From Azolla caroliniana (lineage: Eukaryota > Plantae > Polypodiophyta), in the NCBI GenBank assembly GCA_043228905.1, contig JBHGNT010000014.1, positions 19,406,001-19,470,000 on the forward strand: 64,000 nt of DNA, in the 5' to 3' direction. The notes under the pieces are model-generated. The model had not been told where the DNA came from. It saw nothing but the letters and a program-made list of their open reading frames with translations, and did no database searches. Both the position numbers and the translations under genes were made by a program. Below are positions 1 to 64,000 of the stretch, in pieces (position 1 is the first letter of the stretch; every line of letters starts with the position of its first letter).

Positions 1-2373
1 AATTGTAGTCAATGTCACTTCATCTGGCTCCATACCGGCGATTTGAAGTCTCTCAAACATATGCATACTTTCTACTACACTTCCTTCTCCTACATAACCA
101 TCGATGAATACATTCCACAACACAATATCTGCGATGAAGGGAAGTTCTTCAAAACAAGCTTGCATTTCAACAATACCTCTGCAATTTCCATATGCATAAA
201 TTAAAGTAGTTGCTAAGGAAGGGATTTCCTTATAACAAGAAGAGGCAATACCAAAATGAATCTCCTTACATATGTCCAAGTTTCCTGTCAAGCTACAAGC
301 TTGTAGAATACTAGTAAGGGTCAAATCATCGAAAATGGCATGTTGTTTTTGTGCTTTTCTTAAGAGTGTTAATGCCTCTTCTGGTTGGCCATCTCTAATA
401 TACGCAGAAAGGATAGTGTTCCATGGTACAATACTTGAGTTAGAGAAGATATCAAATAAATTCTTTGTTTCAAACATGCCCCCACATTTTGCATACATAT
501 TCATAACACTACTTCCAACAACTACATCTGACATGAACCCCTTCCTCTCGGCATCTATATGCAAAGCTTTTCCTATTTCTAAAGAAACTAACATTTCCTC
601 TTTTATTTGCTGGCATAATAGATCTTCTTTCAAAGTAAGAATAGCACATGCTTGTAAAATTATAACAAATGTTAGCTCAGTTGGAGCAATCCCATTCTCT
701 TGCATCTCTCGAAACAATCGTAAAGCCATCTCTCCTTGCTGTTTATTAACATATGAAGAGAGCATTGCATTATATGAGACTACATCGGGTTGACATAATG
801 CTGAAAAAACCATCTCTGCCTCAGCAATAGCACCACACTTTCCATACATACCGATGATTGTATTCACAACAAAGATATTAGTAGAAGTAAAACCCTTTCT
901 CCTTGCATATGCATGCAGTGCCTTCCCTATCTCTGAATCATTTTTTTGTTCTGAATTTGACTTTACATCAAAATCTTCTTTCCCCACAAGATTGGCAGAA
1001 GCTTGTAGTGCATATACAAGAGTATGTGCATCTGTGATCACACCTTCTTCTTGCATTTGTCTATATAACAGTAAAGCTTTGCCTTCGTGACCGTGCATGA
1101 CATATGCTGAGAGCATTTTATTCCATGCTACTGAATCTTGTCGAGATAATGAAAGAAACAATACCTCTGATTCAACTATGGCTCCACAAGTGCTATAAAT
1201 ACCAACAAGTGTGTTGTTAATGATTAGATCCACGCAAAAACCCATGATACAAACATTTGTGTGTATTGCTTGGACTATATCCACACAAATCATCTCAATC
1301 GAATATTCATGAGAGATAGCTCCTGTCTCTTCAAACACAATAAGTCCACATGCTTTAAGGGTGAAGACTAGGGTAAGAATGTCTATAGCAAGACCATCTC
1401 GTTCCATCATCACATACAACTTTAATGCTTTGTTTCCTTCTCCATTCGCAACGTATGCTGACAGCATAGCATTCCATGAAAACACGTCCCTATGGGGCAA
1501 TTCATCAAACAAAACCTCTGCTTCCTGAACTGCCCCTATTTTTCCATACATGCTTATAAGTGTGTTAATGACCAATATACTCGTTTGAAATCCGTGCTTG
1601 GCGAGACAAAAATGCAATGCTTTTCCAATTTCTAAAGCTATATTCTTGGTTTCTTGTTCTATACTAACAAGATTTTCTTCATTCATTAGGTTACCACATG
1701 CTTGAAGGGTCATCAAAAAGGTAACCTCATTTGGATTTACATTGAGATCATACATTTGCGCATACAACTGCAAAACCTTCTCAATATGTTGATTTTCGAG
1801 GTAGGCTGACATCATTGCATTCCATGAGACAATATCTCTCCTCGGCATCTCGCAAAACACACTTTCGGCCTCGACAACAAATCCACATTTCCCATACATA
1901 CTCACGAGAGCGCATCCAACAAACATATCATATGCACAGAATCCTTTCATACAAGCAAAAGCATGAAATATCTTTCCATTCTCTACATCTTGATTTATGC
2001 CACAAGCTTTGAACATGGTTATAAGAGTATACTTGCTTGGTTCAACATCATTCTCTTGCATTTTATGGTATATGCACATAGCTTCTTGTCCATTACCACA
2101 TTCTACATAGCCAGATATGAGTGCAGACCACGAATAAAGACTCATACATGGTAATGTATGTGAGATTTCTCTTGCATCTTCGAGTTCACCACATTTAGCG
2201 AGACCTAAAACAAGATAATCTGCCAGCAGTCCACTGATCATGATGCCATGTTTTTTCAGATGTTCAAAGACTTGTTTAATTAGATAAAATGTCTTGTTTT
2301 TTGTGCATTTTTGAAGGATGGAGAGGTAAACCTGTATGGAAGGTAGGACGGTCATGTTTGAGAGGAAATCCAT
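1..2373 (-). CDS. PLS-class pentatricopeptide repeat protein with long-insert L (LL-type) motifs; 3' end runs off the window
   Basis: Minus frame read by hand in several stretches: ATG 2373 MDFLSNMTVLPSIQVYLSILQKC..., YSWSALISGYVECGNGQEA, RDVFSWNAMLSAYVANG, and ...GMEPDEVTLTTI ending at base 1 in the same frame. It is absent from the ORF track, consistent with no stop codon inside the window. The start codon is uncertain. Confidence 0.92.
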   Translation of the reverse strand, partial: MDFLSNMTVLPSIQVYLSILQKCTKNKTFYLIKQVFEHLKKHGIMISGLLADYLVLGLAKCGELEDAREISHTLPCMSLYSWSALISGYVECGNGQEAMCIYHKMQENDVEPSKYTLITMFKACGINQDVENGKIFHAFACMKGFCAYDMFVGCALVSMYGKCGFVVEAESVFCEMPRRDIVSWNAMMSAYLENQHIEKVLQLYAQMYDLNVNPNEVTFLMTLQACGNLMNEENLVSIEQETKNIALEIGKALHFCLAKHGFQTSILVINTLISMYGKIGAVQEAEVLFDELPHRDVFSWNAMLSAYVANGEGNKALKLYVMMERDGLAIDILTLVFTLKACGLIVFEETGAISHEYSIEMICVDIVQAIHTNVCIMGFCVDLIINNTLVGIYSTCGAIVESEVLFLSLSRQDSVAWNKMLSAYVMHGHEGKALLLYRQMQEEGVITDAHTLVYALQASANLVGKEDFDVKSNSEQKNDSEIGKALHAYARRKGFTSTNIFVVNTIIGMYGKCGAIAEAEMVFSALCQPDVVSYNAMLSSYVNKQQGEMALRLFREMQENGIAPTELTFVIILQACAILTLKEDLLCQQIKEEMLVSLEIGKALHIDAERKGFMSDVVVGSSVMNMYAKCGGMFETKNLFDIFSNSSIVPWNTILSAYIRDGQPEEALTLLRKAQKQHAIFDDLTLTSILQACSLTGNLDICKEIHFGIASSCYKEIPSLATTLIYAYGNCRGIVEMQACFEELPFIADIVLWNVFIDGYVGEGSVVESMHMFERLQIAGMEPDEVTLTTI

Positions 2374-4216
2374 GGCACTTTCAAGCAAATGCACAGATTC
2401 CTCAAACACATAGATGGTATTTTCAAACAAAGGGGTAGCGTGTTAGCACAAATGCATGTTACTTCCAAGCAAATATATGGCATTTTCAAGCAAAAGCATG
2501 GCTTTTCCAGCATGCTCTGTTCCACAGGATAAGAGAAGGGAAGGAATCTCATTATGAAAAGGTGGACGAGAACTTGAACCTTCACTCCCATGTTGAAGAG
2601 AATCGCCATGACTAATTTGGATCTTTCTCAGACCATCCCTCTAGAGTCTAGGCTATGATTAATCTATACAATTTTCTTTCTCTCTCTCTCTCTGGTAAAA
2701 ACACAAAATTATTTTAAAAAATGTGTGTGAAAAAATACTAGTTACAGTTTACAAACTTACAACATCAAACTTAGCCAGATTTGAGAAATAATGTAACTCC
2801 AAATCTGGCAAGGAATCGGACATTGTATAAAACTATGAGTACTATCTTCCATTTCAACAATGCAAAAAAAGCAATTGCCTTGTTACTAATCCACATCACT
2901 TTTTAGAGCTAATCCCAAAGGCAAACCCCCAATCAAAACCCTCCAAATGAAGACCAATGTATTACTTCATGCAAATGAACCCTTAGTTAGCAATGGTCCA
3001 ATGAATTTATTCCTACCAATAAGTGATAGTGTAAACTTTACTTTTGTTTGTACCACCATGTTGTGTGTTACCCATTTGATCCTTGGGAACCATCATTGAT
3101 TGACTAGGAATTCAACATAAAATCCATTGCTGCTTCTTGAATCCACAATCTTAACATTGCAACGCTTAACTATAGATCGTGCACCTATAAGCATCATTTT
3201 ATCAAATTGAATTGGTCAAGCGCATTAAAAATGCTTTTGCACGTATTGTTTTTGGTGTGATTTCACTATTGTCACATAATGTTTGTGAGTCGAGAACCTA
3301 TACACATATTGGCATATTCTCATCCTCCACGTGTGATGCATATCAATCATGTTGAAGTTCCATGTGCATTCCTTCACAATAAGCTATTGTTGTTGGATGT
3401 CTTTAGTTCCGTATATATGCTAAATATGTGTAACTTCTATTTGTTTCACATTATGTAGACATTAGTGGATTATTTTGATACTAAATGGTGGTGATTAGGA
3501 CAATCAAAATCGAAAAAATACATGGCAATATTCTTCTTTCATCATAATATGATGACTTTTGTTCATTACCATTGAAAAGGTCTAGATGTAAGCAATTATT
3601 GCAAGTTATGCATTATCGAGCAAAGATTCCCTAGTGTTATGGCACTTGGGAATGGATGTAAGTGATGCATTCATTGTTGACCAAGACGTGAAGATGTGAA
3701 CAACTTAGGGCAATTACAATAGGCACTCTGACAACAATATAGTCAAGATTGGGCATTACCAATTGCAACGTCAATTGATAGGTATAAAGATATGAGGTCT
3801 GCAATGAAAGGCATGCCTTCTGTAGCGACGCAATACTTGAGAATGGATGTTACACCTGCATGATTAGTGAAGAGGCCAAGATTTGCCCAAACAAACCCAA
3901 CATGCATGGTGATGACATAGTTACTAAGAACGGGTGTTGCACGTACATTGTGGACTTGTCCCCATACTACACACAGGTCACAACTAGCTAACCCATCACA
4001 TGTGAATGATGTATCACATTCATTAATACTAAAAGTTGTTCCTATTCAAAATAAGTAAGAAGGTTGGGAATACTTGTCGCCGCAAATTAATTTCGAATGT
4101 GACAAGTTCTAAAATGCTTTCTGGGTTTTTCACAAGAGAAATGTTTGGTTTCTGAGCCTGAAGTAATATGATGGATTGCTAAGAAGGAGGTTTCTGTATG
4201 GATATATAGAAAAGTG

Positions 4217-4276
4217 TATGTATGTATGTATGTATGTATGTATGTATGTATGTATGAATGTATGTATGTATGTATG
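4217..4276. repeat. (TATG)n microsatellite, left flank of the TIR element
   Basis: About 15 TATG units; TATGTATG resumes at 8147-8154 after the element. Confidence 0.95.
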
Positions 4277-5604
4277 TGCGGTGTCTAAATACCACCAAAA
4301 ATTGAAGAGGGCAAGTGAGGGAATCACGGAGAGGGACAGTGCAGGTCGCTCAGCCGAGGGCACATGCGATTTGCACCATCCAATGTGGGGAAAAAAAAAC
4401 GCGCAAAGAAATCGTCACTTATTGGGGAGCCCGATTAGGAGCCTGATTAGGAGCCCCGCTTACCAATCAAGAGCCCGATTAGGAGCCCCGTTGTCTGACA
4501 ACCTTTGTAACTAGGAGCCCGACTCTGTCAAAGGGAGCCCCTCTGCCTGACAACCTCTGTCACCAGGAGCCTGACTTTGTCAAAAGGAGCCCTGTTCATT
4601 ATTAATGAGCACTGATTATAAAAACCCCGAATCACTCATTTTGAACCTATTTTGAAAAGAGAGTTTTAGGGTATTTGGAGGGAAGAATCAGAGAGGAGCA
4701 CCACTTTCCACCAAAATCAGAGAAGCACAACACTTTTCGCCAGAATCCGAGAGGCGCACCACTTTCCGCCAGCGAACACTTCCCAACCACCTACATTCGA
4801 TCTGCAAAATGAAGGCAATAATATGTATGTATTTTCATGGTTACTTTTATGTTTTACATCGTTTAAGGTTTCTTTTCATTTACATTTGATCACATGGTTC
4901 CATATTCTAACATGGTGAGAGATTTAGTTGTTCCATTTTTCAAATGTATCATATAAATGCATTGTTATAATTTCAGCATCAATATGAAGAAATGTTGAGG
5001 AGGAGCCCAATAGTCTATTGTGACCCGTTGAATAATCCACCGATGGTCAGCTTGAAGACATTGGGTGATTTGGATCCGATTCAACAGATTTTGTAAGTAT
5101 GGCCCAAGTATTGAATAATGACATTTGTTATTGTAAGAGTTGCAGCAAATGTGTGTATTGGTGTAGGGTAAGGAGCAATGGTTCGGATTCGAAGATGTGG
5201 AGCTCCTTCGAAAACGTTGGCAAAATGGGCACGCCGGATTTTGGGCTTTCCCATATATTAACCGGAGGAAATGTTATACTTCGTAACATAAAATATATGA
5301 TATCGATGTATTATCAAGCTTTTTTGTATCAATTTTTTGTAACAATGTTGTAAATCTTTTTAATACATTGGAACCAAGGTTGCCAACCTTTTTTGCATAT
5401 TGTAACCAAGGCAACTTGAATGATCGTGGCATGTTGTAAATGGTTGATTTTGTAATATGGCATCTATACGTCTTGTGTATCTTCTTCTTGCCTCTTATTT
5501 GTAACATGGATGTAAAGCTTGTTTATGTGAAATTGTTTGTATACATGTTGATGAGTTTTGATTATGTTCAGAGGATGAAGTTTTGATTTTTCGGTTTTTG
5601 TATG

Positions 5605-5785
5605 CAATGGATTTACTTATGATACACTCTTATGCCAATGGATTTACTTATGATCTACTTTTAGGCCAATGGATTTACTTATGATACACTCTTATGCCAA
5701 TGGATTTACTTATGATCTACTCTTATGCCAATGGATTTACTTATGATACACTCTTATGCCAATGGATTTACTTATGATCTACTCT
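5605..5785. repeat. 31-bp minisatellite, ~6 copies
   Basis: Unit CAATGGATTTACTTATGAT(AC/CT)ACTCTTATGC starts at 5605, 5636, 5667, 5698, 5729 and 5760. Confidence 0.95.
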
Positions 5786-7065
5786 GAGGGTGATGATCTA
5801 CTTTTGTATAACCAAAACTGATGATGATGTATATGGATTTTGTAATATCAAAATCAATATTTAAATCTCATTTTAGTTGTATCTGACTCAATGTGGAGTC
5901 AAATCTGTTTTATAGTTCTCTGTTTGGTGTTCTTTGATAGGAAAGTCCAATAACTTGTGCCTTCATATATTTGCCTTTATTAAACATTAAATTGAGTAAG
6001 ATCTTGAGGAGTTTGAGATATCGGATTAAGCCTTCTATTTGATTATCACTTTATTATACTTAGTCCATGATACATATTGTTAATATAGTCTCACATCCTA
6101 CAGGTTATCAATCTCTATGGATAAAAAATGTCACTAGATCTCCAATGACATTAAGTTTCAAGTTTCAAATTAGGGTTAATGTTGAAAATTCTGTTTGAAA
6201 TCCTCAAAAATCATTATGTTCTATGTATATGTTTTTTACACAAGTTTGTATCTATGAACTAAAACTACATATTGGGGCATCTTTATATGACACCTTTTTG
6301 CTCATTTTTTCTCACATTCTTATATTTTTTTGTGAAGCGAACATAAATCACAACTTTGTTATGTTATACATGTAGCTGCACTGAAAAGGCCATCATGGTA
6401 ATATCTCAATGTTCTTATATGAATAACCATTGATTTATTGTATGGATCTTGGGTGTGTTAAACCAAGGATTTTCTGTTCAATGCTCAAAAAGGGTCACAA
6501 TTCAATCTTATAGACAATCCTACAAGAATACTAATATATGAGTTCAATACATGCTAAACTTGTCCTATTATCATGAGATATTGTAGTTGAGGAATGTTAA
6601 GAGAGAATGGAGTATAATAGAATCTATTCTTATTTTCCATTCAACAATTAAACATGTCATCGTATATGTGATCCCTTGTGAAGGGGGTTTGCTATTTTGT
6701 AGTTAAAATTTGTGTGAAGGTAATTAATGTGCTTATATGCTCATCCTTCTTGGTGGGATTTGAGTATCATGCTTCTCTAGTACGACATCATACTTATTGC
6801 ATCCGATGAGCATGTGAGAATGATATTCACCATCCACAAGGTTTTCTATGCATACCTTGTATATATTCAAAATTGGGTAGTATTATATTGATACTGGTAC
6901 TCTAGAGGGATGTATGTATGGAAATTTATTTTTACACCCTAATAGGGAATCTTTCATGTGGAATTGAAATGTTATAAGTGCCACTGTTTTTTGTACTCTT
7001 TAGTAGTTGTTTGCTATATCTATTTAACCTTGGAAATTCCAAGTGGTGTCCAATGCTTCCTACAA

Positions 7066-7392
7066 GTTTGAAAATGTGAATGTGTTATTGTGTCATTTCT
7101 TCTTGTGTTGATTGATGATCCATAGGTAGTAGTATTCCATGGTAGAAAGTCAAAGAACCAAGAAAATGCCCAAGTTATGAAAGTTAACTTTACATGGAAC
7201 ATGAGTGAGTTGCATACTATTGTGAATAGAGTGAATGAGTGAGTTTGAAAATGTGAATGTGTCATTGTGTCATTTCTTCTTGTTTTGGCTCATGATCCAT
7301 AGGTAGAGTATTCCATGGTATAAAGTCAAAGAACCAAGAAAAAGCCCAAATTACGAGAGTTAACTTAACTTGGAACATGAGTGAGTTGCATA
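7066..7392. repeat. Direct duplication, period ~177 bp
   Basis: gtttgaaaatgtgaatgtg...tggaacatgagtgagttgcata occurs from 7066 and again from 7243. Confidence 0.9.
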
Positions 7393-8416
7393 TTAAAGTG
7401 ACAATCAATATAGCCCAAATGGTAAGAGCTAATTTTACTTAAACAAAAGTGTTAAGGGCAGGATGCGGATTAGAAGGATCACAGGGTAAAAGATCTACAA
7501 TTGCAAAAGACAAGAATTCATCACGTTGTAACTTGTAAAGACGAGAATTCAATACCACTATTACGACCCTTAAATGTAAATGAAGTGTAAAGTGACTAAC
7601 CAAATGTTGAAACCCTAATAAAGAAAGTAATCGAAGAAGAAAAAAAACCAAAGAGAAAGAATTAAAAAGAAGAAGGATTTGAACCATAAACCTAGCAAAA
7701 CTCAAGGATAAACTCTAACCAATACCGTATTCATTTTTATTTTATCATATTGCTATATTATTCTTTATTACTTTACTTTTTTGAGAGTCGGGCTCCTACC
7801 CGCAGTTGGTCGGGCTCCTAGTGACAAAGGCTGTCAGATAATGGGGCTCCTTTTGACAGAGTCGGGCTCCTTGTGACAGAGGCTATTAGATAGCGGGGCT
7901 CCTTATGACAGAGTCGGGCTCCTGGTGGTAGAGGTTGTCAGAGAGTCGGGCTCCTTGTGTCAGAGTCGGGCTCCTGGTGACAGAGGTTGTCAGAGAGTCG
8001 GGCTCCTGGTGACAGATGTTGTCAGCTTTTTATCCAGATTGGACGGTGGAGGTCGCACGCGCCATCAGCTGAGCGACCTGCACCGACTGCGCCCGCGATT
8101 CCCTCACTTGCCCTCTTTAATTTTTGGTAGTAGTTAGTCACGAGCGTATGTATGAGCTCAGTCATGGTAGTCATACATATATTTAATGATGTATTTCAGC
8201 AGAAGAATGACATGATGATGATGAAGAAGAAGAGGAAGAAGAGGAATCGTAGGAGGAAGCTGTGGTAACATAGCCATGGATCGAATTGAACCATCTCGGT
8301 GAAGTGGAGAAAGGTGAGAAGTTCAGGGTAGAGAAGGATCTTTAAGCAGCTCACAAATCTTTCCGAGGCTTAAAAGTTGCATATCTGCGACACTGTGACT
8401 GGTTTCCTCGAATAGG

Positions 8417-11293
8417 ATGTTGTGTTTTAGCAATAAATCATCTTGGAATTCTCGAATCATAAATTATGTGAAGTGTGGAGAGTTACAGCATGCTTTTGAT
8501 CTATATCAGAAAGGTGAAGAACATGGATACTCTGTTCCTCTGAATGGGTATGCATATGTTGCCCTTATAAAGGCATGTATAAAGATGAAAGACCTTGAGA
8601 GAGGAATAAAAATCCATACAGAGGTTAGTAAATCAGGCTTAGTTGTAAATGATCCTTTTGTGAGAAGCACATTGCTTGATATGTACCTCAAGCATGGTGC
8701 CCTTATGAAAGCGCAAGAAATCTTTGACACAATTCCAATTCAAGATTCGATCTCATGGACTGCGTTGATTTCAGCTTATACAAGGCATGGATATGGAAGA
8801 AAAGCGCTTTGTTGTTTTGAGAAGATGGAAGCTAAAGGAATCTCGCCGGATGTTGTTACATACATTTGCGTCTTGAAAGCTTGCGGCAACGTAAAGTCTT
8901 CAGAGAAAGGTTGTGAAATTCATGCTCGGATTGAGAGTAATGGATTGTTGCAAAGTGATATAGTTGTTGCTACTGCTTTGATCGATATGTATGCCAAATG
9001 TGGTTTGTTTGATAAAGCAAAACAAGTCTTTGATGGGCTTTCACATCCCACAGTTGTTTCTTGGAATGCACTCATTTCAGGATATGTTCGGCATGGATAT
9101 GGTGTGGAAGCATTGAAGTGTTATAAACAAATGAAGCTTGCTCGCGTATCTTCGGACGCTATCACATTCATTTGCGTCTTGAAAGCATGCTCGTTGATAA
9201 GAGATGTAAATGAAGGTCAAGAAATCCATACCGAAATCGAGAGGACAAAGTTTCTGGAGAGAGACCCAAACGTTGGAACTTCTCTAGTTGATATGTACGC
9301 CAAATGTGCATGTCTTGCTAAAGCTCATAAGGTCTTTGATACAATTCCATGTAGGAATGCAATCACGTGGAATGCACTAATTGGAGGGTACACTGAACAA
9401 GGGTATGGTGAAGAGGCACTTAATCTTTTCAAGAAGATGCAATCTGAAGGTGTTCCATTAGATTCTGTCACCTTTACATGTAGTTTGAAAGCTTGTGCTA
9501 CTGTAGGGGCTATAAGTAAGGGTGAAGAAATACATGCTGAAATTGCTAGAAGGGGAATCTTGTTCAAAGATATTGTTATGGGCAACACTTTGGTTGATAT
9601 GTATGCCAAATGCGGTCATCTTGCTAAAGCACAAGACATTCTTAACAGCCTTCCCTCACGGAATGTTGTGTCATGGAATGCATTGATTGCAGGTTACACT
9701 GAACATGGATTTGCAAGAGAAGCATTAGATTGCTATGAAAAGATGAAACTTGAGTCAGTTGAACCAGATGCAATCACCATTATATGCATCTTAAGAGCCT
9801 GTGGAACCATGAGAGCGACACAAAAAGGGCAAGAAATACATGCTGAAATATCTCGAAAGGGTTTGTTGGGAGAAGATCCAGATATCGCGAACAGTCTCAT
9901 AGATATGTACAATAAGTTTCAATCCCTTACCAAAGCACTACAAGTATTTGACACACTGCCCATTAGGGACAATGTAATAACATGGAATTCAATCATTTCC
10001 GGGTGTGCAAACCATGATTACAGTGAAGAAGCTCTGCATTTCTTTCAACAAATGCAACTTGAGAATGTCTTTCCGGATGTCATTACATATATTTGCAGTT
10101 TGAAGGCTTCTGGAAGCTTAGGAGCATCATGCATGGGTCAGGAAATACATGCAAAAGTTGAAAGAGACGGCTTACTTGAGAAAGATCACCTTCTTGGCAC
10201 TGCATTGATTGATATGTATGCCAAATGTGGCTTACTTGATAGAGCACAATCAGTATTTCATAAACTTTCGGAAAGAGACACTGTTGCATGGAATGCATTA
10301 ATATCAGGGTATTCTGAACATGGGCAAGGTGAAAAAGCTCTTGAGTGTTATGAACGAATGAAACTTGACGATGTCTATCTGACTGCGGCGACATGTGTCT
10401 CCACCTTGAAAGCATGCGCGATACAAATGGCTGAAGAAACAGGTCTAGAAATACATTCGGAGATCGCAAGACGAGGGTTTTTCTGCAGTGATCTTGTCAG
10501 CAATACATTGGTTGATATGTATGTGAAATTTGGTTTTGTTGACAAAGCACAAGAAGTGTTTGACAATCTTCATGTTCGGGATGTAGTGACTTGGACAGCT
10601 TTAATTGCCGGGTATTTGGAACAAGGGCATCCTGAAGAAGCACTGAATCGGTTTCAAGAGATGCGAGTCCAAGGAATCTCCCCCAATTCTGTGACTTATA
10701 TTTTTGGGTTGAAAGCTTGTTCTAACATAGGGGCTCTTCAGAGGGGACAAGAAATACACGCGGAAATAGAGAGGTTTGGGTTGCTTGAAAATGATCTCCT
10801 TGGAAATGCGGTCGTCGATATGTACGCCAAATGTGGGTCACTTCACATAGCAACAAGAGTGTTTAGAATGCTTCCGATTCGAGGTGTTGCCTCATATAAT
10901 TCACTAATGTCAGGTTATACTCAGCTTGGGGAACCTGAAAATACCCTTTGTCTGTATGATAGAATGTTAAAGGAGGATATAAAACCAGATTCTGTTACCT
11001 TCGTTATTGTGCTCAATGCTTGTGGTCAGGCAAACCTCTTGGAGATTGGCCAAACACATTTTGAGGCGATGGAAAAGATATATGAAATTATTCCCTCCAT
11101 CGAACATTACACTTGTATGATTGATCTTCTAAGTCGGGCGGGCCAATTAGAGCAGGCACTAATGATGATTACAGAGTCTCCTTGTCATCCCGATCTTGTT
11201 GTTTGGCACACTATTCTAGGTGCTTGTAAAGAATGGGGAAATTTGGAACTTGGGAGACAAGCATTTCAACATGCATTGTCTTTGGATGACTGA
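8417..11293 (+). CDS. PLS-E class PPR protein (organelle RNA editing/binding factor type), E domain cut short
   Basis: Intronless 958-aa ORF of repeating P-L-S triplets (VVSWNALIAGY / VTFICVLKAC / LVDMYAKCG), followed by IEHYTCMIDLLSRAGQL and VVWHTILGACKEWGNLELG. No DYW domain follows. Confidence 0.95.
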   Translation: MLCFSNKSSWNSRIINYVKCGELQHAFDLYQKGEEHGYSVPLNGYAYVALIKACIKMKDLERGIKIHTEVSKSGLVVNDPFVRSTLLDMYLKHGALMKAQEIFDTIPIQDSISWTALISAYTRHGYGRKALCCFEKMEAKGISPDVVTYICVLKACGNVKSSEKGCEIHARIESNGLLQSDIVVATALIDMYAKCGLFDKAKQVFDGLSHPTVVSWNALISGYVRHGYGVEALKCYKQMKLARVSSDAITFICVLKACSLIRDVNEGQEIHTEIERTKFLERDPNVGTSLVDMYAKCACLAKAHKVFDTIPCRNAITWNALIGGYTEQGYGEEALNLFKKMQSEGVPLDSVTFTCSLKACATVGAISKGEEIHAEIARRGILFKDIVMGNTLVDMYAKCGHLAKAQDILNSLPSRNVVSWNALIAGYTEHGFAREALDCYEKMKLESVEPDAITIICILRACGTMRATQKGQEIHAEISRKGLLGEDPDIANSLIDMYNKFQSLTKALQVFDTLPIRDNVITWNSIISGCANHDYSEEALHFFQQMQLENVFPDVITYICSLKASGSLGASCMGQEIHAKVERDGLLEKDHLLGTALIDMYAKCGLLDRAQSVFHKLSERDTVAWNALISGYSEHGQGEKALECYERMKLDDVYLTAATCVSTLKACAIQMAEETGLEIHSEIARRGFFCSDLVSNTLVDMYVKFGFVDKAQEVFDNLHVRDVVTWTALIAGYLEQGHPEEALNRFQEMRVQGISPNSVTYIFGLKACSNIGALQRGQEIHAEIERFGLLENDLLGNAVVDMYAKCGSLHIATRVFRMLPIRGVASYNSLMSGYTQLGEPENTLCLYDRMLKEDIKPDSVTFVIVLNACGQANLLEIGQTHFEAMEKIYEIIPSIEHYTCMIDLLSRAGQLEQALMMITESPCHPDLVVWHTILGACKEWGNLELGRQAFQHALSLDD

Positions 11294-14200
11294 AGTGGTG
11301 CCGTATATGTCTTAATGTCTAATGTATGTCCAAGCATTAGACTGAAGGATGAAGAAAATGGATTGGCGCATCATATACACAATGATTAGAGAGAAAGCCA
11401 ATGGCTTATGCAAATCCTCATGCCAAATTACGCAAAATACAAACACATAATTCATGAAGAGCAATATGCACGAAGCTAGAATAAGGAAAACCAAGTTGCC
11501 ATGGCTTCAGTCGAAAGAAGAGCCAATTATCTCTCTTTATTTAACCCCTTGTTATACAAGGTATGTACAAATGAGGGGGAGACCAAAATGAGGCGAGAGT
11601 TAATGTGTCAAGTGTATCTTCTTGACAATCCTGAGTTGATATAAAGCAACATAGCTCTATGGCCCAATTCCATGACACCAGCTTCAATACATCATATCTA
11701 ACTAAGAAATTTAATGCCATATAGATTCCAATAGGTGGATGTATCAAAATTCTTTAATTATTATATAATCACGATGTTCCATGTGGTAAAACCCATGCTT
11801 TGCAACATCAAGGTTGGGGGTTTTGGTCTCTAGCAAGAATGGGTTTCCTCGGTTGTTTTTGGCTTGCCAAATGCCTTGAGAGATGGAAACACCGTAGCCT
11901 GAGAAAAACTGGTGGACTGATTTCACCATTTTCTTGACAACCCATTGCTTTCCTAACAAAGTTGCACATGTTTATCCTACAATTTGCTCTTAAAAAATAT
12001 GACTTACAGGGTTGAAAATGAAACCATTGTCTAATGCAAACCTAACAAAGCTTGACATACTTGCCCTAAAAGCACATCATTGTAGAATACTTTTCACAAC
12101 ACATGGGTTGAAAATAAAACTATGGTTTAATTTTCATGCTCACCCTATAGGATTGGTAGGAGAGCGGAAAAAAAATGTAATATAGTGAAAGATGGTGAGA
12201 GAAGAGGCAATAGAAAGTTGCAAATCATTCCATGCAAATTTAGACAAGTATACAACTAATCACCTAATGGCAAGCTTAGAAAAGTCTTACATGTAATAAT
12301 GGCATGATTCCAAATACATATAAAGTTTGTATCTTGTCTAAGTTTTGTAGAAAATATTGGATATATTTGAAAAATACGTGTCCAAAATGTTCATGTAGGA
12401 CATGAGGCATTTTTATGACTTGATGAACTTAACGTAATGGATTCTATCTTATGCAATCCAAAGAGAGAGAAAGAATTCATATTTTGTTGGCCTAATAGCT
12501 TAAAATTTTCAATATGCATATAATATTCCAAAATATATAATACAAAAGGAAGATTTCAAAACATTAACCAAATTCATCCAAGTTATCGAGCTTTTGTCAA
12601 TCTCTCTTTACGAGGATGGGATAATATTTACTATTCTTGTTGATATTGTTGGTGTCTCTTTACATTTAGAGGTGTCAAAATTTCGGACAATTAATATTGT
12701 GAGTTGTGACACATGTATCCAAACAAGAGTGTAACGTTGTTTGGAGTTTCATTACTTATCAACTTGCTTTGTTTGCTTTATATATATATATATATAATAC
12801 ATAGATTGCACACAAAAGATCCACAAAAGAGAGGAAAACGTATAAACTCTTCGAAAGCATGACACCTCTAAGGTTAGAGACATAAGTTAGAATATTTTGT
12901 AGTCATGAATACTTCATGAACACTTTATCTGCGTCATTCTAAGTTCTCTCTAATTTTGGAATCTCCATTGGTAACTTATTCAGCTATCAACAAAAGGTCA
13001 TTAGTTCAAACCCCTACTTTTACTTGACTTTGTTACGGTATATATTAAACTACGTGCCACGTTGGTGTATCAAACCAACAATTTCATAGTCTCCAAATAG
13101 CTAGCACATCAATGTCCACTATGAGCCACATGCCAGAACAATTTATCATACTAACAATCTCTCACAAGTTTGAAAACATTTGACACGACCATCTCAATGA
13201 CGGCATGATGGACGCCTCTTTGTCACACACACTCTCTAATCTCCTTTTCTCTCAAACAAGTTTATGTATTCATTTTCTTTTTTCACACCTAATTCAAAGA
13301 AGTCAACATTATCTCTTTTGCTCTTCAAAATCTTTCTAATTCTCTGCGAATTTTCAAAGTTTTTTTTTTCCAAAAAAAATTCAAAGTTATGTTAAATTAG
13401 TTTGAATGAAAGTTGAATTAATACATGTTATTTCTAGACATACATCCATTAACTAAAAACAATAATATGAGATATGGACAATGTGTGACGAGAGAAAGAG
13501 CAACGTTTTCTAGAGTTTCCTTAGAAGAATGTGCATTCTTAGAATATTCATTACATTTGTGAGTGTTGGATCTTAAACATTTCCACTTGTCTTTGCTTCA
13601 TCAAATTTGATTCACATTTTGTCGAGATTGCACTTCGTGGATTGTGTTCTTCATGACTGTTCATGCTTCACCCTCACAACATGTCCTTTTCATTGTATTT
13701 GTGCTTCATTATGTACTATGCACATTTTCGCCTTTTATTTGTTCTCATAGTCTACACATGCTCAATGTTTTTGTCGGGTTCAATGTGCATGTGCACATTT
13801 CACATTTCTATACATAGGTAATGAGATGTAGCATTGTAGGAAGGGCACCTCATGAGTCACCAGTGGGTCTCAAAAGGTTAAATTCATTGCAAACAAAACT
13901 GTAATGTAATGTTTGTTGACATAGACCATAGACCAAATCTTATACCACGTGAACAAACACCTATTTATCATTTACGTGAAGATTATGCACAACCATTGTG
14001 TTGATCCTAATATTTATTTGAATTCCATGAAGTTTAAGTTCCTATTCAAGTTGTTTAATACCGTGGGACCGAAGGTAAAGATTTGATGCAATAGTTTTTC
14101 TACAAGCCATTTTTCATTTGACATAAATTTGCTTAGTATGAATTTATTTTTTAAAAGTGTAGATATTGTTTCTTAGTGACATTTGTAGATCTCGAATTCC

Positions 14201-15301
14201 AATTTTCCTAAAATTGGTCTAGATATCATTCTCATTGAATTGGAAACATCATGAATGCACCTTAGTTTGTGGAATCTTCACTCTTCCGCAAAGAATATAT
14301 AAATTTGTGATGTGAACGGAATTGAAATTGGTGAAATCAAAGCTCTGAAATGAAAGCTCCCAAAATCAAGCTTCACATAAATAAAAGAAAGGTTGAAAAG
14401 CATGTTATTCCAGAAACGTGAATGTCGTCATGTGGCTATTGGCCCAACTTTAGGTCTTCGATGCATTTGTTGCCAACACAGTTCATTTGAAATCATTTCA
14501 CTTTGCTTTCACACCACAATATGACTTTCTATGTCTTCTTCTTCATGTGAACCCACCCTTTACTCATGTATGTTTTTGGGCATGGGGGTCCACCATGTCA
14601 TTGCTAAGGTTACACAGTAGTTGACAAGTGGCATGACAGAGTTAGTTGGTACATTTAAAGTTACCCCACCATGTCCTTGATAAGTGTATAGTGACAAGTG
14701 GCAGGACGTTGTTGGTACATGTAGAGGTACCCCGAATTGATGAGGTAGGCAAATAAAAGGAGAAGCGTAAGAGAAGCTGTAACAAGTTGTGCCACATTAT
14801 TCGATCCAATGTCGTACAAAGGTTGTTCGACAGAGTTCTGAATTGGTGGGAGAGCACACGATAAAAATCCAAATCAGGTGGTAACGATGATAAAAAGAGA
14901 GAGTCAATGTAAGCATTGGTGAGAAGGCACACGGTTTGATCGGTCCATGTGGGTGTTGAAGTCGGCAGCTTAGGATTTCGAGATCCCGAGTGCGAAAACA
15001 ACGAATGGGGATCGAAACGCATGGTCCGGTGGGCGGGCGGTGTGAATGGGTGTGAACGAGCGAGGCGAAGGCGAAAGCGAAAGCATGGAGGGGTTTAGAA
15101 GGTGACACGGCGACAAAAGTGTGTAGGGGTTAGGGTGAGGGTGAGGGTTTTGTGTTAGATGCGATGGATGAGAGATGAGATTGCAATAGAAAGACAAAAA
15201 GGCAAAAAGGAAGAAGAAAGAAGAAGAAGAAGAAGAAGAAGAAGAACAAAAATAAAAACAGTGGGCAGCATGGGGGGGGGGGGGGGGGGCGCTCTGCTTC
15301 T

Positions 15302-15459
15302 CACGTGGAAGGGAAGGGTCACGTGACGACACGTGGAGAGAATACACGCAGAGAGAGAAAGAAAAGTCTCTCTCTCTCTCTCTCTCTGTCTGTGTCTGTG
15401 TCTTTTCAAATTTCCATATGCGACGTGTCAAATGGAAAGAGGAGATGTCCGGACACGTG
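15302..15459 (+). promoter_or_regulatory. G-box/ABRE cluster upstream of the NINJA/AFP-like gene
   Basis: CACGTG at 15302, 15320, 15330 and 15454; ACGTGTC at 15423; all 200-360 bp upstream of ATG 15662. Confidence 0.75.
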
Positions 15460-15661
15460 TGAAACCAAAAAAAGCATTATACACACACACACACACACAC
15501 ACACCTCTCTCTCTCTCTCGCTCTCTCTTGCTTTGCTTCCTCTGTTTTTTCCATTCCATGTAGAAAAACTCTTTGTCCCTGTTTCCATTTCATGTACAAA
15601 AAGAAGGAGAGCAGGAGCAGAGATATATGTCTGTGTGTGTTTGCTTTTTTAAATTTAGGCT

Positions 15662-17470
15662 ATGGCTGCTCTCCTCCCTTCTTCTTCTTCTTCTTCTTCT
15701 TCTTCTTCTTCTTCTGATCAATCCCTGTCTAATCTAGACCTCTCTCTTGGTGGCCTCTTCTCTTCTACCAAACCTTCCTCCTCCTCACTAACCTTAGACA
15801 TCCCTACTACTCTTCCTCCTAACCCTAACCCTAACCCTAACCCTAACCTTCTTCAGATTCCATGTATTCTTGATCAGAGCTCCAACAGTGTAGTAGTAGT
15901 GAGCAGCAAGCAAGCAGCCATGGAATCTGCTCCTCCTTCCTACACTACTGCTCTTCAATACCCTCCCATACCCCATCCTCCGAGTCTTCTTCCTCAACAA
16001 CCTTACCATCATCATCAATGGATTCATCCTTTCAATCATCAGGCTGTGAGCAGCATACCTAATTATAAAACTGGCCCTCCTCCTCCTCCTCCTCTTCTTC
16101 CTGTCCCCAGGCTCTCCATACCTTGTCTCTCTCATCTTCATCATCACCATCATCACCATAGTAGCATAGAGTCTACCCCAAGTAGCATAAGTTTCTCACC
16201 CTTCCCTCCCTTCCTCAATCCGGTGATTCCTAGGGTCATGAGCTCGAATCCGGATTTCTCTAGTTTAGACAAGAAGGAAACATCATTAGTTAGAAGAGAA
16301 GATGAATCCTCTAGCACGTTATTTAATGCAGGCATAATAGAGCCAAAGGAGAGAGGAGGTGTAGCAGCAATCAGGGAAGATTGTAATAGCATTACAAAGG
16401 TAGAAGAGCCAGAGAAGATGAGGAAGAATAAGAAGAAGAATAAGAAGAGGAGGAGGAGGGGGGTAGTGTTAACAAAGAAGGCTTGTCAAGGAGAGATCAT
16501 TAAGAAAGTGAGGTTTAATGAAGATATAATCGTGGAGCAAAAGCAATTGAGAGAATCACATGGTAAGCTTGACCCACATGTTCAGTGTATGATGCCTATT
16601 GACCTATCATGCCAGCCAATGGGCACACATAAAAGGATGCATAGTAGCAATGTCTCTAGCCCTAATGCTCGTAAAGCCGTCGTCGGGTCCACCGATACAG
16701 ATACAAAGGTGGCCATTTCCTTTGTTAAACCCAAGTCAAGCCCTCAAAGCAAGGTTATGGTAGATGGCATTAAGGCCAAGCTTGATAATGCAAATAGTGA
16801 CACTAGAGTTCTACCCAAGTCAAGCCCTCAAAGCAAGGTTATGGTAGATGGCATTAAGGCCAAGCTTGATAATGCAAGTAGTGACACTAGAGTTCTAAGA
16901 GGACTTTATGGTGGTAACATTGATGATGAGGAGAAGGGGGAGAAGGGTGATGATAATGAGAAACTTGCACGCCAAGAAGAGATCGGAAGACCCGACAAAC
17001 GCGATGCAACTTCTTGCGACAACAAACACGAAGAAGGAGAGCCCCTAGGAACTGTGGACGACGAGAGTGCCAAGGAAACACCCGAGCCTCGTCTGAGACA
17101 AGTTGTCGGGGACTACGAGAGCGAGAATCGAAGTCAAGTTGTCGGGGACAATGATGAGAGCGAGAAGAAGAGAGCCCTGAGATCGTATCGATGGCGAGCG
17201 ATCGGGGCCAACATGAGTGAGAAGGAAATGATGGAATTATATCGATCCATCCTACATTTGCCACGGGTTTCAACCACGGGGATCGGGCCCAACGGGAAGA
17301 CCATATATGGTGTAATGTATATGAATGAGGCCAACAAGGCATGTTTGGTTTGTAGGTGCCATGGGGAGCACATGTCCCCACTAGAGTTTGTAGAGCACTC
17401 TGGGAGTAGTGACACCTCCAATCCTGAAAGGCACATAATGATCCACTATCTCCCTTCTTCTTTTCAATAA
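15662..17470 (+). CDS. NINJA/AFP-family transcriptional adaptor (EAR motif plus TIFY-domain-binding C domain)
   Basis: N-terminal LSNLDLSLGGLF resembles the NINJA A-domain EAR motif. C-terminal LPRVSTTGIGPNGKTIYGVMY...LVCRCHGEHMSPLEFVEHSG...NPERHI matches the NINJA/AFP C domain. Confidence 0.85.
   Translation: MAALLPSSSSSSSSSSSSDQSLSNLDLSLGGLFSSTKPSSSSLTLDIPTTLPPNPNPNPNPNLLQIPCILDQSSNSVVVVSSKQAAMESAPPSYTTALQYPPIPHPPSLLPQQPYHHHQWIHPFNHQAVSSIPNYKTGPPPPPPLLPVPRLSIPCLSHLHHHHHHHSSIESTPSSISFSPFPPFLNPVIPRVMSSNPDFSSLDKKETSLVRREDESSSTLFNAGIIEPKERGGVAAIREDCNSITKVEEPEKMRKNKKKNKKRRRRGVVLTKKACQGEIIKKVRFNEDIIVEQKQLRESHGKLDPHVQCMMPIDLSCQPMGTHKRMHSSNVSSPNARKAVVGSTDTDTKVAISFVKPKSSPQSKVMVDGIKAKLDNANSDTRVLPKSSPQSKVMVDGIKAKLDNASSDTRVLRGLYGGNIDDEEKGEKGDDNEKLARQEEIGRPDKRDATSCDNKHEEGEPLGTVDDESAKETPEPRLRQVVGDYESENRSQVVGDNDESEKKRALRSYRWRAIGANMSEKEMMELYRSILHLPRVSTTGIGPNGKTIYGVMYMNEANKACLVCRCHGEHMSPLEFVEHSGSSDTSNPERHIMIHYLPSSFQ
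16730..16897 (+). repeat. In-frame 84-bp (28-aa) tandem duplication within the NINJA/AFP-like CDS
   Basis: PKSSPQSKVMVDGIKAKLDNA(N/S)SDTRVL occurs twice, with one nucleotide difference. Confidence 0.95.
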
Positions 17471-18006
17471 ACAAAAACAAAAACAAAACAAAACAAAACA
17501 AGTTTTGCTTTTTATTTATTTTGAGTGTGCTTTTGGCTAATATCTTTGTTATGTTTGATTCATTTCTAATTTTCACAATACATTTTATATCTTTACTTCC
17601 ATCGGATGCAAAACCCCATGCCATAGAAGATACATATTGACTACCCCAAGTTCTTCCTTGCTCAAGGGTTTTTGTCGGCGTGGTCAAAACCAAACCAAAC
17701 CTCGGAAGAACGATAATATACTATAGGCTCCTTTGCATGCTTTCATCATATAAATGTGAACATTAATTCAGACAGCAATATTCAGGAACAAGTCACGAGA
17801 ATATCAATAATCAATCAATTATCCGGCCATTCATGAATATTTTTCCACCCAAATGGTGGCATGTTCATCATTTTAATAGGCATTTGGATTTACCAATAAA
17901 TAATCAATCAAGGATAATGTACACATATTTGTCAATTATAATAATTCTACACTTCACTAGCATAATTGGGCATAGAAGGGATGTATAAAATACTTGCTCC
18001 ATAGGT

Positions 18007-18238
18007 TTTTGCATTAGATAATAGAAAAACAAGGTTCCATCACTCTATTATCGATTGAAAAGTACAAGACTTGGGCCCAATCTTGTAAACAAAATCTTTG
18101 ACAAGAAGATAGGATGAATCATGTATTTTTGCATTAGAAAATAGAAAAACAAGGTTCCATCACTCTACATTATTGATTGAAAAGTACAAGACTTGGCCCC
18201 CAATCTTGTAAACAAAATCTTTGAGAAGAAGATAGGAT
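18007..18238. repeat. Direct duplication, period ~120 bp
   Basis: ttttgcattaga...aacaaggttccatcactcta...aagaagataggat occurs twice. Confidence 0.9.
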
Positions 18239-19393
18239 AACGACCAAGCATTCTGAAAGTAAAGACATGTCAATAACAAAGACACAACTTCACACTAATC
18301 CTGAACCAATATATACACCAAAGATTTGAAAAGCGATAAGGTCGAAACCACTTTGCATTATTTAGCTAAACAGTCACCTCCTAATGCCAGCTCAAAGAGA
18401 GGAAAGCAGTCAACTATTGCAAGAAGGAAATTTAAAAGCATTTGCCCTTCTCAGAATGGTGTCAATCACCACTACTGACGTTAAAAGGCCTCAGCCCTCA
18501 AAGTCAAAACTGCTGAGTAGCTAGAGAGATGCTCGCTAATCCCACAGCTCACAAAAACAAACTATTGCAAGCAAGGAATTTAATGCAGCAATTCCCCCAT
18601 TAGATTGCTATCTTTCAACAAGATGAATCAAACATACACAGGACATAGCCATATCGTTAGTTAGTTCAAGATACACATGCTACTATTTTTTACCCCCATG
18701 TTGCTTTTGTACAAATAAAGCTTTAATGAGACTTTAAAGAGCTACATAATACACAGTACCATGTTGCTCAAGAGTTGATTGGGCACTTGTAAACGATTTA
18801 AATGCTTTGAGATAGCACAACATAAACATTGATAAACATTGACTGTTTTTCACAACCTTTTTTCCAAATAAGATCAGGTATAAATGAGAAACGAAAACAA
18901 GTAGCGCAAAATACTGACACATTTACTCATATCATCAAAATTTTGTGAGTGTTAGTTAAGCATAAATATTATAAAAATGTTCACCACAACCAGTGAAACA
19001 TCTACTGACAAAGACAAAATAGTCATTTATAAGGATTCAAAAGACCAAATATAAATATTATTTAGAGAAAAGAAAATTGAATATGCACATCGACAGTAAC
19101 CAATGTTTAGGCTGTAATCATCAGAGATAATAAAACCAAACACATGTCTTCATGTATTAGAATTCAGGAATATCATAAAATGAAAAATATCATAGTCGCA
19201 CAGAATAAGGGAATCTATAGCCGGGCCATATATATATATATATATATATATGCAAACCAAGGTCAGGGTATGGCCCCTTTGAGTTTTACAGCCATGTGCG
19301 ATGAAAGATCACATTTAATGATAATATTCCCGAATACACCAAAAGGAAATACACAAGTTAGTTTAAGAACAGAACAGTTTTTGTTCAGATACC

Positions 19394-22300
19394 TCACACA
19401 ACTGCACCTTCATCTATGGATTCCATCTCCTTGGATTCTGTGAAGGGCAGGAAATCATCATTGTCAGTGAGGTTGTATTTCTGGCCTATGGCCCTCAGCA
19501 TCTGGTGTACCTCATACATCGAGGGCCTTTCCTTTGGAATTGAATGAATACATCTACATGCAATCCTTAGGATTTGGTTGAGCTCACTATCAAATCCCTT
19601 CGTCTTGAGTGTCTTGTCCATAGCCTCATCACGACGTCCATTATTTGAAAGGAAAGTTACCCACTCCGCCAAATTCCCTCTAAAGTCACTTTCACTACAC
19701 ACATCGCTCGCCTTTTGACCTGTCACAAGCTCGAGTAGCACTACACCAAAGCTATAGACATCCCCTTTCACTGTAGGAACTAGTGTTCGGGCATACTCTG
19801 GAGCCACATAGCCAATATCACCAAAATCACCATTGACGAAGGTATTAATGTGGGTATCCACGGGTTTCATGAGACGAGCTAGCCCAAAATCCGTGATCCT
19901 TGGCTCGTAATCATCGTCTAGAAGAATGATACTACTACTAATGTTGCAATGGATGATTCTTGGATTACATGTGTGATGCAACCATGCAAGGCCACGAGCC
20001 ATTCCGATGCTTATCTTGACCCGTGTTGGCCAATCAGGATTTCTCCCCTCTGGCAGCACTTCATGAAGCCAATCTTTGAGGCTTCCATTCACCATATGCT
20101 TATAGATAAGTAGCTTTTCAGAACCTGCTACACAATATCCAAGCAACGGAACAAGATTCCTATGCCTTACTCTACCCAATATCTCCATCTCGGATTTGAA
20201 TTGCTTATCACTATGCAAAGAAGATGGGTTCAATCTCTTGACTGCCAACATAGACCCATCAGCAAGAAATGCTTTATAAACTGTCCCTGTTCTTCCCGAC
20301 CAGATTATGTTCTCTTTACTAAAATCATTCGTCACAAACATGAGCTCTGAGAGTTTTAGCTTCATCAATGGCTTCTCAAATAAGGAAACAACTACAGATT
20401 TAGGCATGCGTTTCGCCCATTTATGTTCATCTCGAAGAAAAGCACTTTCTTTTGTTCGGGCTCGGCCTGAATAATAATACCACACAAGTAGTGTGCACAC
20501 GAGGGCTAAAACTGCAGCCCCAGCCAAAGCACCACCAATGATGGGCCCCATCTTTGGGCCAGGATTGCATGATTTGTTATCCAATGGAGCACCACAAAGA
20601 CCAGGGTTATTGCTAAAGGATGCTGCAGGAAATGGGTCCCGATGAATCGCTGTTCGATTGATATAACTAGATGGGATGGATCCAGTTAGAGAGTTACCTG
20701 AAAAGTTCAATTCAACTTGGTTAGCTTAGACTTGCAACTATCCTTTAATATCACCATTTGAAAGAAAGCCAGTCTGACTTTGAGAGAACTTTTTTTTAAT
20801 TTGCATTATTTGAAAAAAATTAAGATAAGAGATACTCTCCATATTATGAGTTGTTCAAGAGTAAGCAAAGCCTTTGAACCGTTAACATTATCTCAACATG
20901 CATTATTTGAATATCACCTTCAATTTATGAAGTTGAAGGCAACAGAGACCCTCTAAAATACAAAATGTTTTAGAATAAAGAATTATTGAGATATTGGGTA
21001 ACAGATAATTTGCTTATATACATGTCCTCATATACATTCCTAATACACATGTTGTACATGCAAGTATGAAATACAACATATATTCATGTACACTATTCGC
21101 AACATGCCTGTGGTCAATGATTGGGCTAGAGATACACAACGGAAGCACAACATACACATGTGAAACAGAAATTGCATTTTCTATTCATGCAACTAGATGC
21201 AAATGAATCCCGTCAAAAGAGACATTTGCAAGGTCAAGTTTGATAGCTTAAATTTGCAAATACGAAACTTTAAACTCTAAACCTATCATTGATGTAACTA
21301 GATTGTGAAAAATTCACTTGTAGAAGAGTTACTTGAAAGATCAAGTACAAACCTAAACCTAAACCCAAACCACAAAATATAAAACCTTAAGCTCTAAATC
21401 CTAACATTTTATAGATGTAAGTAGCCACATTGGGATAAATCCAGTCAAGTTAACAAACAAAAGGTTTATTTCAGATATCAAGCCCGGTTAGCCTTGGAGA
21501 AATCCCTGTTTGGCACAGGAGCTCTCTGGAGAATTGATCTTCTAAACTCTAATCCTTAATCCTAAAACCTAAAATAGAAAGCTCAAAACTTTAAGCCTAA
21601 AACTTTTATTGATGTGACTGTATAACGTCAAGTAGAAACTGTATACCTTCTATTGAGAAAACTAGAATCTAAACCTTGGATTGATGACAGTTATAACTAC
21701 GTTACAGAAGACTTGTGTGAAAGAACAAGTACAATCCTTAACCCAGAACACAAAATACAAAACTTTAAACCCTAAACCCTAACATGGTACCTTCAATTGA
21801 TGTAAGTAGACGGGGATAACTTCACTTCAGTTAACATATAAAGTACTAGCCTGAAAGATGAAGTACATTTAAACTGAGAACAATAGCGGTTGTATATGGA
21901 GGCCAAAACTCTAAACGATTTAAACCATCAGTTGATATAACTACATTGAGATTAATCCAGTTAGGTTAAGAACGAAAAGAGTTAGCACCCGAGAGATCAA
22001 GCTAAACCAGAACGAAAAGATTATACAAAGGTAAGAATTAGTTACCCGAAAGATCAAGAACAGTTAACCTCGGAAGGATCCCAATTTGCCATGGAAGCTG
22101 ACCAGATAATTGGTTCTCTTGCAATTTCAGACTATTGAGATAAACACAGTCCTGGAAACCTTCTGGAACATTCCCTGAGAATTCATTCTGAGAAAGATCT
22201 ATAGCTGTGCTATAAGGAAGATCCTTGCATATATCTGAAGGAATATTTCCATTGAACTTATTTTGAGATAGATCAAGTTCTTGTAAAGATGAACAAAGGT

Positions 22301-22562
22301 CTAGTCCTTCTGGGAAACTTCCAGAAAGACTTGAGTGTGTGAGCTTTAAGCTAAATACTTTATTTTCTAGAGCATTCCAGCAGTTAACGCCAGAAAAGCT
22401 GCAGACGGAGCCTTTAGAGGCATTATTGAAGTTCCAGTTGGACAGAAGCCCTAATGGATCTTCGACCGAGTTATGGAAAGCTTGTAAACACGCTGTGTCG
22501 TCCTCTGAGTGAACCAAGGGAGAAGAAAGAAGGGGAAGAAGAAGCAGAAAAATAAGCTTCAT
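19394..22562 (-). CDS. BIR-like LRR-X receptor-like (pseudo)kinase, 2 exons (22562-22046, 20697-19394), ~606 aa
   Basis: Signal peptide, LRRNT cysteines, about 5 LRRs, a TM helix and a kinase domain with VSLFEKPLMKLKL, SGRTG, LAVKRL, IIHCNISS, DFGLARLM and TFVNGDFGDIGYVAPEY, all typical of the BIR family. Splicing TCG G|GTAAC...TTTTCAG|GTAAC joins the two ORFs in frame as LDLSGNSLTGSIP. Confidence 0.9.
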
Positions 22563-22698
22563 TTCTTGTTTTATACTTTGTACTGCAAGGCTATATAGCT
22601 ATAATGAGAGCTGAAGAATGAGATCTGAGATATGGAGACCTCTGACACAGAAAGGAGGGGAGAGAGAGGAGGAAGTTGAGCATTCAGAGCTCACTTAG

Positions 22699-22729
<31 letters not shown>

Positions 22730-22814
22730 CATGGTCCTCTTAACTCCCCCAGAAAAAATGCAGGTCAAACGTTTAACTGTATCTCTCATGTTTCATGGGC
22801 GAAACCCTAAATTG

Positions 22815-22845
<31 letters not shown>

Positions 22846-22895
22846 TCCCTCTCTTTGGTCTGTCCATGAAATGGCCACTCACTCAGTCACACCAG

Positions 22896-23012
22896 TATGT
22901 ATGTATGTTATGTTACTTATGTATGTATGTATGTATGTATGTATGTATGTATGTATGTATGTATGTATGTATGTATGTATGTATGTATGTATTGTTATGT
23001 TACTTATGTATG

Positions 23013-23045
<33 letters not shown>

Positions 23046-23067
23046 TATGTTATGTTACTTATGTATG

Positions 23068-23101
<34 letters not shown>

Positions 23102-23113
23102 TGTATGTATGTA

Positions 23114-23148
<35 letters not shown>

Positions 23149-23163
23149 ATGTATATGTATGTA

Positions 23164-23215
<52 letters not shown>

Positions 23216-23237
23216 TGTATGCGTGTATGTATGTATG
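22896..23237. repeat. Compound (TATG)n/(TG)n microsatellite upstream of the BIR-like gene
   Basis: About 340 bp of TATG and TG units, interrupted three times by ttatgttactta. Confidence 0.95.
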
Positions 23238-25093
23238 ATCAATATAGTTAGTCAGTGAAGGCCAATAGAAATGGGCGGTGCCCACACTCCTAACTATCAT
23301 TAGCATTAGCATTAGCACTAGCATTGCATTTCGGGGGTAACATGTAGGTCACTTAAATGGCCAGATGGACACACTCCATGTTGATCGTTGAAACAACCTC
23401 ACACCCGTGTGATCATATGTTGGTAACCCATCGGGTCACACTAATTTGCCAAACAACCTCGACACTACTGCCACATTGGTAGGTTATATATATCGACCAC
23501 ACGATCCTCACATTGCCTCCACTCCTCCATTTAACACATGGTCTGGATGGCTGTCTCAAGTGCTTCAATGGCTTCTTATCAATACATTTATTGCCTCAAA
23601 TTGTTTCGAGACCCGAGGATTCCCATTTCTTTGGACTCAGAAGGTAGCAAGAGACATGAACATGTAACCCGTTTCTCTTGAGTGACGAAAAAGAGATCCA
23701 ACGAATTTGTGAAGCCCATAATAAAATCATTCGGTCATATTGTTTGTCAAACAGTTGTTATGTCCAACTACCTTTCATGTGTTAAATATTGATGGAAATG
23801 GCCAATCTCTTATGATTCAACGAAGCTAATGTTTGAAAATGAATTTCCGAATATTGATTTGAGTATTGTGTGAGATTCCTAGAGCTTTTGAGAACGACAT
23901 CCTACAGGGTTATCACAAATACAAATTAGATGCATTGATGTGTACTTTGTCGATGCATCTAATTTAGAGTAATGAACAACTTGAATTTCAATCATATGTT
24001 AATGCATCGACATTCGGAAAATTGGTGGTTCACCTAGGTCACCCATAGAACAATGTGGGAATAACCTTATCTTATCTTTTCTCAAAATACTCTTGGTGGT
24101 AAAGAGAACAAAAACTCAACATGCATTATCTCATGTATCGTAACTTTCCTCAACAACACTATCATTTGCGCACAATGAATGTTTGAAGAGTTGCATGGAA
24201 GTATATTAAAACTTTTGTAAAAGTTGGCAAAAATCCCCATCATTTTCTCGAATGTCAACGAATGGACAAGCTATTCCCTTCTTTCAAGATTCTCACAACT
24301 GTGTATTCCAATGGTTTCATGCAACAAGACTTGTGGGAGTTCTACATGACAAACTCATATATAAGAAATGGTACGTGTCAACGATTCATGAAATTGCAAA
24401 CTACTATCGTCACAAAGCCCTGACATTAGTACTACTTCACAAATAAAGCACACGATTACGAAATTAAATGAAGGATAAGGTGATTAGAGCACAGTCATCA
24501 AATAAATTTTAGTTCCAACTTCCAACAACATCAACAAACTTCAAATCTAGATTCTACAAATTGTTATGGGGCAACCATCCCAATCAAAAAGAAATGGGGA
24601 AATTCTAAGATAAGTGAAAGTTTTCCTTATCTCCCCAAATGTTCTCAAGTTTGTTTTTTTCATTCATTCAAAAAGTGTCATCAGTCAACTCTCAAAAAAG
24701 AGAAAAGGGGATGAAGTGACTATGTAATTGCTCAAAAGCATAGATGATTGAGAAAAAAGGGATGAATGCCCATATAATTGGCCAAATAGCACATACAATT
24801 GCTCTTTCGGGTTGGCGGATGACATCAACAAAATAGAGAGTAATTTACAAGTATTTTAGTCTATTCCTAAAAAAGGATTTCATGTGTCTATGGAACAACA
24901 CTTGTTACATCGACAAATGATATCAAACACAATGAAAAGACGTGTATAAATCTATGCATATAAGATTTGTGTGTGTACATAAGCACACTATTCAACACAT
25001 CCTAATCAAAGAGATATTCCTTTTTCATGCATCATCATGATATTGGAAATATGAACATAAAAAGACTAATACAAGTGTTACTTTTGCACAAGA

Positions 25094-25407
25094 AATCACC
25101 CAGGACTGATGCTACCTAATGTCTTTAAAACACATGCAAGTTGAAGCGTTCTTGATATGTATACATACACATACACACAAACACTAAATAATGCATTTTA
25201 AATTGTTCATTCTCGATGTATATAGATTCTATTCACTTAAGCATTTCAAAGAAAAACATGTGCTCAATGGTTAATGTATCTATTACCACAAGGTGTCTCT
25301 CACCCATGGTGACTTGGTTATCAATCACTAATGTCTCTCCCATCACTAATTTTATTGAAATTTGCATGTGTTTTAAAGACATTAGGTAGCATCAGTCTTG
25401 GGTGATT
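25094..25407. mobile_element. MITE-like inverted repeat (46-bp arms, 1 mismatch)
   Basis: aatcacccaggactgatgctacctaatgtctttaaaacacatgcaa at 25094-25139 is inverted at 25362-25407. No clear TSD was seen. Confidence 0.6.
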
Positions 25408-26148
25408 AGGATCCAAGACAATTGACTTGCTTCTAATAGTAAAAAATAGCTTCTCCTAAACAAGGTGGTCAATAGGATTGTTGAGTAACACGTTTGCTTA
25501 ACCTTTTTGCGCCCTTGAGTAATTGAAAATTTTAAAAAATTGTGCCCAACAAGTTTTGTCAATTAAGAACTCAAGCATTTTGGAAGCATGTGAACTTCTT
25601 GAGACCATTGTAGACAATGATCTAGTGGGCAGAGCACTCCAAGAAGTTATGCCACTACTCAAAAGAATTGACATTAGCCGAAATCTATTTGTCATGGATT
25701 TCGTAATTCATTTCTATAGCTTGGAATTTTCTATAAGGAACAATGATTGGATGCAACTCATCGACCACCAATCTATGACAAGACAGTTCTAAGTGCTAAA
25801 TCAAATGGGTAAACCTCCATTATGAAGTGTTTGTGTACTTAAACATGGACTAAAATGAAGGTAGATGTGAAGATACAAATGCCACTTCAAACTATCAAAT
25901 GCCTCTCTTGCACTTGAAATCCATGTTAAGATTTGGTATATACGCTATGACTTGTGTGAGCATCAACATGGCTTTCAAAAATTCTTGATAAACTGTAGTA
26001 GAAGCAAGAGCATCGCAAGAATCATTGCATACTGCACATGAATCATTGAACCTTTTAGAGGATCCATTAAGCTACCTTTTGGAGAGCCTACATATCTCAA
26101 GAATTCCACTTGATTGCAAATGAAACTCATCACATTCTTTTCTATCAA

Positions 26149-26636
26149 TTTTTTTTTTTCCCGAAAAAAAGGATACTACATTAGTATTAGAAATTGCGAT
26201 AAGACTATACATACAAGATATATCACAGATCCCCTTTTTTCTAAATTCTAATCATCGGCTTAAATAAATACTTTGGTGCAGAGTAAAACCACTCCACCTT
26301 ATCAGAAAGCCGCCTATAAAATATACCTATGTCCCAGATGACATTAAACCCCAATCGCTTAAGCTCCACTTCTTGCGTATTACCTTTTATACTATCCAAC
26401 AAACCTTTCAGATTATGCATAATCTCTGTCCAAATCCCAGAAATTATTTGGGTAGGTATTTTAGTCACATTTTGAAATACCTTCAAACATCGAGCCTTCC
26501 AAATATACCAAATTGTAATACTACTTACTGATTGCCATATTTGAGGTTTATTAGTCTCAATTTGTGGATTCAAAGGTATCAATTTTTTTTCCCATCAAAC
26601 CATGTCTCATTACAATAGCATCTGCAACCTACTATG
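26149..26636 (-). mobile_element. 5'-truncated LINE (L1-type) 3' end with poly(A) and 14-bp TSD
   Basis: The ORF remnant WQSVSSITIWYIWKARCLKVFQN matches the WxIWxxRxxxxF motif at the end of plant LINE ORF2. T-run at 26149-26159; TSD ttcttttctatcaa at 26135-26148 and 26637-26650. Confidence 0.85.
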
Positions 26637-28031
26637 TTCTTTTCTATCAAAATTATACTAGGATATGGAACAAAATAGGGAATGTACATTTTTAAGGTTG
26701 GAAGTCCTTGCATTTCTACAAAAAACCAGCATGATTCTCTAAATGGATCAATAAATGTTGATGTTGAAATTAGTATTGCATATAGGCAAAAAGTACATTG
26801 TTTTTGCAAAAGCTATGCTCCGTCTTCATATATGGATCAATTCACCATCCCTCTTTGTATATGGGTCAATACATTAGTTTTCTTTGCATATATTGATATA
26901 GATATCAATGTACCTAGTTGATGCAAAAAGCAATATCCCTCTTGGTATGGCATGTGAGCAAAACCTATATCATTTGTACAAACCTGTCACCCCTCTTTGT
27001 ATATAGACCTATATTATCTTCCATATTCACACCAGAGGTGTCGATGTAGAACTACGTGCATGATGGCCTTTGAAGATGTATTAATATATGTTGACCCAAA
27101 TGTTAAACTTCAAGTCATGCCATGTGGCCTAAAAACACATACTTTCTACATAAACACTCACCCCTTACTCATGGAATAATATATGTCAATGTTGTTGACC
27201 CTTGTTCATTAGCAAAAAGGCACTATGTTTATATAGAAACTTAGATTCCTCAATGTAGAGGCACAACGTAAGCATAAAAAAACTAAAAAGTAATTGCTCT
27301 TTTTTGAAATATGCTAGGTTTTGTTCATGTCACTCAAACCCAAAGACACAGATTGACGATAATAAGGAATAACCTCCATAAACTCATCCCGCCACTTTGC
27401 TAGATGATTATATATCAGATCTTGAGGAAATTTATTTCACATCATATATATATGTGATACATGCAACAATGTTTGGAGTCTTATAAGTGTATCATCACCA
27501 TGAACTTCAAAGGCTCACAACCGACCATTATGCATTGAGCATCCACATTAGATTAGAGATTGCACCATCATTCTATGATTGTGGCATGCCATAGTGAGAC
27601 AACAGACCTCAAGAAGACATTTTTAGCTTCAGTAAAGAAGATAGGTTGTAAAATTGATGGTAACGTTACTTAGCTGCTGTTTTGATATAGTCAAGATTCT
27701 GCTATTTCGATATAATCAAGATTCAATGCAAGTTACAGAAGCATTGATTGATGGAGGTACAAACTCTCTTGCTCCCTTTTTGACACATATACCCAATACT
27801 TGTTGGGTAGTTACTGGAATATGCATTACCAAAATGTTACCAAAACATCTGCTGAAAATATCAGGTATTCCGTGTGTTCGTGTTGTTTTTCTCTTTCTAT
27901 TTTTCTTGTAACGTGGGCCTTGAATTATTGGGTACAACGAAACTTTCAATCTCTGGAGATGTGCCCCAAGATACTGGTATTATATTACCAAAGAGGTTGG
28001 AGGAAATGCACAAAAAGGTGCAGCATAGTCT

Positions 28032-30512
28032 TTATTGAGAGAGAATTGATCTGTTCTTGGCCTTTTGCTGGGCTACCGCAACAACATATGCATTCCAAGC
28101 ACTCTGTTGATGAAAAGCTGTGGTTTCTTCATATTTAGAATTGTTTTCCCAAATGTCATCATTGTCTTTCGCATTGTCCAAGGCATGCATATCCCGTAGC
28201 CAAAAATGAATTGAATCAAATCCTGCTTCTTCCAGACATTCTCGAACTTCAGGCAAGCTCCACCTGACCAAGAGAGACGTTTTGGTAATTTAGAACAGCA
28301 AAAAATGTAGCAATATGAAACTTAGATAGGAACCGTAACTAGGTTCTCAAAAGTTTTATCAGAATACACAAATTTTACTGCTGAGGGGTGTTTGCATAGT
28401 AGATAAGTTTTAGTGCTACTAAGGGAGATGGGATGATATAGGTTTGGATTGGGATGACATATTGACTTGGATTCAAAAAATAATCATTACACTAAAGGAA
28501 AATAAAAAGACAGGAAATTTACATTCGCCAATGATAGGAGAATGCGTGTCGGAGCGTATTCTTGTTGTTCAGCTGGAAATGCAGGCTTATCTTGGTCATT
28601 CGAGTGAGAACATCAAACGCTTCTTGTTCCCATATATACTGGCCACAATACAAAGTTTATATTATCGATTAAATTTAGATAAAAAAGCATCTCTATCTGA
28701 GTTGTTCTAGTGGTTTAAGACATTGCTGTCAGGCATAAGCCAGGAGTTCAAGTTTCACCCCTGCCCTCAGCCCGTACAAATAAGTTCTCATTAAGAGAAA
28801 AATAAGTATTCCTACAATGTTGCATTAAAGAAAGAAAAAGCAAATGCATAAAAAAGCAAGTGTACAATATTGTAATAAGAGAAAAATGAACATGTCTATA
28901 ACATTATAATAACAGAAAACCATGCTTATAAGGTTGCATTAAGAAAGCAAGAAAAAAAACTTTCAATCAACTTTTGTAAGAAAAGCATGAAAGCATGTCG
29001 ATAATGTTTGTATGGAGAGAAAAATCGAATGCATATCTACAATGGCTATAAATAAAATAAACTTACAGTGAAACCCGAGAAACGTCTCCTCAATTTCAAG
29101 GGCAGTTCAGAAGATATCCCACCATATAGATCCATTGCGAATATCCCACCCTTGTTGGACAAACTATCACGAGCATGTTTGAAGTAGGAAACGAGATCCG
29201 AACGTTTGTGAAGACAACAACAACTATAGTTGAATGCACACACTATATCCACGGAAGGCCAAGGCTCACTTTGTTCATCCATTCCATCACCGTCCTTGAT
29301 GATGTTACCTTCACACCATAACCTCTTTTAGTGTGAATGTCCACATTAGTATTTCAATATGATTATATTGTAGACAAATACTAAATGTTTTTAGAGCTCT
29401 AATGCCACATATAATCGAATATATTTTAATTCTGGTTTTTTACCTATGGACGTTGAAGTAATGAGCTTCGCAGAAGACAATGGTTTAAGCACGTTACCAC
29501 TCCAGAGACGAACTCTACTACAAGAGTCACCTCCAAGCTTTTGAAAATTGTTGCATAATCCCCATGTGAGAGCCTCTTCATCAAGATCCAATCCAGTTGC
29601 AACACGTTGAATCCCGCCTTTTAGCCATTCCGAACTGGATGAAACTCAATTTTTTAAAAATAAAATAAAAAAAACAAATCCTTTCAATAAGTTCTAAAAA
29701 AGGTTGTATTGCTTTTAAACTAAACAAGTGACAATTTATAAGCTTTCAGAAAGATAAATTGAGAAGTGATATGAAAAGAGACCATATCAAAGCTGTGCCA
29801 CAAAAATCTTCTCTTAAATGGATCGGAGATCGACCACCGATGTACGTAAGGAAGAACTTCTGAAGGTAACTTATGTCGCCCTTGGGAGACTGAAAAAACG
29901 AAAGACATGAGAAAGATGACACCAAAATAGTTGAAAAGACTCGATAGAAATGTCTACTGTTCATGATCAGTCATTCTAGTGTGTAATCTAGAGTTCTGTT
30001 CGTCTTTCAATGGGTATCTATGCATATAACGAATGCCTCAGTATCACCACGTACAAAATCCTCATTTCTGGTAATCATGGGGAATGAAGAGATGCATTGA
30101 AAATCCCAGGAAATGACTAGCTTTAAGACATTTATTTCTGTTCTTCGTAGTTGCTACACATGGTCATACATAATATGTACATATATACAATGCACGCTTG
30201 CATGAGCGAGTGATGATTGTGTTTCCTCATCTAAAACTGAGAGTTACCAGCACAAACGCGTAAAATGTGAGAGCAAAGCAGAGCAGGCCCGACCTGAACA
30301 GAGAGCTGATAGAGGTGAAACTTGTTAGTTCCATCCAGATGAAGATGGTTATTTGGGTTTCCTTCTTCTTCTTCTTCTTCATCTTCTAGTGAGAGCGCAG
30401 AGTAATCATTAGGATCGAAAGCAGAAGAAGGCATGGAATCTTCTCCTTCTTCGTCTTCATCTTGCTGATGACGTCGACCACGCCGTTGTGGCCTCTGTTT
30501 TCCCTTCCCCAT
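28032..30512 (-). CDS. Conserved SAM-dependent methyltransferase-like protein, 6 exons
   Basis: Approximate exons 30512-30294, 29889-29783, 29634-29444, 29308-29067, 28638-28523 and 28263-28032, with GT-AG borders. Peptides: KFHLYQLSVQSPKGDISYLQKFF, EDFCGTAL (motif I-like), GLDLDEEALTWG, DIVCAFNYSCCCLH, GGIFAMDLYGG, YIWEQEAFD, WSLPEVRECLEEAGF. Confidence 0.85.
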
Positions 30513-30516
30513 ACGA

Positions 30517-30547
<31 letters not shown>

Positions 30548-33289
30548 CACAAAAACACACACAATTACTAGACACTCTCTGTTTCCTAGGTTTCCTTAGA
30601 CCTTATCGACGACTAGACTTTTCTTGACCTTAAATATGTATGTAGTAGGGCATCATTTTGGCAGAAATGGCAGAACACGCCTATGGTGACACTAGTAGGA
30701 AGTGGCCCGAGGTGGAACTACCAACCCCCACGTTGGCTGTTTCCGGCTCACTTACCACCCTCCCTCTGTTGTCGGCCCCAAGAGTTGTCTCGTACTAGTC
30801 ATCAGTACAGGGCATTGTTTTAGCTGTTGGTACTTACACTAAGTAGTCCGTCCGAAAGGCGTTGTAACTAGTCTCGATTTCTAGGACTTGAGCGGAGGGG
30901 GATTCCCCGTTCTATGCTTAAGCCTCCATTTACAGTCTCTTTGTAATAATCTTACCTAACTAATGGGAAAGTAGCTTCATTTTGGAAAAAAAAAGAAAGT
31001 ATGCTTTTCATATTACCTTCTATCATCAAGTTTCTTCTTCGTGTGTGGTGTCCGTCTAACTAAATTCATCACACGATGATTATGAAGGAAATCAACCAGC
31101 CAATGCTTGTGGAAGTTTTTGTTTAGTTGTAAGCGCATACACTTGATAAAAACTACCAGTGAATACATATGCCAATATCTATGGGTGTTTGGAGGATAGG
31201 TTTCCCCTTGGTACCACGGTCCACCATTGTGAACACGTATATACATACATACCCATGACACACACCCTAGTAGGAGTTGTGCTTATTCTCTTAAAGGTTA
31301 AGGAACACCAAATCTATGACTTGATGTGATGATTGTTTTGCAGGTATGGGCAAAGATCAAGGGTGTCACAACTTTGTCTCCTAACCTACGATGGCAATCT
31401 AGTATTGTCTAGTAATCTACTCATATAGTTAATCTATTGTGAAATCCCCACAATCGAGTTTACAATGCACCTTTTATGATTCAACTTGTTACAATAATTC
31501 CTATAATCTACATTTAACTTTTACATTGATTATTTTCAAACCCAAATCATTACAAAAGTACTCTATATAAACAATGCCACATATGTTGTGAAGCACACAT
31601 GGTCAATTTTGCAAGAGTATATACATTGAAGTTTGAACATCAATTGCTTCTATAGGCAAAAAGAAAAGGAAGCTACTATGAAGGGTTATCACACCACAAT
31701 TTCGAATCCAATTCTTATATCACCTTGAAAATACCTTATATAATATTACAATGGATTATAGACATAATGTAAACAAGAACTACTCTTATTGCCACATCAC
31801 TCTATACAATGGCCATTCTAATGTCATCTAGCTACATTCATGTTCTGCACGAAATACAAAACTTTTGGATATGATCATCATTGTCATTAACTTGAAGTTA
31901 CAAGAACTCTAACAGGGCAAATCTAATGAATTGCACATTGTTCGGAACATAAATATTCTCCATAAGTGTGCATAGTTATATATAGTCAATTAGTTAAATC
32001 TATCAAATGCAAAGGGCATACAAGACAAACTTGCAATTGAATGCCATCACTATCCCTTGAGGCTTGCCATGTAGAAATATACACATCCATCTAGGAGCCC
32101 TTTCTACACACGTCTATTGATGATAACCCTTGGTGATGTGCAATGGGTCAACTACATATCAATACATATATGGAGCCCTAAATGTGTTATTTTGTCCTGA
32201 ACATATGCAATGCAAAAGTTCCCTTTCAAATGTGCTTGAATGTATTACTTTATTATTGGATTTGGAACATAAGCATAAACGCAACCATCTATATGCACAA
32301 ACACACTAGCATACAAGACTATCCATGAAGCATAGTCTACGGATACAAGACAACATGAGATTTAGGATCAAACACTCTAATCGGCTAAACAAGAACAAAT
32401 TTGGATGCACCTCTATATAAAATTTAAAATCAAATTACTTCATATAAAATCAATGAAAGAGAAAATGGATCAAAAGGCATTAAAAACGATCCAAAATTCC
32501 ACCTCAATTGGAATATATTTTTTCTACTATTGGAAGGGTGAGACTTGAAAGTCTGTAAGACTAAAATACAATAAAGAAATATTCACGATTGAATTTATAA
32601 ATCTTTTCATGTTCGATAAGCTAGAGTTGTTTGTGGAGGATTGTGATAAAAACTCAAATGATCTGGTTAAGATAATAGAGAGACACATTCAAATGTGTCT
32701 ATCTAGTAATGTTGTGTGGAGAGTATGTTCAACTCAAATAATCCAATTAATATAATCTGCATAATGAACAAACTTATTGGCACCTTAACCTTACGTATTT
32801 AAGCATAGATACGTCTTCAAAAAGTTAGAAACTATGTTTTGCTTAACGAAAGATTAACTTGCTTATCAATAGTGAAAATCTATAGTTCCTGCAAAATCTA
32901 TAGTTGATTTTAATTAAAAGGGCTATATTTGCGAATATTTCCTTGGAAAGTAAATAAAGATCTTGTTTGGTGACTGGTCCAAATGGGTGTCTCAAAATTA
33001 TGAAACCATACACAACAAAAGAATGTAACCAGCATTTCAAACAGAGTTAAGCATACAATCATCTCTATGATCTCTAACGTTTAGCAGTCTCTTTATAGTC
33101 GTAAGTGACTATCTCAAGATCATCAAGAATGAGGCCCAAAAAGGATGATAAATTGAACATAACTTACATACAACACATGAATCTTCACAAAATTGAGGGG
33201 AACTTGGCCTTGTGTAGTATTTCCTTTGAAATTCCACTAGCCACATAATGGAAGATATTGAATGCATTGCCACTCCACATATTAACACT

Positions 33290-36200
33290 TTACATTTTTG
33301 CTTTTGCAAACATGACCCCAGCAAAAAGACCTGCAAAACATTTCGTGCTTACCGAAATATATGCTTACTGAAAAAAACTTTACATTTTAAAAAGAATGTG
33401 ATTTTAAACTATATATGCTTACCGAAAAGTATACTGAACAGATTGGTCAAACTGATAGGAACATTGAAGAGGAGAATGCCAGCAATCGCAATCGGGATCT
33501 TGTTTAAAGACCCTACCAAACTACAATAATAATCACATTACTCTCTCTCTCTCTATGGTGTAAGAACTTAATTTGAAACAGTTCTGCATGATGTTGAAAG
33601 ATGGAATGCTGACTAATCACAAAAACAAAACTTAGTGAATAGCCAACAAATCCTTGGTTGTTAATTTGTATTGAGGCTTGAATTATTTCTCCTGAAATAG
33701 TAATCTGTTTATGGAACAGTCTGAATACTATCATTCTCTACCCTTTGAAGCACTAGTATGGCTGTGCATTGCAGAAATTCAGTGTTTTTCTTATTCAAGA
33801 TCCTAATCACTCCAAGTTGTTTCCTAGGAGAACTTACCACCATCCCTTCCTGTATGAACAGGTTACAGGTTAATGAGGAAGTTACTGACGACCTACTGAA
33901 TTATTGTATCAGGCGCGTTCTTTTACTGTGAGCGAGCATGGAAATCTAGGCAAAAATTGGTGAAGAGGGAGACTAAAGGGCCATCCAAGAACTTTAAAAT
34001 TTGAGAAGCAAACTATATACACAGAGACATTCGCTTTCTCAAAGTTCATGAGCAATATGTCCATTTGTGAGCTTTCCAAAGGTAGAGTAAAGAGTACAAA
34101 ATAGAAACCTGTCGATGCCAAAATTTACCTCAAAAAAACATATAAAGTTTCTTTTCTTTTCTTTCTATCTTCCAGAAGAGCCAATTTGATACTGTGAAAT
34201 ATGAATATGTATCAAACGCATACCTATAAGTAGTTGGACCAGTTTGCCGTAAGAACCACATGGATGTAAAACTGATGCCAAGTCCCACAAATCCACTTAC
34301 TATTGTTACGAACCAAAACATTGGAAGTCTAACAACAGGACTGTTTCCTCAAGAAAATCAATCAGGACAATGCATTAGAACCTATACATGCATCCTACAA
34401 GTAAACTCTCCCGTATAACAATAAAATATCTTAAATATACTCACGATGTAGAAAGATATCGCATCTCATCAAACATCAAGGCTAAAAGAAGTCCAAATGG
34501 CAATGACAAAGCATTATTGAGCAGGACCATCGAATACTCATTCAAATTTCCAGATTTTGTTGCCCCTTTTGCTACGTCCATAACTTTCCTGAGCGTTAAC
34601 TGTATGGACAAAAGTAATTTGTTTTTTTCTGGATGACAACTTTTGAAAACAGACTAGAAAAATATCATTCAGTTCATATGAGAAGCATGTTGAGAATTCC
34701 TTACCGAATATGCTGCTGTTAGAAAACAATTTACGATCTGCCATGCATAGCCAATGCCACTAAAAGACATGTCACTTAGACCTCCACAAACAGCAGAGAT
34801 AAGCTACAAAATATCATAAGATCCTAATTATTATCAAAGAAACAAGAGTTTATCAATTTACATTCAAATATGAGACAATACCATTAGCAAGAGGGAGGTC
34901 CAAACTTTCGAGTTGTGTTTCTTATTAAAAAAGTAAGCTTCTCCCACTGCTGTAATTATGTTTGCTGTGTTTTTCATAATCGTGAGCATAGCAATATTCA
35001 TGTACTTCAAACTGCAAAAAGTAACTGACTTTTTGAAATGGAGACATTGTTAAAATGATAATACCAAAGCCCATTTACCAAATCATACCTTAAAATACTT
35101 GAAATCAGCATTCCAATAAAGATAATGTTGACTGGGAGCCAAACAATCACAAGTTTTAACGTCAACGGTTCAGTTGTGATGTATCCAAAAGCCTTTAAAG
35201 CACAGACAATCAATACACACACCAAATTCTGTATTGAAACAAAACGCAAGGAACATTAGGAGGAATTGCTTGCATGTGCATGGCCAGGAAGGCATGGCTA
35301 TGGCCCTAAACCCTAAGGAACACACACTAACCATACTGTAAAAACAATGTCATGAGATCCTAGTATATTTATATTCGTTCTATTCTAAGGGGACATTTCA
35401 GTAGAAAATATTTTAAAAGTTATTTCAAAAATAAAAATATATAATTTGGATCTCATGTTAAATCAATTGAAGATAACAATTACAAACTACTTATTTTCGT
35501 TTTTCCTTTACATAACCGAAAGCCTAGTTAGCTCATTGGATTCCACCGAAAAGCTTAACTATTTGATGAGACTGCGGCAATGTTTAGAAAAATAGTGGCA
35601 CTTAGCAGGTAGATTGCCAGGTCCTTTTTCAGATCGGCACAAAGTAAGAAAGGGTTTTGTTTCAAATCCACTTTTAAGTTGTTTATATAAATCTGGTATA
35701 AATCCATTTGATTACTTACAACCATATTCATCAAAAGTTAACTTTAAAATTTATGGCAAATATAACCGAAATGCCTATGTAATTAGTAGTTTGCTATGGT
35801 GAGGGAATCTTTGCTAATTAAGTTTTCCTTTGTTTTTTTCTCCAATGCCCCTGAGTTCCTGTCATTTCCCCAAATACTCACGGTAAATCCCCCACCGAAG
35901 AGAAAAAAGGGATGAACTGATCATATATTTGCTCAAATAGCACATTGATTGCTCTTTCAGTAATAGATCCAAGGCATTCTGGGAATTAAAGGATAATGAG
36001 GGGTTTGTTACGAGATTCTGAATTAATTTAATTGCAAAGCATAGGTAGAAGACACTGATAACTGGTAAGCAGAAAAAACTAGCAAACCTGAAAGCACATA
36101 AATGATATCCCTGCTCCAAAGTTATATCCAGATAAGGCCAACTTGTTAAGGAGAACCATGCTACATGAACATAAACAATAAGCAACTCCTGCTATAATTG

Positions 36201-36873
36201 CCTCCCTGTTCCTTCTCCGGTCCTCATATACAACGTTTGCTTTCTCATCTTGCAACGCATCTTTAGTTTTCTCCAAAAGCAACCTATAAAACAAAGCAAC
36301 AGCGAATTAATGAAAACTTCACATAATACTTGACAAACAAATAATCAGCTTTGCACAAAGGTTTGATGTTAACACCATCATCATAAGCGAACTTAAAACT
36401 TCATGAAATAATTTTGAAAAAGCAATGCTCAAGTTTTATTTTACTAGTTCCACAGTCTTTATTTTCTACATATACGCCTAAAAGTTCATATACTAAGTAT
36501 TCAGGAGAAAAAAAACATACATTTTCCCTACAGTAAGAAGATTTCACAGAAACGATTCTATAATTTTAGAATGCAGAAAGAGAACATATTGCGTTGTCTT
36601 TTCTTTTCTGCATTCAACAATGAAGTTCATCAACTAGGTATGCAAGAGAAAAACATACATTTTTCATGGCTTTGAAATGCAGAAAGAGAGCGCGTCTTTT
36701 ATTGACTTTAACGATTCCATGGCCTTGGCACACAGAAAAACGAGCATATGTCGCTGTCTTTTCTTTTTAAAGTTTCAAGAAAAGAATGTTTACCTGGTAT
36801 CTTTCAGGAAAGGGTCTTGCTTCTCTTCATCTTCTAGGTGATGATTGTGGATGCCATTAGCAGAATGAGCCAT
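33290..36873 (-). CDS. Golgi GDP-mannose / nucleotide-sugar transporter (GONST1/2-like), ~9 exons
   Basis: Exon peptides GVAYCLCSCSMVLLNK, VWLPVNIIFIGML, LKYMNIAMLTIMKNTANIITAVGE, LTLRKVMD...SMVLLNNALSLP, ISFTSMWFLRQTGPTTYSLVGSLNKIP (GxLNK GDP-sugar motif) and AGVMFAKAKM*. Confidence 0.9.
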
Positions 36874-39800
36874 GGAGATGATGATGAGCAACGCAAAGCA
36901 AAGAAGGAGCTGAGAAGAAGAATGGCGGCGAATAGGATGAAGAAAATGAAGATGAATACGATAATGAAGGCAACGTAAAGAAGAAGGATCGGGGGGGAGA
37001 TGAAGTTGATGACGATGACTAAGACTAAGACGAAGAAGAAGAAGAAGAAGAAGAAGAAGAATCTCAGGAGGAAGAGGGGTAATAAGAGAATGACAACGAA
37101 GAAGTGCGCGATGATGTAAAGAATGGAGAATCAGTAGGAAGATGGAGATAAGGAAGAAGAAGAAGAAGAAGGAGAAGGAGAAGGAAATGAAAATGCTGGC
37201 GATGGCGATGGCGATGGCGATGAGAAAGAAGAAGAAGGTGAGGAAGTGGCGTTTCGATGGAGAAGCTGTTGCAGAAGAGACGATGATGATGGGAAAGAAA
37301 GGGAAGGAGGAGGAGGAGGAGCTACCATCACCATGGCTGGCATCATCATCATCATCATCATCGCGTTAATTGAAGAGGACGAACAGCTGAAGACGACACA
37401 GACACGAGGTTCGAATGCCATCGCTTTCTCTTCTCTCTCTCTCTCTCTATCCGTTTTGCTTCTTCTTCTTCTTCTTCTTCTTCTTTTCTCTGTTTGTTTT
37501 GTGTTTTCCAATAGCAAATCGAAAAAGCAAAAAAAAAGAAACAGAAAAAAAGCAGAAAATCAAAAAGCAACATAAGAAAAAAAAAACTTTATGCTTTATG
37601 CCAAAATTTCAAAATAAACGAGAAAAAAGGTAAATAAGCTCGCCTTCTTTTTCCTTTTTCTTTTCATTTCTTTTATTTATTTATTTACCTTTCATTTCTG
37701 TGTTCTGTTTTTTTTTTTTTTTCCGGTTTGCCATTTGTTCTTTCTTTTTCTTTCACTCGTTTTGTCTTTTTTCCTCTCTTTTTTCACTCTTTGTTTTGTC
37801 TTTTTGTTCTCTTTTGTCCAAAAAATTCCACTTTTTTTCACTCTTCTGCTCTTTTTTTAGCTTCTTCTTTTTGTGTGACCCACCCTCGTGTTTCTCGATC
37901 TTCTTCTTCTTTGCTCAGATTGCTCTTTTATAGCATATGGTGCTCTGGTGGTGCCAAGGGAATGGCTGACTCTCCAAACAAAAGCCCTTCAACATCTCTC
38001 ACCTTTCCACTTCCATTCCCTACTCTCTCTCTCTCTTTCTCTCTCTCTCATGTCTTTGTCTTGTCTTGTCAATGAATCTCGCTTAAGCACGAGGAAGTTA
38101 TGGGCACGCGAAGAAGTTATTTCGCAACATGCTCGAATCCTACTCTAAAGAGCCTTTAAAACGACACTTCTCTCTCTCTCTCTCTCTCATATTAAAAAGT
38201 ATATATCTATCTATCTATAGAACAAAAGGTTGTGAATTGTATGATGACCACAAAGATATCGACCTCTCTCTCTCTCTCTCTCGTGAGAACAATAGATATT
38301 GAATGGTACAAAGACCAAGAGGTTGAGTCTTGAGAATGTGATCGCTCAATTTCACCCGGATGGGGGACCCGAGAATGGTTGGGCTCATTACAGTCCAAGA
38401 TGCTATGTTGTTCACTGAGAATGTGATAGCCAAATTCACGTGATAGGAAGCTTTTGGAATGATTGCAATCCAAGATGCCATGAAAGAAAGGTATATGTAT
38501 TTCAGGACAATTATGTTGAGATTCAAGATTCCTAAACATAGGAAAGAAGTGGGGACACATATTCAAGGGCTCTCCCAATGTTGCAATGCCCCATCACACA
38601 AGGCCATGATTTTAGACTAGAGATGGATTGGAATTTTCCAACAAACACTAGTTTATATAAAGTTTAACGAAATGAGGTATGTCATATTCTAATATCCAAA
38701 TCTAAATGAATGTTAGAGATGGTTTTTTGGGAATTGGGTTTTTGCAAGCCCATCAAGTTGTGGAAGGGGACAATAGAATTTGGATGGAGATCTTGTCTTC
38801 CCTTTCATGCTAAGGTTTTTATTCGGAGAGTTTTGGTAGCAAGATTAGATTAGGCATATGCATTAAGGAGTAGAAATGTTGCTAGTGGCGTGTATGTTAT
38901 TTGTACATTGGTGTTGGAACATAGTACACACAAATTTATCAATTACATTCAAAGTATCATCTCAAATCAATACTTCAATGTAGAGTAGAAGTTAGAACCA
39001 CCCCACCTTGTCAAAAAGAAGTGTATATATGTGGTGTGGACATCCAAAATAGAGAGATCAAAGCTCGCTTTCCAATAGGTTTTCTCATAATTGGATTCCT
39101 TGGTGTTTTCACCACACTTGGATGTTGTGTTTCAAATTTTTGGGTGTTTAGGCATATGGCATGCTTGGTGTAGCTACATTTCATGATATTGGATTTTATT
39201 TCACTTTACAATTTTCAGTATGTTCAGATTTGTAATTGTGGAATTTGTGATGGGGTCGCATGTCTTGAAGGGAGACATGTTGCACCCAATTTCTAGTATG
39301 TTTTCGTCTAACATTCAAATTGTTCAAGAAAGAGAAGTTGTTATTCCAAAGCCCAATGGCATTGAAGATTTCCTCATTAGGTTGGAAACATGAAAAACCT
39401 TCCATATATGAAAATATACTAAAAAATGCCAAATCTATTGAAACATGAAACTCTGTGAGACAATATTTTAAACTTTTAACCATAAAGCTACTAAAATACA
39501 ATAGAGACATTTCATCTCACCTCTATTGTGATACAAAGGCTAATACCAACATCTAATATCAATAGTTCCTAACTTTCCGGAGTGCTCGGAGAAAGGTGTC
39601 CTCATTCCCTTGAATGACGGTTGAAATTTTGAAACTTGTCAAGTTGGTTACAAATATTAATGAAAGGAAATGTTTTCAATCAATTTTCTTCTAACGACAT
39701 AAACTTATCACACATTCTCATAATTTCCTATTGTTCCTATAATAACAAACATAGTAAATTCTCATAATTATTTATTGTGCAAGCCTTTCTTCACTCAAAA

Positions 39801-41234
39801 GATGGTTCAACTTATTGGTTGTAAGTTTTCATAATTTTCAATGAAACGTATTTCAGAAACTTCCGAACAATATGAAATGCTTGGTTGGAGATATTAGCAT
39901 ACAATAGAACAATCCCGATATTAGTATACAAGAAATCTTACAAAACCCCATCCCTTAGCCATAAATCTTTGTATTTCAAAGTTTTCCTACTATATTTCTC
40001 TTTTTAGCTATTGAATATGTTACTTTGCCTTCTAGAAACATGCTTGTATCCGAGGTGGTTAAGTTGTCATTCACAATGTTAATGGGAAATGTAAATCATT
40101 GAGGAAAAGAAACATTCAAGTAAAAACACCAATGCATTTATGAAAGATAAGACAGATCAAAACAAAGGGAAATTTCATGTTGTGAAGTTGTAAGGTAGTG
40201 ACCACAAGGTGTTGCAACTTATCAAATGTGAAGATTTGCATGAATATTAGGGGGAACAAATCAAATGTTAGTTCCATGTAAAAGATTCCAGTTACTCAAT
40301 GATTTATGACTTTGATCATTTAACAATTTCAATCTCTACATTTGTCTTTCTTTGTCCTCTAATGGCATGTAATGATGTCTATTATTTGTTTACCTAGTTT
40401 CCCATCGTCCAATGTAATGACTTCTCTTGTTAATTAATGTACATAGTTTTGGCACACAAATTTACTTTTAACGATCCATTTAAAGGTTAGCTTAACCGTC
40501 TCATTCTCTACTTTTTTCTAACTATTCATCAAGCAAGCACTCAAATCTCCATTTTTTAATAAACACATGTCATTTTTGACTCATTTTGGTCATACCTCTC
40601 TAAAGAGCCCAACTATTGTGGTGGTACCTTTTTCTATCAAAACTTCGTTTTACAATTTAGTGTGATATTTTGGTTCAAAAAGATGTTTGGCCACTTCTTT
40701 AAGTATCCAATACATTCACAAACAAGAGGAAGTGCATGTCACTATGCCATTGATTAAAATATCTTCTCATCCCCTTGGTCACCTTGTTTCATTACATTCT
40801 CCCTCAATGTGGTGAGCTAAGATGAACTATAGTGAAACGGAGCAATATTGCAATGTGATGACCCTTGGAAGTGGCATGACACCCCATTTCTAGAAGCAAG
40901 TAATATATGAGGATAACATAAATTCTCTTAACAATCTTCAATTGCTTTAAAAAATTGTTCACATCTCAATACAAATCATCATCATACATCGGACATGCAC
41001 ATCCTCTACATATCCATTTATCGACAACTTACAACACTCTTGGCTTGTTTGCGAAAATTGCCAACAAAAACAAGCTCCTCTTGTGCCATCACAACATTTG
41101 AGCCACAAACTAAAAATAGCTGTCATGTTACACCAACAACAATGTACAAAAGTTTCTGAAAAAATGAATCCTTGCAAACATTGGATTTCTTCTACGCACC
41201 CCCTTTTCACGTTATTTTTGCAGATACATTATAT

Positions 41235-44200
41235 TTACACTATTGCACCATCTGGCATGCTATTAGAACTAGTCTTCCGATGGTGAAATAGTTTTGCAAT
41301 ACTCTTGCGTTCACAATCCTACATAAACAAACATAGCATTTTAACACCAAATCAGTATAATACAATGTTACAAGGGATATAAACATAAGTTGTAATCTTC
41401 ATACATTAATGGAGTCAATTAGGCTAGCCTATGGCCCCTACAAATTGATTCCATTAAAGTAAGGTTCATGTTCCATATGCGCTCATAACATATAATGGTA
41501 AAGCTAAAGGATGGTCAATTGATTTCACCAAAGCAGGAAACATGCAATTTGAGCATGGAATTAGAAAGGGAAAAATACAAAATACTAGGACATTGTTAAC
41601 TTATTGGGTATTAACCAGGATACCCCAAAGTTTCTAAATAAGATAAGATCAATTTCTGTCAGGGAAGTTTTGTAAACTTTGGGGTGTTCCAATAATTACT
41701 ACTCAGGCAGTTTTTGGAAACTAAGGGGTATGTGATTTTTACTTTTTCTTTTTTACTTAAGGATATTCTAGTAAATTGCCCAAGAAATTAAGGAGTATTT
41801 AAATAGTTTTTGAAAACTTAGGGGTATTTCAGTAAATAACCAACAAGTTCTACATATATTCTGGTAAAATTTCCCAACTTAAATAGTTGCCAAAGTAACA
41901 ATGATGAAAAGTTCACCTTAAACATGTTCAGATAGAACAGCTTCCCTGGATTTGTTCTCACCAGCTTCATGTATGTATACGCAAAGCTTAACTGGTCACG
42001 AGATGTAAACCGATCTACTTCATTGAACCATAAACAAGAGAAAAGGTTTGACATAGGAGAATGCTCTCGAATGATAAATGAACCTTCCGGAACATCTGCA
42101 ATGTCTCAAGAGAAAACAATATAAGAGGAATTGCTAATGGAAAAGAATAACTATGAAATTGGTGAAAAAGTATAAAATATGTATAAAAAGCTGTACGAAA
42201 TAGATGTATACAATATGTCTGATTGTGTTCTAAATACAGGCTGCAGGGTTTGAAAACTTACTGCTTGGGAGTAGCTTTTTTGGGTCTGATGCATTGAACC
42301 TTGTTAAACCATCTTTCTGGTAGAATGCAAACTGTTCATCAATTGCACTATGATTGTACTTATTCAGTTTCTTGTTTTGCTGCACTTCTTCCCAGACACA
42401 GTGCCGATCATAATGATTCGAAATGGCATATTCATGGCCTTTTCGCCACAAAAAATATTCTAGAATCAAGATAGGATCATTCTGCAAGCGAAGCTTACTA
42501 TCAAGCCATATGGAGAACCTGTGATAGAGTTTTTATACCATAAATAGTCATAAAAATCTTTAACCAAATCATGCACTTGAATGCAAATTTATATCATCAA
42601 AGAGATGCTCTAGATCAATTTTATGCAAATTTCTGTTGTGAAAAGACAAGTTCTGGATGAATGTATATTCCTGTTGTAAAAGAAATTTTAGCATGAAAAG
42701 TCATAAAAATATCTAACCAAACCATGCATTTGAATGCTTATTTATACCATGAGAAGCTCTAGATAAAGTGTATGCACGTTTCTGTTATGAAAAGTGACGT
42801 TATGGATCAAATTGTCAGTATATTCATGTTATAAAAGAGAAGTTCTAGATCCATTAAGAATGAACATTCCCTTACCGAGCAGTTGGAAAAAGACGATGAG
42901 ACAAAAACTTAGGAATCTTCCCAACCCGACGAGCATCTGTATATGGCATATTGCTCACTAGTACAAGTTTCCATAAGCCAAGATAACCTCTCTCATCCGG
43001 TTGTTGCCGCTCCTCCTTTAGTAGATCTAATGTTTGTTGATCTACAAACATAACGAAGCACACATCCTTCTTGAAAGATCCTGTCAACTGGACAATTAAT
43101 AGGCCCTTCCTTAGTAAAGAAACTAACATTTAAAGGCGACAATGTTTTTTTCTTCATTCAATTTTTTTCTGAGGGGGAATTGATTGCCATTTCTGGCAAC
43201 AAAAGGTGGGATGGGAATTGAATTTCTGACCTATGGCATACAAGGATATAAAGAAACAACATAATAGCAGATATTTTAAGAATGGGGTAATATAAATAGG
43301 GAATTTGTAAATTCACAGTTTTTTCTGTATTTTCACAGTTTTTTTTTTAGTTCAGAAATATGATTACAAATGATAGCCAGAAAAACTGTGAAAATACAGA
43401 AAAAACTGTGAATTTACCAATTTCCTATAAATAATACCCTGGTATATGGCCTAATATATGTACATGTACTTCAATATAATAAGACATCACCAAATAATAG
43501 TATCACGCTTGGTATTAGGCCATACACAAAGGGTATTTTGAATGCTACCCCCTATAATAATAATATATTGTAATGACAAGGGCATACTCGAATCCTTGGA
43601 GAATGAATATTATCTGAGCTGCCAAATATACATGAGATTACAGCAACCTTACAAGTACTCATATACCGAGTATCCTCTTCTGTAAGATCAAAACCCGATG
43701 TTCTAGAACTTCCAGATTCTTGAACAAAACCACAATGAATAGTTTGGTCCATAGCTTGGAAGGATCGATTCCTTTGTAGAAGTGTTTGATGACCAGCAAA
43801 CCTAGTTTCCCAACCAGGAACTCCCTGTGAATCTTCATATTGTATGTAATTCAAGGAGAAGTTCCTAAACCGACTATTAGGTTCCGGAAATCCATGACTG
43901 GTGTTGAGAAAATCAATGTGGCATGGATCGCCTGGTTTGGAAAGAAAGTAGCAATTATATGCACCAAAACATTCAAAGGCCCTACTAGGAAATCAAAGAA
44001 AATTTTGAATAGCAGAGTACGTGATATATCTTGCATGAGGCATTAATTCATAGTAACTTACGTTGATGATGGCGAGTTTTCTGAACCGATCGATGCCGCG
44101 TCACAGCTTCCCTTTTCAAGCTTCTCGTACTTTCTTCATGGATTCCACTTAGTGTCTTGGAGGTTTCCATTGAGTCACCCATTACATTGTTCTTCTGTAG

Positions 44201-47200
44201 CTCTATGTTATGTTGGGGATTACGAGTTTCCTGGAAAGATGTTTGAGGATATTCTTCTTCATAAATGTCATAGAGCACATTTTCATCTGAGAGTGAAGTT
44301 TCACTTTTGCTCACTTCAGTTGAATTCGACTGACCTATATTTACCTTGAACGTGATATCCTCATCAATGGTTCGACTACCTCCGCTATGATCATGATTTA
44401 TTGCTGCCTCCATAGTATTCAAACCTGACGTATCTTGTACTTTTGAAGTGTAAGGCTCCCTCTCAAAACCATCTTCAAGTTTCTGTTCATGTTCACGCAG
44501 CTCTTTTCGACCTCTCTCATTGTATAAGCCACCATTTCCTATACTGGAGAGCTTCAATGGAGTTTCTTGCTGGTGAAGAGGATCAGATTCCCGTTTTACA
44601 TTAGTAAAACTACTATCTCTTTTAGCCTTCAACTTTGCATCACTCTTTAAACTTTCATCTTTCGAAATATGTCCATGAATCTGCTCATCATCCATTTCCA
44701 CGTCATCATCATCATAATAATCTGAATACTTGTTCCGCTTTCTATCATCTTTATCCCAGTATCGTGAATCTCTATTTACAAAGTCATCTTCCACAAATGT
44801 CCTGCCAAATTGAACTTCCCTTTTCGTTTCATGGTTTTTTTCACCATCAATATCATCCTTCCAATCTGTATGAGTAATTGATGTTACAGTCAGCTTGAGC
44901 TTAAAAATGATATAAATCTTTGTAAGTATTAGCTGCACAAATTTTCCTACATATATCTACAGCAAATCCCCCTTCCATCATCACATACATTATTCTTTTT
45001 TTATCGTAGTTAGCTTACCCTAGTGGTAATTTGTTAGACTACCAGCACAAATCCTTGGGTTCAAGCCTCAACTTCCACACCTCTTTACTAAACCATAGAT
45101 ACTTTTTCCTAATTTACTAAATGCCACTGTGGAATGTACAGGTTGAAACCATGATATCGTAGTTTCCACCTGACAACCTGACCAGATGAGCTACAACAAT
45201 CTGGGCAACAGTATTCTTTTCTGATCTTAAATGAGCTTTGGTGAAACATCTCAGAAAGTAATGAGTTTTCATTTTTCAATATTTAATTGTTGCATCCTAT
45301 ACTGTTAGAATCTCAGCTTTAATTTAAACGAGCTTTTGTGAAACATCTCACAATATAGGATTCAGTGTTGAAGTACTTTAGTTGTAGGGTTTTGTGTTGA
45401 GATGGCTCTGCTGAGGTAGCAACTTGCCCATAAAGAGGTTAGACATTTTTTGCTAAGGGATCACAAACTGGTCTCTCCCAAAAAATCTCTCTTTCCCTTT
45501 TTGGAAGGCAAACTTCCTAAATATATAATAGGGTCAACTTAGCAGTCCTCCACTAAAGCTCTCCAATCCCTCAGCTCTCCCTTTTCCTCTTAATTTTGTA
45601 ATAGATGGTGCTTAAAACAGTGTGCTATGTGCACCTGTACAATACACACTCAGTTTATCTTTAATTACATGACTAAGAAACTTTGCCTTTTCTTTTAATT
45701 AAAAATTTAAGTTTCCTAAAAATTGGCAGTTTATCATGCACTAATCAGTTTTTTACTTCTGTATTTCTAACACATCATACAAACATCAGGGCTTGTAACT
45801 CCACTACAAGTCGAACATAATCTTGTGGTTAACTGGTACCCTCTCCCAAATCAACAATTAGCACTCACTTTAGCACTCACTTGTATTTAATTTGAAAGAG
45901 TCACTGGCATTTCTTTGCAATGGATCCTGTCAACAATAAGACCATTGTATCAGAAACATATATTGTTTTCTAAAGCAAAAATGCATGTTTCACCAAATAC
46001 CTGGTTTTCCAAGAAGTCATGTGTTTGTAACCACGCTGGTCTACCTGTCATTGTAACAAGGATCTATCCTAATCCAATAATTAGATTAAATAAACCATAA
46101 ATAATTGAATAACAAGATAGAGCCTAGCAGCAATACTTTCCACTTCAAGCAACCGTTTTCTACATGTTTAGATGCATCCCATAGTAAGCCTGGCGGTTGT
46201 AGATTCAGCCATGGGGATGAGAATGTGCATGGAAAGAAAACACCATGTGGAATAGAGGGTAGGCTATCCATTTACATATCCAACTCATGGGTCATTCCAG
46301 AGTATGTGCCTATTTTTCTTGTTCCTATCCTTAAGTTGGTTCCTAATGAATAAATCATCTGTTATTATGTGTTGTAATAAGGTGGTTATGCATAAAGCAT
46401 CTACGGTTATGCAAGAAAAAAGTAGCAAAAGTTAACGTCTTCAGATCTCAGAGCTAGCAGATGCATGAATAAGCAATAACATGCAATAAATTGTTTTCTA
46501 AATCATATGAGGTTACGCGTATTGTAATAATAATGCAAGAAAAGAGCAACAAAAGGTAGAGTCTTAGGATCTCCAAACTAGCAAATGCATGAATAAGCAA
46601 CAATACGCAATAAACTATTTTTTAAAACAACAAAAGCAATGAACAACAAAGTAGAGGATAAGGAACTAGCATCAAAATATACGTCGTAAGTGAGGGAGGT
46701 ATTGAAAATAAGCACTGCTTTAGACTTAATTTTGTAATGTTAATACAGACATATCCACCTATAACTTCAGACTCAGCCATAAGACCCATATGTTAATGAA
46801 GGCATGTCCACATATAAATTCAGACTTATTCATGAGAACCCCACATTCATAAACACAAGTTCACATATGCCTTTATAGTCAATCATGAGAAACCCATATT
46901 AATGGAAACACATCCACATATTAATTAAGATTCAATCATGAGAAAGAAAGATATATAACGTCTCTTAAGAGGCCATAATGGCTATGCAGCTGAACCAGAG
47001 ATTACATCTCAAATTGTTATCTCATCCTGGGGAACAACAAATCAAAATAATTATAAATATAAAGAGACCACTAAGGCTACCAGGGAGCAACTGAAGGCAT
47101 ACCCACATACAATTTTAGACTCAACCACGGGAAATCCATGCTAATATCTAAAGATACCTTTAGACTCAATAATTAAAACCTCATGTTAATGAAGACATGC

Positions 47201-47844
47201 CCACATATAGCTTAAGACCAAATCAAGTTAGAGATGACATCCTGAAATATAAATTAGAGTCGATCATAGACAGAAGCAATCATACACACAACCTTAGACT
47301 CGATTATGGACATATTTGCATAAAAATTTGAGCTCAATCATAGAGATATCCACATATAAATTTGGACTCCATCAATTTGAGGGATATAACTTTGGAAATC
47401 ATTATGTTAATAGGAAATATCCACCTATGAACTTCAAGTCAATCATATGTACATATTTCAGCTCGATCATGTTAATAAAATATTTCCACTCTGAATTTCA
47501 ACTTAATCATGTTTATGAAGACATACAGATAATATAGCTTTAATCATGTTTATGAAGACATAACCATACAAAAATTTCGATTTAAAATGCATAATCTGAC
47601 CTTTGTGGTTCCTAACGAAAGAGAAGAGATAATTCCCTCCTATAACAGTGAAGCTGACCAGACACAGAGCAATCACTACGAAGGCACCATATCCACATGA
47701 AGAATGAGAAGCCCTAGCTCCTGTTCTGATCTGCTTTTTTACTCTGTAATTGTTATATTTCATGACTCCAATGGGAACAGTACTGCTCTTCTGATGATCA
47801 GAATTTATAGTATGAAGATCTTGCTGCGAACGAAGAGAGGCCAT
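41235..47844 (-). CDS. DUF616 (TOD1/MUCI70-family) glycosyltransferase-like type II membrane protein, multi-exon
   Basis: Exon 1 encodes a TM helix, followed by a long hydrophilic exon (~44060-44870). Later exons give RFAGHQTL..R..SF, IHCGFV, CKVAVISCIFG, VCFVMFVD, RRVGKIPKFLSHRLFP, WLDSKLRLQNDP, AISNHYDRHCVWEEV, SCLWFNEVDRFTSRDQLSF and DCERKSIAKLFHHR...*. Confidence 0.9.
43299..43425. mobile_element. 127-bp MITE with 8-bp TSD in a DUF616 intron
   Basis: ~45-bp TIRs gg(g/a)aatt(t/g)gtaaattcacagttttttctgtattttcacagttttt; TATAAATA at 43291-43298 and 43426-43433. Confidence 0.85.
46740..47590. repeat. Degenerate ~50-bp tandem repeat array in DUF616 intron 1
   Basis: Recurring agactcaatcatgaga..cccat..taatgaagacat.tccacatata, more than 10 decayed copies. 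Confidence 0.75.
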
Positions 47845-48393
47845 TTCTCTCTACACATCCTTTTGTTAATTTTCAATCCTTCACAATTCTTCTTTTGTTT
47901 GTGAATGCATGGTCCTCTGTTTATTTTCTTCTTCCTGAGAGAGAGAGAGAGAGATCAGAGAAAAACAGAACAAGTATATACTTTTTGGGCTTTTGTTTTT
48001 GTTAATGAGAAGTTAAGTATTAAAAAACTCTTAGTCTGTCTGAACTTTGCATTAAAAAAACAGAGACTGAGTATTCAAGAACTCAATTCAAAGAAGCAAA
48101 AAAAACCTAATGTGTGTGTGTGTGTATTGTAAATTTGTATGTATGTATGTATGTATTACAACAACCTAAAGGCTCACGGGTCACACTTCCACATGAAGAA
48201 AAATGAACACGGGAAAAAAATGCCTCAATCTCGGCTTGATCGCGCCTACTTGGGGCCTCCTATGTATACATGCCCACACTCTAAAACACCTATAAGATAT
48301 GGTTTCAAATCTTACCAAAATAGATGACCTTACAGAATTCACAGATTGAATGCATTACCTCACATCGATTAGCAGACATATAACCTCACCAAT

Positions 48394-48440
<47 letters not shown>

Positions 48441-48568
48441 GCATGAAAAGAATGCTATGTACCTTGTTGATACAACTGACTTAGGTGTTGCCACCACATG
48501 GGTGGAGGGACATGTTGAAGTGCCAATAGGTAGAAAGAACACGTTTGTCGAGGAGACAAGGATAGAAT

Positions 48569-49091
48569 TGTTAGGAATATGTCCCTCCTGTGGGAGGAGC
48601 CGACAATTGAAGACAAGGAGTAGTCGATTGGTCAGGCTGAGAGCCAACAATCGATGACATGGAGAGTTGACAACATTCTATAAGTGATCCAAGTTGAAGA
48701 AACAACCGACTAGTCAGGCCGACTGGACAGTCAACATAGGAGTCGGCAAGTCGAATCAACTAGTCGACTAGTCAACTGATTAACTGTTATTGTTATTACT
48801 ATAATAATAGGAATAATAGTAGTAGAGGCTACATTTGTAAGTAGCCCATATTGTGTATAAGTATAAATACACCTAGGGCAAACTTATAGTGTGTAGAACA
48901 GAAAGTGTAGAGCATAATAGAGAGAGCCCTGTGTGGCTGATACACTATGTGCAGAAGAGTGTTGTATTCTTGTTCCTTTTTGTATTCTCTATTGTATAGT
49001 GGATCTCTGTTCCTGTGGTTTCCCCGTTTAGGGTTTCCACGTAAAACTCCGTGTATTTGTTGTTTTCACGTTCTGTCTGTACATTTCAACA
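48569..49091 (+). mobile_element. Solo LTR of a Copia-like family
   Basis: TGTT...AACA ends; TATAAATA near 48862; U5-like gtggttttccccgtttagggtttccacgt resembles the LTR of the Copia at 55579-61180. The 5-bp flanks (agaat / tatcg) do not match. Confidence 0.7.
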
Positions 49092-52000
49092 TATCGTCAT
49101 CTCAGATCTACGATCCCATCTCAATAATAACTTAACTCCATGTCTTTTTGATAGTTTGTCATCCATTATTACCTTTTCATGTCTCATGTTACACAAGTAA
49201 ATTATGGAAGAGAGAGCTTATTTTGTTTACTTCCGCCATGATCATGGTCAATGTTAGATCCTACCCCAATTGTTTATTATTTTTATGACCCCACTATGCT
49301 CCAACTAGTTTGTGATATACTTCCACAAACCCTTTCTAGTTTGATACTCTTACCTCGTCCACTTCTTCAAAGTCCTATCTAGAACATTGTTCCATTTGTT
49401 TCTATGTCATAGTGACATGATGAAAACAAAGACAATGATGATCGAGAGATAACATGCACATGTGGCCATGTACAATTGAAAGAGCAGTGACATTATGAAC
49501 TCTCTTAAATATTTCACTATTAAGGTTCCGATGGACATATGTAGGCAAGATGAATGCAAAGAAGATTTGATGTAGAACATAATCAATACTTTATATATTA
49601 GAATATCTATGTGCGTAAGGACATCTGAAGTTCAAACAATTATATATGGGGTATGGAGTTTGGGCAACATTCAACACGATATTTCTCAATTTCACATGAG
49701 GCCACATGGACATTGAGTAAAAAAAAGAAGAATTGGTCTCACAAATCAAGGTGTGTTCGCTTCACAACAAGGAAATTATATGCAAATGAGGTATGTTTAC
49801 TATTAGAGCACTCAAAATACAAAGTTCATAAGAGAAGAGTTCCCTTTGCTTCTTAAGAAGAAGGAAGAGGTTTTGATTATTTCATAAATAAGCCACCAAA
49901 AGTAGTGGGACATATCACCATAAGAGCCATTTAGCATCATGGGTAACAACTCATATTTTTGGGCCCAAAATTATGGGATGAGCTCCGTTAATTGTTTACT
50001 TTTGGTCCATTAGGCAATTAGACACCTATAGGATGATAATAAAGATCACGCGGCATTTGAATGGATCAACATGGCTAATCTTGCTTTCTCTCTCTTTTTA
50101 TTTGGGTTTTGTTAGTTTTCACTTCTCAAACAAGTGAACAAACTATAGCATGTGTATTGTTTTTGTCTTACATGCCACATTGGCCTCTCTAAAGAAATCA
50201 ATATACTCCTTATGCTTCAATCTCTCTCTCTCTCTCTCTCTCATCGAATTCATATAAATAATTTATTGATTCATTGTCTAATTGATGGCACGACAAGTAG
50301 TAGTTATAATGTTATAATATGTGGTTTGGTTGTTCCCATTTATATAGTCTACCATTATGATCATGTCATCTTGCAAGATAGGGGAATATAGCTAAAAGTG
50401 AATCACTCCAATCATCGTGTAAGGTTATGATTGGTCAACAATATTGAATCATGGAAATTCCTAGAGAAGTGCAATTGTATAACAAAGAGTGAAGGATATG
50501 AAACAAATGACCAAGCTAAGGCTTCTAAGTATCTTTTTCTGTAAATAAACAAGGATCTAGGCATGTAGGTTAGATTAGATTAGGTTTGTTCATTGTGCAC
50601 AAGGAGACCAAATTTCACTTACATGACCAAATAAACATATATTATATGCATCTCCTTCTAAGAAAGGAGACTCCTATTATAGTAAAAACACTCTATGTGT
50701 AAATAATGCATGAAATATGTGCTCACCCTTCTTGGTGGAGATTTGTGTAGGATACTTAAATTATCATGCTCATATAACAAGTCATCATAATTATCGTGAA
50801 TTATATCTTATGTCGAGCTTGCAAGAAGCAAGTAATATTCATCCTCCACTTGATTTTGATTGCATATCTTCATAATTCAACACCCAAGTAAAAGCTCTCC
50901 GAGAGCTAAGACTCATGAAGCTAGTAAAATGTGGTTATATACGTTTTGGTCTTTGTACCTTGTATCAGGGCCAACATTGAGGATTAATAATTTGATAATA
51001 ATCCATTTTTGACATTATAGCATATTGCCACTTCTTCCTTAGTGCCTCTTGGAATCTATCCTAACTGATCACATACTTCATATCATCACCTAAAGCTCCA
51101 ATAGATCTTCTTCTTCCCATTTTTTAAACCATTTTATAATGTCCACTACTCAACCAAATTATGAAGTGATTTGCTAATATACATACTTTTCTTTGGTATG
51201 ATAAGAGGTGACTATATTTTATTGCACACATGTACACCCACTACATATGGGATCAAACACACATTGGAGAATTGAGCTTGAGATCTCCGCACCAAGGTTG
51301 TTAGGTACGTTAGGTACAATATGGATACCATAGGTATTTAACGTATTAATACCCGTATAGTACCTCCCAATTTAAAAATACGTTAAATACGTTTTCTTAA
51401 TATGTTAAATACTTATAAAATACGTAAAATACGTATAGTATGTTAAATACTTCTAGAATTTGAAAATTATTTACCTTTCTAAAAAATATCTATAATATTG
51501 TAAAAAACATCTATGTTTACACAATTTTGTGATGTAAAATATAATTCTACATCCTAAAATGCATATGAGACATTTGAACATTTCACATCCTAAAATACTT
51601 GTAGTAATATGGATGTCGAGATTCCCTTATTCTATAAATCAGTGTAAGTGTGTATCACGATGTTCTACTTCAAATTGTAATTATTTACAATTATGCCTTT
51701 ATAGATTGAAGAATCGTCTACGATTACCACACTCATGATAGGTTTCTCTTTTCTTCGTTTTCTTCTTCTTCTATCTTCTGTGATTATCACACTCAGGACA
51801 GGTTTATGTCTTCTTTTCTCTCTTCTTCTTCTTCTTCTTCTTCTTCTTCATTGTTGTCTCTTCTATTCTTCTTTCTTCCTTCCTTTGGCTTCTTTTTCAC
51901 TAAAATCTTTTTTTTCTTTTGCTTTTTGTTAGGGTTTTACTTACATTTTCTTTATAAATACGTATTATACCTGTTTTTAAATACGTTAAATACCGTATTG

Positions 52001-55000
52001 GACAAATGTACATGATATTTGACTGAACAACATTGAGGTATAGTACGTACTATACAAATGATGAGGTACTATATGTCAGAACCAAGGATAAAAGATAGAG
52101 TGATGGAAGAAGGATATTAGAGAACACGAGAAGAAAGGAACGAAATACTAAGAGAAGAATGGATGTATAAGATAGAGAAAGAAAGAGAATGGATACAAGA
52201 TATGTAATGAAAGCTAAAGACTGGTGTTGATTCGAATTGATTTGAGAATACATGTATGCCCTTATTTATAGGTTCCTATAGAATAGCTTAGAGATTTCTA
52301 GAATGTTCTAGAATGTTCTAGACCTAGAATGCTCTAGGACATTCTAGAACATTCTCGAATAATCTAGAGGTTTTACAATAATCAATGTAATACAAGAAGT
52401 AGCTTTTATTGTTTCATATAACAATAAGCTATCTTAATGGTTGAGGTTTTCAAGTATGGATTACAAGGTTCGAGGTTCAAGTCCGGGTGACGCCATAATG
52501 GTCATCTGTTCATGACACTATCCCTCCTTCGAGAACGCCGAGTGGAAATCAGCGTTAACATTGTTGGGCCGGGCTTGTTTGGATAGTGACGATGGAAGTC
52601 GTTGACCAGAGCTTCAACATTACAAACGTTATCAATGGGTTCCCAAGTACGATCACTCGGAGGATAGCCAAGCCAATCAACTAGATAATAAAGCTTATTG
52701 CGCACAATCTTAGAATCGAGAATAACAGCTACCTCGTATTCGGGGCCGTCCACAAGTTGTACAGAAGGCGGTGGTGGCACGACACGATTAGGAATTAAAG
52801 AGGTGCGGCAAGGTTCCAAAAGAGAGCTATGAAAGACAGGGTAAAGCCTCATATGTGCAGGAAGGTTAAGACGAAATGTTGCATCATTAATCTGCGCCGT
52901 GATGACAAAAGGACCTAAGCGTTGATAGTCAAGCTTAGCACACGGTCGGGTAGTCTTGATGTGATGACGAAGCAACCATACACGGTCACCAACCTTAAAT
53001 GGAGACTTAAGACGATGTCGATCGACATTGGTCTTATGGTGTGCTTGCGCTTTCTGAAGATGTGACGATAACTTGAACTGGATTTGTTGTAGTCGGTGGA
53101 GGTGATGCGCCGCACTAGGGTTCGTGGCACCTCGGGAAGATCCAGTATACACCATCGAGGGTGGTTGCCAGTGTAGGCAAAGAAAGGTGTAACTTTGGTA
53201 GAAGAGTGGACCGTGTTGTTGTATGCAAACTTGGCAAGATGTAAAATATTACTCCAATCATCTTGTTGATAACTAATGAAACATCGAAGATATTGCTCGA
53301 GCGTTTGATTTGTGCGCTCTGTTTGTTCGTCAGTTTGGGGATGATAAGCCGAAGAGAGTTTGCAAGAGATTTTGAGGCCTGCCCATAGGTGCTTCCAAAA
53401 GTGTGAGATAAATTGAGGACCTCGATCGCTAATAATATCATTCGGGAGACCATGATGGCGAAACACTTCACGCATAATGAAATCTGCAGTTTCTTCACTA
53501 TTGATGGTCTTTACACATGGTACAAAATGTGCCATCTTGGTGAACTGATCCACTACTGTTAAAATAGTATCAAAGCCTTTGGAAGGTGGCAGATTCGTAA
53601 TGAAATCCATAGAAATAGACTGCCATGGCTTGTTGGGAGGGGGTAATGGTTGTAGTAAGCCATAAGGGTGATGCCAAGGTATTTTGGCGCGACAGCAAGT
53701 GTCACAAGTGCGAACATAATCTTCGCATTTTTTTTGCAAGTGAGGCCACCAAAACGAACGTTTCACCAGCTCAATGGTCTTGGAAATACCAAAATGTCCA
53801 GCCATGGGGGCATCATGACAATGTTCCAACACTTGAAGTCGGGGTGATCCGTCGGGGACGTAAAGGAGATTCTTGTGGAAGAGTAAGCCATCTTGCCACT
53901 TGAAGTCCTGATAATGTTGAGATGACCCTGGCAATGTGGAGCAAGGTGGACGACTTGAACCATAGTGGGCTAAGACATCCTTAGCGAAATCATCTGAATG
54001 AAGTTGTTGCCGAATAGTGTCAAGAAGGGTAGAATCAAGTGGCGTGGCATAAATTGTTGTTACCTGTAGCTTTGATGGTCCGAGGAGAATTTGCTTTTGA
54101 TTGTCAAAGGCCGGATCTCCAGGTCGAAGTGCTAGATACGAACGCCGAGACAAAGCATCTGCTTTCCCTTGTTGTTTTCCGGGGCGAAAAATGATCTTGA
54201 AATCAAAACGCGTTAGAAATTGGGCCCACCATGCTTGGCGTCTATTTAATACTCGAGTTGTTTGAAAATATGTGAGATTTTTGTGATCACTATAAATGAT
54301 AATCTGATGAGGTGATCCTTCTAGAAAATGACGCCATTGCTCGAATGAGTCGACCACAACTAGTAACTCCTTGTCATGCACCTCATAGTTTATCTCCAAA
54401 ACAGTAAATTTTCTCGAGTGAAACGCAACTGAATGTGTCTGTCCGTCCTCGCCTAGTTGCGATAGGATACTCACTAATGCAAAGTCCGATGCATCTGCCT
54501 CAATAGTAAATGGCTTTTCAAGATCAATATGTGCTAGGATGGGTGCTGATGTGAATGCCTCTTTCAGTTGCGTAAAAGCCTTGTCCGCTACGATACTCCA
54601 AAAAAATTCTTGATTTTTCTTGGTGAGTTGAGTAAGGGGCAACACAATGCTTGAATAATTATGTATGAATTTGCGATAGAAGTTCGCAAATCCGAGGAAA
54701 CACTGGACATCCCGAACTGAGCATGGGGGTTTCCATTCCAATATTGTTTGGACTTTTGATGGGTCCATGAAAACACCCTGGGATGAAATAGTGTATCCCA
54801 AAAATTCGACTTGTTTGCAATCAAAATTGCACTTCTCAAGTTTGGCATAAAGACCATACTTCCTTAGGCGTTGAAGTACTTGCCATACATGTATATCATG
54901 CTCCCCCTGTGTTTTAGAGTAAATCAATAGATCATCTAGGTAGATGATTAGAAAAATATCCAAGAAATCCCGGAAGATGTCATTTGCCATATGTTGGAAT

Positions 55001-55578
55001 ACTGCAGGTGCATTTGTGAGCCCGAAAGGCATGACTGTATACTCGAAATGACCATACCGAGTACAAAATGTTGTTTTCCACTCATCTCCCGGCCGAATTC
55101 GAACAAGATTATATGCACCCCTTAGATCAATTTTAGTAAAATGCTTTGCCCCACCAATGCATTCTAAGAGATTGGAGATTAAAGGTAAAGCATACCTATT
55201 CCTTATGGTGACTTTATTTAAGCCTCGATAGTCCATGACCAAACGAAGGGAGCTGTCCTTTTTCTTCACAAAAAAGATAGGAGCACCAGCTGGAGACTTT
55301 GAATGTCGAATAAACCCATGTGCAAGATTTTCCTCGATGTATTCTCGAAAAACCTCAAGCTCAGTGGGTGATCAATTGTAAATTGGACCCCACGGTGGCT
55401 CTTTTCCTGGTTGGAGATCAATAGGACAGTCGTACGGCCGATGCTTTGGAAGAACACTAGCTTTGACTTTGTCGAAAACATCAACATAGTTGATATTTTT
55501 TGGGAATTTGGATGTCTGAATTCGCTTGAGTGACACTAGAAGGTGTCACTGATACTGCAAATAAGAAAAGCTCCTCCT

Positions 55579-55848
55579 TGTTGCGAATCAACGCTCCGAT
55601 TCACCTTCACCACCCGGCCACAACCGACAAATCGCGAATCAATGCAGCAGAAAATAGGAAACACAGAGAAAGACACGATAACACAGGGATTAACGTGGAA
55701 AACCCTATACGGGAAAAACCACGGGAGTCCTCGAACTCCAACTATCACTATGAACAGAGATGTACAATGGTGAAGCTTCAAGGCAACAACCTTGAGCTCA
55801 CTGTCTTCGCCACAGGCGGCGGTAATACACAGAGGCAACGACCTCTTC

Positions 55849-55881
<33 letters not shown>

Positions 55882-58800
55882 CTGCTCTCTTCACTCTCTC
55901 TAAGTGGAAAAACAGAAAAATGAGTAGCAACGTAAAACTGTTTGCCCTAAGTCATATTTATACACATATGACTTTCAGGCTATTTACAAATATAGCCACA
56001 AGGGCCCTTGGCAAACATATTCACAAATATGTCCCCGCATCCGGATCTCTCTCCGGGTACATACCTCATCCGGTTCCGTAGCCGGGTCTTTGTCATCCGG
56101 TTCCGTAGCCGGGTCTTTGTCATCCGGCTCCGTAGCCGGGTCTTCATCATCCGGCTCCGTAGCCGGGTACTCTTCATCCGGCTTCATGCCGGGTACTCTT
56201 CATCCGGCTTCATGCCGGGTACTCTTCATCCTCCGGTTCCGTAACCGCAACCGGGCTTGCCGTCATTCATCTCCGGACATCCCATCCGGAGGGACCGTAA
56301 ATCCCAACAAACTCCCCCTTCACTTCGGCATGGGATGTCTCTCCAATCCGATCCTCTTCCGGCATGCTTCCAGCTTGTCGGGTGTAAGTACCTTAGTCAG
56401 CATATCCGACCCGTTCTCGTCCGTGTGGATCTTCGTCAGCACGAACTCCTTGTCTTCTATCCTTTCCCGGATCCAGTGATATCTTCGCTGGATGTGCTTC
56501 GTCCGGGAGTGATAGGCCGCGTTCTTCGCAAGGTGGATGGCACTCTGACTGTCGCAGTAGAGTCGGTACTCCTCCTGCCGGATACCGAGCTCTCTAATGA
56601 AGTCCTTCATCCATATTATTTCCTTGCCGGCTTCAACAGCCGCCATGTACTCCGCCTCCGTGGTTGACAGTGCAACCGTCTTCTGCAGCCTCGACTGCCA
56701 TGAAACAGCTCCCCCTGCATACGTCATCACATACCCTGATGTGGACCGGCTGGTATCTGCATCAGCCGACATATCCGAATCGGTAAATCCATCGAGTTCG
56801 GGCTTACCGGAGCCGAATCGGAGGCACATGTTTGCCGTGCCCTTCAGGTATCGGAGTATCCATTTGACCGCGTTCCAATGCTCTTTGCCGGGATTGCTCA
56901 TATACCGGCTCACCACTCCGACTGCATATCCTATGTCCGGTCGGGTACACACCATCGCGTACATCAAGCTCCCGACGGCAGAGGCATATGGTACTTTCAT
57001 CATGTCCTCCTTCTCAGCCTTTGTCTTGGGGCTTTGCTTGCTGGACAGCTTGCAGTTTGCCGGGAGTGTTGACCCCACCGGTCTTGCTTCCGACATGTTG
57101 AACCGGTGAAGCACCTTTGTCACGTACTTCTCCTGTGACAACCACAACTGCTTCTTCTTCCGGTCCCGGATGATGTGCATCCCTAGTATTTGCCTTGCCG
57201 GACCCAGGTCCTTCATTGAGAAGGTTCGGTGAAGTGCTTTCTTCAGCATCCGTATCTTGCCCTGGTCCCGTCCGACGATCAACATGTCGTCCACGTAGAG
57301 GAGGAGTATTAGAAAGTCTCCTCCTTCGAACTTCTTCACAAACACGCAGTGATTGGTCCGCGTTTTGTGGTACCCTTCGTCTGTCATGAAGGAGTCGAAC
57401 TTCCGGTACCATTGCCGGGGAGCCTGCTTCAGACCGTAGAGGCTCTTCTTCAACCGGCATACCAGGTGCTCCTTTCCTTTCTTCTCGAATCCTTCCGGTT
57501 GCTGCATGTAGATCTCTTCTTCGAGGTCACCGTGAAGGAATGCCGTCTTCACGTCCATCTGTTCTACCTCGAGGTCCATGCTTGCCGCTATGCTCAGCAC
57601 CGTCCGGATGGAGGTCATCTTCACTACCGGGGCAAATATCTCGTCGAAGTCGACGCCCTTCTTCTGCTGGAACCCCTTCACCACGATCCTGGCTTTGTAT
57701 CTCGGGGGGTTTCCGGCATCTCCCGGTTTCAGCTTGAACACCCACTTGTTTCGAAGTGCCCGCTTTCCTTTCGGCAACTCCACAAGTTCATATGTGTGGT
57801 TCTCATGCAGGGAATCCATCTCCTCCTGCATGGCACTTAACCACCTGCGGCTATGTGTGTCAAGCTCTGCTTCTTCAAAATTCTCCGGCTCCCCCTCATC
57901 GGTTAGCAGCACGTGCTCTGGTTCCGGAAATCTCCGGGGGGCCCTTCTCTCTCTTAGAGGATATCTTCGTTCCGGAGCTTCGGTAACCGGTTCTTCCGAT
58001 TCTTCTTCATCCGAATCCATTTCGGGATCGGGGCCGGTTCCGGTATCATTTTCATCTTCTTCGGCCGGTTCTGTTTCTTCACCGTCTTCGGCCGGATCCT
58101 CGAGTGCTAACCGGTCTCTTGCCGGTCGGGACTGCTCCTTGTAGAGTTGATCCTCACCGGTCGACTTGGAGCTCTTCATCTTCTTCTCCGACTCCCAGTC
58201 GGCGAGTGTCTTGTCCTCCATGAAGATGATATCTCGACTCCTGAATATCTTCTTGTCGACCGGGTCCCATACTCGGTAGCCGAACTCGTCGTTGCCGTAA
58301 CCGAGGAATATGCATGGCCGGGTCTTTGGATCTAGCTTTCCTCTCCGGTCCTTTGCCACATGCACATATGCGAGACACCCGAACACCTTCAGATGCCGGT
58401 AGGATACTTCCCTACTGGTCCACACTCTTTGCGGCGTGTCTCCATCCAAAGGTACTGAGGGTGATCTGTTTATCACGTATGTCGCCGTCGACATTGCCTC
58501 AGCCCAAAACCCCTTGGGTAATTTCGCATGCGCCAGCATACTCCGGACCCTCTCCATTATGGTCCGGTTCATCCTCTCGGCCAGCCCGTTCAGTTCCGGC
58601 GTCTTCGGCACAGTAAACTCGAGCCGGATTCCCTTCGAGCGACAGTACTCCTCGAACTGCCCCCGGTATTCCCCTCCGTTATCCGCTCGTATCGCTTTCA
58701 GCTCCTTGCCGGATTCCCTTTCCACTCTCGCGTGGAGTTCTTTGAAGGCAGACAATACTTGGTCCTTTGTCTTCAATGGTGCCGTCCACAGCTTCCGGCT

Positions 58801-60694
58801 GTGATCATCTATGAATGTTACGAAGTACTGGGCTCCGCCATGTGACTTCGTTTCTACCTGACACACATCAGTGTGCACCAACTCCAATGGTGCGCTACGT
58901 CTCGTCGGTGGCCTTGAGTGGAAGGAGGCTCGGTTCTGCTTACCGGCCAGGCAATCGGTGCACTTCTCCAGGTGCACATGCTTCACTGGAATAAGGTTGT
59001 CTTCTGCAAGCCTCTTCATCCCCTTCTCGCTCATGTGGCACAGTCTCTTGTGCCATAGCTCACCGGCAGTGTCAGCTGCCACGTTCAGCTCCTCCGGACA
59101 TAGCCGGGAATTCATCAGGTACAGTGTGTTGATCTTCCGGGCCCGAGCCACTATCAGGCTCCCTTTGCTGAACTTCATGACACCGTTCCGGATGCTACCC
59201 GTGTAGCCTTCATCGTCTAGCCTCCCGGCCGAAATCAGGTTCAATCGAACCTCCGGAACGTGTCGTACATCTTTCAACAGCATCTTGCATCCGGTCGAGG
59301 TTGTCAACCACACGTCTCCTATGCCGGCAATCCGGCACGTACCTTCGTTTCCCATCCGGACACAGCCGTGCTCACCGGCTATGTAGGATGAGAAGTATTT
59401 CTTCTCCGGGGTCAGGTGGAACGACGCTCCGGAATCGACCACCCAGGTCATCTCTTCACCGGCAAGGTTCAGCTCCCTCTCTTCGGTAATGAGCATTATT
59501 TCTTCTTCACTTGCCACGAGTGCCGTCGTTCCTTTCCGGTCCTGCCCTCGCCGATCCGGACCTCTCCGGCCCGTGGCTCCCCGATATGCACCGTTTCTCT
59601 CCGGTGACTTCTTCGAATCGGTGTCGTCGGCTCCGTTGTCCTTTCGGTAATGCCGACAATTCTTCCGGAAGTGCCCCGGCTTCCCACAGTGGAAGCATGT
59701 GGGTCTTCCTCTTGACTGCGACCGGGTCCCCGACTTCTCCCGTCTTTGCGGACTCCGGTTCCATTGTCTTCCCCGTTCCGATTCGGTAAGCAGCGCCTTC
59801 GAGTCGGAGGCCGGTTCTTTATCTCTCCGACGCGCTTCTTCGTTCAAAATACTTGTCTTTACCGTTTGTAGAGACAAGTTATCTTCGGTGCAGGAGGTGC
59901 TGAGAGTCACCACCAAGTTCTCCCAGCTTTCCGGCAATGTACACATCAGAATGATGGCTTGCATTGCATCCTCCAGCGGGAACTTGATCGCCGCAAGCTG
60001 GTTCACGAATCCCATGAACGTGCTTACGTGTTCCACCATACTCTCGCCGTCCCGGTACTTGAGATTCACTATCTTCCTCATCAGGGAGGTCCGGTTCAAC
60101 GCATTCTTCCTCTCGTAGAGGCCCGACAGCTTCCGCCACATCTCGTATGCGTTGGTGTCGTTCGCCACATGTTGTAGAACGCTCACGTCGACGTATTGCC
60201 GAATGGTTGCAACGGCTTTCCGGTTCAGAAGCCTCCATTCCGTCTCAAGTACCCCCTTCGGTATTTCCGACCTGTCAATCGGTTCGTACAGGTCCCGAAC
60301 AATCAGAAGATCCTCCATCTTGATCTTCCAGTCGGCGTAGTTCTGCGCATTCAGCACCATCATCCCCGGCTGCCCGCTGCTGCCGCCTTCCATTTTCAGC
60401 ACTGCCGTCGCTCTGATACCACTTTGTTGCGAATCAACGCTCCGATTCACCTTCACCACCCGGCCACAACCGACAAATCGTGAATCAATGCAGCAGAAAA
60501 TAGGAAACACAGAGAAAGACACGATAACACAGGGATTAACGTGGAAAACCCTATACGGGAAAAACCACGGGAGTCCTCGAACTCCAACTATCACTATGAA
60601 CAGAGATGTACAATGGTGAAGCTTCAAGGCAACAACCTTGAGCTCACTGTCTTCGCCACAGGCGGCGGTAATACACAGAGGCAACGACCTCTTC

Positions 60695-60725
<31 letters not shown>

Positions 60726-61180
60726 CTGCTCTCTTCACTCTCTCTAAGTGGAAAAACAGAAAAATGAGTAGCAACGTAAAACTGTTTGCCCTAAGTCATA
60801 TTTATACACATATGACTTTCAGGCTATTTACAAATATAGCCACAAGGGCCCTTGGCAAACATATTCACAAATATGTCCCCGCATCCGGATCTCTCTCCGG
60901 GTACATACCTCATCCGGTTCCGTAGCCGGGTCTTTGTCATCCGGTTCCGTAGCCGGGTCTTTGTCATCCGGTTCCGTAGCCGGGTCTTTGTCATCCGGCT
61001 CCGTAGCCGGGTCTTCATCATCCGGCTCCGTAGCCGGGTACTCTTCATCCGGCTTCATGCCGGGTACTCTTCATCCGGCTTCATGCCGGGTACTCTTCAT
61101 CCTCCGGTTCCGTAACCGCAACCGGGCTTGCCGTCATTCATCTCCGGACATCCCATCCGGAGGGACCGTAAATCCCAACA
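55579..61180 (-). mobile_element. Intact Ty1/Copia LTR retrotransposon (Tnt1/Tork-like)
   Basis: LTRs 60425-61180 and 55579-56309, TG..CA; TSD CTCCT at 55574-55578 and 61181-61185; PBS TGGTATCAGAGC (tRNA-iMet) at 60421-60410; PPT AAGGGGGAG just inside the 3' LTR. Confidence 0.97.
56320..60393 (-). CDS. Copia Gag-Pol polyprotein (~1357 aa), uninterrupted
   Basis: ATG 60393 (MEGGSSG) lies just after the PBS. Motifs CFHCGKPGHFRKNC, WVVDSGAS, LWHKRLCH, IRADNGGEY, LLLYVDDML and FTDSD are in Copia order. Confidence 0.96.
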   Translation of the reverse strand: MEGGSSGQPGMMVLNAQNYADWKIKMEDLLIVRDLYEPIDRSEIPKGVLETEWRLLNRKAVATIRQYVDVSVLQHVANDTNAYEMWRKLSGLYERKNALNRTSLMRKIVNLKYRDGESMVEHVSTFMGFVNQLAAIKFPLEDAMQAIILMCTLPESWENLVVTLSTSCTEDNLSLQTVKTSILNEEARRRDKEPASDSKALLTESERGRQWNRSPQRREKSGTRSQSRGRPTCFHCGKPGHFRKNCRHYRKDNGADDTDSKKSPERNGAYRGATGRRGPDRRGQDRKGTTALVASEEEIMLITEERELNLAGEEMTWVVDSGASFHLTPEKKYFSSYIAGEHGCVRMGNEGTCRIAGIGDVWLTTSTGCKMLLKDVRHVPEVRLNLISAGRLDDEGYTGSIRNGVMKFSKGSLIVARARKINTLYLMNSRLCPEELNVAADTAGELWHKRLCHMSEKGMKRLAEDNLIPVKHVHLEKCTDCLAGKQNRASFHSRPPTRRSAPLELVHTDVCQVETKSHGGAQYFVTFIDDHSRKLWTAPLKTKDQVLSAFKELHARVERESGKELKAIRADNGGEYRGQFEEYCRSKGIRLEFTVPKTPELNGLAERMNRTIMERVRSMLAHAKLPKGFWAEAMSTATYVINRSPSVPLDGDTPQRVWTSREVSYRHLKVFGCLAYVHVAKDRRGKLDPKTRPCIFLGYGNDEFGYRVWDPVDKKIFRSRDIIFMEDKTLADWESEKKMKSSKSTGEDQLYKEQSRPARDRLALEDPAEDGEETEPAEEDENDTGTGPDPEMDSDEEESEEPVTEAPERRYPLRERRAPRRFPEPEHVLLTDEGEPENFEEAELDTHSRRWLSAMQEEMDSLHENHTYELVELPKGKRALRNKWVFKLKPGDAGNPPRYKARIVVKGFQQKKGVDFDEIFAPVVKMTSIRTVLSIAASMDLEVEQMDVKTAFLHGDLEEEIYMQQPEGFEKKGKEHLVCRLKKSLYGLKQAPRQWYRKFDSFMTDEGYHKTRTNHCVFVKKFEGGDFLILLLYVDDMLIVGRDQGKIRMLKKALHRTFSMKDLGPARQILGMHIIRDRKKKQLWLSQEKYVTKVLHRFNMSEARPVGSTLPANCKLSSKQSPKTKAEKEDMMKVPYASAVGSLMYAMVCTRPDIGYAVGVVSRYMSNPGKEHWNAVKWILRYLKGTANMCLRFGSGKPELDGFTDSDMSADADTSRSTSGYVMTYAGGAVSWQSRLQKTVALSTTEAEYMAAVEAGKEIIWMKDFIRELGIRQEEYRLYCDSQSAIHLAKNAAYHSRTKHIQRRYHWIRERIEDKEFVLTKIHTDENGSDMLTKVLTPDKLEACRKRIGLERHPMPK

Positions 61181-61761
61181 CTCCTTGCCTCCCACTTGGC
61201 ACAATTGTTGCAATGTGATGGCTGAAATTTGATGAGAAGGATATGGTGCATCAGTAGAACTATATACTTTAGGAGGATAATCTCGAGTTCGATCCTTGAC
61301 AATGATATTTTCCACTAAAGGGCACCTAATTTCTCGCTTCCTCCGATCGATTCTAGGGTTATGTAGCTCGAACCATGGCAAACCGAGGACAATTGGATGC
61401 TCAGGACTACGGATTATGTTAAAGGAAACTACACATCCTAAATCACCCAAGAGTATGTGTATTGGCTCAGACTCTTCAAATATCTTCCCGGAAGCTATGG
61501 GGCGTCCATCAATCACTACTACGGAAACTGGACAAGGAAGTGTATGCAAAGATATTTGGTGTTTTTGGGCAAAATCTCTATCCATGAAACAAGAATTGGC
61601 TCCAATATCTAAGAGGGTTTGGACTTGAAGTTGACAACTGGGTGTCCTAACTTGTACTAGGGCTGAGAAGACTCTATTGACATGCTTGGAAGAAATGGAA
61701 CCCACACTAGGTTGTACATATCTAGGGTTGTCCAACCAAATGACTCCTATTTTGGCCGGAC

Positions 61762-62925
61762 TTATTCGTTTGACTCCTCTTCTAATTGGCTTAGGACTTC
61801 AAATTTATTGGACAAGGGTGGATTATTCATAATATTAGATTCACTAACTACTTCTAAAATGTTGGACTCATTTTTATTGTCATAGTGAATTTGATTTACC
61901 TGAGGTCTCGGCTTACGGGAGCAATGAATGGCTATATGTCCTGGACCTCCGCAATATAAGCATAGATGGTTTGCTCGACGACGTTGCTTCTCTTCGTCTG
62001 ACAACGGTCCTCGTCGTTGAGTCATATCGATCTCCATGGGTGCAGGACTATCCATTGGGACTGGACTACGTGTTTGCCTTGGAGATGGAGCAGGGCTATA
62101 CATTTGCCTTGGGGATGATTGTGCCGTTACTGATGCATAAGTTGGTGTGAATCTTGAACTTGTTATTTGTTGTTGTCGCTCACATCGACGCTCAAAAAGG
62201 CGATTATCACACCGTATTGCTCGACTAATAGCTTTTGTAAGTGACCTTGGATCCTTGGGGAAGGTAAGAAGTAAGTCTTTGACATCACTATGAAGGCCTG
62301 AACGGAATTGCTCCATTAGGGCTTGTTCATCCCAAGGAATATCGCTTGCGATGAGACGGAAATTGGCAGCATATGTCGAAGTTGGTTGATCACCTTGATG
62401 AAGTGTACGAATCTTGTTGATAGCTGTTCTCGCCCCATCAATATCTCCGAAACAAGCCTTAAATTCCTTGATAAATTCCTCGAAATTATTCAATAGAGGA
62501 GAATTGGTCTCTAGCAATGGAGCAAACCACGACAACGTTATGTCAGTCAATAAGGTGCCCACTAGCCCGACTCGTGATGCATCTATTGGATAACGCACGG
62601 GATGCATTTGAATCACCAACCGTACTTGATTCAAGAAACCTCGGAAATGCACCCTCGACCCATCAAATTTAGCTGGGAGGTTAATTTTGGGCTCCTTGAT
62701 AAGTCCCTGACCTTCAACCCTTTGTTGTTGTAACACTACGATTGTCGACTCTAACTGTTGCACTCGTCGTGTGAACTCCTCTTGTTGTTGTTGCTTCTCT
62801 ATAGTAACCTTTTGTAGATCCCCAAGTAGACGTTGATTCTCTACTTCAAGAGATGCGAACTTGGATTTAAGTTTCTCCATTTCTGCAACAAGGGTGAGAT
62901 ATTCTTCTGAGTTAATGGCAGCCAT
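61762..62925 (-). CDS. gag: Gypsy Gag (PEG10/sushi-like capsid, CCHC knuckle)
   Basis: EPKINLPAKFDG..FRGFLNQ, PMEID, CLYCGGPGHIAIHC. Confidence 0.92.
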   Translation of the reverse strand: MAAINSEEYLTLVAEMEKLKSKFASLEVENQRLLGDLQKVTIEKQQQQEEFTRRVQQLESTIVVLQQQRVEGQGLIKEPKINLPAKFDGSRVHFRGFLNQVRLVIQMHPVRYPIDASRVGLVGTLLTDITLSWFAPLLETNSPLLNNFEEFIKEFKACFGDIDGARTAINKIRTLHQGDQPTSTYAANFRLIASDIPWDEQALMEQFRSGLHSDVKDLLLTFPKDPRSLTKAISRAIRCDNRLFERRCERQQQITSSRFTPTYASVTAQSSPRQMYSPAPSPRQTRSPVPMDSPAPMEIDMTQRRGPLSDEEKQRRRANHLCLYCGGPGHIAIHCSRKPRPQVNQIHYDNKNESNILEVVSESNIMNNPPLSNKFEVLSQLEEESNE

Positions 62926-62950
62926 GGTTTCAGGATGGTTACAAAGGAGG

Positions 62951-62953
<3 letters not shown>

Positions 62954-63008
<55 letters not shown>
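62954..63008. repeat. (GA)n microsatellite in the Gypsy 5' leader
   Basis: About 27 GA units between the priming site and the gag ATG. Confidence 0.95.
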
Positions 63009-63012
<4 letters not shown>

Positions 63013-64000
63013 GAATCAAACTGTCAGAACCAAGGATAAAAGATAGAGTGATGGAAGAAAGATATTAGAGAACACGAGAAGAAAGGAACGAAATACTAAG
63101 AGAAGAATGGATGTATAAGATAGAGAAAGAAAGAGAATGGATACAAGATATGTAATGAGAGCTAAAGACTGGTGTTGATTCGAATTGATTTGAGAATACA
63201 TGTATGCCCTTATTTATAGGTTCCTATAGAATAACTTAGAGATTTCTAGAATGTTCTAGAATGTTCTAGACCTAGAATGCTCTATGACATTCTAGAACAT
63301 TCTAGAATAATCTAGAGTTTTTACAATAATCAATGTAATACAAGTAGCTTTTATTGTTTCATATAACAATAAGCTATCTTAATGGTTGAGGTTTTCAAGT
63401 ATGGATTACAAGGTTCGAGGTTCAAGTTTGGTGACGCCATAATGGTCATGTGTTCATGACACTATACGTATTTAAACGTTAAATACAGGTACGTAAACAA
63501 CCATGCTCCACACACCCCTTCAAGCTCAAAGATGTTGTATTTTCCAGTGGCCAACGAGCTTGGATTGCATCTACTCGTTTTTCCACTTGTCCTCAACCTC
63601 TATGACTTAAGAAATGATCATAGACCAATGGATGTAAAAAATGGCCCAAGCTTGCCCACATCAAGTGCTTTCTTAAAGACATGATTCGTTTTTCGATCAA
63701 TTCAAACATGTTGGAGATTGGTGTCCCAAAGTGTGATCCTCTCTTTGGGTGTCGTGATAGTTGACCTCAATATCGTTCATTTGCTAATGGAACACCCAAT
63801 TCCTCACCTATTGTATGATGTTGAGATTGCTATAAAATAGTTGAACCAAGTTGCCAATTTGAATGTTAATTAAGTCCATCAAGAGTGCCTGCAACTTCAT
63901 TGGTAGCGACAATTGCTCCCCAACTTTGCCTTTGTGCTCAATAAGGCGAATATATGTTTCTTTTTACTACACTGAAGTATTTGTTTTCCCAAAAAACACT

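Follow-up and report, generated by a model that had tools for sequence, protein, structure and literature searches.

The intron described here, which interrupts a gene for a BIR-type LRR receptor kinase in a fern, was probably gained by tandem duplication of the gene's own coding sequence at an AGGT site, as proposed in the Rogers model. The gene lies on the minus strand of a 64-kb stretch of DNA (64,000 nucleotides, termed the window), and the predicted intron appears to have its donor in one copy and its acceptor in another copy of the same AGGT-bearing stretch of exon. The locus clearly adds an example to an established route of intron gain and leaves the picture of intron origins unchanged; its distinguishing feature is the telomere-like filler that separates the copies.

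Reading frames and homology place the start of the gene at an ATG at 22562. Exon 1 encodes a signal peptide, the LRRNT, LRR1–4 and the beginning of LRR5, its last residues being ...LDLS followed by the first base of a Gly codon, while exon 2 encodes the remainder of LRR5, the C-terminal cap, a transmembrane helix and the kinase domain (table 1). This set of domains, with about five LRRs, fits the BIR class by Pfam matches and full-length alignment. Protein searches return matches named At5g48380-like and At1g27190-like (BIR1- and BIR3-like), the closest named ones being those of Adiantum and Ceratopteris at 60–65% identity, and together these results point to a BIR-type LRR receptor kinase of LRR-RLK subfamily Xa. 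When the exons are aligned separately to 11 homologues they abut exactly, with a single column left for the split Gly codon; splicing at G|GT would make the gain a precise one, with the coding sequence unaltered. The predicted gene model agrees with the 1348-nt minus-strand intron (22045–20698) proposed in a first-pass annotation of the window. A full-length same-species protein or transcript of the gene was not found in the protein collection; the entry L003 is genomic DNA.

Table 1. Features of the gene, its predicted intron and the repeats within the intron. Positions are those of the window.
Feature	Position	Strand	Details
Exon 1	22046..22562	-	172 codons + 1 nt; LRRNT_2, LRR_8 and LRR_1 Pfam matches; colinear with homologues
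Exon 2	19394..20697	-	Pfam domains and homologue colinearity; runs to stop codon
Phase-1 intron (predicted)	20698..22045	-	1348 nt, GT..AG
Donor copy of junction motif	22041..22058	-	splice donor G|GT at 22046|22045
U1	21932..22001	-	score 46; head almost identical to the end of exon 1
Spacer S1	21864..21931	-	telomere-like, p = 0.004
U2	21792..21863	-	score 35
Spacer S2	21730..21791	-	telomere-like, p < 0.002; 2.4 perfect TTTAGGG units at 21782-21766
U3	21648..21729	-	score 30.5; weakest copy; 4% of shuffles score higher
Spacer S4a	21545..21610	-	telomere-like, p = 0.002
Copy of exon-1 stretch (NQLSGQLPWQIGILPRLT region, which precedes LRR5)	21488..21544	-	57 nt; contiguous with U5
U5	21411..21482	-	score 33; 3' part from 21437 common to L008 and L009
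Spacer S5	21346..21410	-	telomere-like, p < 0.002; 78% identity to S2 (repeat family D5)
U6	21288..21345	-	score 52.5; best preserved; orthologous to L009 1327-1378
Spacer S6	21239..21287	-	telomere-like, p < 0.002
U7	21179..21238	-	score 38; orthologous to L009 1426-1470
Unique intron part	20730..21178	-	about 450 nt beside the acceptor; neither coding copy nor telomere-like
Putative branch-point-like CTAAC	20720..20724	-	24 nt upstream of acceptor AG; read by eye
Acceptor copy	20653..20712	-	contiguous 60-nt genomic copy of the whole junction segment

If left unspliced, the frame of exon 1 ends at a TAA at 22040–22038, two codons inside the intron, and yields the 174-aa product that had been read from the sequence at first pass; the accompanying idea that this product acts as a decoy isoform is pure speculation. 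The same ending, ...LDLSGN followed by a stop, is found in P0121–P0124. An in-frame stop just past the donor in four out of four relatives would suit a gene with no working intron, one that the array and other DNA had disrupted to leave a recently formed pseudogene or else a pair of separate units, one a secreted LRR protein of 174 aa and the other a membrane kinase beginning at Met48 of exon 2. Consistent with this alternative, the ORF caller gave a 385-aa product (P0001) with its start inside exon 2, the sister copies L007 and L009 are frameshifted by a common 1-nt deletion as well as further deletions, and the predicted junction 22046/20697 itself rests on reading frames and homology. We nevertheless regard it as improbable. 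Neither ORF of the window is broken, each matches full-length homologues in exact colinearity, and a donor, a branch-like CTAAC, a pyrimidine tract and an AG are all present. The first 47 codons of exon 2, which encode the LRR cap with its conserved Cys, are intact although they have no upstream start codon; reading upstream from the acceptor, the frame of this exon meets a stop after 10 codons. The probability that the 433 codons of exon 2 would stay open under neutral drift since the copies formed is 0.0125 to 0.0005 at K = 0.1–0.2, values of K no higher than the decay seen in the intron copies. That the frame is still open despite this low probability suggests that exon 2 is still translated, and hence that the intron is spliced. 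Polarised substitutions assign three derived nonsynonymous changes in exon 2 to the window branch, which are too few for a selection test.

Comparison with outgroups shows that the family ancestrally had no intron in its LRR region. The CDS is intronless in five annotated genomes, those of Adiantum capillus-veneris, A. nelumboides, Ceratopteris, Selaginella and Marchantia, absence being judged by a gene range equal to the CDS length (Adiantum and Ceratopteris by gene ranges only). The sole intron of the Nelumbo gene falls at aa 282/283, roughly 100 residues downstream of the site at about aa 173, and BIR3 of tomato and Arabidopsis is single-exon (PMC5618615). Absence at the homologous site in outgroup orthologues supports a gain; the first-pass annotation had listed a shared intron position in distant land-plant BIR genes among the findings that would speak against it, and none of these genes is interrupted at that codon. 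In addition, AGGT is missing from the outgroup codons at the intron site. An ancestral BIR-family intron, kept in this fern lineage only and lost everywhere else, has no evidence in its favour beyond the general point that intron loss is common in plants. It would require separate losses in liverwort, lycophyte, polypod ferns and seed plants (including those of PMC5618615), would not account for the missing AGGT and would leave the coding copies inside the intron unexplained, and it is accordingly given very little weight.

The two ends of the intron resemble each other in a way that bears out the view, taken at first pass, of two copies around an (A/G)G|GT site: the donor context is ...TCGG|GTAAC and the acceptor context ...TCAG|GTAAC, a likeness of about 18 nt that owes part to the splice consensus. 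In the relative L008 the donor reads CAG|GTAAC; that of the window is at present CGG|GT. In the acceptor copy, the final 15 nt of the intron (...TTTTCAG) continue directly into exon 2 (GTAAC...). By eye, the branch-like CTAAC seems to match the TTAAC that exon 1 has in its Arg-Leu-Thr codons. The GC content of the intron is 33%, as opposed to 41–44% in the exons. Taken alone, the terminal 60–90 nt of the intron have no significant similarity to the exon flanks past the junction motif: p = 0.19 for the last 90 nt against the exon-1 tail and p = 0.79 for the first 60 nt against the exon-2 head. In L008, a copy located 50 nt into the intron gives p = 0.02.

Between its ends, the intron holds six copies of a coding stretch of about 57 nt that crosses the splice junction. 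Four of these had been reported as decayed copies at first pass, and all four are real; the other two are new. Copies were scored against the contiguous 60-nt acceptor copy (20712–20653), with the best score of each of 300 dinucleotide shuffles as the null (mean 24.4, 95th percentile 29.5, 99th percentile 32.5). All six exceed the 95th percentile and five of the six the 99th, and every one is closer to LRR5, the repeat that spans the junction, than to LRR1–4 of the same gene, so that the check on intron–exon similarity suggested at first pass returns a signal that is significant when set against shuffles and favours the last LRR over the others. The copy U5 extends upstream at 21544–21488 (score 38 against a null of 18.4 ± 3.3), and with this extension it forms an unbroken coding run of some 130 nt that crosses the junction; a similar exon-1 stretch is seen by eye at the corresponding place in L009. 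Such copies point to a duplicated exonic segment as a source of intron sequence, and recognisably exon-derived sequence accounts for no more than about 400 nt of the 1348. In most internal copies the GT or the AG is no longer there; U1 and U6 still offer an internal GT, and U2 an internal AG. The head of U1 is a recent copy of the exon–intron boundary that the relatives do not have. Since some copies are demonstrably later events, those now visible need not be the founding ones.

The copies alternate with spacers at a period of about 134 nt. All five spacers between copies consist of decayed TTTAGGG telomere-type repeats, in one orientation and on the gene strand (p ≤ 0.004 for each; lag-7 autocorrelation 0.49), and they are homologous to each other (repeat families D1 and D5). 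A reading of the spacers as decayed coding sequence was rejected, as no signal was obtained against the downstream flank (RTAIHRD...GLCGAPL) or the upstream flank, save for the U5 extension. The serial duplication of the last LRR segment proposed at first pass is upheld by the LRR5-specific copies, and needs amending in that the unit comprises a coding copy plus telomere-type filler.

The part of the intron nearest the acceptor is of another kind. It is about 81% identical to L009, and it has no mobile-element features and no second copy within the 64-kb window. The notion that the intron is built of the duplicated segment is right for the six copies and the U5 extension and wrong for these ~450 nt; together with the telomere-type spacers, they mean that duplication without foreign DNA does not explain the whole intron. 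Within the window, intron sequence finds no match outside the locus; terminal inverted repeats were not found at the intron ends, and the intron matches no Rfam family. A transposon or introner-like insertion was rejected on the lack of dispersed copies in the 64-kb window and of terminal inverted repeats at the intron ends.

The foreign component raises the alternative that insertion came first. Unrelated DNA (the 450-nt unique part, the telomere-type tract or both) would have entered a break in the coding sequence, a short target duplication would have supplied the AG|GT, and the coding copies would have followed through repeated duplication of the exon–intron and intron–exon boundaries. Two thirds of the intron is not exon-derived, and the terminal similarity is confined to about 18 nt, as this order of events would predict; the U1 head provides a recent boundary copy missing in relatives, and once an intron existed the acceptor region would have been a contiguous template for junction-spanning copies. 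Against it, the alternation of mutually homologous spacers with copies fits a unit made of copy and filler, the coding run of about 130 nt at U5 (in L009 too, by eye) far exceeds a repair-type target duplication, and the unique part lacks both mobile-element features and another copy in the window. We consider insertion first to be unlikely, and tandem duplication at the AGGT site remains our preferred explanation.

The intron is present in L008 and L009 and is predicted in P0122 and P0124; in the tree these intron-bearing relatives and the window gene form one clade with 100/100 support. To judge from the three to four related sequences that share it, three of which are called metagenome-derived, the intron is not young. 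P0124 was considered as a sign of an intron far older than its copies, a reading rejected on its position inside the intron-bearing clade. The 5' halves of the array fail to align in register between lineages, which indicates remodelling since their split, and identity in the 3' part is about 81%. Outside the clade the nearest relatives are L004 and L005, two contigs of 2–3 kb whose ORFs are uninterrupted; they were taken for transcripts and not counted as intronless genomes, and they give no bracket for the gain. L006 covers the kinase part only and is distant (dS about 1.07).

Under tandem duplication at the AGGT site, a stretch of coding sequence that takes in the start of the last LRR would have been duplicated in the stem of one fern lineage. 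This segment, running approximately from ...RLTVLDLSG to NSLTGSIPSSYIN and 57 nt long at the least and about 130 nt at the most, would have held CAG|GTAAC, ahead of which lay a pyrimidine-rich run and TTAAC. The donor may then have arisen from the GT in the upstream copy, and the acceptor from the AG in the downstream one; with the two sites taken from two copies, splicing would remove exactly the extra material and leave the protein unchanged. Telomere-type filler was probably part of the founding unit, whose ~134-nt period would represent one coding copy and about 60–75 nt of TTTAGGG-type repeats, and this suggests that break repair used telomere-type DNA to patch the joint of the duplication. 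Unequal exchange and more segmental duplications, at least one of which reached into exon 1, would have grown the unit to an array that was then remodelled differently among related lineages, both being steps for which partial evidence is given above. An unrelated stretch of about 450 nt would also have come to adjoin the acceptor, while the flanking copies presumably stayed intact because they are exons. A tentative version of the founding event, which we rate as possible and rather less likely than the duplication itself, has a single step: a break occurs in the LRR-coding sequence, telomerase adds TTTAGGG to the upstream end, and this end is rejoined to a template whose start lies at least 57 nt upstream, perhaps via AGGTT microhomology. 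Two coding copies with telomere repeats between them would be spliceable from birth, and minisatellite-like growth would follow.

For most gained introns the source sequence is not identifiable (PMC4974935). This locus keeps a readable record of an outgroup-supported gain, a duplicated AGGT segment, branch-like and pyrimidine-rich signals that pre-existed in the coding sequence, and later growth. It would add a non-seed-plant example of intron gain, in a gene predicted to encode an immune co-receptor regulator. Through the telomere-type filler, intron birth may be linked to break repair in a testable way and, if founding in one step is true, filler of telomerase type would have been raw material for a new intron. 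The first-pass annotation held that the mechanism has few natural examples, a statement at odds with the 188 events tabulated in a review (PMC3443670).

Intron gain from a duplicated AGGT exonic segment, with the upstream GT and the downstream AG as splice sites, was described in 2011 in a study that also re-enacted the gain experimentally for ATP2A2 (PMC3265369). As in that system, the fern gene has a doubled AGGT exon segment, recruited GT and AG, and an unchanged protein; unlike it, the fern intron, known here from its sequence, is an array of several copies that also contains non-exonic telomere-type filler and an unrelated part of 450 nt. The duplicated coding segment of ATP2A1 itself holds a branch-like motif and a pyrimidine run (summarised in PMC4974935), as does that of the fern. 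In the potato RdRp gene, also a plant case of an intron made by tandem duplication, the duplicated stretch took in an intron–exon boundary that was already there, and the signals of that boundary were used again (Ma et al. 2016, PMC4974935). Duplication across a boundary seems secondary in the fern gene (U1 and the exon-1 extension of U5), whose relatives, unlike potato RdRp, have no CDS intron to reuse. Repair-type gains, which leave non-homologous filler between direct repeats of the target, offer a further likeness in that telomere-type repeats could be such filler; their flanking repeats are of a few bases, whereas those of the fern are too long for this class, at 18 nt to about 130 nt, and have been multiplied. 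Yeast genes in which a short coding segment with AGGT stands in several tandem copies, and an intron spans several of these, share the form of the fern array. The yeast unit is 24 bp of pure coding sequence in young, EST-supported copies, whereas the fern unit of about 134 nt (57 nt coding plus filler) is decayed and has been remodelled between lineages.

The gene lies on the minus strand of the window and is predicted to comprise two exons separated by a GT..AG interval, with a GC content of 33% in the intron versus 41–44% in the exons. Its closest named homologues are fern proteins from Adiantum and Ceratopteris (60–65% identity), additional matches carry the names of Arabidopsis BIR1 (At5g48380) and BIR3 (At1g27190), and judging by these names it is a fern BIR-type LRR receptor kinase. 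In the window protein the kinase catalytic loop has the motif HCN (RIIHCNISS, 19950–19960, minus strand, exon 2), against HRN in all aligned homologues, a lineage-specific change in a kinase that is already atypical (BIR-like). Simple repeats crowd the 5′ region of the gene (22697–23260), and an adjoining Ninja/AFP-like gene (Pfam TDBD; ORF 15662–17470, plus strand) holds a young in-frame tandem duplication of coding sequence at 16729–16897 (84 nt, 2.0 copies, 98% identical, repeating 28 residues).

Features of the BIR-type gene and its relatives (window positions unless a contig is named)
Feature	Position	Strand	Detail
Exon 1	22562-22046	-	ATG, 172 codons + one base; signal peptide, LRRNT cap, leucine-rich repeats
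Intron	22045-20698	-	1348 nt, GT..AG
Exon 2	20697-19394	-	remainder of last LRR, Cys-containing cap, transmembrane helix, protein kinase domain
U1	22001-21932	-	score 46
U2	21863-21792	-	score 35
U3	21729-21648	-	score 30.5
U5	21482-21411	-	score 33
U6	21345-21288	-	score 52.5
U7	21238-21179	-	score 38
(TCT)n	22697-22728		5′ region of BIR gene
(GA)n	22815-22854		5′ region of BIR gene
Long compound (AC)n/(ACAT)n tract	about 22895-23260		5′ region of BIR gene
Deletion site, L007	about 250
Deletion sites, L009	about 2255, 2075, 655

In an alignment that gives each exon translation its own row beside 11 full-length homologues, the exon-1 row ends in ...VLDLS and the exon-2 row starts with NSLTG..., and the single column between them is filled by the split Gly codon G/GT, with no residue gained or lost. 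The donor is CGG/GTAAC, CTAAC (at −24) and a T-rich run lie ahead of the acceptor, and both contexts read as the first-pass annotation described them. The TAA stop that it placed at 22040–22038 is found in the exon-1 frame, two codons inside the interval, as is the resulting 174-aa ORF, from which a putative secreted ‘decoy’ isoform is proposed; the exon-2 frame is open from only ten codons upstream of the AG. That the exons are parts of a disrupted or split gene is improbable, their frames being intact and colinear.

A local-alignment scan of the intron against the contiguous genomic acceptor copy (20712–20653, the intron end continuing into exon 2) recovers six near-full-length copies of the junction-spanning coding stretch (LRR5), numbered 5′ to 3′ along the gene as U1–U3 and U5–U7. 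The four copies noticed at first pass are all real, and two further ones raise the count. The null was the best score per dinucleotide shuffle (n = 300; mean 24.4, 95th percentile 29.5, 99th percentile 32.5). Because LRR units resemble one another, the copies were also scored against the equivalent 57 nt of LRR1–4, and the junction-spanning LRR5 is the best match for every copy, by a wide margin in five; the similarity of intron to exon, an earlier suggested check, is significant against shuffles and specific to LRR5. The exon-1 tail and exon-2 head run on uninterrupted in all copies, and therefore the template itself was uninterrupted. The 57 nt upstream of U5 (21544–21488) form a gapless alignment with the adjoining upstream stretch of exon 1 (score 38; null 18.4 ± 3.3).

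The presence of an intron in annotated genomes was judged by comparing the homologue's gene range with three times (residues + 1). The two are equal in Adiantum capillus-veneris, A. nelumboides, Ceratopteris richardii, Selaginella and Marchantia, so the CDS is intronless in these five, as the outgroup comparison proposed at first pass required. The single intron of Nelumbo, about 100 nt long, lies elsewhere, at residues 282/283 (juxtamembrane), about 100 residues downstream of the window site, and SlBIR3, AtBIR3 and closest orthologues are single-exon genes according to a tomato study (PMC5618615). AGGT is absent from the homologous codons of Selaginella, Marchantia and two fern contigs (TCC-AAC-AAC, TCT-CAC-AAC, TCT-TCC-AAT and TCA-TCC-AAC, respectively); the splice site comes from Ser-Gly-Asn codons, TC(A/G)-GGT-AAC, which on this comparison are specific to the lineage of the window gene. 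An ancestral intron lost in other lineages would require many independent losses and leave the coding copies unexplained, and is highly implausible.

A metagenome scan with exon 1 yields two related contigs: L009, which runs from exon 1 through a 1359-nt intron at the matching place into the beginning of exon 2, and L008, in which exon 1 is followed by 660 nt of the intron, with a donor (CAG/GTAAC) identical to the acceptor motif. Two related protein ORFs, P0122 and P0124, end in ...LDLSGN-stop exactly like the window, and in the exon-1 protein tree all four fall in one clade (100/100 support) that sits on a long stem and excludes the intronless fern genes. Between the interior of U5 and the acceptor, the intron of the window matches that of L009 at about 81%, whereas the 5′ parts of the two introns (window 22018–21438, L009 708–1231) both consist of copy-plus-telomere-like units that are out of register; from this we infer an intron older than the split of these lineages and an array remodelled afterwards. 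A 13-nt insertion is common to U1, U2 and U5 and absent from U6, U7 and the exon, blocks U5–U6 and U1–U2 are 77–82% alike (offset about 510 nt), and the head of U1 reproduces the end of exon 1 almost exactly, a copy absent from the relatives, so there were several rounds of duplication, at least one reaching into exon 1. The head of U6 (21335–21345) is identical to the exon-1 tail at 11/11 positions, 4–5 of which differ in the orthologous heads (L008 about 1360, L009 about 1318) while the remainder of the copy is well conserved; conversion from the exon may be responsible.

L007 and L009, from different assemblies, have a 1-nt deletion in exon 2 in common; in L009 a further 15 nt are missing from exon 1 and 8 nt from exon 2, and in L007 141 nt from the kinase part, so this sister lineage or gene copy looks pseudogenised. 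The window copy is intact. Under neutral drift, counting substitutions only, the 433-codon frame of exon 2 would be open with probability 0.0125, 0.0027 and 0.0005 at K = 0.1, 0.15 and 0.2. The intron copies share roughly 70–83% identity with the exon; U6 and U7 are older than a split since which each lineage has accumulated about 0.11 changes per site. Together these values suggest, indirectly, an intron that is still spliced; polarised substitution counts are too small to contribute much, and L003, the one contig of this species among the collections, is genomic DNA.

The copies are spaced at about 134–138 nt. The spacers are homologous to each other (repeat families D1 and D5), with no similarity to the flanking coding sequence on either side, and consist of decayed TTTAGGG repeats: scored against a telomere-repeat array, each of five spacers exceeds shuffles of itself (p ≤ 0.004), scores of the reverse complement do not rise above background, lags 7 and 14 stand out in the autocorrelation, and one spacer retains 2.4 perfect telomere-type units. 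Every tract runs G-strand 5′ to 3′ along the sense strand of the gene. The ~450 nt preceding the acceptor copy (21178–20730) are neither coding copy nor telomere-like, with no other match within the 64-kb window and none in Rfam; this part is AT-rich, has a near-palindrome at 21053–21092 and is about 81% conserved in L009. With two thirds of the intron non-exonic and its terminal similarity to the exons weak, an insertion that acquired coding copies afterwards might be considered, but it fits poorly with the regular alternation of copy and filler and with U5, whose 130-nt copy spans the junction and apparently recurs in L009, and we regard it as unlikely.

Intron gain by tandem duplication, as first proposed, is favoured by absence from outgroups, the duplicated context of the two splice sites, exon-derived intron sequence and an unaltered protein. 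Both splice sites fall within copies of one AGGT-bearing coding segment, whose Arg-Leu-Thr-Val-Leu-Asp-Leu-Ser codons yield TTAAC, a pyrimidine-rich run and then CAG/GTAAC. On the best reading, the founding unit would have been coding copy, TTTAGGG tract and coding copy, a single period of about 134 nt forming the first intron; tract orientation is consistent with a sense-strand 3′ end extended at a break just past ...ATCAAT-CGAA.

The mechanism class itself is known and has been shown in vivo. The first-pass remark on ‘few natural examples’ understates the events as such, 188 of which are tabulated in a review (PMC3443670), although cases keeping a readable source sequence are described as few (PMC4974935). 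What is new is a well-bracketed fern example with an unusual composite unit. Its pattern, as read here, agrees with the defining points of the Rogers model of tandem duplication (PMC3443670, PMC4974935). As in the ATP2A1 case, so far as PMC3265369 is reported in PMC4974935, the duplicated coding segment provides extra splicing signals; unlike a pure Rogers intron, that of the window has telomere-type filler in each unit, as well as about 450 nt of unrelated sequence.
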